DNA of 64,000 nucleotides from Thiobacillus sp. UBA2597 (GTDB taxonomy: Bacteria > Pseudomonadota > Gammaproteobacteria > Burkholderiales > Thiobacillaceae), in assembly GCA_002339725.1 (NCBI GenBank), contig DDKN01000001.1:173-64172 (forward strand), written 5' to 3'. The notes beneath the pieces were generated by a model. The model made no database searches, was not told the origin of the DNA, and saw nothing but the letters and a program-made list of their open reading frames with translations. Position numbers and translations under genes: made by a program. Below, one piece after another: positions 1-64,000 of the stretch. Each line of letters starts with the position of its first letter. Within the stretch, counting starts at the first letter, position 1.

Positions 1-148
1 GCCGCGGTGGCTGGGTGGCCGGGTCGGTCAGGCTCACGGCCTCGGGCAGGCCGGCCGCCTGCACCCGGGAGACCAGGGCGCTGCCCAGCACGGCGGCACC
101 GGAACCGGCGAGGAACTGTCGGCGCGTCAGCATCGTTTTTTTCTCCAT
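1..148 (-). CDS. Tat-signal secreted protein, N-terminal fragment running off the window (probable multicopper oxidase, CopA-like)
   Basis: Reverse-strand reading from the ATG at 148 (in-frame ATG at 133 with GGAGA upstream) gives MEKKTMLTRRQFLAGSGAAVLGSALVSRVQAAGLPEA, a twin-arginine signal. It starts 4 nt after the stop of the upstream OMF gene. The oxidase identity rests on copper-regulon context only. Confidence 0.45.
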   Translation of the reverse strand, partial: MEKKTMLTRRQFLAGSGAAVLGSALVSRVQAAGLPEAVSLTDPATQPPR

Positions 149-152
149 GTCG

Positions 153-1574
153 TCAGTGGCCGCCCACGGCCCCGGCCGCGGCCGGAATGCCGGCGGACAG
201 CGGCACGCTACCGGCGCCGCTGCCATTGAGGCTGAGTTGCAGACTGGACTCGGCCAGCCAGAAATCCTTCAGGGCCTGGATCGCAGCATTGACGCTGGCC
301 ACCTGCTCGCGCGCATCGGCCAGAAGATCGAATACGCTGATCAGCATGCCGTTGTAGCGCAGCAGGTTTTCCTCCGAGATCTTCTTGCGCAGGGGCACGA
401 TCTCGTCGCGGTAATGGCGCGCCAGGTCATAGGCCGTGCGGTAGGCGTGATAGGCCTCGCGCACCTCGGACTGGGCCTGCACCGCCCGCTCGGCGGCGCG
501 CTGCATCGCCTGGCTGTATAGGGCCTCGGCCTTGGCCACACGCGCCGTGCCCCAGTCGAAGATGGGCAGATTGAGCTCGATCTCGTAGCCCCGCTTGACC
601 GGGGCCGCGTTCGAGTTGCTGTTCAGATAGCCCACCTCCAGCACGTTGATGAAACGGGTGGCCCGGGTCAGGCCGAGATTGTTGGCCAGGGCCTCCAGCT
701 CCTGCTTTGCCATCTGGATGTCCAGGCGCCGTTCCATGGCCAGTTGTTCCAGGCTGGCCGCCTCCTGCGGCCGGGCCGGCAATTCGGGCAGCCGCTCGGG
801 CAGGACATAGGCCAGCTGCCGGCCGTTCAGGCCGAGCAGGCGGTTGAGCCGCTCGCGTTCGGCCAGCGCGCTCTGTTGCGCGCGCGCCCGCTGCGCGGTG
901 ACTTCGGCATAGAACACCTGCTCGCGCTGCTGGCGCAGCTGGCTGAAATTGCCGCTGCGCGCCATGCGCGCCGCCAGTTCGGCCCCGGCCTCGGCCGCCG
1001 CCTGGGCCTGGGCCAGGTAGTTCACCGCCTCCTGTGCCGCCACCGCCGAGAAATAGGCCTTGCGGGTGTCGGCCGCCAGGCGCAGCACCTCGTTCGCCAG
1101 GCGCAATTGGGTCTGGGCAAGGCGGCGCTGCTCGATCTCGCTGCGCTTGGGCAGCGTCAACAGGTGCATGAGATCGAACAAAAAGGTGCGCTCGTACTCG
1201 CGCTCATCGCCCTGACTGAAACGGCCGAAACTGAAGCCGGGATTCTTCAGGCGCCCGGCCTGCACCAGGTCGGCCTCGACGATGCCCAGCTCGGCCAGGC
1301 CGGCCTGCAGTCCGCGGTTGTTGAGCAGGGCGATCTTGACCGCGCTCTCCGCCGTGAGCGGCTGGGCCAGCAGACGCTCGACCTCGTCGCGCGCGCGCGC
1401 CGCCTCCGTCGCGGTCTGGACGCGCTGAACCGAAACGCCAGCCCGTTCCTGGACGATGGCATCGACCCGGCCCAGGCCGCCGTCGGGGCTGAACGTGGCG
1501 CAGCCGGTCAGCAGCAGCGTGCCGAGCGCAGCCAGCGCCAGCCGGGTTTTCGGGCAAAATGCGGCGCCGCGCAT
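153..1574 (-). CDS. Outer-membrane efflux lipoprotein, TolC/CusC/CzcC family
   Basis: 473-aa ORF with a lipobox signal (LLLTGCATF) followed by long coiled-coil/beta-barrel OMF-type sequence. Sits next to cusRS. Confidence 0.85.
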   Translation of the reverse strand: MRGAAFCPKTRLALAALGTLLLTGCATFSPDGGLGRVDAIVQERAGVSVQRVQTATEAARARDEVERLLAQPLTAESAVKIALLNNRGLQAGLAELGIVEADLVQAGRLKNPGFSFGRFSQGDEREYERTFLFDLMHLLTLPKRSEIEQRRLAQTQLRLANEVLRLAADTRKAYFSAVAAQEAVNYLAQAQAAAEAGAELAARMARSGNFSQLRQQREQVFYAEVTAQRARAQQSALAERERLNRLLGLNGRQLAYVLPERLPELPARPQEAASLEQLAMERRLDIQMAKQELEALANNLGLTRATRFINVLEVGYLNSNSNAAPVKRGYEIELNLPIFDWGTARVAKAEALYSQAMQRAAERAVQAQSEVREAYHAYRTAYDLARHYRDEIVPLRKKISEENLLRYNGMLISVFDLLADAREQVASVNAAIQALKDFWLAESSLQLSLNGSGAGSVPLSAGIPAAAGAVGGH

Positions 1575-1897
1575 CAGCGGCCACCCCGCTGGCCGGCATG
1601 GCTGCCATGGCCGTCGTGGTCTGCCTGCCGCGCCTGGCCGGTGTGGCCACCGGGCATTGCGCCAGGATCCACGCCGTGGCCGGCGTGCATGGCGTGACCG
1701 TGCTCCATGTGGTGACCGGCGGGGCCGGCCGTCTCTGCCACCGCCCGGTTCGCCGCGCGCCAGTCGAGCGGTTCCGCCGCCCGATAGGGCCGGTAGTCGG
1801 AGAAGACCGAGCGATAGCCGGGCTCCTGCCCGACCGCGAGGGCGGGCAGGAGCCCGCTGAGCGCCAGCCCGGCCAAGATGAGGGATAGGCGTTTCAT
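1574..1897 (-). CDS. Small secreted His/Met-rich protein (putative periplasmic copper-binding protein)
   Basis: The MKRLSLILAGLALSGLLPALAVG signal peptide is followed by GHHMEHGHAMHAGHG and DHDGHGSHAG. Its stop overlaps the OMF start (TGATG). Only the last 107 aa of the 224-aa ORF look coding. Confidence 0.6.
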   Translation of the reverse strand: MKRLSLILAGLALSGLLPALAVGQEPGYRSVFSDYRPYRAAEPLDWRAANRAVAETAGPAGHHMEHGHAMHAGHGVDPGAMPGGHTGQARQADHDGHGSHAGQRGGR

Positions 1898-1981
1898 CAA
1901 AGCTGTCCTTCCGTGATGCAAGCCGATGGGGATCTGCCGGGCATCATGGCGCCGCCTGCCTGACCCAAGCCTGACAGCCGG

Positions 1982-1997
1982 ATTACAAGTTTGTAAT
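1982..1997. promoter_or_regulatory. Perfect inverted repeat ATTACA-AGTT-TGTAAT, candidate CusR/CopR-type copper box
   Basis: Lies in the 129-bp divergent intergenic region between the His-rich/OMF operon and cusRS. The half-site style resembles boxes reported for CusR/CopR-family regulators. Confidence 0.45.
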
Positions 1998-2035
1998 CCG
2001 CCCGGCCGCCCGGCACATGCGGCACAATGCGCGGC

Positions 2036-2719
2036 ATGAAGATCCTGATCGTGGAAGACGAACCCAAGACCGGCGATTACCTCCGGCAGGGTCTGGCCGA
2101 GGCCGGTTTCGTGGTCGATCTCGCCCGCAACGGCCCCGATGGCCTGCACCTGGCGCGCGGCGGCGACTACGACCTCGCGATCCTGGACGTCATGCTGCCG
2201 GGCCTGGACGGCTGGCAATTGCTGCAGACCCTGCGCGCCGAGGGCCACGGCCTGCCGGTGCTGTTCCTCACCGCGCGCGATCAGGTCGAGGACCGGGTGC
2301 GCGGCCTGGAACTCGGCGCCGACGATTATCTGGTCAAACCCTTCGCCTTCACCGAGCTGCTGGCACGGGTGCGCACCCTGTTGCGGCGCGGCAAGCCGGC
2401 CCCGGCCCAGGGCGTGCTGCGCGCGGCCGATCTGGAGATGGACCTGCTGCGCCGGCGCGTCAGCCGCGCCGGCCGGCGCATCGAGCTGACCGCCAAGGAA
2501 TTCGCCCTGCTGGAACTGTTCCTGCGCCGCCAGGGCGAGGTGCTGCCGCGCGCCCTGATCGCCTCGCAGGTCTGGGACATGAACTTCGACAGCGACACCA
2601 ATGTGGTCGAGGTCGCGGTGCGCCGGCTGCGGGCCAAGATCGACGATGCCTTCGAGCCCAAGCTGATCCGCACCGTGCGTGGCATGGGTTATGTGCTGGA
2701 GGTGCCAGCGGCGCCATGA
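2036..2719 (+). CDS. cusR: Heavy-metal response regulator, OmpR family (CusR/CopR)
   Basis: [29 protein letters not shown]...[25 protein letters not shown] is close to my memory of E. coli CusR. An alternative ATG lies at 2027. Confidence 0.9.
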
Positions 2720-4092
2720 AGCCCCTGTCGCTCACCGCCCGCATCAGCCTGTTGTTCGCCGGGGCCGCCGCCATCGTTTTGCTCGCGGTGGGCTGGGTGC
2801 TGGCCCGGGCGGTCGAGGCCCACTTCGTCGACGAGGACCGGCACGAGATCCACGGCAAGTTCGAGCTGATCGGCAATCTTTTGGGCAAGGCACACGAGCA
2901 GAATCAGTTCGATGCCCTGGCCCAGCAGCTGGATGACGCCCTGGTCGGTCACCACGGCCTGTCGGTCACCATCGTCGACGACCGGGGCGCGGTCTGGTTC
3001 GCCAGTTCCGGCGCGCCTTATCCCAAAGCGCTGCTGGCATCCGCGCCGGCGCCGGCCGAGCAGCTGATCCTGTGGGACGAGGCAGGCCGCAGCTATCGGG
3101 GCCAGACCCGCACCCTGCCGGCCGGACCCGCAGCCCGGCCCTATCGGGTCGCCATTGCCCTCGACATCACACACCACCAGGTGTTCATGGCCGAGTTCCG
3201 GCGTCTGCTCGCGTTCGCGCTGCTGCTCGCCGTGCTGGCCACCGCCGGGTTGGGCTGGGTCGCCACCCGGCGCGGCCTCATCCCGCTGCGCGACATGACC
3301 CGCATGGCCTCCAGCCTGTCGGCCAACCGGCTGACCGAACGCCTGCAAAGCGCCGGCACCCCGGCTGAATTGCAGACGCTGGTGCAGGCCTTCAATGCCA
3401 TGCTCGACCGGCTGGAGGATGCCTTCCAGCGCCTGTCGCATTTCTCGTCCGATCTGGCGCACGAGCTGCGCACCCCGATCAGCAATCTGCGCACCCAGAC
3501 CGAGGTCGCGCTCAGCCGTGCCCGCAGCGCCGAGGAATACCGCGACACCCTGCAGTCCAACCTGGAGGAGTACGAAAAGCTGGCGCGCATGATCAGCGAC
3601 ATGCTGTTTTTGGCCCAGGCCGACAACAGGCTGATCGTGCCCCGGCGCGAGCCGATCGACCTGGCGCACGAGGCCCGGCGCCTGGCCGAGTTCTACGAGG
3701 CCCTGGCCACGGAACAGGGGGTCGTCCTGGCGGTCGAGGGCATGGCGCGCTGCACCGGCGACCGGCTCATGCTGCAACGGGCCCTGTCCAATCTCTTGGC
3801 CAACGCCATCCGCCACACGGCGCCGGGTGGCACGGTGCGGCTGGCCCTGAGCGAGCGGGCCGGCCAGGCGGAGGTCGCCATCGAGAACCCCGGTCCTGCC
3901 ATCCCGCCCGAACATCTGCCCCATCTGTTCGACCGCTTCTACCAGGTCGACCCGGCCCGGCGCCAGGGCGAACATGCCGGGCTGGGGCTGGCGATCACGA
4001 AATCCATCGTCGAGGCCCACGGCGGCAGCATCGAGGTGCAGTCCGAGGCGGGCCTCACCCGGTTCCGGCTGCGCCTGCCCGAGGCGGCCTGA
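2716..4092 (+). CDS. cusS: Heavy-metal sensor histidine kinase (CusS/CopS)
   Basis: ATGA overlap with cusR. Has two TM segments, a HAMP region, an H-box ([16 protein letters not shown]) and a HATPase domain ([16 protein letters not shown]). Confidence 0.9.
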
Positions 4093-4155
4093 ACACAAAG
4101 CGGTCAGGCCGAGCGGGTATACTCGGGAACCCAGTCATCCCTTGGAGAAACCGCG

Positions 4156-5784
4156 ATGTATCCGAGCTGGCAGCGCCTGAAAGAACACCGCAAGGGCTGG
4201 AAAGACCTGCACCTGCGCAGCCTGTTCGCGCAGGACGCCAGGCGTTTCGAGCGCTTCTCGCTCACGCTCGATGATCTGCTGCTCGACTATTCCAAGAACC
4301 TCATCACCGAGGAAACCCTGCGCCTGCTGCTGCAGCTGGCGCGCGAGGCCGGCGTCGAAGCCCGGCGCGACGCCATGCTCGCCGGTGAGAAGATCAACCT
4401 GACCGAACAGCGCGCCGTGCTGCACACCGCCCTGCGCAACCGTTCCGACCGGATCATCCGGGTCGACGGTGTCGATGTCATGCCGGCCGTACGCCGGGTG
4501 CTGGCGCAGATGCGCGCCTTCGCCGACGCCGTGCGCGACGGGCGCTGGCGCGGCTATACGGACAAACCCATTACCGACGTGGTCAACATCGGCATCGGCG
4601 GCTCCGACCTGGGACCGGCCATGGTCTGCCAGGCGCTCGCCCCCTATGGCCGGCCCGGGCTGCGCGCGCACTTCGTCTCCAACGTCGACCCCAGCCATCT
4701 GCACGACACCCTGCAGGGCCTGAACCCCGAGACCACGCTGTTCATCGTCGCCTCCAAGACCTTCACCACCCAGGAGACGCTCGCCAACGCCCGTGCCGCG
4801 CGCAAATGGCTGCTGGCCCGGGCGCACGACGAGGCGGCGGTGGCCCGGCACTTCGTCGCGGTCTCGACCAACGAGGCGGAGGTGCGCCGCTTCGGCATCG
4901 ATCCCGCCAACATGTTCGAATTCTGGGACTGGGTGGGCGGCCGCTATTCGCTCTGGTCCGCCATCGGCCTGCCCATCGCCATCCACATCGGCATGGACCA
5001 TTTCGAGGCCCTGCTCGCCGGCGGCTTCGAGATGGATGAGCATTTCCGCACGGCGCCGCTGGAACGCAACATGCCGGTGCTGCTCGGCCTGCTCGGGCTC
5101 TGGTACAACAACTTCTGGGATGCCCAGAGCTGGGCCCTGCTGCCCTATGACCAGCACCTGGCGCGGCTGCCCGCCTATTGCCAGCAGCTGGACATGGAAT
5201 CGAACGGCAAGAGCATCACCCGCTCCGGCAAACCGAGCCGCGTCGCCACCGGCCCGGTGCTGTTCGGCGAACCCGGCACCAACGGCCAGCATGCCTTCTA
5301 CCAGCTCATCCACCAGGGCAGCCGGCTGGTGCCCTGCGATTTCCTCGCTGCCGCGGAAAGCCACAACGACCTGAACGGCCAGCACGCCATCCTGCTGTCC
5401 AACTTCTTCGCCCAGACCGAGGCCCTGATGCGCGGCAAGACCCGGGCCGAGGTCGAGGCTGAACTCGCGGCGGCAGGTCTGAGCAAAGGCCAGATCCGCC
5501 AACTGGCGCCGCACAAGGTGTTTTCCGGCAACCGGCCGACCAATTCCCTGCTCTATCGCCGGCTCACGCCGCACACCCTGGGCCGGCTGATCGCGCTCTA
5601 CGAACACAAGATCTTCGTCCAGGGCGCGATCTGGGACATCAACTCCTTCGACCAGTGGGGCGTCGAACTGGGCAAGCAGCTGGCCAAGGCCATCCTGCCC
5701 GAGCTGGCCGATCCGGTGCCGACCACGAGCCATGACAGCTCGACCAACGGCCTGATCAACCACTACAAGCAACTGCGGAGGTGA
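4156..5784 (+). CDS. pgi: Glucose-6-phosphate isomerase
   Basis: 542 aa with typical Pgi sequence ([36 protein letters not shown]). Confidence 0.95.
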
Positions 5785-5786
5785 CC

Positions 5787-6614
5787 ATGCCCGCCCAAAC
5801 CGCACCGGCCTTGAGCCCGGACAGCCTCCTGATCCCCTCGCCGCCCACCCTGCTGATCGAACTGGAGCGGCTGATGGAGGCGGAAGACATCAACATCGCG
5901 GCCGTCGCCAGTTTGATCTCGCAGGACCCGGGCATCACCGCGCAGATCTTCCGCCAGCTCGCCTCGCCCGTGTATGGCCTGAACAAGCCGCCCGAGAGCC
6001 TGGGCAAGGCGGTCTCGCTCATCGGTCTGAAAACCCTGCACGACCTGGTCAAGGCCATCTGCCTGCGCCAGGTGCTGTCGGGCGACTCGCCCTTCTTCGA
6101 ATGGTTCTGGGAACGCTCGGCCGACATCTCCCGCCTGGCCGCCGCCATCGCCTGGGCCCAGCGCACGGTGGTCAACGTGTTGCCGGAACATGCCCACCTG
6201 GTCGGCCTGTTCCACGACTGCGGCATTCCCGTGCTGGCCCTGCACCACAAGCCGTACAACGCCTGTTTCGGCCAGGCCGGCGCCTACCAGTGGCCGGACA
6301 TCCGCAAGGAAGACGCCAGGTTCCAGACCGACCATGCCGTGGTCGGCTATCTGGTGGCCAGGCACTGGAAGCTGCCGGACTATGTCTGCCAGGCCGTGCG
6401 CCATCACCACGAGATCGTTCAGGCCGAGCACAAGGCGGCCACGCTGGTCGCCATTCTGCAAATGGCCATGCACCTCTATAACCTGCGCCACGGCCTGGAC
6501 GACGAGGAATGGGAAGGCGTGCGCGCGCGGGTGCTGGACGAGCTCGGCATCCTGCCCAAGGAGTTACCAGCCTTTCAGGAAGACATCCTGGACCAAACCC
6601 AACCCAGCCAATGA
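5787..6614 (+). CDS. HDOD domain-containing signalling protein
   Basis: HDOD-type sequence (ISQDPGITAQIFRQLASPVYGL...VSLIGLKTL). GGAGG lies 6 nt upstream of the ATG at 5787. The GTG at 5781 overlaps the pgi stop. Confidence 0.75.
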   Translation: MPAQTAPALSPDSLLIPSPPTLLIELERLMEAEDINIAAVASLISQDPGITAQIFRQLASPVYGLNKPPESLGKAVSLIGLKTLHDLVKAICLRQVLSGDSPFFEWFWERSADISRLAAAIAWAQRTVVNVLPEHAHLVGLFHDCGIPVLALHHKPYNACFGQAGAYQWPDIRKEDARFQTDHAVVGYLVARHWKLPDYVCQAVRHHHEIVQAEHKAATLVAILQMAMHLYNLRHGLDDEEWEGVRARVLDELGILPKELPAFQEDILDQTQPSQ

Positions 6615-6617
6615 CAC

Positions 6618-7010
6618 ATGCCCATCATGGACTACATCGCCCTGCGCCACCTGCACCTGCTCACCGTTGTCATCACCCTCGCCCTGTTTCTGCTGCGTGC
6701 CTACTGGATGCTGCGCGATGCGCCGCAACGCCAGGCCAGATGGCTCAGGATCGTGCCCCACACCAACGACACCATCCTGCTTGGCGCTGCCATCGGCATG
6801 CTGGTCGTGGCCGAGGTGAACCCCCTGAACCAACCCTGGCTCATCGCCAAGATCGTCGGCCTTCTGGCCTACATCGGCCTCGGCAGCGTGGCCCTGAAAC
6901 GCGGCAAGACCCGCGCCGTGCGGATCAAGGCACTGATCGCCGCGCTCGGCGTGTTCGCCTACATCGTGGCGGTGGCGCTGACCAAGCAGGTGGTGCCCGG
7001 CCTGTCCTGA
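6618..7010 (+). CDS. SirB2-family inner-membrane protein
   Basis: 130 aa with 4 TM helices. LRHLHLLTVVITLALFLLR...NDTILL resembles the SirB2 family. Confidence 0.65.
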   Translation: MPIMDYIALRHLHLLTVVITLALFLLRAYWMLRDAPQRQARWLRIVPHTNDTILLGAAIGMLVVAEVNPLNQPWLIAKIVGLLAYIGLGSVALKRGKTRAVRIKALIAALGVFAYIVAVALTKQVVPGLS

Positions 7011-7093
7011 CAGAAAATTGCGTCTAACATGAAAACACCGCGCGGACCGCATCGGCGCGCCGCATCAACCATAAACAGCCGTGGGAGGCAGGA

Positions 7094-7681
7094 ATGGCAC
7101 AGACGATCGATGACAAAACCCTGGATCAGATGCCGGTGCAGGACTACGATCAGGTCCGGCCGCAACTCAAATCCGGCGATCTGCTGTTCGCCTCGGGCAG
7201 CTACCCGGCCTCCAAACTGATCCAGAAATTCACCGATTCGGTGTGGAGCCACGTCGGCATCCTCTTCCGGGTGGAATCGCTCGACCGCGTGCTGCTGCTG
7301 GAAAGCGTGGAGGACATGGGCGTGCGCTTCGCCCCCTTGTCGAAATACCTGAGCGACTACGAGAACGGCAAGCCCTATCGCGGCCGCGTGCTGATCGCGC
7401 GCCGACAGGACCTCAAGGCCCAGGCCATCGCCGACCTGGCGCGCACCGGCATCGACGAACTGACCCGGCCTTACGATCGCGACGAGATCGCCAAGATCAT
7501 GGTGCGCATCGCCCTGGGCAAGGGCAAGGCCCGGCGCGACCGGGAATACATCTGCTCAGAGCTGGTGCACGAATGTTTCGAGCGCGCCGGCTACGCCTTC
7601 GATTACAACCCGCGCGGCTTCGTCAGTCCGGAAGACATCTGGCGCCACGCCAGCGTGCAGGCCCGGTTCCGGCTGCTTTGA
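7094..7681 (+). CDS. YiiX-family permuted papain-like (NlpC/P60 clan) hydrolase
   Basis: GDLLF...SVWSHVGILF followed by the late YICSELVHECF motif, the His-before-Cys order typical of YiiX/DUF830. GGGAGG precedes the ATG. Confidence 0.6.
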   Translation: MAQTIDDKTLDQMPVQDYDQVRPQLKSGDLLFASGSYPASKLIQKFTDSVWSHVGILFRVESLDRVLLLESVEDMGVRFAPLSKYLSDYENGKPYRGRVLIARRQDLKAQAIADLARTGIDELTRPYDRDEIAKIMVRIALGKGKARRDREYICSELVHECFERAGYAFDYNPRGFVSPEDIWRHASVQARFRLL

Positions 7682-7706
7682 TGCGCCTTTTTTTGGGAGA
7701 GCTGCC

Positions 7707-8603
7707 ATGATCCTGACCCGTCTACACCTGCTTGCCGCGGCGGTTTCGCTCAGCCTGGCCGGCTGTGCCAGCATTCCCAGCGGTTCGGAGGAATTCCAGG
7801 GCGTGTTCACGGTCGACCCGGCCTTCAACCTGCCCGGCACGAAAACCGGCGCGGCCCAGGCCGCGGGCAACGCCAACAAAGCGCCTTTCTACTGTTCGGC
7901 CGAGGCCCTGGAACCCTTCAATCTGGACCGGGACAGCCTGCCCGGCATTGCCGCCCCGGCCTATCAGCATGCCACCAGCGAGGCCCTGCGCAACCGGCTG
8001 CAGACCCATTTGATGAGCCTGTCCGACCGCAACTGCGAATGCCACAAGGGCGCCATCTACGCCAATGCCGCGAGCAGCAATTTCGGCCTGGGCACCCTCA
8101 CCTCGACGCTCGGCACCGCCGGCGCCCTGGTCGGCGGCGAGACGGCCAGCCGGGTGCTGAGCGGCCTGGCCGGCCTGAGCAACGCCACGCGCGCCCAGAT
8201 GAACGAGAGCTTCTATCAGAACTATCTGGCCGGGGCCATCCTCAAGGCGATCGACAAGGATCGCGAGCAGATGGCGCAGGAGATCGAACGGCGCCAGGCC
8301 CTGCCGTTCGAGCGTTATTCGCTCGATGCCGCCATCCGCGACGCCCAGACCTATCATCAGAAATGCTCGTTCTATGCCGGCGTGCTCGCCCTCACCGCGG
8401 AGGCCGGCAAGATCGGCCTGTCAGGCAACGAGCTGAAGGGACGCCTGGACGAGATCCGCAACCAGATCGCGGCCAACGAAACCGCGTTCGGCAAGGGCAG
8501 CGAGGCGGCGAAAAAACTGAACGCGCCCCTGCTGCGCCAGCTTGAGATCATGCAGATGCAGCTGATCGGCACCCCGGGCGGCGCACCCCCGGGCGGGCGT
8601 TAA
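7707..8603 (+). CDS. Hypothetical lipoprotein
   Basis: Lipobox LSLAGCAS. High GC3 coding bias. No recognisable domain. Confidence 0.6.
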   Translation: MILTRLHLLAAAVSLSLAGCASIPSGSEEFQGVFTVDPAFNLPGTKTGAAQAAGNANKAPFYCSAEALEPFNLDRDSLPGIAAPAYQHATSEALRNRLQTHLMSLSDRNCECHKGAIYANAASSNFGLGTLTSTLGTAGALVGGETASRVLSGLAGLSNATRAQMNESFYQNYLAGAILKAIDKDREQMAQEIERRQALPFERYSLDAAIRDAQTYHQKCSFYAGVLALTAEAGKIGLSGNELKGRLDEIRNQIAANETAFGKGSEAAKKLNAPLLRQLEIMQMQLIGTPGGAPPGGR

Positions 8604-10954
8604 CCAGCCGGCGCATGCCAATAGCGCGCCTGACGCACCCGGGCGTTCACCAGTTGGATGCCGGCCGGCGTCAGGCGCACTGATACGGCGCCGTCGCGGT
8701 CGGTGCGCAATACCGCGGCCTTCATCTCGACATAACGCCGCACCACCTCGGGCTTGGGGTGGCCGAAGCGGTTGCGCTGGCCGACCGGAATCAGCACCCA
8801 GCGCGGCTGCACCGCGGCGAGGAATTCCGGCATCGACGAGGTGCCGCTGCCGTGGTGCGGCGCGATCAGCAGTTCGGCCCTGAGTCTTTGCGGCACCCGC
8901 TCCAACAGGCTCAGCTCGCCCAGCCGCTCGATGTCGGCCGGGATCAATACCGCGCCATGCGCGCTCTCGATCTTGAGCACGCAAGCGCGATCGTTGTCGC
9001 GGTAACCGCGCTGGCGATAGTGCCCCGGCGTGGGGTGCAGCAGCTCGAAGCGCACGCCATCCCACACCCACTGCTGGCCGACCAGGCATGGCCTGAATGG
9101 CGCCCGGCTGACCAGGGCCTGCCCCAGCGGGCTCACCCAATCCGCCGGCAGGGCCGCGAACGGGGCCAGCGCCCAGGCCGGCGGGTGGCTGGCGAGCAGG
9201 CTCAGGGCACCGCCGCTGTGGTCGCTGTCGTCGTGGCTGACGATGAGGCCGTCGAGGCGCTGGATGCCTTGGGCATGGAGATAGGGTGCGATGACGCGGG
9301 CGCCGGCATCCTCACCCGAGGCATAGCGCGGCCCGGTGTCGTATAATAATACATGGCCGGCCGTACGCGCCACCAGGGCCTGGCCCTGGCCCACGTCGAG
9401 CAGGTCGAGCCAGAGCTCACCCGGCGCGGGCCGCTCCAGCGGGGGGAACAGCAAAGGCAGCAGCAGCACCAGACCGAGCCAGCGCCCCGGCACGCCGCGC
9501 GGCAGCATCGCGAGCGCCGCGCCCAACAGGGCGAGCAGCACCGCCCACGCCGGGGGCGCCGCGCCATGCCAGATCGGCTGCGGCAGGCCGTCGAGCCAGA
9601 TCAGCCCCTGCATGACCAGCGCGATCACGCCGTGTGCCAGCCAGGCCAGAGCGTCCCAGGGCAATAGCGCGGCGAGCAGCACCAGCGGCACCGCGCACCA
9701 GCTGATGAGCGGAATGGCGAAGGCGTTGGCCAGGGGCGAGACGAGCGAGACCTCGTGAAAGATCAGGAGCAGCACCGGCAGCAGGGCCAGGCTCACCGCC
9801 CATTGCGCCGCAAGCCAGCCGCGCCAGGCCGCCGGCCGGCCCAGGCGCCCCTGGGCCGCGAACAGCAGGGCCGCCACCGCGCCGAAGGAAAGCCAGAAAC
9901 CGGGTGACAGGGCGGCCCAGGGGTCGATCAGCACCACTGCAAACAAGGCCAGGGCGAGCACACGCGAGGCCGCGCCGGCGCGCTCGAGCCAGAGCATGAG
10001 CGCCGCCGCGGCCAACATGTAGAGCGTGCGCTGGGCCGGGATGCCGAAGCCGGCCAGGGCGACATAGCCGAGCGCCGCCGCCAGCCCGATGAGGGCACCC
10101 GCCTTCTGCGCCGGCAGACGCAGGGCGAGCGCGGGCCGCCGGCGCCAGATGAGCTGCACCAGACCATAGGCCAGGGCGGAAAACAGGGTGACGTGCAGGC
10201 CGGAGATCGACATCAGGTGGGTCACGCCGGTGTGGCGGAACAGGGTCCACTGGGCATCGGGGATGGCGTTCTGGTCGCCCACCGCCAGGGCGACGGCGAC
10301 GCCGGCATAGGGCTGGCCGGCCAGGGCCGTGGAGAGATGACGGCGGATCGCCTCGCGCGTGCGGTCGAGCGCCGCCCGCAGGGTGCCGCTGCAGTCGCTG
10401 GCCGGTGCCACGGCACCGACCAGCGTGCCGGTCGCCCGAATGTTGCGCTCCAGGAGCCAGCCTTCGTAATCGAAGCCGTGCGGGTTGACGCTGCCGTGCG
10501 GCCGCGCCAGGCGCGCCGTCAGGCGCAGGCAGTCGCCGCCGGACAGCGGTGGCAGCGGGGTCGCGTCGAGCTCAAAGCGGTTGAGCATGAGGCGCGCCGG
10601 CACCTGGGCCGCCGGCGTCAGCACCCGTTCGACCTGGAACAGGAAGCGCTCGCCGCGTCCGGTGGCCTCGGGCAGGCCGAGCACCCGACCCTGCAACTGC
10701 ACATCGCGCCCCTGCCAGGCCGGGCCCAGGGCATCGGCCAGACGCAGTTCGGCACGCCAGGCGGCATAGAAGAAACCGAGGCAGAGGCCCAATCCCAACC
10801 AGCCAAGGCCCTTGAGCCAGCGCGTGTCGGCCGGCAGCCAGGCGACCAGCAGGGCCAACAGCGGCAGCCCCCACAGCCAGCGCAAATCCGGCAGCCCGGC
10901 GCGCGTCTGCAACCAGGCCGCGCCCAGGGCGAAACCTAAGGCGATGACGCGCAT
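8600..10954 (-). CDS. comEC: DNA internalisation-related competence protein ComEC/Rec2
   Basis: 784 aa with a polytopic membrane core and a C-terminal metallo-beta-lactamase domain (LIVSHDDSDHSGG). Confidence 0.9.
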   Translation of the reverse strand: MRVIALGFALGAAWLQTRAGLPDLRWLWGLPLLALLVAWLPADTRWLKGLGWLGLGLCLGFFYAAWRAELRLADALGPAWQGRDVQLQGRVLGLPEATGRGERFLFQVERVLTPAAQVPARLMLNRFELDATPLPPLSGGDCLRLTARLARPHGSVNPHGFDYEGWLLERNIRATGTLVGAVAPASDCSGTLRAALDRTREAIRRHLSTALAGQPYAGVAVALAVGDQNAIPDAQWTLFRHTGVTHLMSISGLHVTLFSALAYGLVQLIWRRRPALALRLPAQKAGALIGLAAALGYVALAGFGIPAQRTLYMLAAAALMLWLERAGAASRVLALALFAVVLIDPWAALSPGFWLSFGAVAALLFAAQGRLGRPAAWRGWLAAQWAVSLALLPVLLLIFHEVSLVSPLANAFAIPLISWCAVPLVLLAALLPWDALAWLAHGVIALVMQGLIWLDGLPQPIWHGAAPPAWAVLLALLGAALAMLPRGVPGRWLGLVLLLPLLFPPLERPAPGELWLDLLDVGQGQALVARTAGHVLLYDTGPRYASGEDAGARVIAPYLHAQGIQRLDGLIVSHDDSDHSGGALSLLASHPPAWALAPFAALPADWVSPLGQALVSRAPFRPCLVGQQWVWDGVRFELLHPTPGHYRQRGYRDNDRACVLKIESAHGAVLIPADIERLGELSLLERVPQRLRAELLIAPHHGSGTSSMPEFLAAVQPRWVLIPVGQRNRFGHPKPEVVRRYVEMKAAVLRTDRDGAVSVRLTPAGIQLVNARVRQARYWHAPAG

Positions 10955-11023
10955 GTGCGGATTTTGTTAACCTCCCGTCACCGGCCCCTGTTGATCGAAC
11001 GGGGCCTTGTTTCGACTGTCCCG

Positions 11024-11587
11024 ATGCCGCGCAAACACTTCAGAAAATACCTGCCGACCCACCAGGCCGTCCATGACCACCGACACCTGCGCCATCTGCG
11101 GCCCCTGCTCAGGCACCACAACCTCTGGCACTTGAACCGCAACTCGGTGGCGGGCGGCGTGGCCGCGGGCATGTTTGCCGGTCTCATCCCGGGCCCGGTA
11201 CAGATGCTGGCAGGCGCCATTTTGGCCATCATCTTCCGGGTCAACCTGCCGGTGGCCATGGTCACCACCTGGTATACCAACCCCCTCACCTGGGGCCCGC
11301 TCATCGTCGCGGCCTATGCCATCGGCTCGCTGGTGACCGGCGAACCCATGGGCAAGGTCACCCAGTTCGAATTCGACTGGCGCGGCGGCGACTGGAGCAG
11401 CTTTCTGCCCAGCCTGTATCACTGGTTTCTCAACCTGGGCGAGACCTATCTGATCGGCAGCGTCATCCTCGGGCTCATCCTGGCCGCGCTCGGCTACGGC
11501 GCGGTCCAGCTCGCCTGGCGCCTGTATTTGTTGGCCTACATTCGGCGCCGCAAACGGCGCACCCCCAAGCCGGACAGTCCGGCCTGA
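11024..11587 (+). CDS. DUF2062 domain-containing membrane protein
   Basis: MPRKHFRKYLP...HLNRNSVAGGVAAGMFAGLIP is characteristic of DUF2062. ORF-internal ATG chosen as the start. Confidence 0.7.
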   Translation: MPRKHFRKYLPTHQAVHDHRHLRHLRPLLRHHNLWHLNRNSVAGGVAAGMFAGLIPGPVQMLAGAILAIIFRVNLPVAMVTTWYTNPLTWGPLIVAAYAIGSLVTGEPMGKVTQFEFDWRGGDWSSFLPSLYHWFLNLGETYLIGSVILGLILAALGYGAVQLAWRLYLLAYIRRRKRRTPKPDSPA

Positions 11588-11591
11588 TCGC

Positions 11592-12059
11592 TCAGCCTGA
11601 ATCCGGGTCGGACAGCTGTTTGAGTTTGCCGCTCGCGATGATGGCGTGCAGCAGCTTTTCCGCATCGCCGTGGAATTGCTTGAAGCTCACGCCGACCCGG
11701 AAGGCATTGTTGGCCAAATTGCAATACACCGCCTTGCCCACCAGTTCCAGGATGACCGGGGATTTGCCGTTGGGCTGGGGGATTTCCAGATAGACGTGAT
11801 AGTCCTGCCTGATCGGCACATTGATCTCGCAGATGATGGCCGCGCCCTGGACCGAGATATTGTCGGTCTTGCCCAGGTAACGCACATTGCCGTCGCGCGG
11901 ATCGACCAGGGCCGCGCGCCAGCGGGCAAGATAGCGGGCATGGGCCCGGCGCGCCTGAGCCTTGAGCGCCTGGCCATGAAAGGCGGTTTCCTCCCGCACG
12001 GCCGGCGCGGCGTTGGCCGCCTGTTCGGCCGCTGCCGGTTTATCCTCGGTCTCGCTCAC
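11592..12059 (-). CDS. PilZ domain-containing protein (putative c-di-GMP receptor)
   Basis: RxxxR-like RAHAR followed by DNISVQG (D/NxSxxG). Confidence 0.6.
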   Translation of the reverse strand: MSETEDKPAAAEQAANAAPAVREETAFHGQALKAQARRAHARYLARWRAALVDPRDGNVRYLGKTDNISVQGAAIICEINVPIRQDYHVYLEIPQPNGKSPVILELVGKAVYCNLANNAFRVGVSFKQFHGDAEKLLHAIIASGKLKQLSDPDSG

Positions 12060-12107
12060 ATCGCTCTCCTGGAAGGACGATACAGACGCACCATAGCACT
12101 GCTGCGT

Positions 12108-12815
12108 TCAAACTGTCATCGGGGCCAAGCCGCCGTCGCTCAGTTGCAGCACCCGCTGCATGCGTCCGGCCAGAATCGGGTCGTGGGTCACCACCAAAAA
12201 GCTCACTTTATGCCGCTCGCTCAGGTCGAGCAGCAGTTGCTGGATATGCTCGGCGGTGTGGCGGTCGAGGTTGCCGGTCGGCTCGTCCATCAGCACACAG
12301 GCCGGCCGGGTGACCAGGGCGCGCGCGATGGCGGCGCGCTGGCGCTCGCCGCCGGACAGCTCGCCCGGGCGGTGCTGCAGGCGATGGCCCAGACCCACCT
12401 CGGTCAACACCCGTTCGGCCTCGGAAAAGGCCGCCACCGGTTCCATGCGCCGGATGATGAGGGGCATGGCCGCGTTCTCCAGGGCGCTGAACTCGGGCAA
12501 AAGATGATGGAACTGATAGACGAAACCCAGCGCGCGGTTGCGCAGCTCGCCGCGGGCGACCTCGCTCAGGGCCCAGATGTCCTCGCCCTGCACCGTGACC
12601 TGGCCGGCATCGGGCCGGTCCAGCCCGCCCAGCACATGCAGGAGCGTGCTCTTGCCGGCGCCCGAGGCGCCCATCACCGCCACCCGCTCGCCCGGCTGGA
12701 TCGCCAGCTCGATCCCCGACAGCACCGGCACCTCGAGCCGGCCCTGCCAGTAGCTTTTCTTCAGGCCGGTGCAGGTCAACACCGCTCCAGCGCTGAGCGC
12801 TGCCTGCTCATTCAT
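12108..12815 (-). CDS. lolD: Lipoprotein-releasing ABC transporter ATP-binding protein LolD
   Basis: Walker [10 protein letters not shown], signature LSGGERQR, Walker [12 protein letters not shown]. 8-nt overlap with the upstream permease gene. Confidence 0.9.
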
Positions 12816-14055
12816 ATCGGAGCGCCTCCGCCGGCTGGATGGTGGCCGCGCGCCGACTCGGGTAGAGCGTGGCCAGGAAGGACAGGATCAGGGCGACGCC
12901 GCCGATCCAGGCCACGTCGGACCAGACCAGCTTGGACGGCAATTCCGAGATGTAATAGACGTCGGCCGGGAACAGGTCCAGCCCGGCGGCCCGCTCGATC
13001 AGCGGCACCACGGTCTCGACATTGAGCGCCAGCAGCACGCCGCCGACCACGCCGAACAGGGTGCCGATCACCCCGATCAGGCTGCCCTGGACCATGAAGA
13101 TCTGCATGATGCTCGCCGGGCTGGCGCCCAGGGTGCGCAGGATGGCGATGTCGGCCTGCTTGTCGGTCACCGCCATGACCAGGGTGGACACGATGTTGAA
13201 TGCCGCCACCGCCACGATCAGGGTGAGGATGATGAACATCATGCGCTTCTCGATCTGCACCGCGCGGAAGAAATTGGCATGGCTCATGGTCCAGTCGCTG
13301 ATATAGAAATCGCCCCGCAGGCTGCGGGCGAATTCACGGGTCACCCAGGGCGCGCGGTCCATGTCGGCCAGCTTGACGCGCAGGCCGGACACCGCCTCGC
13401 CCAGGCGGTAGAGCCGCTGCGCGTCCTCGAGGTGGATCAGGGCCAGGCCGGCGTCGTATTCATACATGCCCATCTGGAACAGGCCGACCACGGTGAACTG
13501 CTTCATGCGCGGCAGCATGCCGGCCGGGGTGATCACGCCCTGCGGCGCGATCAGGGTCACCGCATCACCCACGTCCACGCCCAGGCTGTGCGCCAGTTCG
13601 GCACCGAGCACGATATTGAAGGCGCCGGGCTGCAGATCGGCCAGACGGCCTGCCTTCATGTGGCTGTCGAACGCCGCCACCTGCCCTTCCAGCTGCGGCA
13701 GCACGCCGCGCACCAGACCGCCCTTGGTCTCCGAACCGTAGGCGAGCAGGCCCTGGCTCAGGACATAGGGGGCAAGGCCGCGCACCTCGGGGTGCGCCTT
13801 CACCTGTTCGGCCAGCGCCGGCCAATCGGCCAAGCGGTTGTCCGGCCCGGAGATCTCCATGTGCGAGGCCACGCCCAGGATGCGGGTGCGCAGTTCCTGC
13901 TGAAAGCCGTTCATCACCGAGAGCACCACGATCAACGCCATCACGCCCAGGGCGATGCCGATCATCGAGGTCATGGAGATGAAGGAGATGAAATGGTTGC
14001 GCCGTTTCGCCCGCGTGTAGCGCAGGCCGATCCAGAGTTCGTAGGGGCGGATCAT
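12808..14055 (-). CDS. lolC: Lipoprotein-releasing ABC transporter permease LolC/LolE family
   Basis: [27 protein letters not shown] with an FtsX-type C-terminus ending LRYE. An alternative ATG lies at 14070. Confidence 0.88.
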
Positions 14056-14094
14056 TTCATAGCCAGCCATCGTGGCATGCGTGATTGCCCGTTT

Positions 14095-14183
14095 CCCTCA
14101 CCCACCGCTCTGCGGCGACCTCTCCCGGCGGGAGCGGTAAGAAGGAATCCCCTCTCCCCCCGGGAGAGGGGTGGGGGTGAGGG
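14095..14183. repeat. GC-rich palindromic REP-like element
   Basis: Outer arms CCCTCACCC / GGGTGAGGG enclose the inner hairpins CTCCCGGCGGGAG and CCCCTCTCCC-CCC-GGGAGAGGGG. Intergenic between the yjbQ-like gene and lolC. Confidence 0.7.
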
Positions 14184-14223
14184 AAACCCCGGCATATCGA
14201 ATGACGCGTTTGGGCCATTGATT

Positions 14224-14643
14224 TCATTCCCCGATCACATGCGCCGCCACCCGCCGCTGCTGCGGCGCGCGCCGGTGCTCGAACAGGTAGATGCCCTGCC
14301 AGGTGCCGAGCGCCAGGCGGCCGCCGGCGACCGGGATCGAGAGCTGGGTCTGGGTCAGGGCGGCGCGGACATGGGCCGGCATGTCGTCCGGCCCTTCCAG
14401 GGTGTGGCGGTAGATCGGATCGTGCTCCGGCACCAGACGGGACAGAAAGCGCTCGAGGTCGCCCCGCACGTCCGGATCGGCGTTTTCCTGCACCAGCAGG
14501 CTGGCCGAGGTGTGCTGCACGAACAGGGTAAGCAGGCCGGCCTGCACGCCACAGTGGGCGAGCCACTGGGACACCTGATCGGTAAAGGCATACAGCCCCT
14601 TGCCGCGGGTGTTGATATGGAACTGGCTCGTAAACTGCTGCAT
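14224..14643 (-). CDS. YjbQ/UPF0047 family protein (secondary thiamine-phosphate synthase-like)
   Basis: 139 aa. MQQFTSQFHINTRGKGLYAFTDQV...LFVQHTSASL...DMPAHVRAAL is typical of UPF0047. Confidence 0.8.
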   Translation of the reverse strand: MQQFTSQFHINTRGKGLYAFTDQVSQWLAHCGVQAGLLTLFVQHTSASLLVQENADPDVRGDLERFLSRLVPEHDPIYRHTLEGPDDMPAHVRAALTQTQLSIPVAGGRLALGTWQGIYLFEHRRAPQQRRVAAHVIGE

Positions 14644-14668
14644 GGTGGGATTGTAACTGGACTCAACA

Positions 14669-14694
14669 CAAAAAAAGCCGGCCGCAGCCGGCTT
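14669..14694 (-). terminator. Rho-independent terminator downstream of the DUF2189 gene
   Basis: The minus strand reads AGCCGGC-TGCG-GCCGGCT followed by seven T residues. It sits 20 nt after the stop at 14714. Confidence 0.75.
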
Positions 14695-14713
14695 GCTCAA
14701 GGCGCGGGTGCGC

Positions 14714-15496
14714 TCATCCGGCCTGGACCAGATCGCGATAGGCGTGCCAGCTGGCATGGCCGAGCAGCGGGAAGATGATGACCATGCCGACGAACAGGGT
14801 GGCGATACCGATGGCCGCCAGTATCACGATGAGCGCGGCCCAGAGCAGCATGACCGCCGGATTCTGGCGCACCACGGTCAGGCTGGTGATCACGGCGGTG
14901 ACCACGTCGACCTTGCGGTCCATCATCATGGGCAGGGAGACGACGCTGATGGCGAACACCAAGGCGGCCAGCAGCGCACCGAAGCCGATATAGGCGGCGA
15001 CAAACTGCCAGTGCTCGGCGACCCAGAGCACGTTGAAGCTGAACGGGCCCAGGCTCACCACATCACCCCGCAGCATGAGGGCGACCAGGATGGCGGAGAG
15101 GCGCTCCCAGCCGCTCAGGATGAAGGCCAGCAGCAGGCCAAACAGACCGATCGAAGCCGCGTTGTTGCGGATGCAGGAGAACACCTTGTCCTCGCCGGCC
15201 GCCTTCCTGTCCTCCAGCTTGCAGGAGATGCCATAAAAGCCGATGGCCAGGAATGGCGCGATCAGCAGGAAGCCCGCAGTCAAGGCCATGGCCAAATGGC
15301 TTTTATAGAGGAAATGGCTGACGATGGCGTAGCCGAACAGCGAGAACACCATGCCCAGGGTCAGGGAAAGCGGCCAGTTGCGGCCGAAATCGGTGAGACC
15401 CGCGCGCAACCAGGCAAAGGGATGTGACCAGGACACGCGATAGACGCAGGGCAGTTCGATGTGCTGACTGGTGGGACAGACTTCGGTGCGACTCAT
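14714..15496 (-). CDS. DUF2189 domain-containing integral membrane protein
   Basis: WSHPFAWLRAGLTDFGRNWPLSLTLGMVFSLFGY followed by multiple TM helices. GGAGG lies 6 nt upstream of the ATG at 15496. Confidence 0.7.
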   Translation of the reverse strand: MSRTEVCPTSQHIELPCVYRVSWSHPFAWLRAGLTDFGRNWPLSLTLGMVFSLFGYAIVSHFLYKSHLAMALTAGFLLIAPFLAIGFYGISCKLEDRKAAGEDKVFSCIRNNAASIGLFGLLLAFILSGWERLSAILVALMLRGDVVSLGPFSFNVLWVAEHWQFVAAYIGFGALLAALVFAISVVSLPMMMDRKVDVVTAVITSLTVVRQNPAVMLLWAALIVILAAIGIATLFVGMVIIFPLLGHASWHAYRDLVQAG

Positions 15497-15699
15497 GACA
15501 TGCCTCCTCGACGGTTGGGGTGAAAATTCCACCCGAGTAATGCCTATTGGTATGACTTCAGCTTAATCGTGGAATCGCCCCGGGTGCAACACCCGGGCCC
15601 GGTATGTCCCTACCAAGTGAACCGGCTCGATTAGAATGGCTCAAACACATCGTGCGTGGCGGCCGCCCTGGCCAGCCACATCATGACAAGGAAGCAACC

Positions 15700-16776
15700 A
15701 TGACCACGTATGCCGAATACAAGCGCCTGGGCCAGAGTCTTTGGCTCGACAACCTCTCGCGCAGCCTGCTCAAGGAGGGCGGCCTGGCCCGTTACATCGA
15801 GGCGGGGGTGAGCGGGGTCACCTCCAACCCCACCATCTTCCACAAGGCGGTCAGTGAAAGCCCCTATTACCGCGAGGAGCTGAACCGGCTGAAGGCCAGC
15901 GAGCCGGACCCGGAAAAACGTTACGAGGCCCTGGTGATCGAGGACATCCGCGCCGCCTGCGACCTGCTGCGCCCGGTGCATGAGGCCAGTGCCGGCGATG
16001 ACGGCTATGTCAGCCTGGAGGTCGCCCCGCGCCTGGCGCACGACAGCGCCGCCACCGTGGCGGAGGCCAAACGCCTGACGGCCCTGGTCGGGCGCGACAA
16101 TCTGCTGATCAAGGTGCCGGCCACCCCGGCTGGCGTGGCCGCCTTCGAGCAGCTCACCGCCGAGGGCTATCGGCTCAACATCACCCTGCTGTTTTCCCTG
16201 GACCAGACCCGGCGCGTGTTCGAGGCCTATCTGCGCGGGGCGCACGCCTGGCTGGCCCGGGGCGGCGATGCCAAACGCCTGAAAGCGGTGGCCAGTTTGT
16301 TCCTGTCCCGGGTCGACACCCTGGCCGACCAGCGGCTGGAGGCCATCGGCAGCGCCGAGGCCCTGGCCTTGCGCGGCAAGAGCGCAGTGGCCATGGCCAA
16401 GATGGCCTATCACCATTACCAGGCCCTGTTCCACGGCCCCGCCTTCGCCGAGCTCAAGCAGCATGGGGTGCGGCCGCAATATCTGCTCTGGGCCAGCACC
16501 GGCACCAAGAACCCCGCCTACAGCGATCTGCACTACGTCGAGCCCCTGGTCGGACCGGAGACCATCAACACCCTGCCGGACAAGACCCTGCTCGCCGTGG
16601 CGGACCACGGCCATCCCCAGCCCACACTGACCCAGGGCCTGGCCGAGGCAGAGGTCCATCTCGCCCGGCTCGAGGCGCTCGGCATCGCGCCCGAACCGCT
16701 GGGCGAGCAACTGCAGGTCGAGGGCCTGCGCCTGTTCAGCCAATCCTTCGACCAGCTGATCGACCTGATGCGCTGA
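15700..16776 (+). CDS. tal: Transaldolase
   Basis: LGQSLWLDNLSR...VSGVTSNPTIF...LIKVPAT motifs. AGGAAG RBS upstream of the ATG. Confidence 0.9.
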   Translation: MTTYAEYKRLGQSLWLDNLSRSLLKEGGLARYIEAGVSGVTSNPTIFHKAVSESPYYREELNRLKASEPDPEKRYEALVIEDIRAACDLLRPVHEASAGDDGYVSLEVAPRLAHDSAATVAEAKRLTALVGRDNLLIKVPATPAGVAAFEQLTAEGYRLNITLLFSLDQTRRVFEAYLRGAHAWLARGGDAKRLKAVASLFLSRVDTLADQRLEAIGSAEALALRGKSAVAMAKMAYHHYQALFHGPAFAELKQHGVRPQYLLWASTGTKNPAYSDLHYVEPLVGPETINTLPDKTLLAVADHGHPQPTLTQGLAEAEVHLARLEALGIAPEPLGEQLQVEGLRLFSQSFDQLIDLMR

Positions 16777-16812
16777 CCGCGCTGCAAGACCCGAGGCATT
16801 CCCTTGGCGGCC

Positions 16813-17730
16813 ATGCTGCACCTCATCCTGCCCACGCGATCGAGCCTGCGCGCTGCGGACCTGCCGCCCGCCCTGGCCGCCCTGCTGGCGCGCGGCGCGG
16901 CCGATCCGGCGCCGGCAGACAGCCTGGCGCAGGCCCTGTGCCGCGCCACGCGCATCGACCCCTGTCCGCTTGCCGCCCTTTCGCTGCTGGAAGAGGGCGG
17001 CACGCCGGGCGATGCCTATTGGCTGCGGGCCGACCCGGTGTATCTGCATCTGAACATCGACCAACTGGTGCTGACCGACCCGCGCGACCTGGCCCTGACG
17101 GCCGACGCGGCCAAGGCGCTGTGCGCCAGTCTCAACGCGCATTTTCGCGCCGACGGCCTGGAGCTGCTGGCGCCGGCCCCAGACCGCTGGTATCTGCGGC
17201 TGGAACGGGAACCGGCCCTTCACACCACGGCGCTTGGCCGGGTCATCGGTCAGGGCATCCAGCCGCATCTGCCCAGCGGCCCCGAGGCCGCGCGCTGGCG
17301 CAGCATCATGAACGAGGCCCAGATGCTGCTGTTCGAGCATCCGGTCAACCAGGCCCGGGAAGCCGAGGGCCTGCCACCGGTCAACAGCCTTTGGTTCTGG
17401 GGCGGCGGTTTTCTGCGCGCACTCGAGCCAACGCGCGCTGTGAGGCTTTATGGCCCGCCGCTTCCGGGTGCCGCCCCCCTGCCCGCGACGCTGGATGAAC
17501 TCGACCCCGCCCGCGAGGCGGTCGTGGTGCTCGAGGGGCTGCGCGGCCTGAGCGGCACGGCGCTGGCAGCGCAACTTTTGCGCTACGAGACGGCCTGGTT
17601 CGCCCCGGCCCTGGCGGCGCTCAAAAGCCGGCGGCTGGCCGGCCTCACGCTCTACCTCACCGGCGATCAGCCGGCCCAGCATTACCTGCGCCCCCGGCAC
17701 GCCTGGCGCTTCTGGCGCCGAGCCCAATAG
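16813..17730 (+). CDS. Conserved hypothetical protein
   Basis: 305-aa ORF with coding-type GC3. WLRADPVYLHL and NSLWFWGGG motifs recall a betaproteobacterial family variously annotated as RpfE-type regulatory or phosphoglycerate-mutase-like. That name is from memory only. Confidence 0.5.
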   Translation: MLHLILPTRSSLRAADLPPALAALLARGAADPAPADSLAQALCRATRIDPCPLAALSLLEEGGTPGDAYWLRADPVYLHLNIDQLVLTDPRDLALTADAAKALCASLNAHFRADGLELLAPAPDRWYLRLEREPALHTTALGRVIGQGIQPHLPSGPEAARWRSIMNEAQMLLFEHPVNQAREAEGLPPVNSLWFWGGGFLRALEPTRAVRLYGPPLPGAAPLPATLDELDPAREAVVVLEGLRGLSGTALAAQLLRYETAWFAPALAALKSRRLAGLTLYLTGDQPAQHYLRPRHAWRFWRRAQ

Positions 17731-17787
17731 CGAATGCCGGCCGGCGGCTGGTTTCCTTCGGCCGCGCGCCCTGATACAAACGAACCA

Positions 17788-17805
17788 TATAAGAATTTTC
17801 TTATA
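17788..17805. promoter_or_regulatory. Palindrome TATAAGAA-TT-TTCTTATA in an AT-rich patch upstream of the rhodanese gene
   Basis: 8-bp perfect arms about 77 nt upstream of the ATG at 17882. It is the only AT-rich patch in this intergenic region. Confidence 0.35.
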
Positions 17806-17881
17806 TTCTTGTATTCTGCTTTTGCCTGGCGCCTCGCCGTCGATCCAAGGTGCCATCCAATCAACGATTCGAAAGGGATCC

Positions 17882-18493
17882 ATGAACAGCTTGCTCAAAC
17901 TCCTCGCCGCCGGCCTGCTGGCCAGCGCCTTGACCGCCCACGCCGCCGAGGTCGATCCGGCCAGCGTGCCCGAGAAGAAGCGCACGGTTTTGGCCAAGTA
18001 TCTCAATGCCGCCGATGTGCCCGGCTTTATCGCCCAGCAGGGCAGGAACGTGCTGTTCATCGACGTGCGCACCCCGCAGGAATTGCAACTGGTGGGCTTT
18101 GCCCAGGGCATCGACGCCAACATCCCCATCGTCCATTTCCGCTACGACCGCTGGAACGAAAAACTGGGCGACTTCGACAACGAGGTGAACCCCGACTTCG
18201 TCAGCCAGGTCGAGAATTTGGCCTTCGAGCGCGGGGTGGACACCAACGCGGCGATCGTGGTGATGTGCCGCTCGGGCGACCGCAGCACCAAGGCCGTCAC
18301 CCTGCTGAGCGAGGCCGGCTACAAAAACGTCTGGAGCGTGGTCGACGGCTTCGAGGGCGACATGGCGAGCAGCGGACCGAACAAGGGCAAGCGTAACGTC
18401 AACGGCTGGAAGAACGCCGGTCTGCCCTGGGCCTACAAGCCGGGCAAGCCCCTGTTCCACCTGAGCACGCTCAAATCCGACGCCGTGCGCTGA
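17882..18493 (+). CDS. Periplasmic rhodanese-like sulfurtransferase domain protein
   Basis: Signal peptide MNSLLKLLAAGLLASALTAHA and rhodanese active-site loop CRSGDRS. Confidence 0.8.
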   Translation: MNSLLKLLAAGLLASALTAHAAEVDPASVPEKKRTVLAKYLNAADVPGFIAQQGRNVLFIDVRTPQELQLVGFAQGIDANIPIVHFRYDRWNEKLGDFDNEVNPDFVSQVENLAFERGVDTNAAIVVMCRSGDRSTKAVTLLSEAGYKNVWSVVDGFEGDMASSGPNKGKRNVNGWKNAGLPWAYKPGKPLFHLSTLKSDAVR

Positions 18494-18520
18494 CGGACCG
18501 GCGCGCTGACGGTCTGGCGC

Positions 18521-18539
18521 AGCCGGCCTCAGGCCGGCT
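18521..18539. terminator. Hairpin between convergent genes (possible bidirectional terminator)
   Basis: AGCCGGCC-TCA-GGCCGGCT. The loop is the stop codon of the methyltransferase gene. There is no T-tract. Confidence 0.3.
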
Positions 18540-19134
18540 TGCGCGCCACCAGGTCGATCAGGGCCGACATGCCGTGGTGCTTGTAGCCCTCACTGATGAA
18601 GCTGTCGTGCGCCACGAGATGCAAAATCTCGAAGCCGGCGAACCCCTCGCGCAGAATCGCTTCGGTATACATATTGTCGGCGCTGGACGGCCCACCCGTG
18701 CCGTAGCGCAACTGCTCGGGCCGATAGCCCTGCAGCAGCAGAATCCCGCCCGGCTTCAAGGCCTCGCGCATCCGGGCGAACAGGGCCGGCTGCTGCGCCG
18801 AATTGGCGAACTGAACGAAGATCGCCACCACCACGTCATAGCGCGCCCTGCCCCAATCCCACTGTAAGAGATCGGCCTGTTCGAACTCGATCTCGACCCC
18901 GCGCGCCTTGGCCAGACGCCGGGCCTTGGCCTGGGCCACCGGCGAGAAATCGACCGCATGCACCTTGAGCCCCTGCTCGGCCAGCCAGACCCCGTTGCGC
19001 CCCTCGCCGTCGGCCATGGCCAACACAGTCTGGCCCGGCCGCAGCCGATGTCGTTGCGACAGGAGAAAGGCATTCGGCTCGGTGCCGTAGACATAGGCCT
19101 CGTCGGTATACAAGCTGTCCCAGAATTCGCGCAT
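18529..19134 (-). CDS. Class I SAM-dependent methyltransferase
   Basis: VLAMADGEGRNGVWLAEQG (motif I-like) and VVAIF. About 200 aa. Confidence 0.75.
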   Translation of the reverse strand: MREFWDSLYTDEAYVYGTEPNAFLLSQRHRLRPGQTVLAMADGEGRNGVWLAEQGLKVHAVDFSPVAQAKARRLAKARGVEIEFEQADLLQWDWGRARYDVVVAIFVQFANSAQQPALFARMREALKPGGILLLQGYRPEQLRYGTGGPSSADNMYTEAILREGFAGFEILHLVAHDSFISEGYKHHGMSALIDLVARKPA

Positions 19135-19226
19135 CGCCCTTCGCCTCAGCAAGCAGTTTCCCGATCATACGCCGACTCGGATGGAATCGTGTGGCGGCGC
19201 GCGCGGCGGCGTGCCGGCGGCCTGGC

Positions 19227-21083
19227 TCAGGCCGTCTCCGTGGCATTTTGGGCGGCCGCGCGGGCGCAATCGGGCGCGGGATCGACGCCCTTGCCGCACT
19301 CGCGCCGCTCGATGAACAGGCTGCTGCCCGCCTGCTGCTTGGCCAGTTTTTTCGCCTCGGCCGCGGCGCGTTCGACCTCGTGCCGCTGGCACAGGCCATC
19401 ACGCCTGACCGGCACGGCCCCGATCGAGAGGCTGACCAGGGGATGGAACACCAGATTGCCGCGCCGGTCTTCGCTGTAATAGCCGCCCTCGAGCTGATGC
19501 TCGCTTTGAAACAGGGCCACGCGCTCGGCATCGAACCGGTCCAGGATGCGTCGGCAGCGCGCCTGCCAATCCCGGCTTTGGAACAGGATGAAGAAATCAT
19601 CACCCCCGATGTGGCCGAGGAAATCCAGCCCCGGATCGCACTCCTCGGCCAGAAGCCGGGCGACCAGCTGGATCATGGCATCGCCCTTGCGATAGCCGTA
19701 GATGTCATTGAAGGGCTTGAAGTGATCGAGATCACAGTGGGCCGCGACGAATTCCACCCCGGCCGTCAGCAGGCGGTCGGTATGTTCGTGGATGGGCACG
19801 TTGCCCGGCAACAGGGTCAGGGGATTGGCGTAACGGGCCGCCACCACCTGCATCTCGGTGATGATCCGCATCAGGTCGTAGCCCGAGCCCATGCCGCGAT
19901 AGTGGCCGTTTTCGGTGATGACGAAACCGTCGGTGAAGGCCTGCTTGCCCTTCATCACCACCAGTTCCGACAGATCGGCGATGCGGGTGCCGATGTCCAC
20001 CACCAAGGGGTCTTTGTCCATGAACACGGAGCAGGGTTTCTTGCCATAGAGTTCACGGGTATAGATGCGGGTGAAGCGGTCGAGCAACAAAGGGCGGGTC
20101 AGGATGCCGACCGGCACATCGTCCTTGACCACGGCCAGGGCGTGCAGCCCCTGGTGTTTGAGCATCAGTTCCAGCACCTGCTCGCTCGGCGTGGTGGGGC
20201 TGACGACGGGCGCCTCGATCAACAGCATGCGCGCACAAGGCTGGGATGCCTGGCTCTGGGCCACGCTGGGAAAGACGCTGATCGCCCCGCGCCCGATATT
20301 CTGCAAGACCTCAGGTGCCAGCCCGGTCGTCGGCAGGGCGGCCGGCCGGCCGACCAAATAGCCCTGCACGAAGGCGACCCCCAGATCCCTGACGATGGCC
20401 AGCTCCGAGGCGGTCTCCACCCCTTCGGCGATGATCAGGGCGTTGGCGTTGTCCGCGATCTGCTGCATCGAGCGGACGAATTGCAGCTTGACCGGGTCCT
20501 GGTTCAGCCCGGCGATGAAATGCTTGTCGAGCTTGACGTAGGCCGGCTTCATTTCCGACCACAGGCGCAGGCTGGAAAAACCCTCGCCCAGATCGTCCAT
20601 CGCCACGCTCAGCCCTATCTGGCGCAGGGCCTCGCTCGCCTGGGCCAGCTCGGCATAATCCTCGATCGGCTCGCTCTCGGTCAGTTCCAGGATCAGGTCC
20701 TGGGGTGACAGACCGTAGGATTTGAGCACCCGGCCCAGGTTGGCCGGCTGGAAATACGGCTCCAGCAGGCGCACAGGCCGCAAATTAACGAACAGTTTGC
20801 CGACCAGCTTGCGCTCGACGAAATTGCGCAAGGCCTGCTCGAAACAGAGCTGCTCGATTTCCGCCGCCAGACCGAAGCGGTCGGCCGCCCGCAACAGGGC
20901 CAGGGGGGCATGCAAAGGACTGTCCGAAGGCCCGCGGGTGAGCGCTTCATAGCCGTAGATACCCGGCTGGCGCATGTCCACGATGGGCTGAAACAGGGTG
21001 CTGATGCGCTGGCGCGCGATCACTTCCATCAAGGCGCTGTGCAGGGAGGCGAGATTCACGATAAGCGGATCGGACGAATGCAT
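19227..21083 (-). CDS. EAL - CBS pair - GGDEF-like signalling protein
   Basis: N-terminal EAL domain (YGYEALTRG, DDLGEGFSS), a central CBS-like region, and a C-terminal cyclase-like domain whose motif reads GGDDF. Confidence 0.85.
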   Translation of the reverse strand: MHSSDPLIVNLASLHSALMEVIARQRISTLFQPIVDMRQPGIYGYEALTRGPSDSPLHAPLALLRAADRFGLAAEIEQLCFEQALRNFVERKLVGKLFVNLRPVRLLEPYFQPANLGRVLKSYGLSPQDLILELTESEPIEDYAELAQASEALRQIGLSVAMDDLGEGFSSLRLWSEMKPAYVKLDKHFIAGLNQDPVKLQFVRSMQQIADNANALIIAEGVETASELAIVRDLGVAFVQGYLVGRPAALPTTGLAPEVLQNIGRGAISVFPSVAQSQASQPCARMLLIEAPVVSPTTPSEQVLELMLKHQGLHALAVVKDDVPVGILTRPLLLDRFTRIYTRELYGKKPCSVFMDKDPLVVDIGTRIADLSELVVMKGKQAFTDGFVITENGHYRGMGSGYDLMRIITEMQVVAARYANPLTLLPGNVPIHEHTDRLLTAGVEFVAAHCDLDHFKPFNDIYGYRKGDAMIQLVARLLAEECDPGLDFLGHIGGDDFFILFQSRDWQARCRRILDRFDAERVALFQSEHQLEGGYYSEDRRGNLVFHPLVSLSIGAVPVRRDGLCQRHEVERAAAEAKKLAKQQAGSSLFIERRECGKGVDPAPDCARAAAQNATETA

Positions 21084-21416
21084 TCGGGCGCCCGACTCTA
21101 ACCCGCCCAGTTTTCAGTGGCGTGACAGACCTTTTTCCCCGCGCGCCGGTGTCGGCGTCGGGCGCGCGGCAGCCAGGCCCGGCAGTTTTTACAACGGCGG
21201 GGCCGGACCGACAGGATTCCAGCGCGTCAGGCCTATGGCCGGCGCCCCACATCCGGTATAAAGCGGATATCGCACGATAAGAACACGGGCCATGACCCCG
21301 CGATAAAACCTGGAGGCACCATGCAGGACAACAGCACTGGGAGTGTTTCGACCATGAACGATGCCGTTCGAGGTGCCTCGCCCACAGCCTGATCGCGCCC
21401 TGCCTGGCTCAACGCA

Positions 21417-24206
21417 ATGCAAATCAGACTGCCCGCCCTTCCGGTTTCGTCCGCTCCCGCCTTCGCCCGCCTGCCGCGGACCCCGCAGGCCTATTGGGCG
21501 CTCGCCTTCGGCCTCATCTTCCTCTTGGCCCAGTTCGTGCCCGGCCGGCAATTCCGGATGGGCCAGGACGGCTATGCCGTGCTGCATACGGTGCTGGAGT
21601 TCCTGTCCATGGCGGTCTGCCTGCAGGTCTTCCTGATCAGCCTGCGCCCCGACCCCAGCCGCCGCCTGGGCGAAGGGCTGATCGGGCCGGGCCTTCTGGT
21701 GGTGGGCCTGATCGACCTGGCGCATGCCCTCTCCTACCCCGGCATGCCTGCCTTCGTCAGCGCCAGCGACAGCGAAAAGGCTATCGATTTCTGGCTGGCC
21801 GCCCGGCTGCTCGCCGCCCTCACCCTGCTCGGCGCGGCCCTCTACTGGAACCGCCAGAGCCGCCACGCCTGGGGCCGCGCTCTGTTTGGTCTGCTCGCCC
21901 TGGGCTACGGCGCGCTCACCTACTGGCTGGTGCTCTGGCACCCAGCCGCCTTGCCGCGCACCTTCATCCCCGACAGCGGACTCACGCCCTTCAAGATCGG
22001 CACCGAGTACACCATCGTCGGCCTGCATCTTTTCACCCTGCTGCTGTTCCTCACCCCCGCGCGCCGACAGTCCGGCAACGGCACCGCCGCCTGGCTCGCC
22101 ACCGCAGTCTGGATCATGGCCCTGTCCGAGCTGTTCTTCACCCTCTATGCCAGCGTCACCGATCTTTACAATCTGCTCGGTCATCTCTTCAAGGTCACGG
22201 CCTACGGCATCATCTACCGCAGCCTGGTCTACAGCCGCATCGAACGGCCGCTGCAATTGCTGGAAGCGGCCGAGCAGCGCTTCGACCTGGCCGTGCGCGG
22301 CAGCAACGACGGCATCTGGGATTACGATCTGACCCGCAACATGATCTACTTCTCGCCGCGCTGGAAGGCCATCCTCGGTTATGCGGAGAGCGAGATCGGC
22401 GATTCGCCGGCCGAGTTTTACGACCGAGTGCACCCGGACGACCAGGCCCGGGTCCGGGCCGCGCTCGATGCCCATCTCGCCGGGCAGACGGCTGACTATC
22501 AGGCCGAGTACCGCCTGCGCACCAAGTCGGGCGACTATCTCTGGGTCATGTCCCGCGGTCTGGCCCTGTTCGACCAGCAGCACCGGCCGATCCGGATCGC
22601 CGGCACCACCAGCGACATCAGCGAGCGCAAGCGTTTCGAGGAGGCCCTGCGCCAGAGCGAGGCGCGCCTGAAAGAGGCCCAGCGCAACGCCGCCATCGGC
22701 GACTGGCATCTCGACCTGGTGACCCGGGAGTTCAGTTGTTCGGACGAGTTCTACCGCATCCTCGGGGCCGATCCCTACCAGACCCGGATCGACAATATGG
22801 ATGCCCTGCTCGGCTACATCCATCCCGAGGACAGGCAGCAGGTGGAGGCCGCCTACTGGCAGTCGGTGCAGGAGCGGCAACCCTTCGACCTGGATCACCG
22901 CCTGCTGTTGGCCAACGGCGGGGTGCGCCATATCCACGTGCGCGCCGTGCACCGCTATGCCGCCGACGGCACCCCCCTGGGCAGCGACGGCACCATGCAG
23001 GACATCACCCCGCGCAAGACGGCGGAACTGGAACTCGCCCGGCATCGACGCTATCTGGAGGAAATGGTCTCCCTGCGCACCGCCGAACTCGCCAGCCGGG
23101 AGGAGCAATACCGCCTGGTCGCCGACTACACCTACGACCTGGAAACCTGGATCGGCGAAGACGGCCAATACCGCTATGTCTCGCCCGCCTGCCAACAGCT
23201 GACCGGTTACGAGGCGGGGGAACTGATCGCCGATCCGGGCCTGCTGGCGCGCATCGCCCACCCCGACGACCGCGCCACCGTGCGCCAGCTGTTCGAGCGC
23301 TGCTATGTCGAACGCCACGTGAACCGTCTGGAGTTCCGATTGATCCGGCGCGACGGCCGCATCATCTGGGTCGAGCATGTGGGCCAGCCGGTCTACGGCC
23401 GGGACGGCAGCTATCGGGGCTATCGCAGCAGCACGCGCGACATCACCCTGCGCAAGCAGGCGCTGCTGCAACTGCAGGAGGCGAAGCAGCGGGCGGAAGA
23501 AGCCGATCGGGTGAAATCGGCCTTTCTCGCCACCATGTCGCACGAACTGCGCACCCCGCTCAACTCCATCATCGGCTTCACCGGCGCCCTGCAGATGGGC
23601 CTGGCCGGACCGCTCACCGAGGAGCAGGCCAGACAACTCGGCTATGTGCGCGACAGCGGCCAGCACCTGTTGAACCTGATCAACGACATTCTGGACCTGT
23701 CCAAGATCGAGGCGGGCCAGCTGACGGTCGAATTCAAACCCTTTGACCTGCGCGCCAGCATCCAGCAGGTGGTGAAGCTCAGCCAGCCCATGGCCGAAGC
23801 GAAGGGACTGCCGATCCGGCTCGAGCTCGACCCGGCGCTCGGTCAGATCGTGAGCGACCGGCACCGGGTCGACCAGATCCTGCTCAACCTGCTCTCCAAT
23901 GCGATCAAATTCACCGAGCGGGGCGAGATCGGCCTGCACTGCCGGGTCGAGGGCAGCGTGGTGCGGCTCAGCGTGAGCGACACCGGACCCGGCATCAGGC
24001 CGGAAAACTTCGCCAGGCTGTTCCAACCGTTCCAGCAGATCGACGACGGCCTCGGCCGCCAACACGAGGGCACCGGCCTCGGCCTGTCGATTTGCCAGCG
24101 CCTGGCTAAGCTGCTGGGCGGCGAGATCCAGGTCGAAAGCGAATGGGGCAAGGGGTCCGTCTTCAGCGTCACCCTGCCGATCTCACCGGATGCGCATGAA
24201 GCCTAA
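21417..24206 (+). CDS. Membrane sensor histidine kinase (polytopic MASE3-like N-terminus, three PAS domains, HisKA, HATPase)
   Basis: 7-8 TM helices, then repeated PAS blocks (DGIWDYDL..., HPEDRQ...), H-box MSHELRTPLNSIIGF, and GTGLGLSICQRLAKLLGG. Confidence 0.88.
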   Translation: MQIRLPALPVSSAPAFARLPRTPQAYWALAFGLIFLLAQFVPGRQFRMGQDGYAVLHTVLEFLSMAVCLQVFLISLRPDPSRRLGEGLIGPGLLVVGLIDLAHALSYPGMPAFVSASDSEKAIDFWLAARLLAALTLLGAALYWNRQSRHAWGRALFGLLALGYGALTYWLVLWHPAALPRTFIPDSGLTPFKIGTEYTIVGLHLFTLLLFLTPARRQSGNGTAAWLATAVWIMALSELFFTLYASVTDLYNLLGHLFKVTAYGIIYRSLVYSRIERPLQLLEAAEQRFDLAVRGSNDGIWDYDLTRNMIYFSPRWKAILGYAESEIGDSPAEFYDRVHPDDQARVRAALDAHLAGQTADYQAEYRLRTKSGDYLWVMSRGLALFDQQHRPIRIAGTTSDISERKRFEEALRQSEARLKEAQRNAAIGDWHLDLVTREFSCSDEFYRILGADPYQTRIDNMDALLGYIHPEDRQQVEAAYWQSVQERQPFDLDHRLLLANGGVRHIHVRAVHRYAADGTPLGSDGTMQDITPRKTAELELARHRRYLEEMVSLRTAELASREEQYRLVADYTYDLETWIGEDGQYRYVSPACQQLTGYEAGELIADPGLLARIAHPDDRATVRQLFERCYVERHVNRLEFRLIRRDGRIIWVEHVGQPVYGRDGSYRGYRSSTRDITLRKQALLQLQEAKQRAEEADRVKSAFLATMSHELRTPLNSIIGFTGALQMGLAGPLTEEQARQLGYVRDSGQHLLNLINDILDLSKIEAGQLTVEFKPFDLRASIQQVVKLSQPMAEAKGLPIRLELDPALGQIVSDRHRVDQILLNLLSNAIKFTERGEIGLHCRVEGSVVRLSVSDTGPGIRPENFARLFQPFQQIDDGLGRQHEGTGLGLSICQRLAKLLGGEIQVESEWGKGSVFSVTLPISPDAHEA

Positions 24207-24581
24207 CGTCCTCTACATCGAAGACAACGAACAGAACCAATACCTGGTCCGCTATCTGCTGGAACAGCGGGGCTTGCGCGTCACCCTGGCGGTGGACGGC
24301 AGCGAAGGCATCCGCCTGGCGACCGAGGCCCCGCCCGACCTCATTCTGCTCGACATTCAGCTGCCGGGCATGGACGGCTATCAGGTCGCCCGCATTCTGA
24401 AAGGCATTCCGGAGCTGGCCGTCGTCCCCATCGTCGCCGTCACTTCGTATGCCATGGTGGGCGACCGTGAGCGCGCCATCGCCTGCGGCTGCAACGGTTA
24501 CATCGAAAAACCGATCGAGCCGGAGCACTTTTTCGAGCAGATCGCGCGCTATCTGCCGGACGCGGCGCGGAGGGACAAGTG

Positions 24582-24582
<1 letters not shown>
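24190..24582 (+). CDS. Single-domain response regulator (receiver)
   Basis: YIEDNEQN...[14 protein letters not shown]...VAVTSYAM...KPI. Overlaps the kinase 3' end. An alternative ATG lies at 24196. Confidence 0.85.
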
Positions 24583-28643
<4,061 letters not shown>

Positions 28644-28692
28644 CATAGGATTCCATAAAGCCTGCACACAATTCGACCGGGAGCCCCACACC

Positions 28693-29841
28693 ATGAACAG
28701 CACATTCGACCTCGATGTCGCCAGCGACAAAAAGAAGATCCTGATCACCGACGACGACCCGATCGTGGCCAGCATGCTCGAGGCGGCCCTGGCTGACGAC
28801 TTCGAGGTGAAGATCGCCGGCTCGGGCGAGGCCTGCCTGCAACTGGTGCCCGACTACAAGCCCGACCTGGTGCTGCTCGACATCGAGATGCCGGGCATGG
28901 ATGGCTACGCCACCTGCCAGGCCCTGCAGGAGCAGTCGGCCGTGCATTTCGTGCCGGTCATCTTCGTCTCTTCGCACGACAGCCTGGAGGAGCGACTGCG
29001 CGCCTATGAAGTGGGCGGGGTCGACTTCATCATCAAGCCGTTCGAGCCGGAAGAGCTGCTGCAAAAGGCGCAGATCGCGATCGGCCTCAAGGCCGAGCGC
29101 GAGCAACTGGCCCAGGAAAAGGAATCCATGCAGCAGATGGCCATGAGCTTTCTCACCAACCTGGGTGAAAGCGGCGTGGTCCTCAAGTTCCTGCGCAACT
29201 GCTTCACCTGCACCGATTACGCCGCCCTGGCCAGGATGGCGATCGAGGCCATGGCCGAATACGGCCTGGAGGCGCTGGTGCAGATCCGCACCCCGCACGG
29301 CAACTACACCTATACCCCGTCCGGCCACGCCTCGGAACTGGAGACCTCGGTCTTCGCCAAGACCCACTCGCTCGACCGCATCTTCCAGTTCAAGAGCCGC
29401 ATGATCATCAACTACCCGCACACCTCGCTGCTGGTGAACAACATGCCGCTCGACAACCCCGATCTGTGCGGCCGCATCCGCGACAATGCGGCCTTCATCG
29501 CCGAGGGGGTGGAGGCCAGCGCCACGGCGATCATGCTGCGCGAGGATGTCGTGCGCCACGTCGAACAACAGAAGCAGGTCGCCCAGCAGACGATGGCGGC
29601 GATCGAAAACCTGCGCGAGCAATACCGCAAGCAACAGTCGGACACCCGCTATATCCTGCACAGCCTGACCGAGAACATGGAGAAGCTTTACGTCTATCTG
29701 GGCCTGACCGAAGGCCAGGAGAAGGCGGTGGCCGACACGGTGCGCGCCTCGGTGGAAGAGGCGCTCCAGCTGTTCGAGCGGGGCCTCGATTTCGAGGGCC
29801 AGTTCGCCAGCGTGCTGGCGGCCCTGAAAAAGGTGGCCTAG
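28693..29841 (+). CDS. Response regulator with an unrecognised C-terminal output domain of about 250 aa
   Basis: Receiver ILITDDD...VLLDIEMPGMDGY...DFIIKPF, then sequence I cannot assign (LKFLRNCFTCTDYAALARMAIEAMAEYG...). Confidence 0.8.
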   Translation: MNSTFDLDVASDKKKILITDDDPIVASMLEAALADDFEVKIAGSGEACLQLVPDYKPDLVLLDIEMPGMDGYATCQALQEQSAVHFVPVIFVSSHDSLEERLRAYEVGGVDFIIKPFEPEELLQKAQIAIGLKAEREQLAQEKESMQQMAMSFLTNLGESGVVLKFLRNCFTCTDYAALARMAIEAMAEYGLEALVQIRTPHGNYTYTPSGHASELETSVFAKTHSLDRIFQFKSRMIINYPHTSLLVNNMPLDNPDLCGRIRDNAAFIAEGVEASATAIMLREDVVRHVEQQKQVAQQTMAAIENLREQYRKQQSDTRYILHSLTENMEKLYVYLGLTEGQEKAVADTVRASVEEALQLFERGLDFEGQFASVLAALKKVA

Positions 29842-29878
29842 CGTCGAAGGAACGGCCGACGGAACGGACAGTGAAGCG

Positions 29879-30979
29879 ATGGCACAAGACCGCATCCTGA
29901 TCGTCGATGACCAGCGCGAGAACCTCGCGCTCATCGGCGCCCTGCTCGGTGAGCAATACCAGGTGCTGACCGCCGAATCGGCCGAGGCCGCACTCGATTT
30001 GATCACCCGGGGCGAGGTACCCGACCTGATCCTGCTCGACATCGAGATGCCGGGCATGGACGGCTACGAAACCTGCCAGCGCCTGAAGTCGATGCCGGGC
30101 ACCCGCCCCATCCCCATCATCTTCCTGACCGGCCGCTCCAGCATCGACGACGAGACCTATGGCCTCCAACTCGGCGCGGTCGACTACATCACCAAACCGG
30201 TCAGCCCGCCCATCCTGGAGGCGCGCATCCGCACCCAGCTCTCGCTCAAGCACGCGAGCGACCAGCTGCGCAATCAGAACGCCTGGCTCGAACAGCGCGT
30301 GGCCGAGCGCACCGCCGAACTGCTCAAGCGCACGGAGGAGGTGATCCTGACCCAGGACACCACCATCCTGGCCCTGGCCAGCCTGGCCGAGACGCGCGAC
30401 AACGAGACCGGCAATCACATCCTGCGCACCCAGAACTACGTCAAGGCCCTGGCCATCCAGGTGCGCGAGCAGCCGCGCTTCCGGCGCGAACTGTCCTGGG
30501 AGCAGATCGAGCTGCTGCACAAGTCGGCCCCGCTGCACGATGTGGGCAAGGTCGGCATCCCCGATCACATCCTGCAAAAGCCGGGCAAGCTCACGCCGCA
30601 GGAGTTCGAGATCATGAAGACCCACACCACGCTGGGGCACGACGCCATCCTGGCGGCCGAGGCCAAGCTCGATGCCTCGACCTCCTTCCTGCGCGTGGCG
30701 CGCGAGATTGCCCACGCCCACCACGAGAAGTGGGATGGCAGCGGCTATCCCCAGGGACTGGCGGGCGAGGCGATTCCACTCTCGGCCCGCCTGATGGCGC
30801 TGGCCGACGTCTACGATGCCCTGATCAGCCAGCGCGTCTACAAACCGGCCTTCCCCCACGAGCAGGCGGTGCGCATCATCGCCGAGGGCCGCGGCAGCCA
30901 CTTCGACCCCGACCTGACCGACGCCTTTGTCGCCAGCGCCGAACAGTTCCGGGCCATCGCCCAACGCTACAAGGATTAG
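29879..30979 (+). CDS. Two-component response regulator with HD-GYP c-di-GMP phosphodiesterase domain (RpfG family)
   Basis: Receiver ILIVDDQ...LLDIEMPGMDGY, then HDVGKVGIPDHIL and HHEKWDGSGYPQGL. Confidence 0.9.
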   Translation: MAQDRILIVDDQRENLALIGALLGEQYQVLTAESAEAALDLITRGEVPDLILLDIEMPGMDGYETCQRLKSMPGTRPIPIIFLTGRSSIDDETYGLQLGAVDYITKPVSPPILEARIRTQLSLKHASDQLRNQNAWLEQRVAERTAELLKRTEEVILTQDTTILALASLAETRDNETGNHILRTQNYVKALAIQVREQPRFRRELSWEQIELLHKSAPLHDVGKVGIPDHILQKPGKLTPQEFEIMKTHTTLGHDAILAAEAKLDASTSFLRVAREIAHAHHEKWDGSGYPQGLAGEAIPLSARLMALADVYDALISQRVYKPAFPHEQAVRIIAEGRGSHFDPDLTDAFVASAEQFRAIAQRYKD

Positions 30980-31981
30980 CGCCAGACCCCGCTCGGCGGG
31001 GTATAACTGTCGAGCACCCGCTTGTAGCCGGCCCGGGCATAGGCTGCCGGGTCGGCCAGGTTGCGCTGGCTCATGCTGCCCTTGAGCTGCCGGACCGAGG
31101 CGTATTCCCGCTCGCGCAGCCAGGCCTCGATCCCGTGCAGGATCTGGCTCAGCCGCTCAGGGCCGTGCTGCAGCAGGCAGCTGGCCAGATGCACCACATC
31201 GGCCCCGGCCAGCAGCATCTTCAGGGCCTCGTCCGGCCCATGCACGCCGCCGGTGGCGGCCAGGCTCAGCTGCGTGCGGCCATGCAGAATGCCGATCCAG
31301 CGCAGGCGCAACAGGGCATCGTCCGGCGTCGACAGATGAATCTCGTCCGTCATGCTCAGGCTGGAAAGATCGATGTCGGGCTGATAGAAGCGGTTGAACA
31401 GGGCCACGCCGTTGGCGCCCGCCGCCTCCAGACGCTTGACGAAATTGGGCAGCGAGGAGAAGAAGGGCGACAGCTTCATCACGATCGGCAGCGATACCGC
31501 ATGGCGCAGTTCCTTGAGCAGCTCGATATAGCGCTGCTCCACCGCCTCGGCCGGGTCATCGGCATTGGCCGCGATGTGATAGACGTTGAGTTCCAGGGCA
31601 TCGGCGCCAGCCTGTTGCAATTCGGTGCCCAGATCGACCCAGCCGCCGAGCGAGATGCCGTTCAGGCTGGCGATGACCGGGATGTCCAGGCTTTCCTTCA
31701 AGCGGCGCAGCTGTTCGAGATAGCGGTCGAGGCTGCTCATGTAGCGGCCCAGATCGGGCAGGAAGCCCGACGCCTCGCCGTGCCCCAGGGCCGGATTGAG
31801 CAGGAAACGTTCGGCCATCGCCTCCTCCACCCGCAGCTCCTCCTCGAACAGCGAGTACATGACGATGGCCGCCGCCCCGGCATCCTCCAGTTGGCGTGCC
31901 TTGCCCAGGCTCTTGGACAAGGGCGAGGCCGAAGGCACCAGCGGATTCTTCAGTTTGAGCCCGACATAGTCAGTGGACAGA

Positions 31982-31989
<8 letters not shown>
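30976..31989 (-). CDS. Dihydroorotate dehydrogenase-like TIM-barrel protein (PFOR-associated)
   Basis: LKNPLVPSASPLS...LELNVY...VMKLSP resembles class-1 DHOD. 8-nt overlap with the PFOR gene. Confidence 0.75.
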
Positions 31990-35560
<3,571 letters not shown>

Positions 35561-35637
35561 ATGGAGCACCCCGGTATTTAAGACGTCGCGGTCTTCATAT
35601 TAGACCACGCCGGAGGCTTTGCCGCCCGGGCGTCCGG

Positions 35638-37539
35638 TCAGGCGCGCAGCAGCAGGGCCGCGAGCAGCGCCTGCAGCCGGCTCGGTGCCACCGGCTTGTG
35701 CAGCAGCGCCAGGCCGCTGGCGTTCATGCGCGCCACGTGGTCCGGCGCGGTATCACCACTGATCAGGGCGGCCGGCAGCGCGGCGCCGTAACGCGCGCGC
35801 AGGCACTCGATCACGCCGATGCCGTCCAGCGCACCGGGCAGCCGGAAGTCGCTCAGCACGGCATCGGGTGGGCCGGCCTGCTCGAGCGCGCCCCAGGCCG
35901 TCTCCAGGCCGGAGGCCAACACCGGCACAAGACCCCAGCTCGCCAGCAGGGCCCCCATGGAATCGAGCACATCGGGATCGTCGTCGATTACCAGAATACG
36001 CTGACCACTGAACCGCGGCGCCGGCGCCGGTCCTGGCGTCGGTTCGGACGCCGGCCGCTGGGCGAGCGGCAGCTTGAGGCTGAACACCGTGCCCCGTCCC
36101 GGCCGCGACTGCACCTGCAATTCATGGCCAAGCAGGCGTGCCAGCCGGGCGACGATGGCCAGACCGAGCCCCATGCCATGCTGGCGATCGCGCGCCGCAT
36201 TGCCGACCTGGTAATACTCCTCGAAGATGCGCGGCAACTCCTCCGGCGCCATGCCAATGCCGCTGTCCCAAACCTGAAGCAGCCAATGGTCGCGCCGGCG
36301 GCGACAGGCCACCAGCACGCCGCCGTGCTCGGTATAGCGAATGGCATTGGCGACCAGATTGTTCAGGATCCGGCTCAGCAGCAGGGGATCGCTGTGGGTG
36401 AACACCGGCTGCAGGCGCACCCGCAAGCGCAGGCCCTTCTGCCCGGCCTGGGGCGCGAATTCCTCGATCAGGCGCCGCAGATAGGGCTGCAGGTCGAAGT
36501 CGCGCACGTTCGGCTGCACCGCGCCGGCATCGAGCCTGGACAGATCGAGCAGGGCATTGAACATGGCCTCCAGTTGGCTGACCGAGGCCTGCATGCGTTG
36601 GACGATGCCACGCAGCTGATCGTCCGCGAGCTGCTGATTGAGCAGTTCGATAAACAGGCCCAGGGCGTGCATGGGCTGACGCAGGTCATGGCTGACCGAG
36701 GCGAGGAAACGGGATTTCGCCAGATTGGCCTGCTCCGCCTCCTGCTTTTTCCGCTCCAGGTCCGCCGTCGCCTCGCGCACCCGTTGCTGGAGCAGGCGCT
36801 GATGCTGTTCGAGCGAAACCGCCATGCGGTTCACCCCGGCCTGCAACTGGCCGATCTCGCCCCCGGCATCCTGCTCGGCGCGCACGGTCAGTTCACCCTG
36901 GCCCAGGCGGCTGACCACGCGCGACAGGGCCAGGATCGGCCGGCTGATGCCGCGGCTGACCAGCACGGCGAAGATCGCGGCCAGCCCGGCGCCCAGCCCC
37001 ATGATCAGGAGCCCGGCCAGTACCAGGTCCTGGCGCAAGGCCGCCAGGTGATCGGTGGCCATGCCGAGCAGCACCGTGCCGATCTGCCGCTCCGGACGCG
37101 GCACCGTTTCGCCCTGCCCCAGGTCGAGCAGGGGGTCGGGCAGGTTCAGGCTTTGCAACAGCACCGGCTGACGGATCAGCCATTCGGATTCCCACGGCAA
37201 CCGCGCCGTGCTGCCCGCTTCGGCGAACAGCCCGGGATCGACCGGCCCGGCCGAGGCCAGGGGCTGATCCAGTTCGTCCCGCACCAACACGAAACGCACG
37301 CCCGGCTCCTGCGCCGCCGCCTGGACCAGGGCATCGAGCATGGCGCGGTTGCCGGTGACGATGGCGTATTCCGAGGAGGCGGCCAGATGGCGCGCCAGGT
37401 TGTCGCCCAACATGCGCCAGGCCCGCTCGCTGTCGCGGATGCGGTCGTAGGTGAAGTAGGCCGCCAGCGCGATCGCGAGCAACAGGCTCGGCAACAACAC
37501 CGCGAGCAGAATGCTGCGCTGGATCCCCAGGTGCTTCAT
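35638..37539 (-). CDS. Hybrid sensor histidine kinase (TM - sensor - HAMP - HisKA - HATPase - REC)
   Basis: H-box SVSHDLRQPMHAL, GMGLGLAIVARL, and a C-terminal receiver ILVIDDD...VLSDFRLPG...LHKPV. Confidence 0.88.
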   Translation of the reverse strand: MKHLGIQRSILLAVLLPSLLLAIALAAYFTYDRIRDSERAWRMLGDNLARHLAASSEYAIVTGNRAMLDALVQAAAQEPGVRFVLVRDELDQPLASAGPVDPGLFAEAGSTARLPWESEWLIRQPVLLQSLNLPDPLLDLGQGETVPRPERQIGTVLLGMATDHLAALRQDLVLAGLLIMGLGAGLAAIFAVLVSRGISRPILALSRVVSRLGQGELTVRAEQDAGGEIGQLQAGVNRMAVSLEQHQRLLQQRVREATADLERKKQEAEQANLAKSRFLASVSHDLRQPMHALGLFIELLNQQLADDQLRGIVQRMQASVSQLEAMFNALLDLSRLDAGAVQPNVRDFDLQPYLRRLIEEFAPQAGQKGLRLRVRLQPVFTHSDPLLLSRILNNLVANAIRYTEHGGVLVACRRRRDHWLLQVWDSGIGMAPEELPRIFEEYYQVGNAARDRQHGMGLGLAIVARLARLLGHELQVQSRPGRGTVFSLKLPLAQRPASEPTPGPAPAPRFSGQRILVIDDDPDVLDSMGALLASWGLVPVLASGLETAWGALEQAGPPDAVLSDFRLPGALDGIGVIECLRARYGAALPAALISGDTAPDHVARMNASGLALLHKPVAPSRLQALLAALLLRA

Positions 37540-38573
37540 GACTTGTCCCCCCTGGCCTCGAGCTGCCTTTGCAGCCAGTCGTCGGGCGCGATCTCCAGCT
37601 CGAGCGAACGGGCGACCTGGCGATTGACGCTGACCTTGAAATAGCGTGGATAAATCAGGCGGGCCGGCCGGGCGCTGCGCCCGTGCGCCAGCTCGACGAT
37701 GAGTTCGCTAAGTTGCCGGCCGATCTGCTCCGGGGTGGAATAGACCGCGGCGAGCGCCCCGGCCTCGGCCAGGCTGGGGGAAAAACCGACGATGGGCACC
37801 CGGGCGCGATAGGCGCTGATCAGGTAGCTCATCAGGGTGGCGGGATTGAGCACCAAAGGATCGGGCACCGCCAGCAGCACCTCGTTGCCCCGCAGCAGCT
37901 CGCGCTGGCGGACGAACACCTCGCTCGCCTGGCTCACCGTGGCCGCGTTCAAGCGCAGGCCGACCTGTTGGGCCGCCCGGCTCAGATCCCCTTTCTGACC
38001 CTGGCTGCCCGGGCCCAGCAGCACGCCGACCCGCTCGGCCTTGGGCAGGGCCAGGCGCACCAGGGCGAGCTGGCGTTCCCAGGGTTGGTCCAGCACCAGG
38101 GCCGAGACCGGCCGGCGTGCCGCCTGGCCGTGGTTGAACAGGGCCTCGTAGCCCTGTCGGGGCAGCAGCGCCGCCAGCACCGGCCCCGGCAGGTCGAGCT
38201 GGGCCACGGCCTGAGCCGCCTTCAGACCGACCGGGACGATGAGATCGCCGCCCTTGACCGCCGGCACCCAGGATTCCCCGGACTCCAGGACCCGGGTGGT
38301 GAGCTCGACCCTGTCGCTCAGCCCGGCCTCGAGCGCGCGCGCCAGCTCGGCATAGGCCCCGCCCGGCTCGGACAGCACCAGCCAGACGCGCAGGCGCCCC
38401 TCTTCCGCCCCGGCCGGGCCGAATCCGCCCAGCAGCAGGAGGCTGACCGCCAGCCAGGCCAAACGGCGCCCAAGCCCGGGCGGCAGCCAGCCGCCGCGCG
38501 CCCGGCGCGGGCCGTTCAATCGACTTGCCCCATCCACGCTCGAATCAGCAACCCATGGTGTGCGCCATTGCAA
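37536..38573 (-). CDS. Periplasmic ABC-transporter-substrate-binding-like protein (ABC_sub_bind type) coupled to the kinase
   Basis: Signal-like LAWLAVSLLLLGGFGPAGA, then SBP-like sequence. ATGA overlap with the kinase gene. Start uncertain: TTG at 38573, with in-frame TTG and GTG alternatives downstream. Confidence 0.6.
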   Translation of the reverse strand: MQWRTPWVADSSVDGASRLNGPRRARGGWLPPGLGRRLAWLAVSLLLLGGFGPAGAEEGRLRVWLVLSEPGGAYAELARALEAGLSDRVELTTRVLESGESWVPAVKGGDLIVPVGLKAAQAVAQLDLPGPVLAALLPRQGYEALFNHGQAARRPVSALVLDQPWERQLALVRLALPKAERVGVLLGPGSQGQKGDLSRAAQQVGLRLNAATVSQASEVFVRQRELLRGNEVLLAVPDPLVLNPATLMSYLISAYRARVPIVGFSPSLAEAGALAAVYSTPEQIGRQLSELIVELAHGRSARPARLIYPRYFKVSVNRQVARSLELEIAPDDWLQRQLEARGDKS

Positions 38574-38712
38574 TCGCAGACGCGACAGGCCACGCGGCCC
38601 CGCCCCTGCCCCCTCCCGTCGTTGTGATGTAAGTTTTCATGCGGCCTTCGAGATGTGGCCGAAGGCGCATTTTCAACCGGCCCGCGCGCGCAGGCAATGC
38701 ACTTGTGCGGCC

Positions 38713-39375
38713 TCAGGCGAGCGAGGCCAGACGGTGGGCCTGGCGCGTGGTCTCGGGCAAACGATAGCGCGGCGTGCAGGCCAGGGTGATTGCGATCGCC
38801 TGCGCCAGGCTGAGCTTGTGGCCGACCGAGACATAGACCGGCTTGACGCCGACCCGGCTGCGCAGCACGGCGCCGATCACCTCCGCGCCGTCCATGAGCG
38901 GGGTCCAGGCCCCCTTCTCGTTGGCCGGCTCCACCGCCTGGCCACAAAGCCGGGTCTTGCCCACCCCGATGGTGGGATGGTCGAGCAGCACGCCCAGGTG
39001 ACAGGCGATGCCGAAGCGGCGCGGATGCGCCAGACCCTGGCCATCGCACAGGATGACATCGGGCACGCATTTCAATTGCGCCAGGGCCTGCAGCACCGCC
39101 GGCAGTTCGCGGAAGGAGAGCAGGCCCGGCACATAGGGAAAGCTGGTCGGCCGCCGCGCCACGGCCTGCTCCACCAGCCTGAGATCGGGAAAGTCGAGCA
39201 CCGCGACCGCCGCCCGGGTGGTTTTGCCCGCGTCCTCGAAGCCGACGTCGATCCCGGCGACATGGCGCAGCTGGATCGGATGTTCGCGCCGATCGACCGC
39301 CTGCCGCAGGCGCTGCTGCAGTGCGATCGCCTCGGCGGGCGTCAGATTCCAGGGATGTTCGAGAACGGCTCGCAT
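38713..39375 (-). CDS. nfi: Endonuclease V (deoxyinosine 3' endonuclease)
   Basis: [10 protein letters not shown]...[15 protein letters not shown]...[22 protein letters not shown]...PTIGVGK matches Nfi hallmarks. Confidence 0.92.
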
Positions 39376-39458
39376 CTGGCCATGGTGCGGCAAAACCTGC
39401 CCGGAAACCAGCCCCTTGGCTCTATAATCCAACCATCATTTTTTCGCAGGAGATCGTC

Positions 39459-40343
39459 ATGCGCCGCTGGAATCTGCTGTTGGCCGTTCTTTTGCCGCTG
39501 TTCGTCACTGGCAACGCCATGGCGGCGGGTAACTGGTTCGAAGACAAGCTGAGCTGCATCGTCACCGGCGCCGTGGCCGGCGCGGCGATCGGCGCGGCAG
39601 CCGACGGCATCACGGTCGGCGGCGGCACGGTGGGCGGTGCCATCATCGGCGCCCTGCTCTGCCAGCCCAAAGACAGCGACGGCGACGGCGTGCCCGACCA
39701 CCGCGACAAATGCCCGGATACCCCGAAAGGCGTCCAGGTCGATGAGCACGGTTGCCCGCTTGATTCCGACGGCGACGGCGTGCCCGACTACAAGGACAAA
39801 TGCCCCAACACGCCCAAGGGCGCCAAGGTCGATGCCGACGGCTGCGAGACCAAGCCGGCCGCCCCGCCGGCCGAGGTGAAGCCGACGCCCGCCCCCCAGG
39901 CCGAGGCCGACAGCGACGGCGACGGCGTGCCCGACAGCAAGGACAAGTGCCCCGGCACCCCGAAGGGCGTCAAGGTGGACCACGAAGGCTGCCCGCTGGT
40001 CGAGAAGATCACGCTCAAGGGTGTCTGGTTCGCCTTCGATTCGGCCCGCATCACCGAGGAATCGGCCAAGGTGCTGGACGAGGTGGCGAAGGTGTTCAAG
40101 CGCTATCCCAACCTGGTCGCCGAGATGGCCGGCCACACCTGCAACATCGGCACCGAAAAGTACAACCAGGGCCTGTCGGAGCGGCGGGCCAATGCCGTGC
40201 GTGACTATCTGATCAAGCAGGGGGTCGATCCCAAGCAGCTGACCGCCAAGGGATATGGCGAGCTGCAGCCGGTCACCAGCAATGCCACCCGTGAAGGCCG
40301 GGCGCAGAACCGCCGCACGGAGATGCGCATCCTCAAGCAGTAA
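39459..40343 (+). CDS. OmpA-family protein with thrombospondin type-3 (calcium-binding) repeats
   Basis: Signal peptide, three DSDGDGVPDxxDKCPxTPKGxxVDxxGC repeats, and an OmpA_C domain (GHTCNIGTEKYNQGLSERRANAV...NRRTEM). Confidence 0.88.
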   Translation: MRRWNLLLAVLLPLFVTGNAMAAGNWFEDKLSCIVTGAVAGAAIGAAADGITVGGGTVGGAIIGALLCQPKDSDGDGVPDHRDKCPDTPKGVQVDEHGCPLDSDGDGVPDYKDKCPNTPKGAKVDADGCETKPAAPPAEVKPTPAPQAEADSDGDGVPDSKDKCPGTPKGVKVDHEGCPLVEKITLKGVWFAFDSARITEESAKVLDEVAKVFKRYPNLVAEMAGHTCNIGTEKYNQGLSERRANAVRDYLIKQGVDPKQLTAKGYGELQPVTSNATREGRAQNRRTEMRILKQ

Positions 40344-40350
40344 GCGCCCG

Positions 40351-40377
40351 GGCGGGCCTCACGGCCCGCCTCTTTTT
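40351..40377 (+). terminator. Rho-independent terminator after the ompA-family gene
   Basis: GGCGGGCC-TCAC-GGCCCGCC followed by TCTTTTTG. Confidence 0.75.
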
Positions 40378-40392
40378 GCCGCCCGCAGCCCG

Positions 40393-40959
40393 ATGGGGCG
40401 CGCCATCTCCCATGTCGTCGGCTTCGACGACGCCCCGTTCCGGCGCAGCCAACGCGGCGACGTCCTGGTGGTGGGTGCCGTCTTCGCCGGCGACCGGCTC
40501 GACGGCGTGCTCTCCACCCGGGTGCGGCGCGACGGGGTCAACAGCACCGCGCGCCTGATCGCGTGCCTGACCGGCTCGAAATATTTCGCCCAACTGCAGG
40601 CCATCCTGCTGCAGGGCATCGCCTTCGCCGGCTTCAACGTGATCGATCTCAAGGCCCTGCACCAGGCCACCCGGCTGCCGGTGCTGGTGGTCGCCCGCCA
40701 CCGGCCCGACCTGGCCGCCATCCGCCGCGCCTTGCTGGAGAAGGTGCCGGGCGGCGCGCGCAAGTGGCGCCTGATCGAGGCCGCCGGCCCCATGACGCCC
40801 ATGGCGGGCGTGTACTGCCAGTCTGTCGGCATCGCGGCGGACGCCGCGGAAACGCTGATCGCCCGCCTGCAGCGCCATGGCCGCCTGCCGGAACCGCTGC
40901 GAGTGGCGCACATGATCGCCGGCGGCGTCACCACCGGCGAGAGCCGGCATCGGGCCTGA
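40393..40959 (+). CDS. DUF99 (UPF0215) family protein, endonuclease V-like fold
   Basis: MGRAISHVVGFDDAPF...GVLSTRVRRDGVNST...ILLQGIAFAGFNVIDL...LPVLVV is characteristic of DUF99. Confidence 0.75.
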   Translation: MGRAISHVVGFDDAPFRRSQRGDVLVVGAVFAGDRLDGVLSTRVRRDGVNSTARLIACLTGSKYFAQLQAILLQGIAFAGFNVIDLKALHQATRLPVLVVARHRPDLAAIRRALLEKVPGGARKWRLIEAAGPMTPMAGVYCQSVGIAADAAETLIARLQRHGRLPEPLRVAHMIAGGVTTGESRHRA

Positions 40960-40981
40960 CCGGCGGCTGCAGCGGGAAACC

Positions 40982-41716
40982 TCAATACCAGATCTCCATG
41001 CGCAGGCCCTTGCCGTCCTGCTCGACCGCCCCCTCGGGCAGACGCCGCGCCTGCCCCAGATCGATCTGCCGCGCCACCCAGGCCAGGACACAGGCATCGA
41101 TGATGTCATCCAGCGCCAGCCGCTGCGCGCCATAGTCTCGGCGCACAGCCTCCAGCTCGGGCAGCCACCGGCCCAGTGCACGCTCGAGCAGGGCCAGGCG
41201 CTCGGCCCGGCCCTCGGCGCGTTTCTTGTTGTGGCGCATGGGGCTGCCGGCCAGGTGCAGGAAGGCGAGTTCCGGGTGGGCCTCGACGATATACCCCTGC
41301 CGGGCCGGGCTCAGGCAGGCATCCAGCTCACGCAGCTTGGGCAAAAGATTGAAGGCCTGCCGGCTCAGGCCCAGGCCGGCGTCACTGCCGGCCCGGCTCA
41401 AGCGCAAGGCCTCGGGGTAAGTGCGGGCACCGAGCACGGGCCGGGCCGGCGGCGAGAACACGCTGGCGCGCCGCTGCCCCAGACACCGGCGCGCGGCCCG
41501 GTCGCAGCTGCGCCCACCCGGTTGCGCCGCCGCCAACAGCCCGATCGGCATGTCCACCGCGATGCGCGCCGGTCGCTCGGCCAGGGCCGGCACGGCATCG
41601 AAACCGGTGCACAGGCGATGCCGCAGCGCGACCAGCTGCGCGCCGCGATAGCCGAGCAGGATGACGAACCAGCCCGCCCGGCAGCCGTCGACCCCGGCAT
41701 ACCAGCGCTCAGCCAT
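40982..41716 (-). CDS. DUF429 domain-containing protein (predicted RNase H-like fold)
   Basis: YAGVDGCRAGWFVILL...IAVDMPIGL is the typical DUF429 N-terminus. 8-nt overlap with the rtcA stop. Confidence 0.7.
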   Translation of the reverse strand: MAERWYAGVDGCRAGWFVILLGYRGAQLVALRHRLCTGFDAVPALAERPARIAVDMPIGLLAAAQPGGRSCDRAARRCLGQRRASVFSPPARPVLGARTYPEALRLSRAGSDAGLGLSRQAFNLLPKLRELDACLSPARQGYIVEAHPELAFLHLAGSPMRHNKKRAEGRAERLALLERALGRWLPELEAVRRDYGAQRLALDDIIDACVLAWVARQIDLGQARRLPEGAVEQDGKGLRMEIWY

Positions 41717-42746
41717 GCACGAGTTCGATCCGGTAATGCGTGCCCTGCGCGGTCAGCTTGAAGCGCACCGGCAGGAATTGCTCGATCAGCCACATCACGG
41801 TGCGGGCATGCAGGCTGGGCTCACGCACGGTGAAGCGTGAGCTGCCCGGCGCCTGGGCCAGATAGATCAGCAGCTGATCGGCGGCATGCCCATCGAACGC
41901 CGCGCCGCTTTGCAATTCCGCGCGCAGGGCGAGGCCGGCCGCCTCGCCCAGGCGCTCGGCCGGCACGCCGCGCTCGGCCACGCACGCCGCGCCGAGCAGG
42001 CTGTGCTCGGTCTCGGCCGCCAGCACTAGGGCGCCGCCGGTGCCGAAGGCCTCGTCCTGCCCCAACACTTTGGCCTCGAGCGCCACCGGGCCCAGGTCGG
42101 TGAGCAGCGCCCCGGCCGCGTTTGCCATGCGCTCGGCGATCGACAGGGGCAGATGCGCGACATGGGCCACGCCGCGAATGGCCCGCACCGGCCCCGCCGT
42201 CTCCAGCACCAGGGGCTGGAGCTGTTTGCGCGGCGCGAGCTTGAGGCAGAGCTCACCGCCGCCGCGCGGGTAATAGCCGCGGCGCAGCGATTCGATCTGA
42301 ACCGACACCCCCAGACGCGCGAGCCAGGGCAGGAAGATCAGGCGCAGATAATCCAGGGGTGGCGCCATTTTCACGTCGGTGCCACCGGCGATGCAGAGCC
42401 GGCAGGGGCCATCCGCATGCAGGGCCACCGGCAGCAGGGCCTGCAGCACCAGGCTGACGCTGCCGGCGGTGCCCACCTCGAAGCGATAGTCGCCGCCACG
42501 GATGCGGCCGGGTGCAAAGCGGATTGCGCGCGCACCCAGTTCGGCCCCGCTCAGCTCGCCCTGGCTCACGGCGGCCACGGCACGGAGCGCGGCCAGGTGC
42601 TGCGGCATCAGGCCGGGCTTGGCGCGGCCGGCCCGGATGTTGGTCAGATGCAGCGGCCGGCCGGTGATCGCGGCCAGGGCCATAGCCAGGCGCGCTAGCT
42701 GGCCGCCGCCCTCGCCGTGACTGCCGTCGATCTCGATCGGGCTCAT
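41709..42746 (-). CDS. rtcA: RNA 3'-terminal phosphate cyclase
   Basis: IEIDGSHGEGGGQLARLAMALAAITGRPLHLTNIRAGRAKPGLMPQHL...VGTAGSVSLVLQALLP are RtcA hallmarks. Confidence 0.92.
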   Translation of the reverse strand: MSPIEIDGSHGEGGGQLARLAMALAAITGRPLHLTNIRAGRAKPGLMPQHLAALRAVAAVSQGELSGAELGARAIRFAPGRIRGGDYRFEVGTAGSVSLVLQALLPVALHADGPCRLCIAGGTDVKMAPPLDYLRLIFLPWLARLGVSVQIESLRRGYYPRGGGELCLKLAPRKQLQPLVLETAGPVRAIRGVAHVAHLPLSIAERMANAAGALLTDLGPVALEAKVLGQDEAFGTGGALVLAAETEHSLLGAACVAERGVPAERLGEAAGLALRAELQSGAAFDGHAADQLLIYLAQAPGSSRFTVREPSLHARTVMWLIEQFLPVRFKLTAQGTHYRIELVHG

Positions 42747-43456
42747 GCCAGCAGCGCCTTCAGTTCCAGGGCGTCGCGCACCGCATAGGCCGCCTCGTCG
42801 TTGTCGAAATAGACATAGGCCGTCTTCAACGGCTGCCGCGCGAGCCAGGCCGCCCAGCCGGCGAGCGCCTGGCGGCCGTAGCGCCCGCAGTAGGCCGCGC
42901 CCGGCCCGTGCAGGCGGATATAGCTGAAGTCGGCGCTGATCTGACGCGGGCTCTCGAAACCGGCCAGGTCATAGATGCAGAAGGCGGCGTTGTGTTCGGC
43001 CAGCAGATCGAACACCTCCCGGCAATGCCAGCTCGGATCGCGTAACTCGAAAGCGACGCGCAGGCCACGCGGCAGGGTTTGGAGCAGGTGGCGTAGGCGT
43101 TCCAGATTCACCCGCCAGTTGGGCGGCAACTGAAACAGGAGCGGCCCCAGCTTGTCGCCCAGGCCGGAGGCGGCCTCGAGCAGCGGCGGCAGGCTCAGCT
43201 CCGGCGCCTTGAGTTTCTTCAGGTGGGTGATATAGCGGCTGGCCTTGACGCTGAACACGAAGTCTTGCGGCGTGGCCGCACGCCAGGCGGCGAAGGTCTC
43301 GCGCGTGGGCAGGCGATAGAAGCTGCGGTTGATCTCGACGCTCGCCAAATGCCGGGCATAGAACGCCAGCCAGTCGGATTCCGGCAGTGACTCGGGGTAG
43401 AAGCGGCCGCGCCAATGGGGATAGACCCAGCCCGAGGTGCCGATCAGGATCTGCAT
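42743..43456 (-). CDS. DUF72 (UPF0759, YecE-like) TIM-barrel protein
   Basis: MQILIGTSGWVYPHWRGRFYP...VEINRSFYRLP...FVFSVKASRYITH is typical of DUF72. ATGA overlaps at both ends. Confidence 0.8.
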   Translation of the reverse strand: MQILIGTSGWVYPHWRGRFYPESLPESDWLAFYARHLASVEINRSFYRLPTRETFAAWRAATPQDFVFSVKASRYITHLKKLKAPELSLPPLLEAASGLGDKLGPLLFQLPPNWRVNLERLRHLLQTLPRGLRVAFELRDPSWHCREVFDLLAEHNAAFCIYDLAGFESPRQISADFSYIRLHGPGAAYCGRYGRQALAGWAAWLARQPLKTAYVYFDNDEAAYAVRDALELKALLA

Positions 43457-44442
43457 CAGGCCCCCTGGAAGGCGCGTTCCAGCTCGGCCCGCAATTCCAC
43501 CTCGCGCCCGCGGTAGATCGGCGAGAAGTGAAAGGGCTCCACCGCCTTCACGCCGGCCGCGCGCGCCAGGCGCCCGGCCTGGCCGGCAGTGAGGTGCCGC
43601 TTGTCGGCGGCGCGCGCCGCCGCCGTGTCGAGGAAGACGCTCTCGATGAACAGGGTGTCGGCGCCGCGCGCGAGTTCGACGATGGCCGCGGCATTGGCTT
43701 CGCTGAACACCACATCGGTGACATAGGCGAGCTTCATGCCGGGCGTCACCTCGACGCAGTCGAGCAGCGTGTTCACGGGGAGCGGCTGCCCGCTCGGCCC
43801 GGGAATGGTTGCCGCCGCATCCTGCCCGGCCAGCACCGCCCGCTTGAGTCCCTGCAGCCAGGGACCGACCGCCAGGCCGCGTTCGGCGAGCCGGGTCTTC
43901 CAGATGTTCACGTGCTGCGTCTCCTCCAAAGCGAAGCCCAGGCAGGGCGTGCCGTGGTCGAGCAGCGCACAGCGCACGCGAAAGCCCGGCTCGGCCAGCA
44001 GCACCCCATCCTCGATTCGACCCTCGCCCAGCGCCTCGCGCCGGAACCCCTGGCGCACGTGAAAACGCGCCCGCTGCACCCGTCCCGGCGCCAGCAGCTC
44101 GGTCACCTCCAGGCCGAAATCGTTGCCATAACGGTGCAAAAGGTTCCAGGTATAGGCGGCGAGCTTGGCCTCGACCTTGGCGATGAAGCCGGGCGGGCCA
44201 TACAGCCGCACCGCGCGCTCGCGCCCGAGGCAGATGCGCAGCAGCCAGTCGAAGCCCATGAAGTGATCCATGTGGCAGTGCGAGACGAAGATGTCCGACA
44301 CGCGCAGGATCTTGCGCGGCGCCAGGGCGCGGATATCGCCCAGATCGAACAGCAGGGCCCGGCCCTCGAACAGGAAATCGACGAACAGGCCGGGATCGCC
44401 GAAGGGTTCGTTGACGAGACAGGGATGCAGCGCGCGCCGCAT
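43456..44442 (-). CDS. MBL-fold metallo-hydrolase (RNase Z/beta-CASP-like candidate nuclease)
   Basis: The HxHxDH motif reads VSHCHMDHFMG. 328 aa. Its start shares one base with the Nudix stop (TAATG). Confidence 0.75.
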   Translation of the reverse strand: MRRALHPCLVNEPFGDPGLFVDFLFEGRALLFDLGDIRALAPRKILRVSDIFVSHCHMDHFMGFDWLLRICLGRERAVRLYGPPGFIAKVEAKLAAYTWNLLHRYGNDFGLEVTELLAPGRVQRARFHVRQGFRREALGEGRIEDGVLLAEPGFRVRCALLDHGTPCLGFALEETQHVNIWKTRLAERGLAVGPWLQGLKRAVLAGQDAAATIPGPSGQPLPVNTLLDCVEVTPGMKLAYVTDVVFSEANAAAIVELARGADTLFIESVFLDTAAARAADKRHLTAGQAGRLARAAGVKAVEPFHFSPIYRGREVELRAELERAFQGA

Positions 44443-44876
44443 TAGTCGGTGAGCTGTTGGCGCGCCCAGGCCAGGATGGGCTGGAGCCGGGGCGGCAAGA
44501 GGCGTTGGGCCTCGGCGAAGTCGACCCAGCGCCATTCGTCGTGCTCGGGCCGACCCAGTTCGGGCGCGATCGGCAGGTGGATGTCACGCTGCCGGGTCTC
44601 GGCCAGGTAATAACGCGCCACCTTGCCCCGGCGGTAGGGCTCGGTTTCGCGGTAAATCTCGCCCCAGCGAAAATCGAGATCGGTGACCGAAGACTCCTCG
44701 GCCGTCTCCCGGATGGCGCCGGCCAGGGGGGTCTCGCCCGGCTCCAGGGTGCCCTTGGGGAAATCCCAATGGTTGTAGCAGCGCAGGATGAGCAGGCGCC
44801 AGTCACCACCCTCCCGGCGCGCGACGACCACCCCGGCGGACAAACGCCTGGCAGCAGGATTGGTTTGAGCGCTCAT
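44442..44876 (-). CDS. NUDIX hydrolase (NUDT2/Ap4A-hydrolase-like)
   Basis: Nudix box GTLEPGETPLAGAIRETAEESSV preceded by WDFPKG. Confidence 0.85.
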   Translation of the reverse strand: MSAQTNPAARRLSAGVVVARREGGDWRLLILRCYNHWDFPKGTLEPGETPLAGAIRETAEESSVTDLDFRWGEIYRETEPYRRGKVARYYLAETRQRDIHLPIAPELGRPEHDEWRWVDFAEAQRLLPPRLQPILAWARQQLTD

Positions 44877-45243
44877 GTGCCAAGCATACGGGCTTGCCCC
44901 GGGAATGAGTAGGGTGCGCGCCGGGCTATAGTTGAGACATGACTCTGCCATGCGTCACGCGCGCCCTGCCCGACGTTTCAGTGCCGGTCCCAGCGGCAAC
45001 ATGCCGAATCAAGCCGCCGGGTGATGGTGGAGTCACGGCTGTCTGCGCCCGCCCGGCGCGTGCGCGGTCCGGTCCGGGCAATCGCGAAATTTTGGGCTGC
45101 GGGCCAGGCGGATGCGGGCCGGCCGCCCCAGGCCCGGCCGGCGGCAAAACCCGGTATGGATGTACCAGTTTCGTGGCGGCGAAGGCTCATGCTACCGTTC
45201 TCTCCGACTATTCAAATAAAACAACGACAAATCAGGGCAGGCC

Positions 45244-47511
45244 ATGACAAAGGGGCTTTTTCGGGAAAGACGCGTGGCCATCGCCGGTGTCGGCTTCGCC
45301 GCGCTGATCGGGCTCATGGCACTGCTCGCCGCCACCACCGTCATCCACGGCGAATGGGTGGTCGGCCGGATGCAGGCGGCGATCGCCGAGCACAGCGAAA
45401 AGCTCAACCAGGCCAACACCATGTACAGCGCGGCGCGGGAACGCTCGTTCAATGCCGTGACCATGATCCTGTCGACCGACAGGGCCAGGCTCGATGCCCT
45501 GGTTCAGCGTCACAGCGAGCTCGCCTCGGAATACATGGCGGCACGCGAGCGCCTGCTGGCCCAGCCGCTCAACGCCGAGGAGCGCCGTCTGATGGACCAG
45601 CAGTTCAGGCTGGTGCGCGCGACCTCACCCCGGCTCAACGAGGCCCTGGACCTGCTGATCATGGGTGAGGTCGAGACCGCGCGCCGCCTGCTGGTCTACG
45701 AGGTGCTGCCCAGGCAGAACCAGTTGCTCGAGGTCCTGGGCCGCCAGGCCGCGCTGCAGCACCAGGCCATGCAGGCCCTGCTGAGCCAGGTCAAGACCAG
45801 TCAGCGCGGGCACTGGTGGTTTCTGAGCGGGGTGGGCGCGCTGACCCTGGCCCTGGCGGTCATCGTCGCCGGCTACATCCTGCGCCGCCTGGCCCAGGCC
45901 GAGGACCAGGTCTTCGCCAAAACCACGCTCGAGGCGGTGACCGAGGCCGTGGTGGTGACCGATGCCCGGCAGCGCGTGCGCTACCTCAATCCGGCGGCCG
46001 AGCGGCTGATCGGTTTCAGCCTGGAGCAGGCGATCGAGCGGCCGGTCGCCGAGGTGCTCAAGCTCACCCCTCCGGCGCAGCCCGGCTATCCGTTCAAGCT
46101 CAGTCACCAAAGCGGCCAGACGGTGGACGTGGAGTACGCCGTGTCCGACATTCACGGCGGCGAGCGCCATCTGGGCGCGGTCTGGGTATTCCACGACGTC
46201 ACCTACACCCTGAGCATCGCCAGCCAGCTCGCCTATCAGGCCAGTCACGACCCGCTCACCGGCCTGCCCAACCGCCGCGCCTTCGAACTGGCGCTGGAGG
46301 AAGCCCTCAAGAACAACCGCAGCCAGCCCCAGTCGCATGTGGTCGGCTTCCTCGACCTGGACATGTTCAAGATCGTCAACGACAGCTGCGGCCACGCGGC
46401 GGGCGACGAGCTGCTCAAGCAGATCGGCCGCCTGTTCCAGGACAGGATGCGCGCGAGCGACCTGCTCGCCCGGCTGGGCGGCGACGAATTCGGCTTCCTG
46501 TTGCGCGGCTGCGCCATCGATGACGCGAAGAAGGTGGCCGAAAGCCTGCTGGCGGCGGTGCGCGATTATCGCTTCGACTGGAACGGCCGCAGCTTCACCC
46601 TCGGCGCCAGCATCGGGCTGAGCACCATCGATGCCGACACCAGCCAGTCCGCCACGGTGATCAAACAGGCCGACGCTGCCTGCTATGCCGCCAAGGACCG
46701 CGGCCGCAACCAGATCTGCGTCTACAGCGCGAGTGAATCGGAGGAGACCGGGCGGCGCGACGAAATGGAATGGGCCGAACGCATCCAACGCGCCCTGCAG
46801 GAAGACCGCTTCGTGCTCTATGGCCAGCCCATCATCATGCTCGACCAGACACCGCCGGCCGACAGCCGCAAGGTGGAGGTCCTGCTTCGCATGCGGGAGC
46901 CGGACGGCAGGCTGATCGCACCCGGCGCCTTCCTGCCGGCGGCCGAGCGCTACAACCTGATGCCGGCGATCGACCGCTGGGTGATCCGCCACGCCCTGGC
47001 CTGGGCCGGCAGTAAGACCGGACGCCGGTTCTCCCACATCGCGATCAATCTTTCCGGCAGCTCGATCGGCGATCCCGAGCTGTACGACTTCATCGTCGGC
47101 GAGATCGCGGCGAGCGGCGCCGACCCCGGCGCGCTCTGCTTCGAGATCACGGAAAGCGCCGCCATCGCCAATTTCAAGCAATGCGCCAGCTGCATCGAGT
47201 CGCTGCGCAAGATGGGCTGCAAGTTCGCCCTGGACGATTTCGGCACCGGCATGGCCTCGTTCTCCTATCTCAAGAACCTGGGCCTGGACTACCTGAAGAT
47301 CGATGGCAATTACATCCGCGAGATGCAGTACAACCTGTATCACTACTCGATGACCGAGGCGATCACCCGGGTCGGCCATGCCATGGGCCTGAAGACCATG
47401 GCCGCCTTCGTCGAGAGCGAGGAATCGTTGCAGAAGCTGAAGGAGCTCGGCGTCGACTACGCCCAGGGCTACAAGATCGCACCGCCTCAGCCGCTCGACA
47501 GCCTGGGCTGA
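45244..47511 (+). CDS. Membrane GGDEF-EAL protein with four-helix-bundle-like sensor and PAS domain
   Basis: TM - helical sensor - TM, PAS, an RASD I-site plus GGDEF (ARLGGDEFGFLL), then EAL (EVLLRM, DDFGTGMASFSYL). Confidence 0.9.
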   Translation: MTKGLFRERRVAIAGVGFAALIGLMALLAATTVIHGEWVVGRMQAAIAEHSEKLNQANTMYSAARERSFNAVTMILSTDRARLDALVQRHSELASEYMAARERLLAQPLNAEERRLMDQQFRLVRATSPRLNEALDLLIMGEVETARRLLVYEVLPRQNQLLEVLGRQAALQHQAMQALLSQVKTSQRGHWWFLSGVGALTLALAVIVAGYILRRLAQAEDQVFAKTTLEAVTEAVVVTDARQRVRYLNPAAERLIGFSLEQAIERPVAEVLKLTPPAQPGYPFKLSHQSGQTVDVEYAVSDIHGGERHLGAVWVFHDVTYTLSIASQLAYQASHDPLTGLPNRRAFELALEEALKNNRSQPQSHVVGFLDLDMFKIVNDSCGHAAGDELLKQIGRLFQDRMRASDLLARLGGDEFGFLLRGCAIDDAKKVAESLLAAVRDYRFDWNGRSFTLGASIGLSTIDADTSQSATVIKQADAACYAAKDRGRNQICVYSASESEETGRRDEMEWAERIQRALQEDRFVLYGQPIIMLDQTPPADSRKVEVLLRMREPDGRLIAPGAFLPAAERYNLMPAIDRWVIRHALAWAGSKTGRRFSHIAINLSGSSIGDPELYDFIVGEIAASGADPGALCFEITESAAIANFKQCASCIESLRKMGCKFALDDFGTGMASFSYLKNLGLDYLKIDGNYIREMQYNLYHYSMTEAITRVGHAMGLKTMAAFVESEESLQKLKELGVDYAQGYKIAPPQPLDSLG

Positions 47512-48362
47512 GGCATCGGCCCGGCCAGGGCGGAGAGGGGGATCGGGCCGCGCAACTGGCGCCAGAGGGCCGTCCCCATGCCGAGCTGGAAGCTGCCCCT
47601 CTCGGCGGCAAAGGCATGCGGCAAGTCGCGCCAGCCCAGGTGGGGCTGGCGATGATGCGTGCCGTGGTAATTGAAATTGAGCAGCAGGCGCGCCAGCCAG
47701 CCCGGCAGGCTGAGGCTCATGGCGTAGCGCGTCTCGCCCAGCGGCGTGGCGTAGTGGTAGGCGTTGTCGTTGAGCGAGACGATCAGGGCGCGGCCATAGA
47801 GGGCGAGCGCCAGCAGCCAGGCCTGGCTGCCATAGGCCCAGAAACCGAAGCCGAACAAGAGCAGGATGGCGCAGGCATCGAGCCGGACCTCGCGCAGGAC
47901 AGCGGCCTGGGTCAGTTTCTCCGCCATGAGCGCCACCACATTGTCCTCCCGCGCAAGCCGGCGCCCCGCGGCGCGGATCCAGCGGCGCGGCAGCAGAAAC
48001 AGCGGCACGCAGAGCCATTCGTAGACATACAGCCCGCCCAGCAGGCGGAAATAATAGGCCGGCGCCGCCTGCGCCCGGCTGACGCGGGCATCGTCATACA
48101 CCTCGCTGCGATCGCGCGGCGTGCGGCTCAGGCCATGGTGCAGCAGATGCCCGCGGCGCAGCACCTGGAACGGCGCGCCATAAGCCACGGCGAGCAGGCG
48201 GCCGGCCAGGTGATTGAGCCGCCGGCTTCCGCTCAAGCTGCCATGGATCGCCTCGTGAATCAGGGCCCAGAAGGTCAGGCTCGACAGCGCCACCGGCAAC
48301 AGCAGCCAGCCCCAGCGCGGGTCGGTCGGCAACAGCCAGAGCGGCAGCAGGAAAAATTGCAT
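47487..48362 (-). CDS. Fatty acid desaturase family membrane protein
   Basis: His boxes HEAIHG, HLLHH and HGTHHRQP. Start uncertain: ATG at 48362, and the ORF stays open upstream to 48578. Confidence 0.75.
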   Translation of the reverse strand: MQFFLLPLWLLPTDPRWGWLLLPVALSSLTFWALIHEAIHGSLSGSRRLNHLAGRLLAVAYGAPFQVLRRGHLLHHGLSRTPRDRSEVYDDARVSRAQAAPAYYFRLLGGLYVYEWLCVPLFLLPRRWIRAAGRRLAREDNVVALMAEKLTQAAVLREVRLDACAILLLFGFGFWAYGSQAWLLALALYGRALIVSLNDNAYHYATPLGETRYAMSLSLPGWLARLLLNFNYHGTHHRQPHLGWRDLPHAFAAERGSFQLGMGTALWRQLRGPIPLSALAGPMPQPRLSSG

Positions 48363-48637
48363 CAGGTTGATCGAGACAAAACATGCCACCAGAAGCCCGT
48401 TCACCCGCACCGCTCCATCCGATTCCGTCCGGATGAAGATTTTGTGCCGGACAGATGACGCCGGCGTGACAGCGCCGAAAACCGGCGGAAGACGCCGAAC
48501 CCTGTTACAATCGCGCCCAGCGGTATGTGTTCCAGTCTTTCTGCCGCCGTCTCTTCCGACGCACCTCACCGCCCCCATCTGCCTCAGACTGGCGCCGCCC
48601 GCGCGGCGACAGGCCGATACTTTTATTTGGAAACACC

Positions 48638-49981
48638 ATGTCCTTTGCCAGCCTCGGCCTGTCCGAAGCCCTTGTCCGCGCCGTCACCGAGCGCGGTTAC
48701 ACCACCCCCACGCCGATCCAGGCCCAGGCGATTCCCGCCGTGCTCTCGGGCGGTGATCTGCTCGCCGGCGCCCAGACCGGCACCGGCAAGACCGCCGGCT
48801 TCGTCCTGCCCCTGCTGCAACGCCTGAGCCAGGAACATCGGCCCCTGCCCAACCACGGCAAGGCGCCCATCCGCGCCCTGGTGCTCACCCCAACGCGCGA
48901 ACTCGCCGCCCAGGTGGAAGAATCGGTGCGCGCCTACGGCAAGCACCTGCACCTGCATTCCATGGTGATGTTCGGCGGTGTCAACATCAATCCCCAGATC
49001 CAGAAGCTGCGCGGCCAGGTCGACATCCTGGTCGCCACCCCCGGCCGCCTGCTCGATCACGTGCAGCAGAAGACCGTGGACCTGTCGCATGTCGAGATCC
49101 TGGTGCTGGACGAGGCCGACCGCATGCTCGACATGGGTTTCATCCGCGACATCAAAAAGGTGCTCGCCCTGCTGCCGAAGAAGCGGCAGAACCTCCTGTT
49201 CTCCGCCACCTTCTCGGACGAGATCAAGGCCCTGGCCGACGGCCTGCTCGACAAGCCGGCGCTGATCGAGGTGGCCCGGCGCAACGCCACCGCCGACACC
49301 GTGGCGCAGAAGGTCTACCCGGTGGACCGCGACAAGAAGCGGCAATTGCTCACCCACCTGATCCAGGAAAATCAGTGGTTCCAGGTGCTGGTGTTCACCC
49401 GCACCAAGCACGGCGCCAACCGCCTGGCCGAGCAGCTGTCGAAGGACGGCATCCCGGCCCTGGCCATCCACGGCAACAAGAGCCAGGCCGCCCGCACCCG
49501 GGCGCTGACCGAGTTCAAGAGCGGCAAGCTGCAGGTGCTGGTCGCCACCGACATCGCCGCGCGCGGCATCGACATCAGCGAACTGCCGCATGTGGTGAAC
49601 TACGAGCTGCCCAACGTGCCGGAGGACTATGTCCATCGCATCGGTCGTACCGGCCGGGCCGGCAGCACCGGCGAGGCGGTGTCGCTGGTCTGCGTCGACG
49701 AGCACAAGTTCCTGGCCGACATCGAACGCCTGATCAAGCGCAAGCTGCCGCAGGAGGTAGTGCCCGGCTTCGAGCCCGACCCCAATGCCCGGCCCGAGCC
49801 GATCCAGCTGCGCAGCCAGGAACACCAGCAGCGCGGCCGCGGCCAATCGGCACCGCGCGGCGGCCAACCGGGACGGTCCGGCGGCAAGCCGCAAGGGGCC
49901 AAACCCCAGGGCGGGCATCCGGCCAGGCCGGGCGGGCCACGGCCGCCGCTGTCGCACCGCTCGGGCGGCCGGCATCAATAA
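48638..49981 (+). CDS. rhlE: ATP-dependent DEAD-box RNA helicase RhlE
   Basis: Q-motif [31 protein letters not shown] and a basic Gly/Arg-rich C-terminal tail. Confidence 0.92.
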
Positions 49982-49988
49982 ACGCTCA

Positions 49989-50025
49989 GCGCAGAGCGCC
50001 CGGCGCTTTGCCGAGCGCTCTGCGC
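49989..50025 (+). terminator. Strong stem-loop downstream of rhlE (terminator-like, no U-tract)
   Basis: GCGCAGAGCGC ... GCGCTCTGCGC, an 11-bp stem, with an inner CGGC/GCCG stem. Confidence 0.4.
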
Positions 50026-50139
50026 ACCGTGGCTCGCCTGCCACACTGGCGCGCGTTCCCGCGCCGACAGCCGCTGCCTAATTCGTAATCAGCCGCTGCC
50101 GCCCTATACTGCAGTCATTTCCAGGAAGGGGAATGGCAC

Positions 50140-50370
50140 ATGCTGCAAACCAGCCTGACCAAGCACGGTTTCCGCATCCGCACCCGCAGCGGGGTGATCG
50201 TCGACAACCTCCAGATTTACGGCCGCGATGCGCAGGAGGCCGAGCAGAAACTCATGCGCATGTACCCCGGCTGCACCGTGATGGATAGCCGCGTGGTGGC
50301 GCCGGCCTGCAACGCCAATGCCGGTTCCAGTTTCGAAGACGTGGTCGATCTGCTGACCACCGGTTCTTAA
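50140..50370 (+). CDS. Small hypothetical protein (76 aa)
   Basis: Strong GC3 bias and an AGGAAGGGG RBS-like sequence upstream. No recognisable domain. Its 3' end overlaps the ParA-like gene by 4 nt (TTAA). Confidence 0.5.
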   Translation: MLQTSLTKHGFRIRTRSGVIVDNLQIYGRDAQEAEQKLMRMYPGCTVMDSRVVAPACNANAGSSFEDVVDLLTTGS

Positions 50371-51131
50371 GCCAAACCCTGCTCCATCAGTTCCTCGCAC
50401 AGCGCCATGTAGTCCTGGGCGCCGTGGCTGGCCCGGGCGTGATGAAAGACATCGCGGTTGTAGGCCGGGCTCTCCGCGATCGACACGTTCTCCGCGATCA
50501 CCGTCTTGCACACCTCGCTGCCGAAGCGCTCGTTCATGCGCAGCAGGATCTCCCCGCTCATCCTGCGCCGCCGGTCGAACCGGGTGAGCAGATAGCGCCG
50601 CGCCACCCGGCGCTTGAGCACCGGCTCCAATAGATCGAGGGTGCGGGCCATCTCCTCGGCCGCCTGCAGCGAAAGGAAATCGGTCGACACCGGGATCAGC
50701 ACCAGGTCGGCGGCGAAGATGGCATTCAATGACAGCACGCCGACGTAAGGACAGCAATCGATCAGCGTGGGCCGCGCGCCCGCCGCAGCCTCCAGCGCAT
50801 CCAGGCCCTGACGCAGACGGTTGAGCACGGCCGGGCCTTTGCCGAAGATGGAATCGACCTTGATCATCTGCGGGTGCGAGGGGATCAGATGACCGAGCAT
50901 CTCCCACTCGCGCTGCAATTGCTTGAGGGGAATGCCGTCCTGGTAGAAGGCGAACAGGCTGTGCGCCACCTCGGGCCGCGCGGGGTTCTGGATGTGGCTC
51001 AGATGCCCCTGGGGATCGAGGTCGATCAGCAGGGGCAGGCGGCCCTGCCGGCGCAACGCGGCCGCCAGATTCAAGACCGTGGTGGTCTTGCCCACCCCGC
51101 CCTTCTGATTGAATACCGCCAGGCGTGCCAC
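50367..51131 (-). CDS. ParA/MinD-family P-loop ATPase (orphan)
   Basis: Deviant Walker A NQKGGVGKTTT and DLDPQG. No parB or partition context visible. Confidence 0.85.
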   Translation of the reverse strand: MARLAVFNQKGGVGKTTTVLNLAAALRRQGRLPLLIDLDPQGHLSHIQNPARPEVAHSLFAFYQDGIPLKQLQREWEMLGHLIPSHPQMIKVDSIFGKGPAVLNRLRQGLDALEAAAGARPTLIDCCPYVGVLSLNAIFAADLVLIPVSTDFLSLQAAEEMARTLDLLEPVLKRRVARRYLLTRFDRRRRMSGEILLRMNERFGSEVCKTVIAENVSIAESPAYNRDVFHHARASHGAQDYMALCEELMEQGLA

Positions 51132-51236
51132 TCGTGCGCTCCCTGTTGTCCGCGCGCCGCGATCGGATGCGAGATATCGACGGCCGCTCGCGGGAAAGAT
51201 ACCCTTGCCCCTGCCGATCCATCAAGCAAGGGGCGC

Positions 51237-53558
51237 ATGCGATGTGCTTGGGTGAAAACCACCGTGCAGGATAACCTCAGCGGCCGTCAGGCCCGCCGCA
51301 TCGTGCTCGCCGGCCGGGTGCAGGGCGTCGGCTTCCGCCCCTTCGTCTACCGCCTGGCCAAACAGCGGGGCATCCAAGGCTGGGTGCGCAACGTCACCGG
51401 CCAGGTGGTCGTTCACGCCGAGGCCGATGCCACCGCACTCGACAGCTTCGCCGCCGCGCTGATCGATGAGGCCCCGGCCGCGGCCCGGCCCGAGCTGCTG
51501 AGCAACAACGCCGTCGCCGCCGAAGGCCGGGCGGACTTTTACATCCTCGACAGCGAGGCCGGCACGCCCGACATCCACCTGCCGCCCGATCTCTTCGCCT
51601 GCCCCGATTGCCTGCGCGAACTGGACGACCCGGGCGATCGGCGCCACCACTATTCCTTCATCAACTGCACCCAGTGCGGCCCGCGCTATACCCTGATCGA
51701 GCGCCTGCCCTACGACCGGCCCAACACCGCCATGCGCGGCTTTCCGCTCTGCCCGTCCTGCCGCGCCGAATACCAGGACCCGATGAACCGCCGCTTCCAC
51801 GCCGAGCCCGTGGCCTGCCCGGTATGCGGGCCGCATCTGAACTTCGTCGCAGGCGGGCAAACCATCGCCGGCGACGCAGCCGCCCTGCAGGCCGTCCTCG
51901 CCGCGCTCAAGGCCGGCCAGATCGTTGCGGTGAAGGGCATCGGCGGTTATCACCTGATGTGCGACGCCTGCAACGAAACCGCCGTCGCCACCCTGCGCGC
52001 GCGCAAAAAGCGTCCGGCCAAACCCTTCGCCGTGCTCTTCCCGCCCGACGAAGCCGCCTTGCATCGCTCGGTGACGGCAAGCGCGGCCGATCTCGGCTTT
52101 TTGCGCGCCGCCGCCCGGCCCATCCTGCTTTTGCCCAGGCGGGCCGGCTCGCCGCTGGCGGACGGCATCGCGCCCGGCCTCAACGAAATCGGCTGCCTGC
52201 TGCCTTACAGCCCACTGCACCATCTGCTGCTCGCCGGCTTCGGCGGGCCGCTGGTGGCCACCTCGGCCAACATCAGCGGCGAACCCGTGCTCACCGACAA
52301 CATGGAGGCGCAGACCCGGCTCGGCCAGGTCGCCGACGGCTTTCTCCATCACGACCGGCCCATCGTGCGTCCGGCCGACGACGCGGTGTACCGGCCCATC
52401 GCCGGCCGGCCGCGGCCGCTACGCCTGGGCCGCGGTGTCGCCCCGGTGGAACTGAAACTGCCGCGCCCGGTGCCCCAGCCGGTGCTGGCCCTGGGTGCCC
52501 ACAGCAAGAACAGCATCGCCCTGGCCTGGGGCGAGCGCGCCGTGCTCTCGCCCCACATCGGCGAACTCGGCAGCGCGAAAAGCCTGGACGTGCTGGCCCA
52601 GGTCGCCGCCGACCTGCAAAACCTGTATCAGGTGCGGGCGGAACGCCTCCTGCTCGACCACCACCCCGGCTACGGCTACCGCCCATACGCCCGCAGCCTC
52701 GAGCTGCCGCTCACGCCCATCTGGCACCACCACGCCCATGCCTCGGCCCTGGCCTGGGAATTCCCCGATGTCGCCAACTGGATCGTGTTCGCCTGGGACG
52801 GCGTCGGCCTGGGCGAGGGCGACCAGCTGCACGGCGGCGAGGCCTATGTCGGCCGGCCCGGCCATTGGCAGCGCGCCGCAAGCTTTAGGCCGTTCAGACT
52901 GCCCGGCGGCGACCAGGCCGCGCGCGAGCCCTGGCGCGCCGCCGCCGCCCTCCTGTGGGAGACGGGCCAGCCCGCCCCCTTCGCCCCGGAACTCCTGAAG
53001 GCCGCCTGGGACCGCGGCCTCAACAGCCCGGCCAGCAGCGCCGTCGGCCGCCTGTTCGACGCCGCCGCCGCCCTGACCGGCCTGTGCACCACGGCCAGCT
53101 TCGAGGCCGAGGCGCCGATGCGGCTGGAGGCGGCCGCATCCCCCTTCCTGCCTTTTCCACAAGAGAGGAAGGCGCACTCCCTCCCCATTCATGGGGAAGG
53201 CCGGGGTGGGGAATGGGTCGAGCTTGCCCTCACCCGTGATGCCCACGGCCTCTGGCGCTGCGATTGGTCGCCGCTGCTGCCCTATCTCACCGACGCCAGC
53301 CGCCCGGCCGGCGTGCGCGCCGCCGGCTTTCACCTAAGCCTTGCCCACGCCCTGCTGGCTCAGGCCGAGCGCCTGCGCGCGGAACATGGCCTGTGTGACG
53401 TCGGCCTCACCGGCGGCGTCTTCCAGAATCGCCTGCTGACCGAACAGGTGCTAGCCTTGCTCACGGCGGCGGGCTTTCGCGTGCACCTGCCTGAACAGGT
53501 GCCGGTCAACGACGCCGGCATCGCCCTGGGACAAATCGTGGAGTGGTTGTATGGATGA
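51237..53558 (+). CDS. hypF: Carbamoyltransferase HypF ([NiFe]-hydrogenase maturation)
   Basis: Acylphosphatase domain (GRVQGVGFRPFVYRLA), two CxxC-x18-CxxC zinc fingers, YrdC-like (KGIGGYHLMCDA) and Kae1-like C-terminus. Carries an in-frame repeat at 53139-53214. The start could also be the GTG 15 nt downstream. Confidence 0.9.
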   Translation: MRCAWVKTTVQDNLSGRQARRIVLAGRVQGVGFRPFVYRLAKQRGIQGWVRNVTGQVVVHAEADATALDSFAAALIDEAPAAARPELLSNNAVAAEGRADFYILDSEAGTPDIHLPPDLFACPDCLRELDDPGDRRHHYSFINCTQCGPRYTLIERLPYDRPNTAMRGFPLCPSCRAEYQDPMNRRFHAEPVACPVCGPHLNFVAGGQTIAGDAAALQAVLAALKAGQIVAVKGIGGYHLMCDACNETAVATLRARKKRPAKPFAVLFPPDEAALHRSVTASAADLGFLRAAARPILLLPRRAGSPLADGIAPGLNEIGCLLPYSPLHHLLLAGFGGPLVATSANISGEPVLTDNMEAQTRLGQVADGFLHHDRPIVRPADDAVYRPIAGRPRPLRLGRGVAPVELKLPRPVPQPVLALGAHSKNSIALAWGERAVLSPHIGELGSAKSLDVLAQVAADLQNLYQVRAERLLLDHHPGYGYRPYARSLELPLTPIWHHHAHASALAWEFPDVANWIVFAWDGVGLGEGDQLHGGEAYVGRPGHWQRAASFRPFRLPGGDQAAREPWRAAAALLWETGQPAPFAPELLKAAWDRGLNSPASSAVGRLFDAAAALTGLCTTASFEAEAPMRLEAAASPFLPFPQERKAHSLPIHGEGRGGEWVELALTRDAHGLWRCDWSPLLPYLTDASRPAGVRAAGFHLSLAHALLAQAERLRAEHGLCDVGLTGGVFQNRLLTEQVLALLTAAGFRVHLPEQVPVNDAGIALGQIVEWLYG
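53139..53214. repeat. Double-hairpin REP/MITE-like element embedded in-frame in hypF
   Basis: Gapless manual alignment to the reverse complement of 62542-62617 gives about 57/76 identities. Includes the hairpin CCCTCCCCAT-TC-ATGGGGAAGG and a GGGGTGGGGAAT tail. Encodes SPFLPFPQERKAHSLPIHGEGRGGE. Confidence 0.65.
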
Positions 53559-54555
53559 ACAACGCATCTTGCTGGCCCACGGCAACGGCGGCCGCTTCAT
53601 GCGCGAACTGGTCGCCGAGCTCTTCGCCCGCCACCTGGCCAACCCCCTGCTCGACACCGACGCCGACGCCGTGCCGCTGCCAAGTCTTTCAGGCCAGCTC
53701 ATGCTCACCACCGACGGCTTCACCGTGCAGCCGCTGGAGTTCCCCGGCGGCAACCTCGGCAGCCTGGCCGTGCACGGCGTGATCAACGACCTGGCCGTAG
53801 CCGGCGCCGCGCCGCGCTTCCTCACCCTCTCCGCCCTGATCGAGGAAGGCCTGGAGGTCGCCCAGCTCGACCGTCTGATTGCCAGCTTCGCCCAGGCCGC
53901 CCAAGCCAACGGTGCGGCGGTGGCGGCCGGCGACACCAAGGTGGTGCCGCGCGGCCAGGGCGGCGGCCTCTATCTCAACGTCGCTGGCATCGGTGAAAAA
54001 CAGGCCACTGCCACGCTCGGGCTCAAGCAGATCCGGCCGGGCGACGCCGTGCTGGTCTCCGGCCCGGTCGGCGACCACGGCGTCGCCGTGCTGCTGGCGC
54101 GCGAACAGTTCGGCCTCTCCGGCGAGTTGCGTTCCGACTCCGCCTCGGTGCTGCCCCTGGCCCAGGCCATCTGGCACCTGCCCGGCCTCAGGTTCATGCG
54201 CGACCCCACGCGCGGCGGCCTCGCCACCGTCGCCCACGAGATCGCCCAGGCCACCGGCCACAGCGTCGCCCTGCAACAAGCCGCCGTGCCCGTGCGCGGC
54301 GCGGTGCAATCGGTGTGCGACATGCTCGGCTACGACCCCTACTACCTCGCCTGCGAAGGCCGCATCGTCGCCATCGCCGAGGCCGCCACGGCGGAACAAA
54401 TACTGACCGCCTGGCGCGCCCTGCCGGGCGGCGCGGACGCCGCGATCATCGGCCGCATCGAGGCCGGCGGCGGGCGGGTGCTGCTGGAGACGGAACTGGG
54501 GGGACGGCGGGTGCTGCCGGAGTTGGAGGATGATCCGTTGCCGAGGATTTGTTGA
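53551..54555 (+). CDS. hypE: Hydrogenase expression/formation protein HypE
   Basis: AIR-synthase-like fold sequence ending in the diagnostic C-terminal PRIC. 8-nt overlap with hypF. Confidence 0.92.
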   Translation: MDEQRILLAHGNGGRFMRELVAELFARHLANPLLDTDADAVPLPSLSGQLMLTTDGFTVQPLEFPGGNLGSLAVHGVINDLAVAGAAPRFLTLSALIEEGLEVAQLDRLIASFAQAAQANGAAVAAGDTKVVPRGQGGGLYLNVAGIGEKQATATLGLKQIRPGDAVLVSGPVGDHGVAVLLAREQFGLSGELRSDSASVLPLAQAIWHLPGLRFMRDPTRGGLATVAHEIAQATGHSVALQQAAVPVRGAVQSVCDMLGYDPYYLACEGRIVAIAEAATAEQILTAWRALPGGADAAIIGRIEAGGGRVLLETELGGRRVLPELEDDPLPRIC

Positions 54556-54619
54556 TAGATTTAGTCATTCGAGCAGAAGCAACGCAACAAACCAATACAA
54601 ACAGATTTCAGGGATAAAA

Positions 54620-55291
54620 ATGAAAGGACACATCACTTCATACGTCGAAGAAAAGCAATATGGGTTTATCAAGGGTGAAAATGGAAAAGATTACTTCTTC
54701 CACAAAAATGACGTCGTCGACCAAAATGAGATTTTGGATGGCCTCAATGTCATCTTTGATCCAATCCCTACTCGCAAAGGATTAGCTGCCAAATCCGTTC
54801 AGTTGGGTTTGGCGAATATTCCCATCTACCTTGATCCAGATAGATTTGTCTTCACCAGCGAATCCAGCATTAATGGGCATGAAATTCTTTTCATAACCAC
54901 CTATTCAATCGAGGATAAGGACCCAAACATTGCCAAACTAGCGCTCAGGGAACGGGCACTTTTATATGGCCTTAATGGCGTAGTTGGAGTCCACCTAGAA
55001 AAGAGAACCGCTATGTCAGGGAATTACCGCTACACGGTTCACAGGTTTACAGGAGGGCTTTGTCTAATTAAAAAAATCGCCTACACCATGGATCAGGATG
55101 AAGCTCGGCAAAACGCTCTGGAAGTACAAGATGAGTTGCAGAAGATTCGTCCACGGATTTTTGCCATACACGAACAAGAAAAATTTTTTCTCTTGAGATG
55201 GCTATCAGATTTTTGGACGTATCTAAAAATCACCATAAGTATGAAAATGACCGCCCTGGAAGCCGCTATCCGTTCATGGATGAACCGCTGA
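54620..55291 (+). CDS. Cold-shock-domain fusion protein (CSD + possible YbjQ/DUF74-like domain + hydrophobic C-terminal helix)
   Basis: N-terminus GHITSYVEEKQYGFIKGENGKDYFFHKNDV is CSD-like, with YGFI and YFFH matching RNP1/RNP2. The middle region GHEILFITTY...LYGLNGVVGVHLE is weakly YbjQ-like. The gene and its flanks are conspicuously AT-rich. Confidence 0.6.
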   Translation: MKGHITSYVEEKQYGFIKGENGKDYFFHKNDVVDQNEILDGLNVIFDPIPTRKGLAAKSVQLGLANIPIYLDPDRFVFTSESSINGHEILFITTYSIEDKDPNIAKLALRERALLYGLNGVVGVHLEKRTAMSGNYRYTVHRFTGGLCLIKKIAYTMDQDEARQNALEVQDELQKIRPRIFAIHEQEKFFLLRWLSDFWTYLKITISMKMTALEAAIRSWMNR

Positions 55292-55373
55292 AGAACTCAG
55301 GCGCAATAGGTAAAGCCGTATCGCGCCATATAGCTTAACCCATCTGGCACAATGCCCTTCGTTTATTGCGCCC

Positions 55374-56183
55374 CTACTTCCCCGCCTTTGCCGCCAGCGC
55401 ATTCAACACCTTGGCAGCGGCGAGCATGCCGAAGACCGAGGTGACGCAGGCCGAGGAGCCGAAGCCGGCGCAGTTGAGGCCGTGGACGTGGGCGTCTTCC
55501 GGCTTCTCATAACAGACGCCGCCCTCGGCGCTGGGGTAGATCAGGTTCTCGGTGGAATAGACGCAGTCGACGCCGAACTTCTTTTTCGGCTCGCGGGGAA
55601 AGCCGTGTTCCTTGCGCAGCTTGCTGCGCACCTTCGAGAGCAGCGGGTCCTGGCGGGTGCGCGCGAGGTCGTCGATCTGGATGCGGCTGGGGTCGACTTG
55701 GCCGCCGGCGCCGCCGACGCAGACCAGTTTCAATTTATTGCGCCTGCAGTGGACGATGAGGGCCACCTTGGCCCGGGCGCTGTCGATGGCGTCGACGATG
55801 TAGTCGTAGCGCGCGTGCAGCAGCTCAGCCACGTTGTCCTCGGTCAGGAATTCCTCGATCAGATTGACTTTGCAGCGCGGGTTGATGGCGGCGATGCGCG
55901 CGCGCATGGCCTCGACCTTGGCCTTGCCCAGTTCCGGGGTGAGGGCGTGGACCTGGCGGTTGATGTTGGATTCGGCGACGTGGTCGGGGTCGATCAGGGT
56001 CAATTCGCCGATGGCGGTACGCGCCAGGGCCTCGGCCACCCAGGAGCCGACGCCGCCGATGCCGATGACGCAGACATGGGAGCGCTGGAAGCGTTCGAAG
56101 GCGGCCGGGCCATAGAGCCGGCGCACGCCGCCGAAGCGGCGCTCGAAGTCGATGGCGTGCTCGGCCTCGAACAGGTCGCTCAC
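55374..56183 (-). CDS. tcdA: tRNA threonylcarbamoyladenosine dehydratase (TcdA/CsdL)
   Basis: FERRFGGVRRLYG...VCVIGIGGVGSWVAEALARTAIG.LTLID.D.V..SNINRQ is typical of TcdA. The GTG start at 56183 overlaps the upstream stop (GTGA). I reject the 109-aa Arg/Pro-rich N-terminal extension in the ORF track. Confidence 0.85.
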   Translation of the reverse strand: MSDLFEAEHAIDFERRFGGVRRLYGPAAFERFQRSHVCVIGIGGVGSWVAEALARTAIGELTLIDPDHVAESNINRQVHALTPELGKAKVEAMRARIAAINPRCKVNLIEEFLTEDNVAELLHARYDYIVDAIDSARAKVALIVHCRRNKLKLVCVGGAGGQVDPSRIQIDDLARTRQDPLLSKVRSKLRKEHGFPREPKKKFGVDCVYSTENLIYPSAEGGVCYEKPEDAHVHGLNCAGFGSSACVTSVFGMLAAAKVLNALAAKAGK

Positions 56184-56461
56184 TGGTCGGCGATCTTCTG
56201 CGCTTCGGGGTCGAACTCGGCCTTCACCGCTTCGAGGGCGTCGCGCAGGGTTTCTTCGGTGAGGGTGTTGAGGTTTTCCGCCAGCACCTCGGCGGCGTCG
56301 ATGGTGTCCTGGTCGTCGGGCAGGGTCGCGCTGTCGAGGTTGGCCACCAGCACGGCGGCGGCGCCCACCACTTGCAGCAGCTTCTGGCGTTCGGCCATGA
56401 GCAGCTCGATCTCCTCCCGGAGCAGGGTGACTTCCTCGTCGTTCATGGCGCGGTGGGGCAT
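56180..56461 (-). CDS. Small acidic hypothetical protein (88-93 aa)
   Basis: MPHRAMNDEEVTLLREEIELLMAERQKLLQ..., helical and acidic. Translationally coupled to tcdA. Only the C-terminal part of the 379-aa ORF looks coding. Confidence 0.5.
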   Translation of the reverse strand: MPHRAMNDEEVTLLREEIELLMAERQKLLQVVGAAAVLVANLDSATLPDDQDTIDAAEVLAENLNTLTEETLRDALEAVKAEFDPEAQKIADQ

Positions 56462-56533
56462 GGCGGCTTCCTTCGATTCGCGGGGGATGAGCGTGGGATA
56501 ATAGGCGCACTGCCAGCTGCCCGCAAACCCGCC

Positions 56534-57361
56534 ATGTCGCTCTCGCCCTACGTCTTCGATGCCAGCCGCGCCAATTTCGACGAGCTGGTGCTGGGCAATT
56601 CGCACAAGGGCCTGGTGCTGGTGCACTTCTGGACGCCCAAGGCCGGCCCCTGCCTGGTGCTGATGCCGCGCCTGGTACAACTGGCCAGCGACTATGGCGG
56701 CCGCTTCCTCTTGGTGATGGCCAACACCGACGAGATCGGCGGCATCGCCCGCGCGCACGGGGTGACCAGCGTGCCGACGGTGAAGTTCTTCCTCAAGGGC
56801 GAGGTGGTGCACACCATCCACGGCGCCGAGCCCGACAGCACCTTCCGTGCCGCGCTCGCCCGCTTCGTCGCCCTCGACAGCAACCCCTTGCGTCAGCAGG
56901 CGCTCAAGGCCCACCAGGAAGGCCGGCTCGACGAGGCCATCGCCCTGCTCGCCCGCGCCGCAGTGGATGAGCCGGACGATTTGTCGATCAGCGCCGACCT
57001 GGCCAAGCTGCTCTTGCTCTCGGGGCAGGCGACCCAGGCCCTGAGCCTGCTCGCCGCCCTGCCGGGCGAGGCGCGGCGCGACGGCCGCATCGCGCCCCTG
57101 CTCGTGCATCTGGAATTGATCGACGCCGCCGAAACGACGCCGGATGCGTCCGATCCCAATGCCGTCCGCCTGCACGAGGCCGCCCGTGCCCTGGTGCAAG
57201 ACCGCATGGAGGCCGCGCTCGATCTTTTGCTCGGCCTGGCGCAGGACGCGCCTGACTTCCGCGACGACATCGGCCGCCGCGCCCTGATCACCCTGTTCCA
57301 TATGCTCGGGCCGGAACACGAGCTGACCCGGCGCTATCGGGCCAAACTCGCCGGCCGTTGA
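56534..57361 (+). CDS. Thioredoxin-domain/TPR co-chaperone (YbbN/CnoX-like)
   Basis: Thioredoxin fold with a single-Cys KAGPC motif (VLVHFWTPKAGPCLVLMP), then TPR-like helical repeats. Confidence 0.8.
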   Translation: MSLSPYVFDASRANFDELVLGNSHKGLVLVHFWTPKAGPCLVLMPRLVQLASDYGGRFLLVMANTDEIGGIARAHGVTSVPTVKFFLKGEVVHTIHGAEPDSTFRAALARFVALDSNPLRQQALKAHQEGRLDEAIALLARAAVDEPDDLSISADLAKLLLLSGQATQALSLLAALPGEARRDGRIAPLLVHLELIDAAETTPDASDPNAVRLHEAARALVQDRMEAALDLLLGLAQDAPDFRDDIGRRALITLFHMLGPEHELTRRYRAKLAGR

Positions 57362-58149
57362 ACACCCCCACCTGGACCCCCGCCTTCGACACCCTGCCTC
57401 TGTGCGGCAGCGTGGCTCATTGGGCCGGGCAGTTCCGCGATGAACGCGACTGGCCGAGCGCCGCCCGGCTCAACGCGCTGGCCGAGGCGCAGGACCTGCG
57501 CAACGCCGCCGGCCGCGCCGTGCGCTTTGCCGAGCAGAGCGCCGCCTGCGGCCAGCGCGACTACGAACAGCAGATCCTCGACAGCGGCCAGGTGCCCACG
57601 CGGCCGGCCAGCGCCCACGACTTCTTCAACGCCCTGATCTGGCTGACCTTCCCCCAGACCAAGGCCGCGCTTAACGCCGTGCAGTGCCGCGAGCTGGCCG
57701 TGGCGCCCAAGGGCCGGCGCAGCCCGGTCTCGGACGCCGCCACCCTGTTCGACGAAAGCGGCCTGGTGCTGGTGGCGCGCGACGCCGTGCTGGCCGGGCT
57801 GTTGCGGGCCCGGCAGTGGAAGGCGGCGTTCTGGCAGCAGCGGGAGAAATGGAGCGACGCGCGGTTTTATGTGATCGGCCACGCCGTGTTGGAGAAAGCC
57901 CTGGCACCCTACCCCGGCATGACCGGCAAGTGCCTGTTCCTGCGAGTGGATGAACTGCCCGAGGCCGGCCCGCCGCCGGCCTGGCTCGATGCCGCCATCG
58001 CCCGGGCCTGGCAGGCCGGCGCGGTGCAGAAGCCGGCCGATCTTTTCGTGATGCCGGTGCTGGGCGTGCCGGGTTTCGATGCGGCGAACCAGACGGCCGC
58101 GTATTACGACAACGCCGAGGTGTTTCGGCCGGCGCGCAACACGGGTTAG
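57358..58149 (+). CDS. DUF3025 domain-containing protein
   Basis: DYEQQILDSGQVPTRP...HDFFNALIWLTFPQTKAALN is typical of DUF3025. The TTG start overlaps the upstream stop (TTGA). Confidence 0.65.
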   Translation: MNTPTWTPAFDTLPLCGSVAHWAGQFRDERDWPSAARLNALAEAQDLRNAAGRAVRFAEQSAACGQRDYEQQILDSGQVPTRPASAHDFFNALIWLTFPQTKAALNAVQCRELAVAPKGRRSPVSDAATLFDESGLVLVARDAVLAGLLRARQWKAAFWQQREKWSDARFYVIGHAVLEKALAPYPGMTGKCLFLRVDELPEAGPPPAWLDAAIARAWQAGAVQKPADLFVMPVLGVPGFDAANQTAAYYDNAEVFRPARNTG

Positions 58150-58802
58150 GTCAGCACCTCGCCGCAGAAACGCTCGAATTCCGCCCGGCCGACTTTGCCG
58201 TCGAGGGTGAAATCGGCCAGCGGCCGGCCGAAGACCTTGAGCGAAATCCAGCGGAACAGATAGCGCATTTCGTCGAAGAAGAAATAGGGGTGATAGTCGC
58301 TCGATATGGCCAGGCGTCCGGCCGGCACGGCGCCGCGCGCGCGCAGGCGCGCCTCCAGCGGCTCGAACAGCATCTCGAGCTCGAACACCTCAAGCGGCGG
58401 GCCGCAGAAGGTGGCGAAGCTGGCCACGCGCCGGCCGGTCAGCCCCGTCACCGTGTCCAGCCAACGTGCCACCGGATAGGCCAGATAGAGCCACTTGGGC
58501 GTGCCCAGCAGCACCCGGTCGAAGCCGCTCACATCGGGCACGGCGAGCGGCCGAATGGCCTGCTGCGGCTGGTAATACAGGCGATGCCAGAGGCGGCGGA
58601 AACGCGCGCTCGCAAGATAAAACGGCAGCAGAGGCAGCAATGGCAGCAAAGGAATGGGCAGCAGCCATTTGTTCCAGTCGCGCACGGTCCGGATGCGCTC
58701 GATCTCGACCGAGTGGCCGCGTTGCCGCGCCTTGGCGGCCAGGGCCTCGGCCAGCCGGGCGGTGTGGCCGGTGCGGGAATAATGGACGACGAGGATCCGC
58801 AT
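58146..58802 (-). CDS. Flavodoxin-like fold protein with a hydrophobic insertion
   Basis: ILVVHYSRTGHTARLAEAL at the N-terminus, with an internal LLPIPLLPLLPLLPF segment encoded by a 9-bp tandem repeat. Confidence 0.6.
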   Translation of the reverse strand: MRILVVHYSRTGHTARLAEALAAKARQRGHSVEIERIRTVRDWNKWLLPIPLLPLLPLLPFYLASARFRRLWHRLYYQPQQAIRPLAVPDVSGFDRVLLGTPKWLYLAYPVARWLDTVTGLTGRRVASFATFCGPPLEVFELEMLFEPLEARLRARGAVPAGRLAISSDYHPYFFFDEMRYLFRWISLKVFGRPLADFTLDGKVGRAEFERFCGEVLT

Positions 58803-58821
58803 GCGGGGACGGGCCGGGCGC

Positions 58822-59679
58822 TCAGTCGCCGGTCATCGTCGCCTTCTTGCGCACCAGGCGGCCGTCGCGATAGTCCTGCATGGCCTGTTCGATCTGCTCG
58901 CGGCTGTTCATCACGAAGGGGCCGTATTGCACGATGGGCTCCTTGAGCGGCCGGCCGGCGACCAGGATGAAACGCGCCCCCGCGCCGTCTGCCGTCAGTT
59001 CGACGCCGTCGCCCGCGCCGAGCACGGCCAGGCCGTGCCGGGGCAGAGCGGTGCCGGCCACGCGGGCGCTGCCTTCGAAGACATAGACGAAGGCGGTGGC
59101 GGCCGCATCGAGCGCATGATCGAATCGGTGGCCGGCATCGAGTGCGACATCGAGATAGAGCAGCCGGGTGTGCGGGTCGTCGATCGGGCCGCGCCGGCCG
59201 CCGTAGTCGCCAGCCAGCAGGCGCACCCGCACGCCCTCGCCCGCCAGTTCGGGAATCGCCTCGGGCGAAAACTCCTGATAGGCGGGGTCGCTCATCTTCT
59301 CGCTGGCGGGCAGGTTCACCCACAACTGGAAGCCGCGCATCAGGCCGTTGCTCTGCTGCGGCATCTCGGAATGGATGACGCCGCTGGCCGCCTTCATCCA
59401 TTGCGCCCCGCCGGCACGCAGATCGCCCCGGTTGCCCATGCTGTCCTGGTGCAGCATGTGGCCGTCGAGCATGTAGGTCAGGGTGACGAAGCCGCGGTGC
59501 GGATGATCGGGAAAGCCGGCGATGTAGTCGTTCGGGTCGTCGCTGGAGAAATGGTCCAGCATCAGGAAGGGGTCGAGCTGGCGCCGCGCCGGGGTGCCGA
59601 TGGTGCGGTGCACGGTGACGCCCGCCCCCTCGGACACCGGCAGGGCCTGGATGAACTGGGCGACCTGGCGCGCGCTCAC
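58822..59679 (-). CDS. Pirin family protein
   Basis: GFPDHPHRGFVTLTYMLDGHMLHQDSMGN. GTG start immediately after, and sharing one base with, the upstream TAG. Confidence 0.85.
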   Translation of the reverse strand: MSARQVAQFIQALPVSEGAGVTVHRTIGTPARRQLDPFLMLDHFSSDDPNDYIAGFPDHPHRGFVTLTYMLDGHMLHQDSMGNRGDLRAGGAQWMKAASGVIHSEMPQQSNGLMRGFQLWVNLPASEKMSDPAYQEFSPEAIPELAGEGVRVRLLAGDYGGRRGPIDDPHTRLLYLDVALDAGHRFDHALDAAATAFVYVFEGSARVAGTALPRHGLAVLGAGDGVELTADGAGARFILVAGRPLKEPIVQYGPFVMNSREQIEQAMQDYRDGRLVRKKATMTGD

Positions 59680-60032
59680 TACGGCGCCCGCCCTTCCAGC
59701 CAGTCGAGGGCAATGCCCGGCTCGTCGAACACCCGGATCTCGGCATCGGTGAACAGGCTGTTGAGCCAGGCGATCCAGACCATCCACTCATCGCCGGTGA
59801 CCACGGCGATCTTGCGGAAGTCGTAGCGGTGCTTGAGCGAGAAGCGGATCTCCTCCCACGCCACGTCCAGGGTGTAGCTCACCATGTCGCGCAGGTCGAG
59901 CAGCAGATAGACGCCGCCCTGGAACTCGATGTTGTGCAGCACCTGTTGCTCGAAGTCCTTGTAATCGGCCAGGGTGAATTCGCCCATGACCGAGACGCTG
60001 ATCAGGTTGTCCTTGGCATTGATGGCAATCAT
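59679..60032 (-). CDS. STAS/SpoIIAA-like (DUF3478-type) protein
   Basis: 117 aa. MIAINAKDNLISVSVMGEFTLADYKDFEQ...KIAVVTGDEWM. ATGA overlap with the EamA gene. Confidence 0.6.
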   Translation of the reverse strand: MIAINAKDNLISVSVMGEFTLADYKDFEQQVLHNIEFQGGVYLLLDLRDMVSYTLDVAWEEIRFSLKHRYDFRKIAVVTGDEWMVWIAWLNSLFTDAEIRVFDEPGIALDWLEGRAP

Positions 60033-60892
60033 GTCGTTTTCCTTTTTTCGTTCAGCCACACCGCCCACAGCCCGGCACCCACGGTGAGCGCGATGCCGGA
60101 CCAGGCCAGCAGCGGCAGCCTGTCGTTCCATATTAATACATCGAGCAGCGCGCCGAAGACCACGGTGCTGAAGGCGAAGCTCGCCACCACCACGGTCTGG
60201 CCCCGCTTGTAGGCGCGGGTCATGCCGAACTGGCCGACGGTGGCGAAGAAGCCCACGGCCAGGAGCAGGGGCAGCGTCTGCGGGCCGACCGGGCTCCACT
60301 GCCCATGCCCCACGAACAGGGCGGCACCCACGGTGCACACCACGGTGAACCAGAACACGGTGCGCCATTCCGGCTCCTGCAGGCGGCCCAGTTGCCGGAC
60401 CTGGACATAGGCCCAGGCGGCGAACAGGCCCGAGGCCAGCCCGGCCAGACCGGCCAACACATCGCCGCCCGCCTGCCAGGGGCGCAGCAGAAGCACCACA
60501 CCGACGAAGCCGAGCAACACGCAAAGGTACTGCAGCAGGCTCGGCCGCTCCTTGAGCGCCAGCGGCATGGCCAGGGCCAGGAACAGGGGCGAGGTGTAGT
60601 TGAGGGTGATCGCCGCCGCCAGCGGCAGGCGGGTGAGGCTGTAGAAGAACAGCATCAGCGCGATGAAGCCGACCACGCCCCGACTCAGATGCTTGAGGAA
60701 ATGCGCACCGAACAGGTGTTGCCGCGCCTCGCGCCCGTGCCACCAGAGCACGGCGCTGGAGATGACCACCAGGCCGAACAGGGAGCGGTAGAACACCAGC
60801 TCCTCGCTGCTGAACCACTGCGCCGCCAGCTTGACGAACACGCCCATGGTGGCGAAGCTGGCGCCGGCGACCAGCATCCAGGCGGATTTCAC
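60029..60892 (-). CDS. EamA/DMT-family transporter
   Basis: 287 aa, about 10 TM helices, duplicated EamA-like halves. Confidence 0.8.
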   Translation of the reverse strand: MKSAWMLVAGASFATMGVFVKLAAQWFSSEELVFYRSLFGLVVISSAVLWWHGREARQHLFGAHFLKHLSRGVVGFIALMLFFYSLTRLPLAAAITLNYTSPLFLALAMPLALKERPSLLQYLCVLLGFVGVVLLLRPWQAGGDVLAGLAGLASGLFAAWAYVQVRQLGRLQEPEWRTVFWFTVVCTVGAALFVGHGQWSPVGPQTLPLLLAVGFFATVGQFGMTRAYKRGQTVVVASFAFSTVVFGALLDVLIWNDRLPLLAWSGIALTVGAGLWAVWLNEKRKTT

Positions 60893-60904
60893 GAAAAGAC
60901 CTTC

Positions 60905-61031
60905 AACCGCAAAGGGCGCAAAGCACGCAAAGACATTTTGGGTTTGGCACGACCCGCGGGAAGAGATAAGCCGGGTAGAGATTCGACCCCTCCATCTCTT
61001 TTTGCCTCGTATCCTTCGCGCCCTTTGTGGT
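60905..61031. repeat. Degenerate inverted-repeat element of the AACCGCAAAGG(G)CGCAAAG family
   Basis: Left arm AACCGCAAAGGGCGCAAAGCACGCAAAGA and right arm CCTTCGCGCCCTTTGTGGT (about 15/18 complementary over the core). Fills the rmuC-EamA intergenic region. Confidence 0.55.
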
Positions 61032-61037
61032 GAATGC

Positions 61038-62420
61038 TCATTTCTCTTCCGGCGACATCAGCTCCGGCGCCTGCAACTGGCGCGGCACCGCGTCCACCGG
61101 GGCCGGCGCTGCGATCTCCCGGGTCTCGGAGGCGGCCTGCAATTCCTGGAAACGGCGGGCGCTGACCAGCACGCGCGATTCGAGCGAGGCGGTGGCCTTG
61201 TTGTAGGCCTCGGTCGCCTGCATGAGGTTCTTGCCCACGCTGGACCAGTGATTGGCCATCACGCCCAGGCGCTCGTACAGCTCGCGGCCCAGTTCGCTGA
61301 TCCGGCGCGCGTTCTCGGCCAGGTTCTCCTGACGCCAGCCGAAATACACCGCCTTCAAGAGCGCCAGCAGCGTGGTCGGCGTGGCGAGGATCACCTTGTG
61401 CTCGTTGGCGTATTCGATCAGCTGCGGGTCTTCCTGCAACGCGGCGCTGAAGAAGGCCTCGCCCGGCAGGAACAGCACCACGAACTCGGGCGAGGGCTGG
61501 AACTGGTCCCAATAGCTCTTGGCGCCCAGGGCCTGAATGTGCTCTTTGACATGGCGCGCGAACTGCTTGATGTGACGCAGGCGCGCCTCGTCGCTTTCGC
61601 TCTCGGCCGCCTCCAGAAAGGCGGCGATCGGCGCCTTGGAGTCGAGCACCACGCTCTTGCCGCCGGGCAGCTTGACCAGCATGTCCGGCCGCTGGCGCCG
61701 GCCCTCGCTTTCGGCCGACTCCTGCTCGAAGAAATCGCAATGGGCCTGCATGCCGGCCATCTCGACCACGCGCCTGAGCTGCACCTCGCCCCAGCGGCCG
61801 CGCACCTCGGGGCGGTGCAGGGCGCGCACCAGGCGGCCGGTCTCCTGCTTGAGCCCCTCCTGCGCCGTCATCAGGCTTTTCACCTGCTCGGTCAGGCTGG
61901 CATAGGCGCCGGCGCGTTGACGCTCGATCTCCTGGGTCTGCTGCCCCAGCTTTTCCAGGGCCTCGTGGATGGGTTTGACCAGGCTGTCGACCGCCTGGCG
62001 CCGCGCCTCGAGGTCGCCCTTGGCCGCCTCCTGGAAGGTGGCGAGGTTCTGCCGGGCCAATTCGAGAAAGCTCTGGTTGTTGCTTTTGAGCGCCTCGGCC
62101 GACAGGGCCTGGAAGGCGTCGGCCAGCTTCTTTTCGGCGCCTTCCAGCAGGGCCAGCTTCTCGGCGGCGGCGGCCTGCTCGGCCTCCAGCTGCGCGGCGA
62201 GTCGGGCGGCCTGTGCCTTGAGCTCGGCCGCTTCGCTTTGCAGCCTCTCGAGCAGCGCCTCGCGCCCGGCCTGGCTGCGCCGCGCCTCGTCGAGAGAGCG
62301 CTCGGCCTGCTCGGCCCGGGCCTGCAATGCCGCCCGCTCGGCCAGCGCGCGACCGCGCAGCCAGAGCAGACCGGCCAGGCCGATCAAAAAACCGATGAGG
62401 AAGGCGATGGCGAGTTCCAT
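61038..62420 (-). CDS. rmuC: DNA recombination protein RmuC
   Basis: N-terminal TM helix, a long coiled coil, and the RmuC nuclease-like C-terminal domain. Confidence 0.88.
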   Translation of the reverse strand: MELAIAFLIGFLIGLAGLLWLRGRALAERAALQARAEQAERSLDEARRSQAGREALLERLQSEAAELKAQAARLAAQLEAEQAAAAEKLALLEGAEKKLADAFQALSAEALKSNNQSFLELARQNLATFQEAAKGDLEARRQAVDSLVKPIHEALEKLGQQTQEIERQRAGAYASLTEQVKSLMTAQEGLKQETGRLVRALHRPEVRGRWGEVQLRRVVEMAGMQAHCDFFEQESAESEGRRQRPDMLVKLPGGKSVVLDSKAPIAAFLEAAESESDEARLRHIKQFARHVKEHIQALGAKSYWDQFQPSPEFVVLFLPGEAFFSAALQEDPQLIEYANEHKVILATPTTLLALLKAVYFGWRQENLAENARRISELGRELYERLGVMANHWSSVGKNLMQATEAYNKATASLESRVLVSARRFQELQAASETREIAAPAPVDAVPRQLQAPELMSPEEK

Positions 62421-62492
62421 CCGTGTTTATTCCTTTGTTGGACAGGCCGATGATACCGGGGCGCTGCAGTTTCAAGAAATCGAAAACCAGTT

Positions 62493-62656
62493 AACCGCAA
62501 AGGCGCAAAGGACACGAAGAAAACCAGATCAAGGTAAAAAAATTCCCCACCCCTACCCTCCCCACAAGTGGGGAGGGAGCACCCCTCCCCCATTTATGGG
62601 GGAGGCTGGGAGGGGGAAATGGAAATGCTCTTCGTGTCCTTTGCGCCTTTGCGGTT
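62493..62656. repeat. Composite MITE-like palindromic element: perfect 28-bp inverted repeats flanking a double-hairpin core
   Basis: AACCGCAAAGGCGCAAAGGACACGAAGA (62493-62520) and its exact reverse complement (62629-62656). The core at 62542-62617 holds CCCTCCCCAC-AA-GTGGGGAGGG and CCTCCCCCAT-TT-ATGGGGGAGG. Confidence 0.8.
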
Positions 62657-62670
62657 CAAAATGGTTCGAA

Positions 62671-63909
62671 TCACTCGTAGCGCAAAGCCTCCACCGGCGA
62701 CAGGCCGGCGCCGCGCCGGGCCGGATACCAGCCGAAGAAGATGCCGATGCCGGCGGCGAAGGCGAAGGCGAGCAAAATCGAGCCCAAAGTCACCACCACG
62801 GTCATGCCGGCCGTGGCGCTCATGAGCCAGGCGCCGCCGACCCCGAGCAGCACACCGATCAGGCCACCGGCGACGCAGATGATCACCGCCTCGAGCAGAA
62901 ACTGGACCAGGATGTCGCGCCGGCGCGCGCCGACCGCCATCCGGATGCCGATCTCGCGGGTGCGCTCGGTGACCGAGACCAGCATGATGTTCATGATGCC
63001 GATGCCGCCGACCAGAAGCGAGATCGAGGCGATGGCACCGAGCATGAAGGACATGGCCTTGGCCGAGGCGGCTTCGGCCTCGGCCGAGGCGGTGAGGTTG
63101 CGGATGGTGAAGTCGTTCTCGGCCCGCTCGCCCAGACGGTGGCGCTGACGCAAAAGCTGGGTCATCTCGCGTTCGGCCTCCTCCATCATCTGGGACGAGA
63201 CCGCCTGCACCGAGATGAAACGCACCGTACCCGGGAAGGGGTTGCCGAACAGCTTGCGCTGGGCCGTGGTCACCGGAACCATGGCGGTGTCGTCCTGGTC
63301 GCGCCCGTCCAGGCTTTGCCCCTTGGCCTCCAACAGGCCGACCACCCGGAACGGGCTGTTCCGGATGCGCACCATCTTGCCGATCGGGTCTTCGTCGCCG
63401 AACAGGTTTTGCGCCACGGTCTTGCCCAGCACCACCACCCGGGTCGCACCGCGCACGTCGCTGTGGTCGAAGCTGTGGCCGGCCGCGAAGCTCCAGCCGC
63501 GCACCTCGAAGAAGGCCGGGGTCGAGCCGAAGACCACGGTACTCCAGTTGTTGGCGCCGTACACCATCTGGGCACTGCCCTGGAACACCGGCGCCGCCGC
63601 CTTGACCGAGGGCAGCTGGGCGATCGCCTCGGCGTCGCCCAGGGTAAGGGTGGGGATGGTGCCCGCCCCGGTGCGCAGACCGCCCGAGGTGCTGGCGCCG
63701 GAGAGCACGATGAAGAGGTTGCTGCCCATGGAAGCAATGGACTGCTCCACGGCCAGTTGGGCACCGCGGCCCACCGCCAGCATGAGCACCACCGCCGCCA
63801 CGCCGATCACCATGCCGAGCATGGCCAGCGCGGTGCGCATGCGGTTCATGGCCATGGCCCGCAGCGATTCGGCCAGCATGGCGCCGAGATTCACCAGCCG
63901 CAGGTTCAT
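62671..63909 (-). CDS. ABC transporter permease, MacB/FtsX family
   Basis: N-terminal TM helix, a periplasmic MacB_PCD-like domain and an FtsX C-terminus ending LRYE. Confidence 0.85.
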   Translation of the reverse strand: MNLRLVNLGAMLAESLRAMAMNRMRTALAMLGMVIGVAAVVLMLAVGRGAQLAVEQSIASMGSNLFIVLSGASTSGGLRTGAGTIPTLTLGDAEAIAQLPSVKAAAPVFQGSAQMVYGANNWSTVVFGSTPAFFEVRGWSFAAGHSFDHSDVRGATRVVVLGKTVAQNLFGDEDPIGKMVRIRNSPFRVVGLLEAKGQSLDGRDQDDTAMVPVTTAQRKLFGNPFPGTVRFISVQAVSSQMMEEAEREMTQLLRQRHRLGERAENDFTIRNLTASAEAEAASAKAMSFMLGAIASISLLVGGIGIMNIMLVSVTERTREIGIRMAVGARRRDILVQFLLEAVIICVAGGLIGVLLGVGGAWLMSATAGMTVVVTLGSILLAFAFAAGIGIFFGWYPARRGAGLSPVEALRYE

Positions 63910-64000
63910 GCCGGCCTCCCGTCTTCCACGATGCGGCCGTCGACGAAGCGCACCAGGCGCTGGGCGTAACGGGCGATATCGTGCTCGTGGGTGACCAGGA
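63906..64000 (-). CDS. ABC transporter ATP-binding protein, C-terminal fragment (runs off window)
   Basis: The reverse strand reads LVTHEHDIARYAQRLVRFVDGRIVEDGRPA-stop. ATGA overlap with the permease start. Confidence 0.7.
   Translation of the reverse strand, partial: LVTHEHDIARYAQRLVRFVDGRIVEDGRPA

Follow-up and report, generated by a model that had tools for sequence, protein, structure and literature searches.

In the E. coli-type Rtc system, rtcR is divergent from an rtcB-rtcA pair, which is often accompanied by Ro/Y RNA. The bacterial Pnkp/Hen1 and T4 Pnkp/Rnl systems combine end-modifying enzymes for 3'-phosphate or cyclic-phosphate ends and for 5' ends; the operon described here follows the same logic but contains no kinase, ligase or methyltransferase, and none of its proteins is homologous to theirs. 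In eukaryotes, the short RNase Z enzymes ELAC1 and rice TMS5 take the 2',3'-cyclic phosphate off tRNA before CCA re-addition (PMC10275265, PMC11897441), in a pathway that has no RtcA step. Other families found at the locus have been studied in the context of DNA: DUF72 proteins are structural relatives of UV-damage endonuclease and endonuclease IV, and they are enriched near polB2 with SRAP (PMC11791011, PMC3828134), endonuclease V (EndoV) is a deoxyinosine endonuclease, and the DUF99 family, characterised in 2024 as endonuclease dU (Endo_dU), cuts DNA 3' of dU (PMC11585767).

The operon analysed here lies in a 64-kb stretch of DNA, referred to as the window. It shares with the E. coli-type Rtc system a bona fide RtcA with catalytic histidine and insert domain and, presumably, a concern with RNA 3'-phosphate and cyclic-phosphate ends, but it lacks the RtcB ligase, RtcR and a sigma-54 promoter. 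Since its partner proteins are phosphoesterases and nucleases, the operon would be expected to clean ends rather than seal them. Like ELAC1/TMS5 (RNase ZS1), it has a short-form RNase Z-type enzyme with a tRNA arm, although this protein belongs to a distinct bacterial subfamily (NF002558) and its cyclic phosphatase activity is putative. The alternative excision repair nucleases EndoV and Endo_dU adjoin the operon and recur by RtcA or DUF429 in relatives, but here they form separate transcription units, convergent or beyond an OmpA-like gene, and both are known to act on deaminated bases rather than on phosphate ends. The PolB2 DNA-damage neighbourhood (PMC11791011) likewise has DUF72 amid nucleic-acid damage genes, and SRAP occurs by RtcA at locus L168; however, there is no PolB2 at the window operon, and RtcA has not been reported in the PolB2 neighbourhood. 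A literature search found no paper naming RtcA together with DUF72 or DUF429.

Results

Five minus-strand genes, all intact ORFs, are chained by stop/start overlaps of 1, 1, 4 and 8 nt, as a preliminary description of this DNA had reported: Nudix, the first (44442-44876, 144 aa), the MBL or RNase Z-like gene (43456-44442, 328 aa), DUF72 (42743-43456, 237 aa), RtcA (41709-42746, 345 aa) and, last, DUF429 (40982-41716, 244 aa). Read from the sequence, the Nudix/MBL junction is TAATG (TAA 44444-44442, ATG 44442-44440), the MBL/DUF72 junction is TGATG (TGA 43458-43456, ATG 43456-43454) and not the ATGA given before, a small error, the DUF72/RtcA junction is ATGA at 42746-42743, and at the RtcA/DUF429 junction ATG (41716-41714) precedes TGA (41711-41709). 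The DUF429 stop, ending at 40982, is separated by 22 nt from that of the convergent DUF99 gene at 40959, again as described. Overlaps of -1, -4 or -8 are possible at about 6 of the 25 other same-strand junctions in the window according to crude gene calls, and four consecutive ones therefore argue for one transcription unit; alone they are no argument for a shared function. No convincing internal terminator was found within the chain, where the one match to the consensus, within DUF429, is no better than chance. As judged from these overlaps and the lack of such a terminator, a single transcript very probably spans all five genes. The presumed promoter region upstream of Nudix (intergenic, 44877-45243, minus strand) contains no recognisable sigma-70 or sigma-54 consensus, and neither Rfam families nor tRNAs were found anywhere in the 64-kb window.

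All six domains score well above their Pfam cut-offs (NUDIX, Lactamase_B_2, DUF72, RTC with RTC_insert, DUF429 and Endo_dU), which bears out the earlier domain assignments, and the reported motifs HCHMDH, GTSGWVYPHW and GVDGCRAGW are present. RtcA matches TIGR03399 with 393 bits (cut-off 250), and its H313 aligns with His309 of E. coli RtcA, the adenylate-accepting nucleophile; it is only ~40% identical to the E. coli protein and 38-42% identical to those of Xanthomonas and Methylosinus, which are linked to RtcR. The absence of any RtcB or RtcR homologue holds across the 64-kb window. It does not set this operon apart, as had been proposed, since RtcB lies within 6 kb of RtcA at just 4 of 173 surveyed loci: an RtcA that has no RtcB beside it is the norm.

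The second protein, previously labelled an MBL nuclease, is recognised by the NCBIfam 'ribonuclease Z' subfamily NF002558 (418 bits, cut-off 315), whereas it scores 107 bits, below the cut-off of 293, for the canonical RNase Z equivalog. Structure prediction gave an AF2 model (pLDDT 92) of this metallo-beta-lactamase-fold protein, and its best Foldseek matches are B. subtilis RNase Z with tRNA (2fk6, E 9e-20), E. coli ZiPD, human ELAC1 and rice RNase ZS1. In the alignment, H55, H57, D59, H60, H163, D243, H283 and H305 are invariant, and the GPW arm and HLT motifs align with the GP-arm and HST motifs of the B. subtilis enzyme. On these grounds, the protein is an RNase Z subfamily member that has the full set of catalytic motifs as well as the tRNA-binding arm.

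The Nudix protein (Pfam PF00293, E 2.5e-17) has Ap4A hydrolases as its nearest solved structures (1kt9, E 1e-10), followed by RppH, and is an Ap4A-hydrolase/RppH-like Nudix hydrolase; its score is far under every NCBIfam RppH equivalog cut-off. Its Nudix box at 44753, GTLEPGETPLAGAIRETAEESSV, retains the catalytic REx2EE of the reported GX5EX7REUXEEXGU pattern but has T in place of a hydrophobic residue and S in place of the late G. The DUF72 protein, translationally coupled to RtcA, is a TIM-barrel (PF01904, E 2e-67) whose closest solved structure is TM1631 (1vpq, E 1e-19); as a YecE equivalog it was rejected (58 bits, cut-off 412). For DUF429 (PF04250, E 1.5e-58), sequence searches retrieved no solved relative. 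The best Foldseek matches of its AF2 model (pLDDT 96) are RuvC proteins, at a weak level (7xhj, probability 0.98, E 6e-3), and D10, D55, E145, D203, D204 and D207 are invariant; the protein is predicted to be a RuvC-like RNase H-fold nuclease. DUF429-Nudix fusions exist in some members of other phyla (PMC3985635).

Among the 173 RtcA loci of the gene-neighbourhood survey, 30 of which form the RtcA clade of this operon, the complete chain was found in one close relative, L005 (RtcA 79% identical), and a 2-kb fragment, L088 (96%), carries MBL-DUF72-RtcA-DUF429 as far as it extends. The five-gene unit is a local assembly whose synteny does not reach beyond close relatives, an outcome that, by the preliminary description's own reckoning, counts against it. 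Other genomes repeatedly show RtcA linked with DUF72, the MBL gene or DUF429, which favours the earlier reading; what recurs more widely than the full chain are two-gene modules in differing combinations, namely, DUF72→RtcA, RtcA→DUF429 and Nudix→RNase Z-like, with RtcA as the hub. The surroundings of these modules also tend to include EndoV and Endo_dU. DUF72 is immediately upstream of RtcA at 9 of the 30 clade loci and, in three settings further removed, lies no more than 2.2 kb away; it overlaps the RtcA start in L006, L008, L091 and Microbulbifer, where the flanks are unrelated. The RtcA→DUF429 pair has the identical 8-nt overlap in L005, L172, L173 and L174. The RNase Z-like gene directly follows RtcA in the Burkholderiales loci L020 and L023 and is separated from it by one BON-domain gene in L013. 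The RtcA of L162, 39% identical, has a DUF72→RNase Z-like pair at a distance of 1.5 kb. The Methylophaga locus carries a decayed RtcA remnant→DUF429→EndoV that is convergent with a Nudix→RNase Z-like pair. Partner identities follow that of RtcA, from 79% down to 39-46%. Nevertheless, each partner gene is absent from most of the 173 loci.

Discussion

We consider the operon a local fusion of RtcA-centred modules that may serve ligase-free 3'-end healing of RNA, probably tRNA, and give this reading a probability of roughly 40%. RtcA would carry out the reaction known for its family, the ATP-driven conversion of a 3'-phosphate monoester into a 2',3'-cyclic phosphodiester. The RNase Z-like protein would then act as a phosphodiesterase that removes the cyclic phosphate to leave a 3'-OH, a step to which the EndoIV/UVDE-like TIM-barrel of DUF72 might also contribute. 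The monoester is the normal product of cyclic phosphate hydrolysis, and the two-step removal by RtcA and then the RNase Z-like enzyme is proposed by analogy only. More speculatively, the Nudix protein could strip a 5' triphosphate or adenylate (App), including RtcA side products, and DUF429 could trim. The recurring two-gene modules suggest a route for cleaning RNA ends that needs no ligase and can be tested. "Self-contained", as the preliminary description had it, is too strong a term, since an opposite-strand gene splits the Nudix-MBL pair from the DUF72-RtcA pair in relatives (L168-L170) and DUF429 is usually missing. That description is supported in part: it holds for genes, domains, coupling, the lack of RtcB and RtcR in the window and RtcA linkage, but not for the five-gene unit or its premises on DUF99, on MBL and on missing RtcB as a distinguishing mark.

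It is rather unlikely that the genes share no pathway and are unrelated housekeeping genes, kept in an inherited order in one beta/gammaproteobacterial lineage, whose overlaps reflect a compact high-GC genome. The restriction of the full chain to the closest relatives is consistent with this, as is the possible overlap at about a quarter of the other junctions, and the RNase Z-like protein could perhaps be just a housekeeping tRNA 3'-processing enzyme. Loci L168-L170 share a wider gene order with the window (FA desaturase; EndoV-PFOR-DHODH), so that their conservation is partly inherited. Moreover, RtcA is alone in Desulfobulbus, Sulfurifustis and most archaea, and the RNase Z-like gene occurs by itself on alphaproteobacterial and Eleftheria replicons, which carry more distant members of its family. 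However, the same partners occur by RtcA in arrangements that vary in order, orientation and flanks, even at 39-46% identity, a divergence at which descent alone is not normally enough to keep gene order, and at least four separate settings have DUF72 no more than 2.2 kb from RtcA, whereas by a rough estimate well under 1% of random 12-kb stretches would contain a given single-copy gene.

We regard as unlikely a DNA repair neighbourhood built around the operon, in which EndoV and Endo_dU would nick beside deaminated bases, the UVDE/EndoIV-like DUF72 and RuvC-like DUF429 would process nicked or abasic DNA, RtcA would act on DNA ends through 5'-adenylylation or on 3'-phosphate- or ribonucleotide-terminated ends, and Nudix would sanitise damaged nucleotides. 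Endo_dU (40393-40959, plus strand; PF01949, E 1e-57), whose family had been taken to have no settled function, is convergent with RtcA or DUF429 in L005, L089, L169 and L170 too, and EndoV (nfi; 38713-39375, minus strand; NF008629, 297 bits, cut-off 230) is directly behind one of these two genes in L090, L100, L170 and L171. A convergent SRAP gene follows RtcA in L168, RecJ is nearby in L169, and a Thermoproteota RtcA overlaps an RPA-like gene with Ogt adjoining. DUF72, EndoV, Endo_dU, SRAP (L168), and Ogt and RPA (L024) point to DNA and were counted against an RNA role. RtcA also adenylylates 5' ends, including DNA 5'-phosphate ends, but it binds DNA 3'-phosphate 500- to 1000-fold less than RNA and does not cyclise it (PMC3854526). 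Further points against DNA repair are the tRNA-binding arm kept in the RNase Z-like partner, the location of EndoV and Endo_dU on other strands or in transcription units separate from the chain, and the ribosome hibernation factor S30AE/HPF among the neighbours of Burkholderiales RtcA, which suggests a link with translation and RNA. An anti-phage or other conflict system sensing or repairing toxin-cleaved RNA is highly improbable: RNA repair is often tied to ribotoxin conflicts (PMC3854526), but PADLOC gave only marginal matches for Nudix (PDC-S07, a candidate system; E 2.5e-6) and DUF429 (PDC-S44, E 3.7e-4) and no significant match for RtcA, DUF72, the MBL protein or Endo_dU, the GC content of the cluster is normal for the window, the flanks in the window carry no mobile-element genes, and the genomic context of DUF429 has been reported as conserved and non-mobile (PMC3985635).

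Between EndoV and Endo_dU lies an OmpA-family/TSP3-repeat lipoprotein-like gene (39459-40343, plus strand; Pfam OmpA and TSP_3), which occupies the identical position in L005 and is probably a mere neighbour unrelated to the operon. It is followed by a terminator-like hairpin (40350-40371, plus strand; 9 pairs, 8 of them G-C, then T5), 21 nt ahead of the Endo_dU start.

Organization of the five-gene chain

Five intact ORFs, encoding a Nudix protein, an RNase Z-like protein of the MBL family, a DUF72 protein, RtcA, and a DUF429 protein, occupy positions 40982-44876 on the minus strand of the window, which has a GC content of about 68%. By direct reading of the sequence, the Nudix and MBL genes are joined on this strand by a TAATG with a 1-nt overlap (44442), the MBL and DUF72 genes by a TGATG, also with a 1-nt overlap (43456), the DUF72 and RtcA genes by an ATGA (42746-42743), and the RtcA and DUF429 genes by an 8-nt overlap (41709-41716). 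The preliminary description had placed an ATGA at the second of these junctions, which is a small slip. Overlaps are possible at about 6 of the 25 other same-strand junctions of the window, a rough count that is based on crude gene calls, since the GC3-based gene caller, which was used for this count only, did not call the window's own RtcA and DUF72 genes and is unreliable on antisense frames of high-GC loci. Overlaps are therefore not rare in this genome, and four consecutive ones point to a single transcription unit but not necessarily to a single function. Terminator prediction gave no convincing candidate within the chain, the sole consensus match, inside DUF429, being at chance level. 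No promoter was found in a sigma-70 scan of 38.5-45.4 kb, and neither Rfam families nor tRNAs turned up in scans that covered the entire window.

The DUF99 gene (40393-40959, plus strand), annotated as Endo_dU, converges on the chain, and its stop codon lies 22 nt from that of DUF429. A strong terminator-like hairpin with a T5 run (40350-40371, plus strand) follows an OmpA-like gene and lies only 21 nt upstream of the start codon of Endo_dU, which leaves almost no room for an Endo_dU promoter of its own.

Identity of the encoded proteins

The family names assigned initially from motifs agree with Pfam for every product, with scores far above the cut-offs. The quoted motifs are present in the products, and the Nudix box, GX5EX7RETXEESSV, departs from the consensus at two positions, both of which are noncatalytic. 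RtcA matches the TIGR03399 equivalog with 392.8 bits (cut-off, 250) and has the architecture RTC (PF01137) plus RTC_insert (PF05189). Its H313, invariant in 19 homologues, aligns with His309 of the E. coli RtcA structure 1qmh, which is the adenylate-accepting histidine.

The second product, previously left as an anonymous MBL nuclease, could be identified more precisely. It passes the NCBIfam "ribonuclease Z" subfamily model NF002558 (418 versus 315 bits) but falls below the canonical RNase Z equivalog TIGR02651 (107 versus 293 bits) and thus belongs to a divergent RNase Z subfamily. The top Foldseek matches of its AlphaFold model (pLDDT 92) were 2fk6, 4gcw, 2cbn, 1y44, and 3zwf (E 1e-19 to 1e-12, TM 0.5-0.7), and the nearest proteins were tRNA-bound B. 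subtilis RNase Z, E. coli ZiPD, human ELAC1, and rice RNase ZS1. The HxHxDH motif, the motif III His, the motif IV Asp, the HST-type His, and the motif V His are all present and line up with those of B. subtilis RNase Z. Across 34 homologues, there is no variation in any of the metal ligands or in the residues H55, H57, D59, H60, H163, D243, H283 (HLT), and H305. In a profile alignment, HLT falls on the B. subtilis HST, and the segment LAVGPWLQGLK matches the flexible-arm segment IPPGPVYQKIK, with GPW placed on the GP motif of this tRNA-binding arm. The arm residues G193, W195, L196, and K200 are invariant.

The Nudix protein (PF00293, 63.6 bits versus a cut-off of 21.1) has Ap4A hydrolases, followed by RppH, as its closest solved structures; it was rejected as an RppH equivalog, the best RppH model scoring 34 bits (cut-off, 139). 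The DUF72 protein (PF01904, 227.7 versus 25.3 bits) was rejected as a YecE equivalog (58 versus 412 bits). Its solved relative is the TIM barrel TM1631 (1vpq, E 1e-19), which was predicted to bind DNA in the manner of endonuclease IV (PMC3828134) and has been described as close to UV-damage endonuclease (PMC11791011). In the DUF429 protein (PF04250, 198.4 versus 23 bits), conserved acidic residues are located in the first and fourth strands, and D10, D55, E145, D203, D204, and D207 are invariant. A sequence search yielded no solved relative of this protein. The best structural matches of its model (pLDDT 96) were to RuvC, and these matches, weak as they are (E 6e-3, TM 0.34-0.51), agree with a published classification that puts DUF429 in the same clade of RNase H-like proteins as RuvC (PMC3985635). 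The product of the convergent gene matches Pfam Endo_dU (PF01949, 194.7 versus 32.7 bits) and remains under the NCBIfam equivalog cut-offs (NF001977, 194.8 versus 235; EndoDuHalo, 61.5 versus 200). Members of the Endo_dU family were reported in 2024 to cut DNA 3' of deoxyuridine without metal ions (PMC11585767). A bona fide endonuclease V (EndoV) copy is found 1 kb beyond Endo_dU.

Recurrence of two-gene modules among RtcA loci

For comparison, 173 RtcA loci were gathered from a scan of 185,579 species genomes, a metagenome scan, and twelve exact-protein look-ups, and their six-frame ORFs were searched with the window proteins; one locus is present twice (L007 and L097), and two further pairs, L092/L093 and L173/L174, consist of nearly identical loci. 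The preliminary description had suggested that the five genes form a self-contained pathway, a view to be given up if they are not syntenic beyond very close relatives. On this measure, the five-gene unit is not conserved: the full chain was found in a single other locus, a Hydrogenophilaceae MAG with an RtcA of 79% identity that has the entire surrounding region in common with the window. In addition, a 2-kb fragment of 96% identity contains MBL-DUF72-RtcA-DUF429 as far as its ends reach. We interpret the five-gene operon as a set of two-gene modules that were fused locally, namely, DUF72→RtcA, RtcA→DUF429, and Nudix→RNase Z-like.

The loci were divided according to RtcA identity into classes of at least 57% (30 loci), 45-57% (18 loci), and less than 45% (125 loci). 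In the first class, DUF72 is directly upstream of RtcA in 9 of 30 loci, mostly with the same 4-nt overlap and including Microbulbifer, where the flanks are unrelated. DUF429 follows RtcA with the same 8-nt overlap in 4/30, Endo_dU is convergent in 4/30, and EndoV follows in 4/30. The Nudix→RNase Z-like pair is located 1.5-2 kb upstream in L168-L170, with an opposite-strand gene between the pair and DUF72-RtcA. In these three loci, a thiopurine-S-methyltransferase (TPMT-like) gene, absent from the window, is divergent from the pair (2903-3490 in L170).

In the 45-57% class, three Burkholderiales MAGs carry an RNase Z-like gene downstream of RtcA, either directly adjoining it (L020 and L023) or after one BON-domain gene (L013). 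Below 45% identity, a DUF72→RNase Z-like pair was found 1.5 kb from RtcA in one of the 125 loci (L162), and in a related fragment (L151), a DUF72 gene is visible before the fragment ends. DUF72 also occurs at most 2.2 kb from RtcA, in a different transcription unit, in Thermoproteota, where two opposite-strand genes separate the two, and in a low-GC bacterium (L157), where it is part of a divergent operon. The proximity in Thermoproteota and L157 speaks only weakly for a linkage. A search for the Nudix box in the Burkholderiales loci and L162 found none, so the Nudix→RNase Z-like pair is confined to the closer relatives of the window and Methylophaga. RtcA is a solitary gene in Desulfobulbus, Sulfurifustis, and most archaea.

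The identity of the partners drops in step with that of RtcA (for example, 69/67, 54/57, and 39/46/41%); RtcA and its partners have travelled together across a long divergence. In Methylophaga sp. OBS4 (L171, JAPDMV010000003.1), a 70-aa ORF at 7796-8008 corresponds to the RtcA C terminus. This remnant still has the 8-nt overlap with the DUF429 start, EndoV comes next, and the Nudix→RNase Z-like pair is convergent; RtcA has apparently decayed at this site, with DUF429-EndoV-PGA_cap and the convergent pair retained.

Shared function or inherited gene order

RtcA, DUF72, the RNase Z-like protein, and DUF429 are likely to be functionally linked. Part of the neighborhood conservation is inherited, as L170 and the window have EndoV-PFOR-DHODH in common, and L168/L169 and the window have an upstream fatty-acid desaturase in common. 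That the genes share no function at all, their order being merely inherited in a compact genome, appears somewhat unlikely. The argument for selection comes from loci that have been re-arranged (those of Microbulbifer and Burkholderiales, L162, L172-L174, and that of Methylophaga), in which the partners recur in other orders, orientations, and flanks.

The shared function might alternatively lie in DNA repair. EndoV and Endo_dU are neighbors of the chain, DUF72 resembles UVDE/EndoIV and has a reported association with PolB2 and SRAP (PMC11791011), SRAP or RecJ genes are near RtcA in L168/L169, and Ogt and RPA genes adjoin RtcA in Thermoproteota. However, RtcA uses DNA 3'-phosphate poorly (PMC3854526) and the RNase Z-like protein has a tRNA arm; a repair neighborhood seems a rather unlikely explanation. 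A defense system is highly improbable, as a PADLOC search of the component proteins gave two marginal matches to candidate systems and nothing significant.

Possible role in RNA 3'-end cleaning

Enzymes of the RtcA family convert an RNA 3'-phosphate and, slowly, a 2'-phosphate into a 2',3'-cyclic phosphate and also adenylylate 5'-phosphate ends (PMC3854526). The short RNase Z enzymes ELAC1 (PMC10275265) and rice TMS5 (PMC11897441) strip 2',3'-cyclic phosphate from CCA-less tRNA, allowing CCA re-addition. By analogy, the coupled enzymes may clean RNA 3' ends, probably those of tRNA, without a ligase, a role to which we assign a probability of about 0.4. RtcA would convert a phosphate monoester, which is closed to diesterase attack, into a cyclic diester, and the 3'-OH would then be brought back by the RNase Z-like enzyme, the EndoIV-like DUF72 protein, or both. 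More speculatively, DUF429 could do the trimming, and the Nudix protein could take off 5'-triphosphate or App groups, both of them classic NDP-X substrates of Nudix-type enzymes. The fusion of some DUF429 proteins to Nudix domains elsewhere (PMC3985635) and the presence of S30AE beside RtcA in Burkholderiales offer a weak context for RNA-end cleaning.

In a narrower form of this proposal, RtcA, the RNase Z-like protein, and DUF72 would constitute an ATP-costing, ligase-independent 3'-dephosphorylation route that restores the tRNA 3'-OH for CCA re-addition. RtcA would here spend ATP on an otherwise dead-end RNA 3'-phosphate monoester, turning it into a 2',3'-cyclic diester that a diesterase can remove. 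We consider such a route quite unlikely; if true, it would provide the first physiological rationale for RtcA outside rtcBA and the first activities for DUF72 and DUF429, two large families.

Relation to the canonical Rtc system

The defining features of the canonical Rtc system are rtcR, rtcB, and a sigma-54 promoter. Checks for each of these showed that all are absent here, so the locus is not a member of this system. In line with the preliminary description, neither RtcB nor RtcR is encoded within the 64-kb window (a tblastn search with RtcB gave zero matches). Upstream of the operon (44877-45243), the minus strand lacks a site resembling TGGCAC-N5-TTGCW, and the sigma-54 consensus search otherwise gave matches at chance level only. 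RtcB is found at most 6 kb from RtcA in only 4 of the 173 loci, on 3 contigs. The RtcA of the window is about 40% identical to that of E. coli and 38-42% identical to the RtcR-linked RtcA of Xanthomonas and Methylosinus replicons. Plasmid-borne RtcA (at most 42% identity) occurs as canonical rtcR-rtcB-rtcA or is solitary, adding no module examples, and the more distant RNase Z-like genes in plasmid records (33-48% identity; alphaproteobacterial and Eleftheria replicons) are solitary.

The five-gene chain would represent an operon for end processing that is based on RtcA and has a different set of partners. It may have been described before; a literature search, with Burroughs & Aravind 2016 outside its reach, retrieved no paper joining any two of RtcA, DUF72, and DUF429. 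The physiological role of RtcA has been unclear ever since RtcB was found to seal 3'-phosphate ends directly. Das & Shuman noted that the combination of RtcA and RtcB amounts to an apparent futile cycle (PMC3854526). The recurrent, translationally coupled DUF72-RtcA pairing, together with the repeated RNase Z-type linkage, may help to assign RtcA a role outside the ligase system and to find first functions for DUF72 and DUF429. It is the recurrent modules that offer a concrete, testable handle on the role of RtcA and on two large DUF families; the five-gene operon itself is a local arrangement, parochial and of limited importance alone.

Other genes in RtcA neighborhoods

An NTPase_1 gene (PF03266, THEP1-like) is directly upstream of RtcA in eight distant metagenome loci (L110, L113, L116, L117, L120, L124, L134, and L156; RtcA identity, 38-40%) and in three loci that belong to the clade of the window (L096, L173, and L174). 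We know of no description of NTPase_1 as a recurrent RtcA partner. A 251-aa protein without a Pfam or PADLOC match also recurs, between NTPase_1 and RtcA in L096 (1069-1821), L173 (891-1646), and L174 and after RtcA-EndoV in L100 (1509-2240). PGA_cap (PF09587), a CapA-type, metallophosphoesterase-like family, is encoded either 0.7-4.5 kb away from RtcA or immediately following DUF429/EndoV in L012, L018, L020, L021, L171, L173, and L174; a role as an end phosphatase would fit this likeness.

In Burkholderiales MAGs, the ribosome hibernation factor S30AE is encoded near RtcA, once fused to a cold-shock domain, and BON, CBS, and LonB-like genes are found there as well (L012, 7027-7653; L013, 7670-8068; L020, 2719-5193 and 8115-8606), which suggests a stress or dormancy context. 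DNA-repair genes are repeatedly found around the RtcA clade of the window: in L168, a gene for SRAP, which shields abasic sites, converges on RtcA (8102-8764, minus strand), and in L169, a RecJ gene is located 2 kb from RtcA (10069-11769, minus strand). In a Thermoproteota MAG (L024, 5959-8710), RtcA has an 8-nt overlap with a downstream RPA-like multi-OB-fold gene, and Ogt-like and crenactin-like genes lie between RtcA and a DUF72 gene 2 kb upstream.

Elsewhere in the window, a 253-aa ORF (54530-55291, plus strand) has a cold-shock-like segment at its N terminus. This ORF is flanked by a hypE-like gene on one side and, on the other, by a minus-strand ORF at 55374-56510 that is ThiF-like by eye. 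It coincides with a patch of low GC content (0.58 at 54-56 kb versus 0.67-0.71 around it), and this region looks horizontally acquired.
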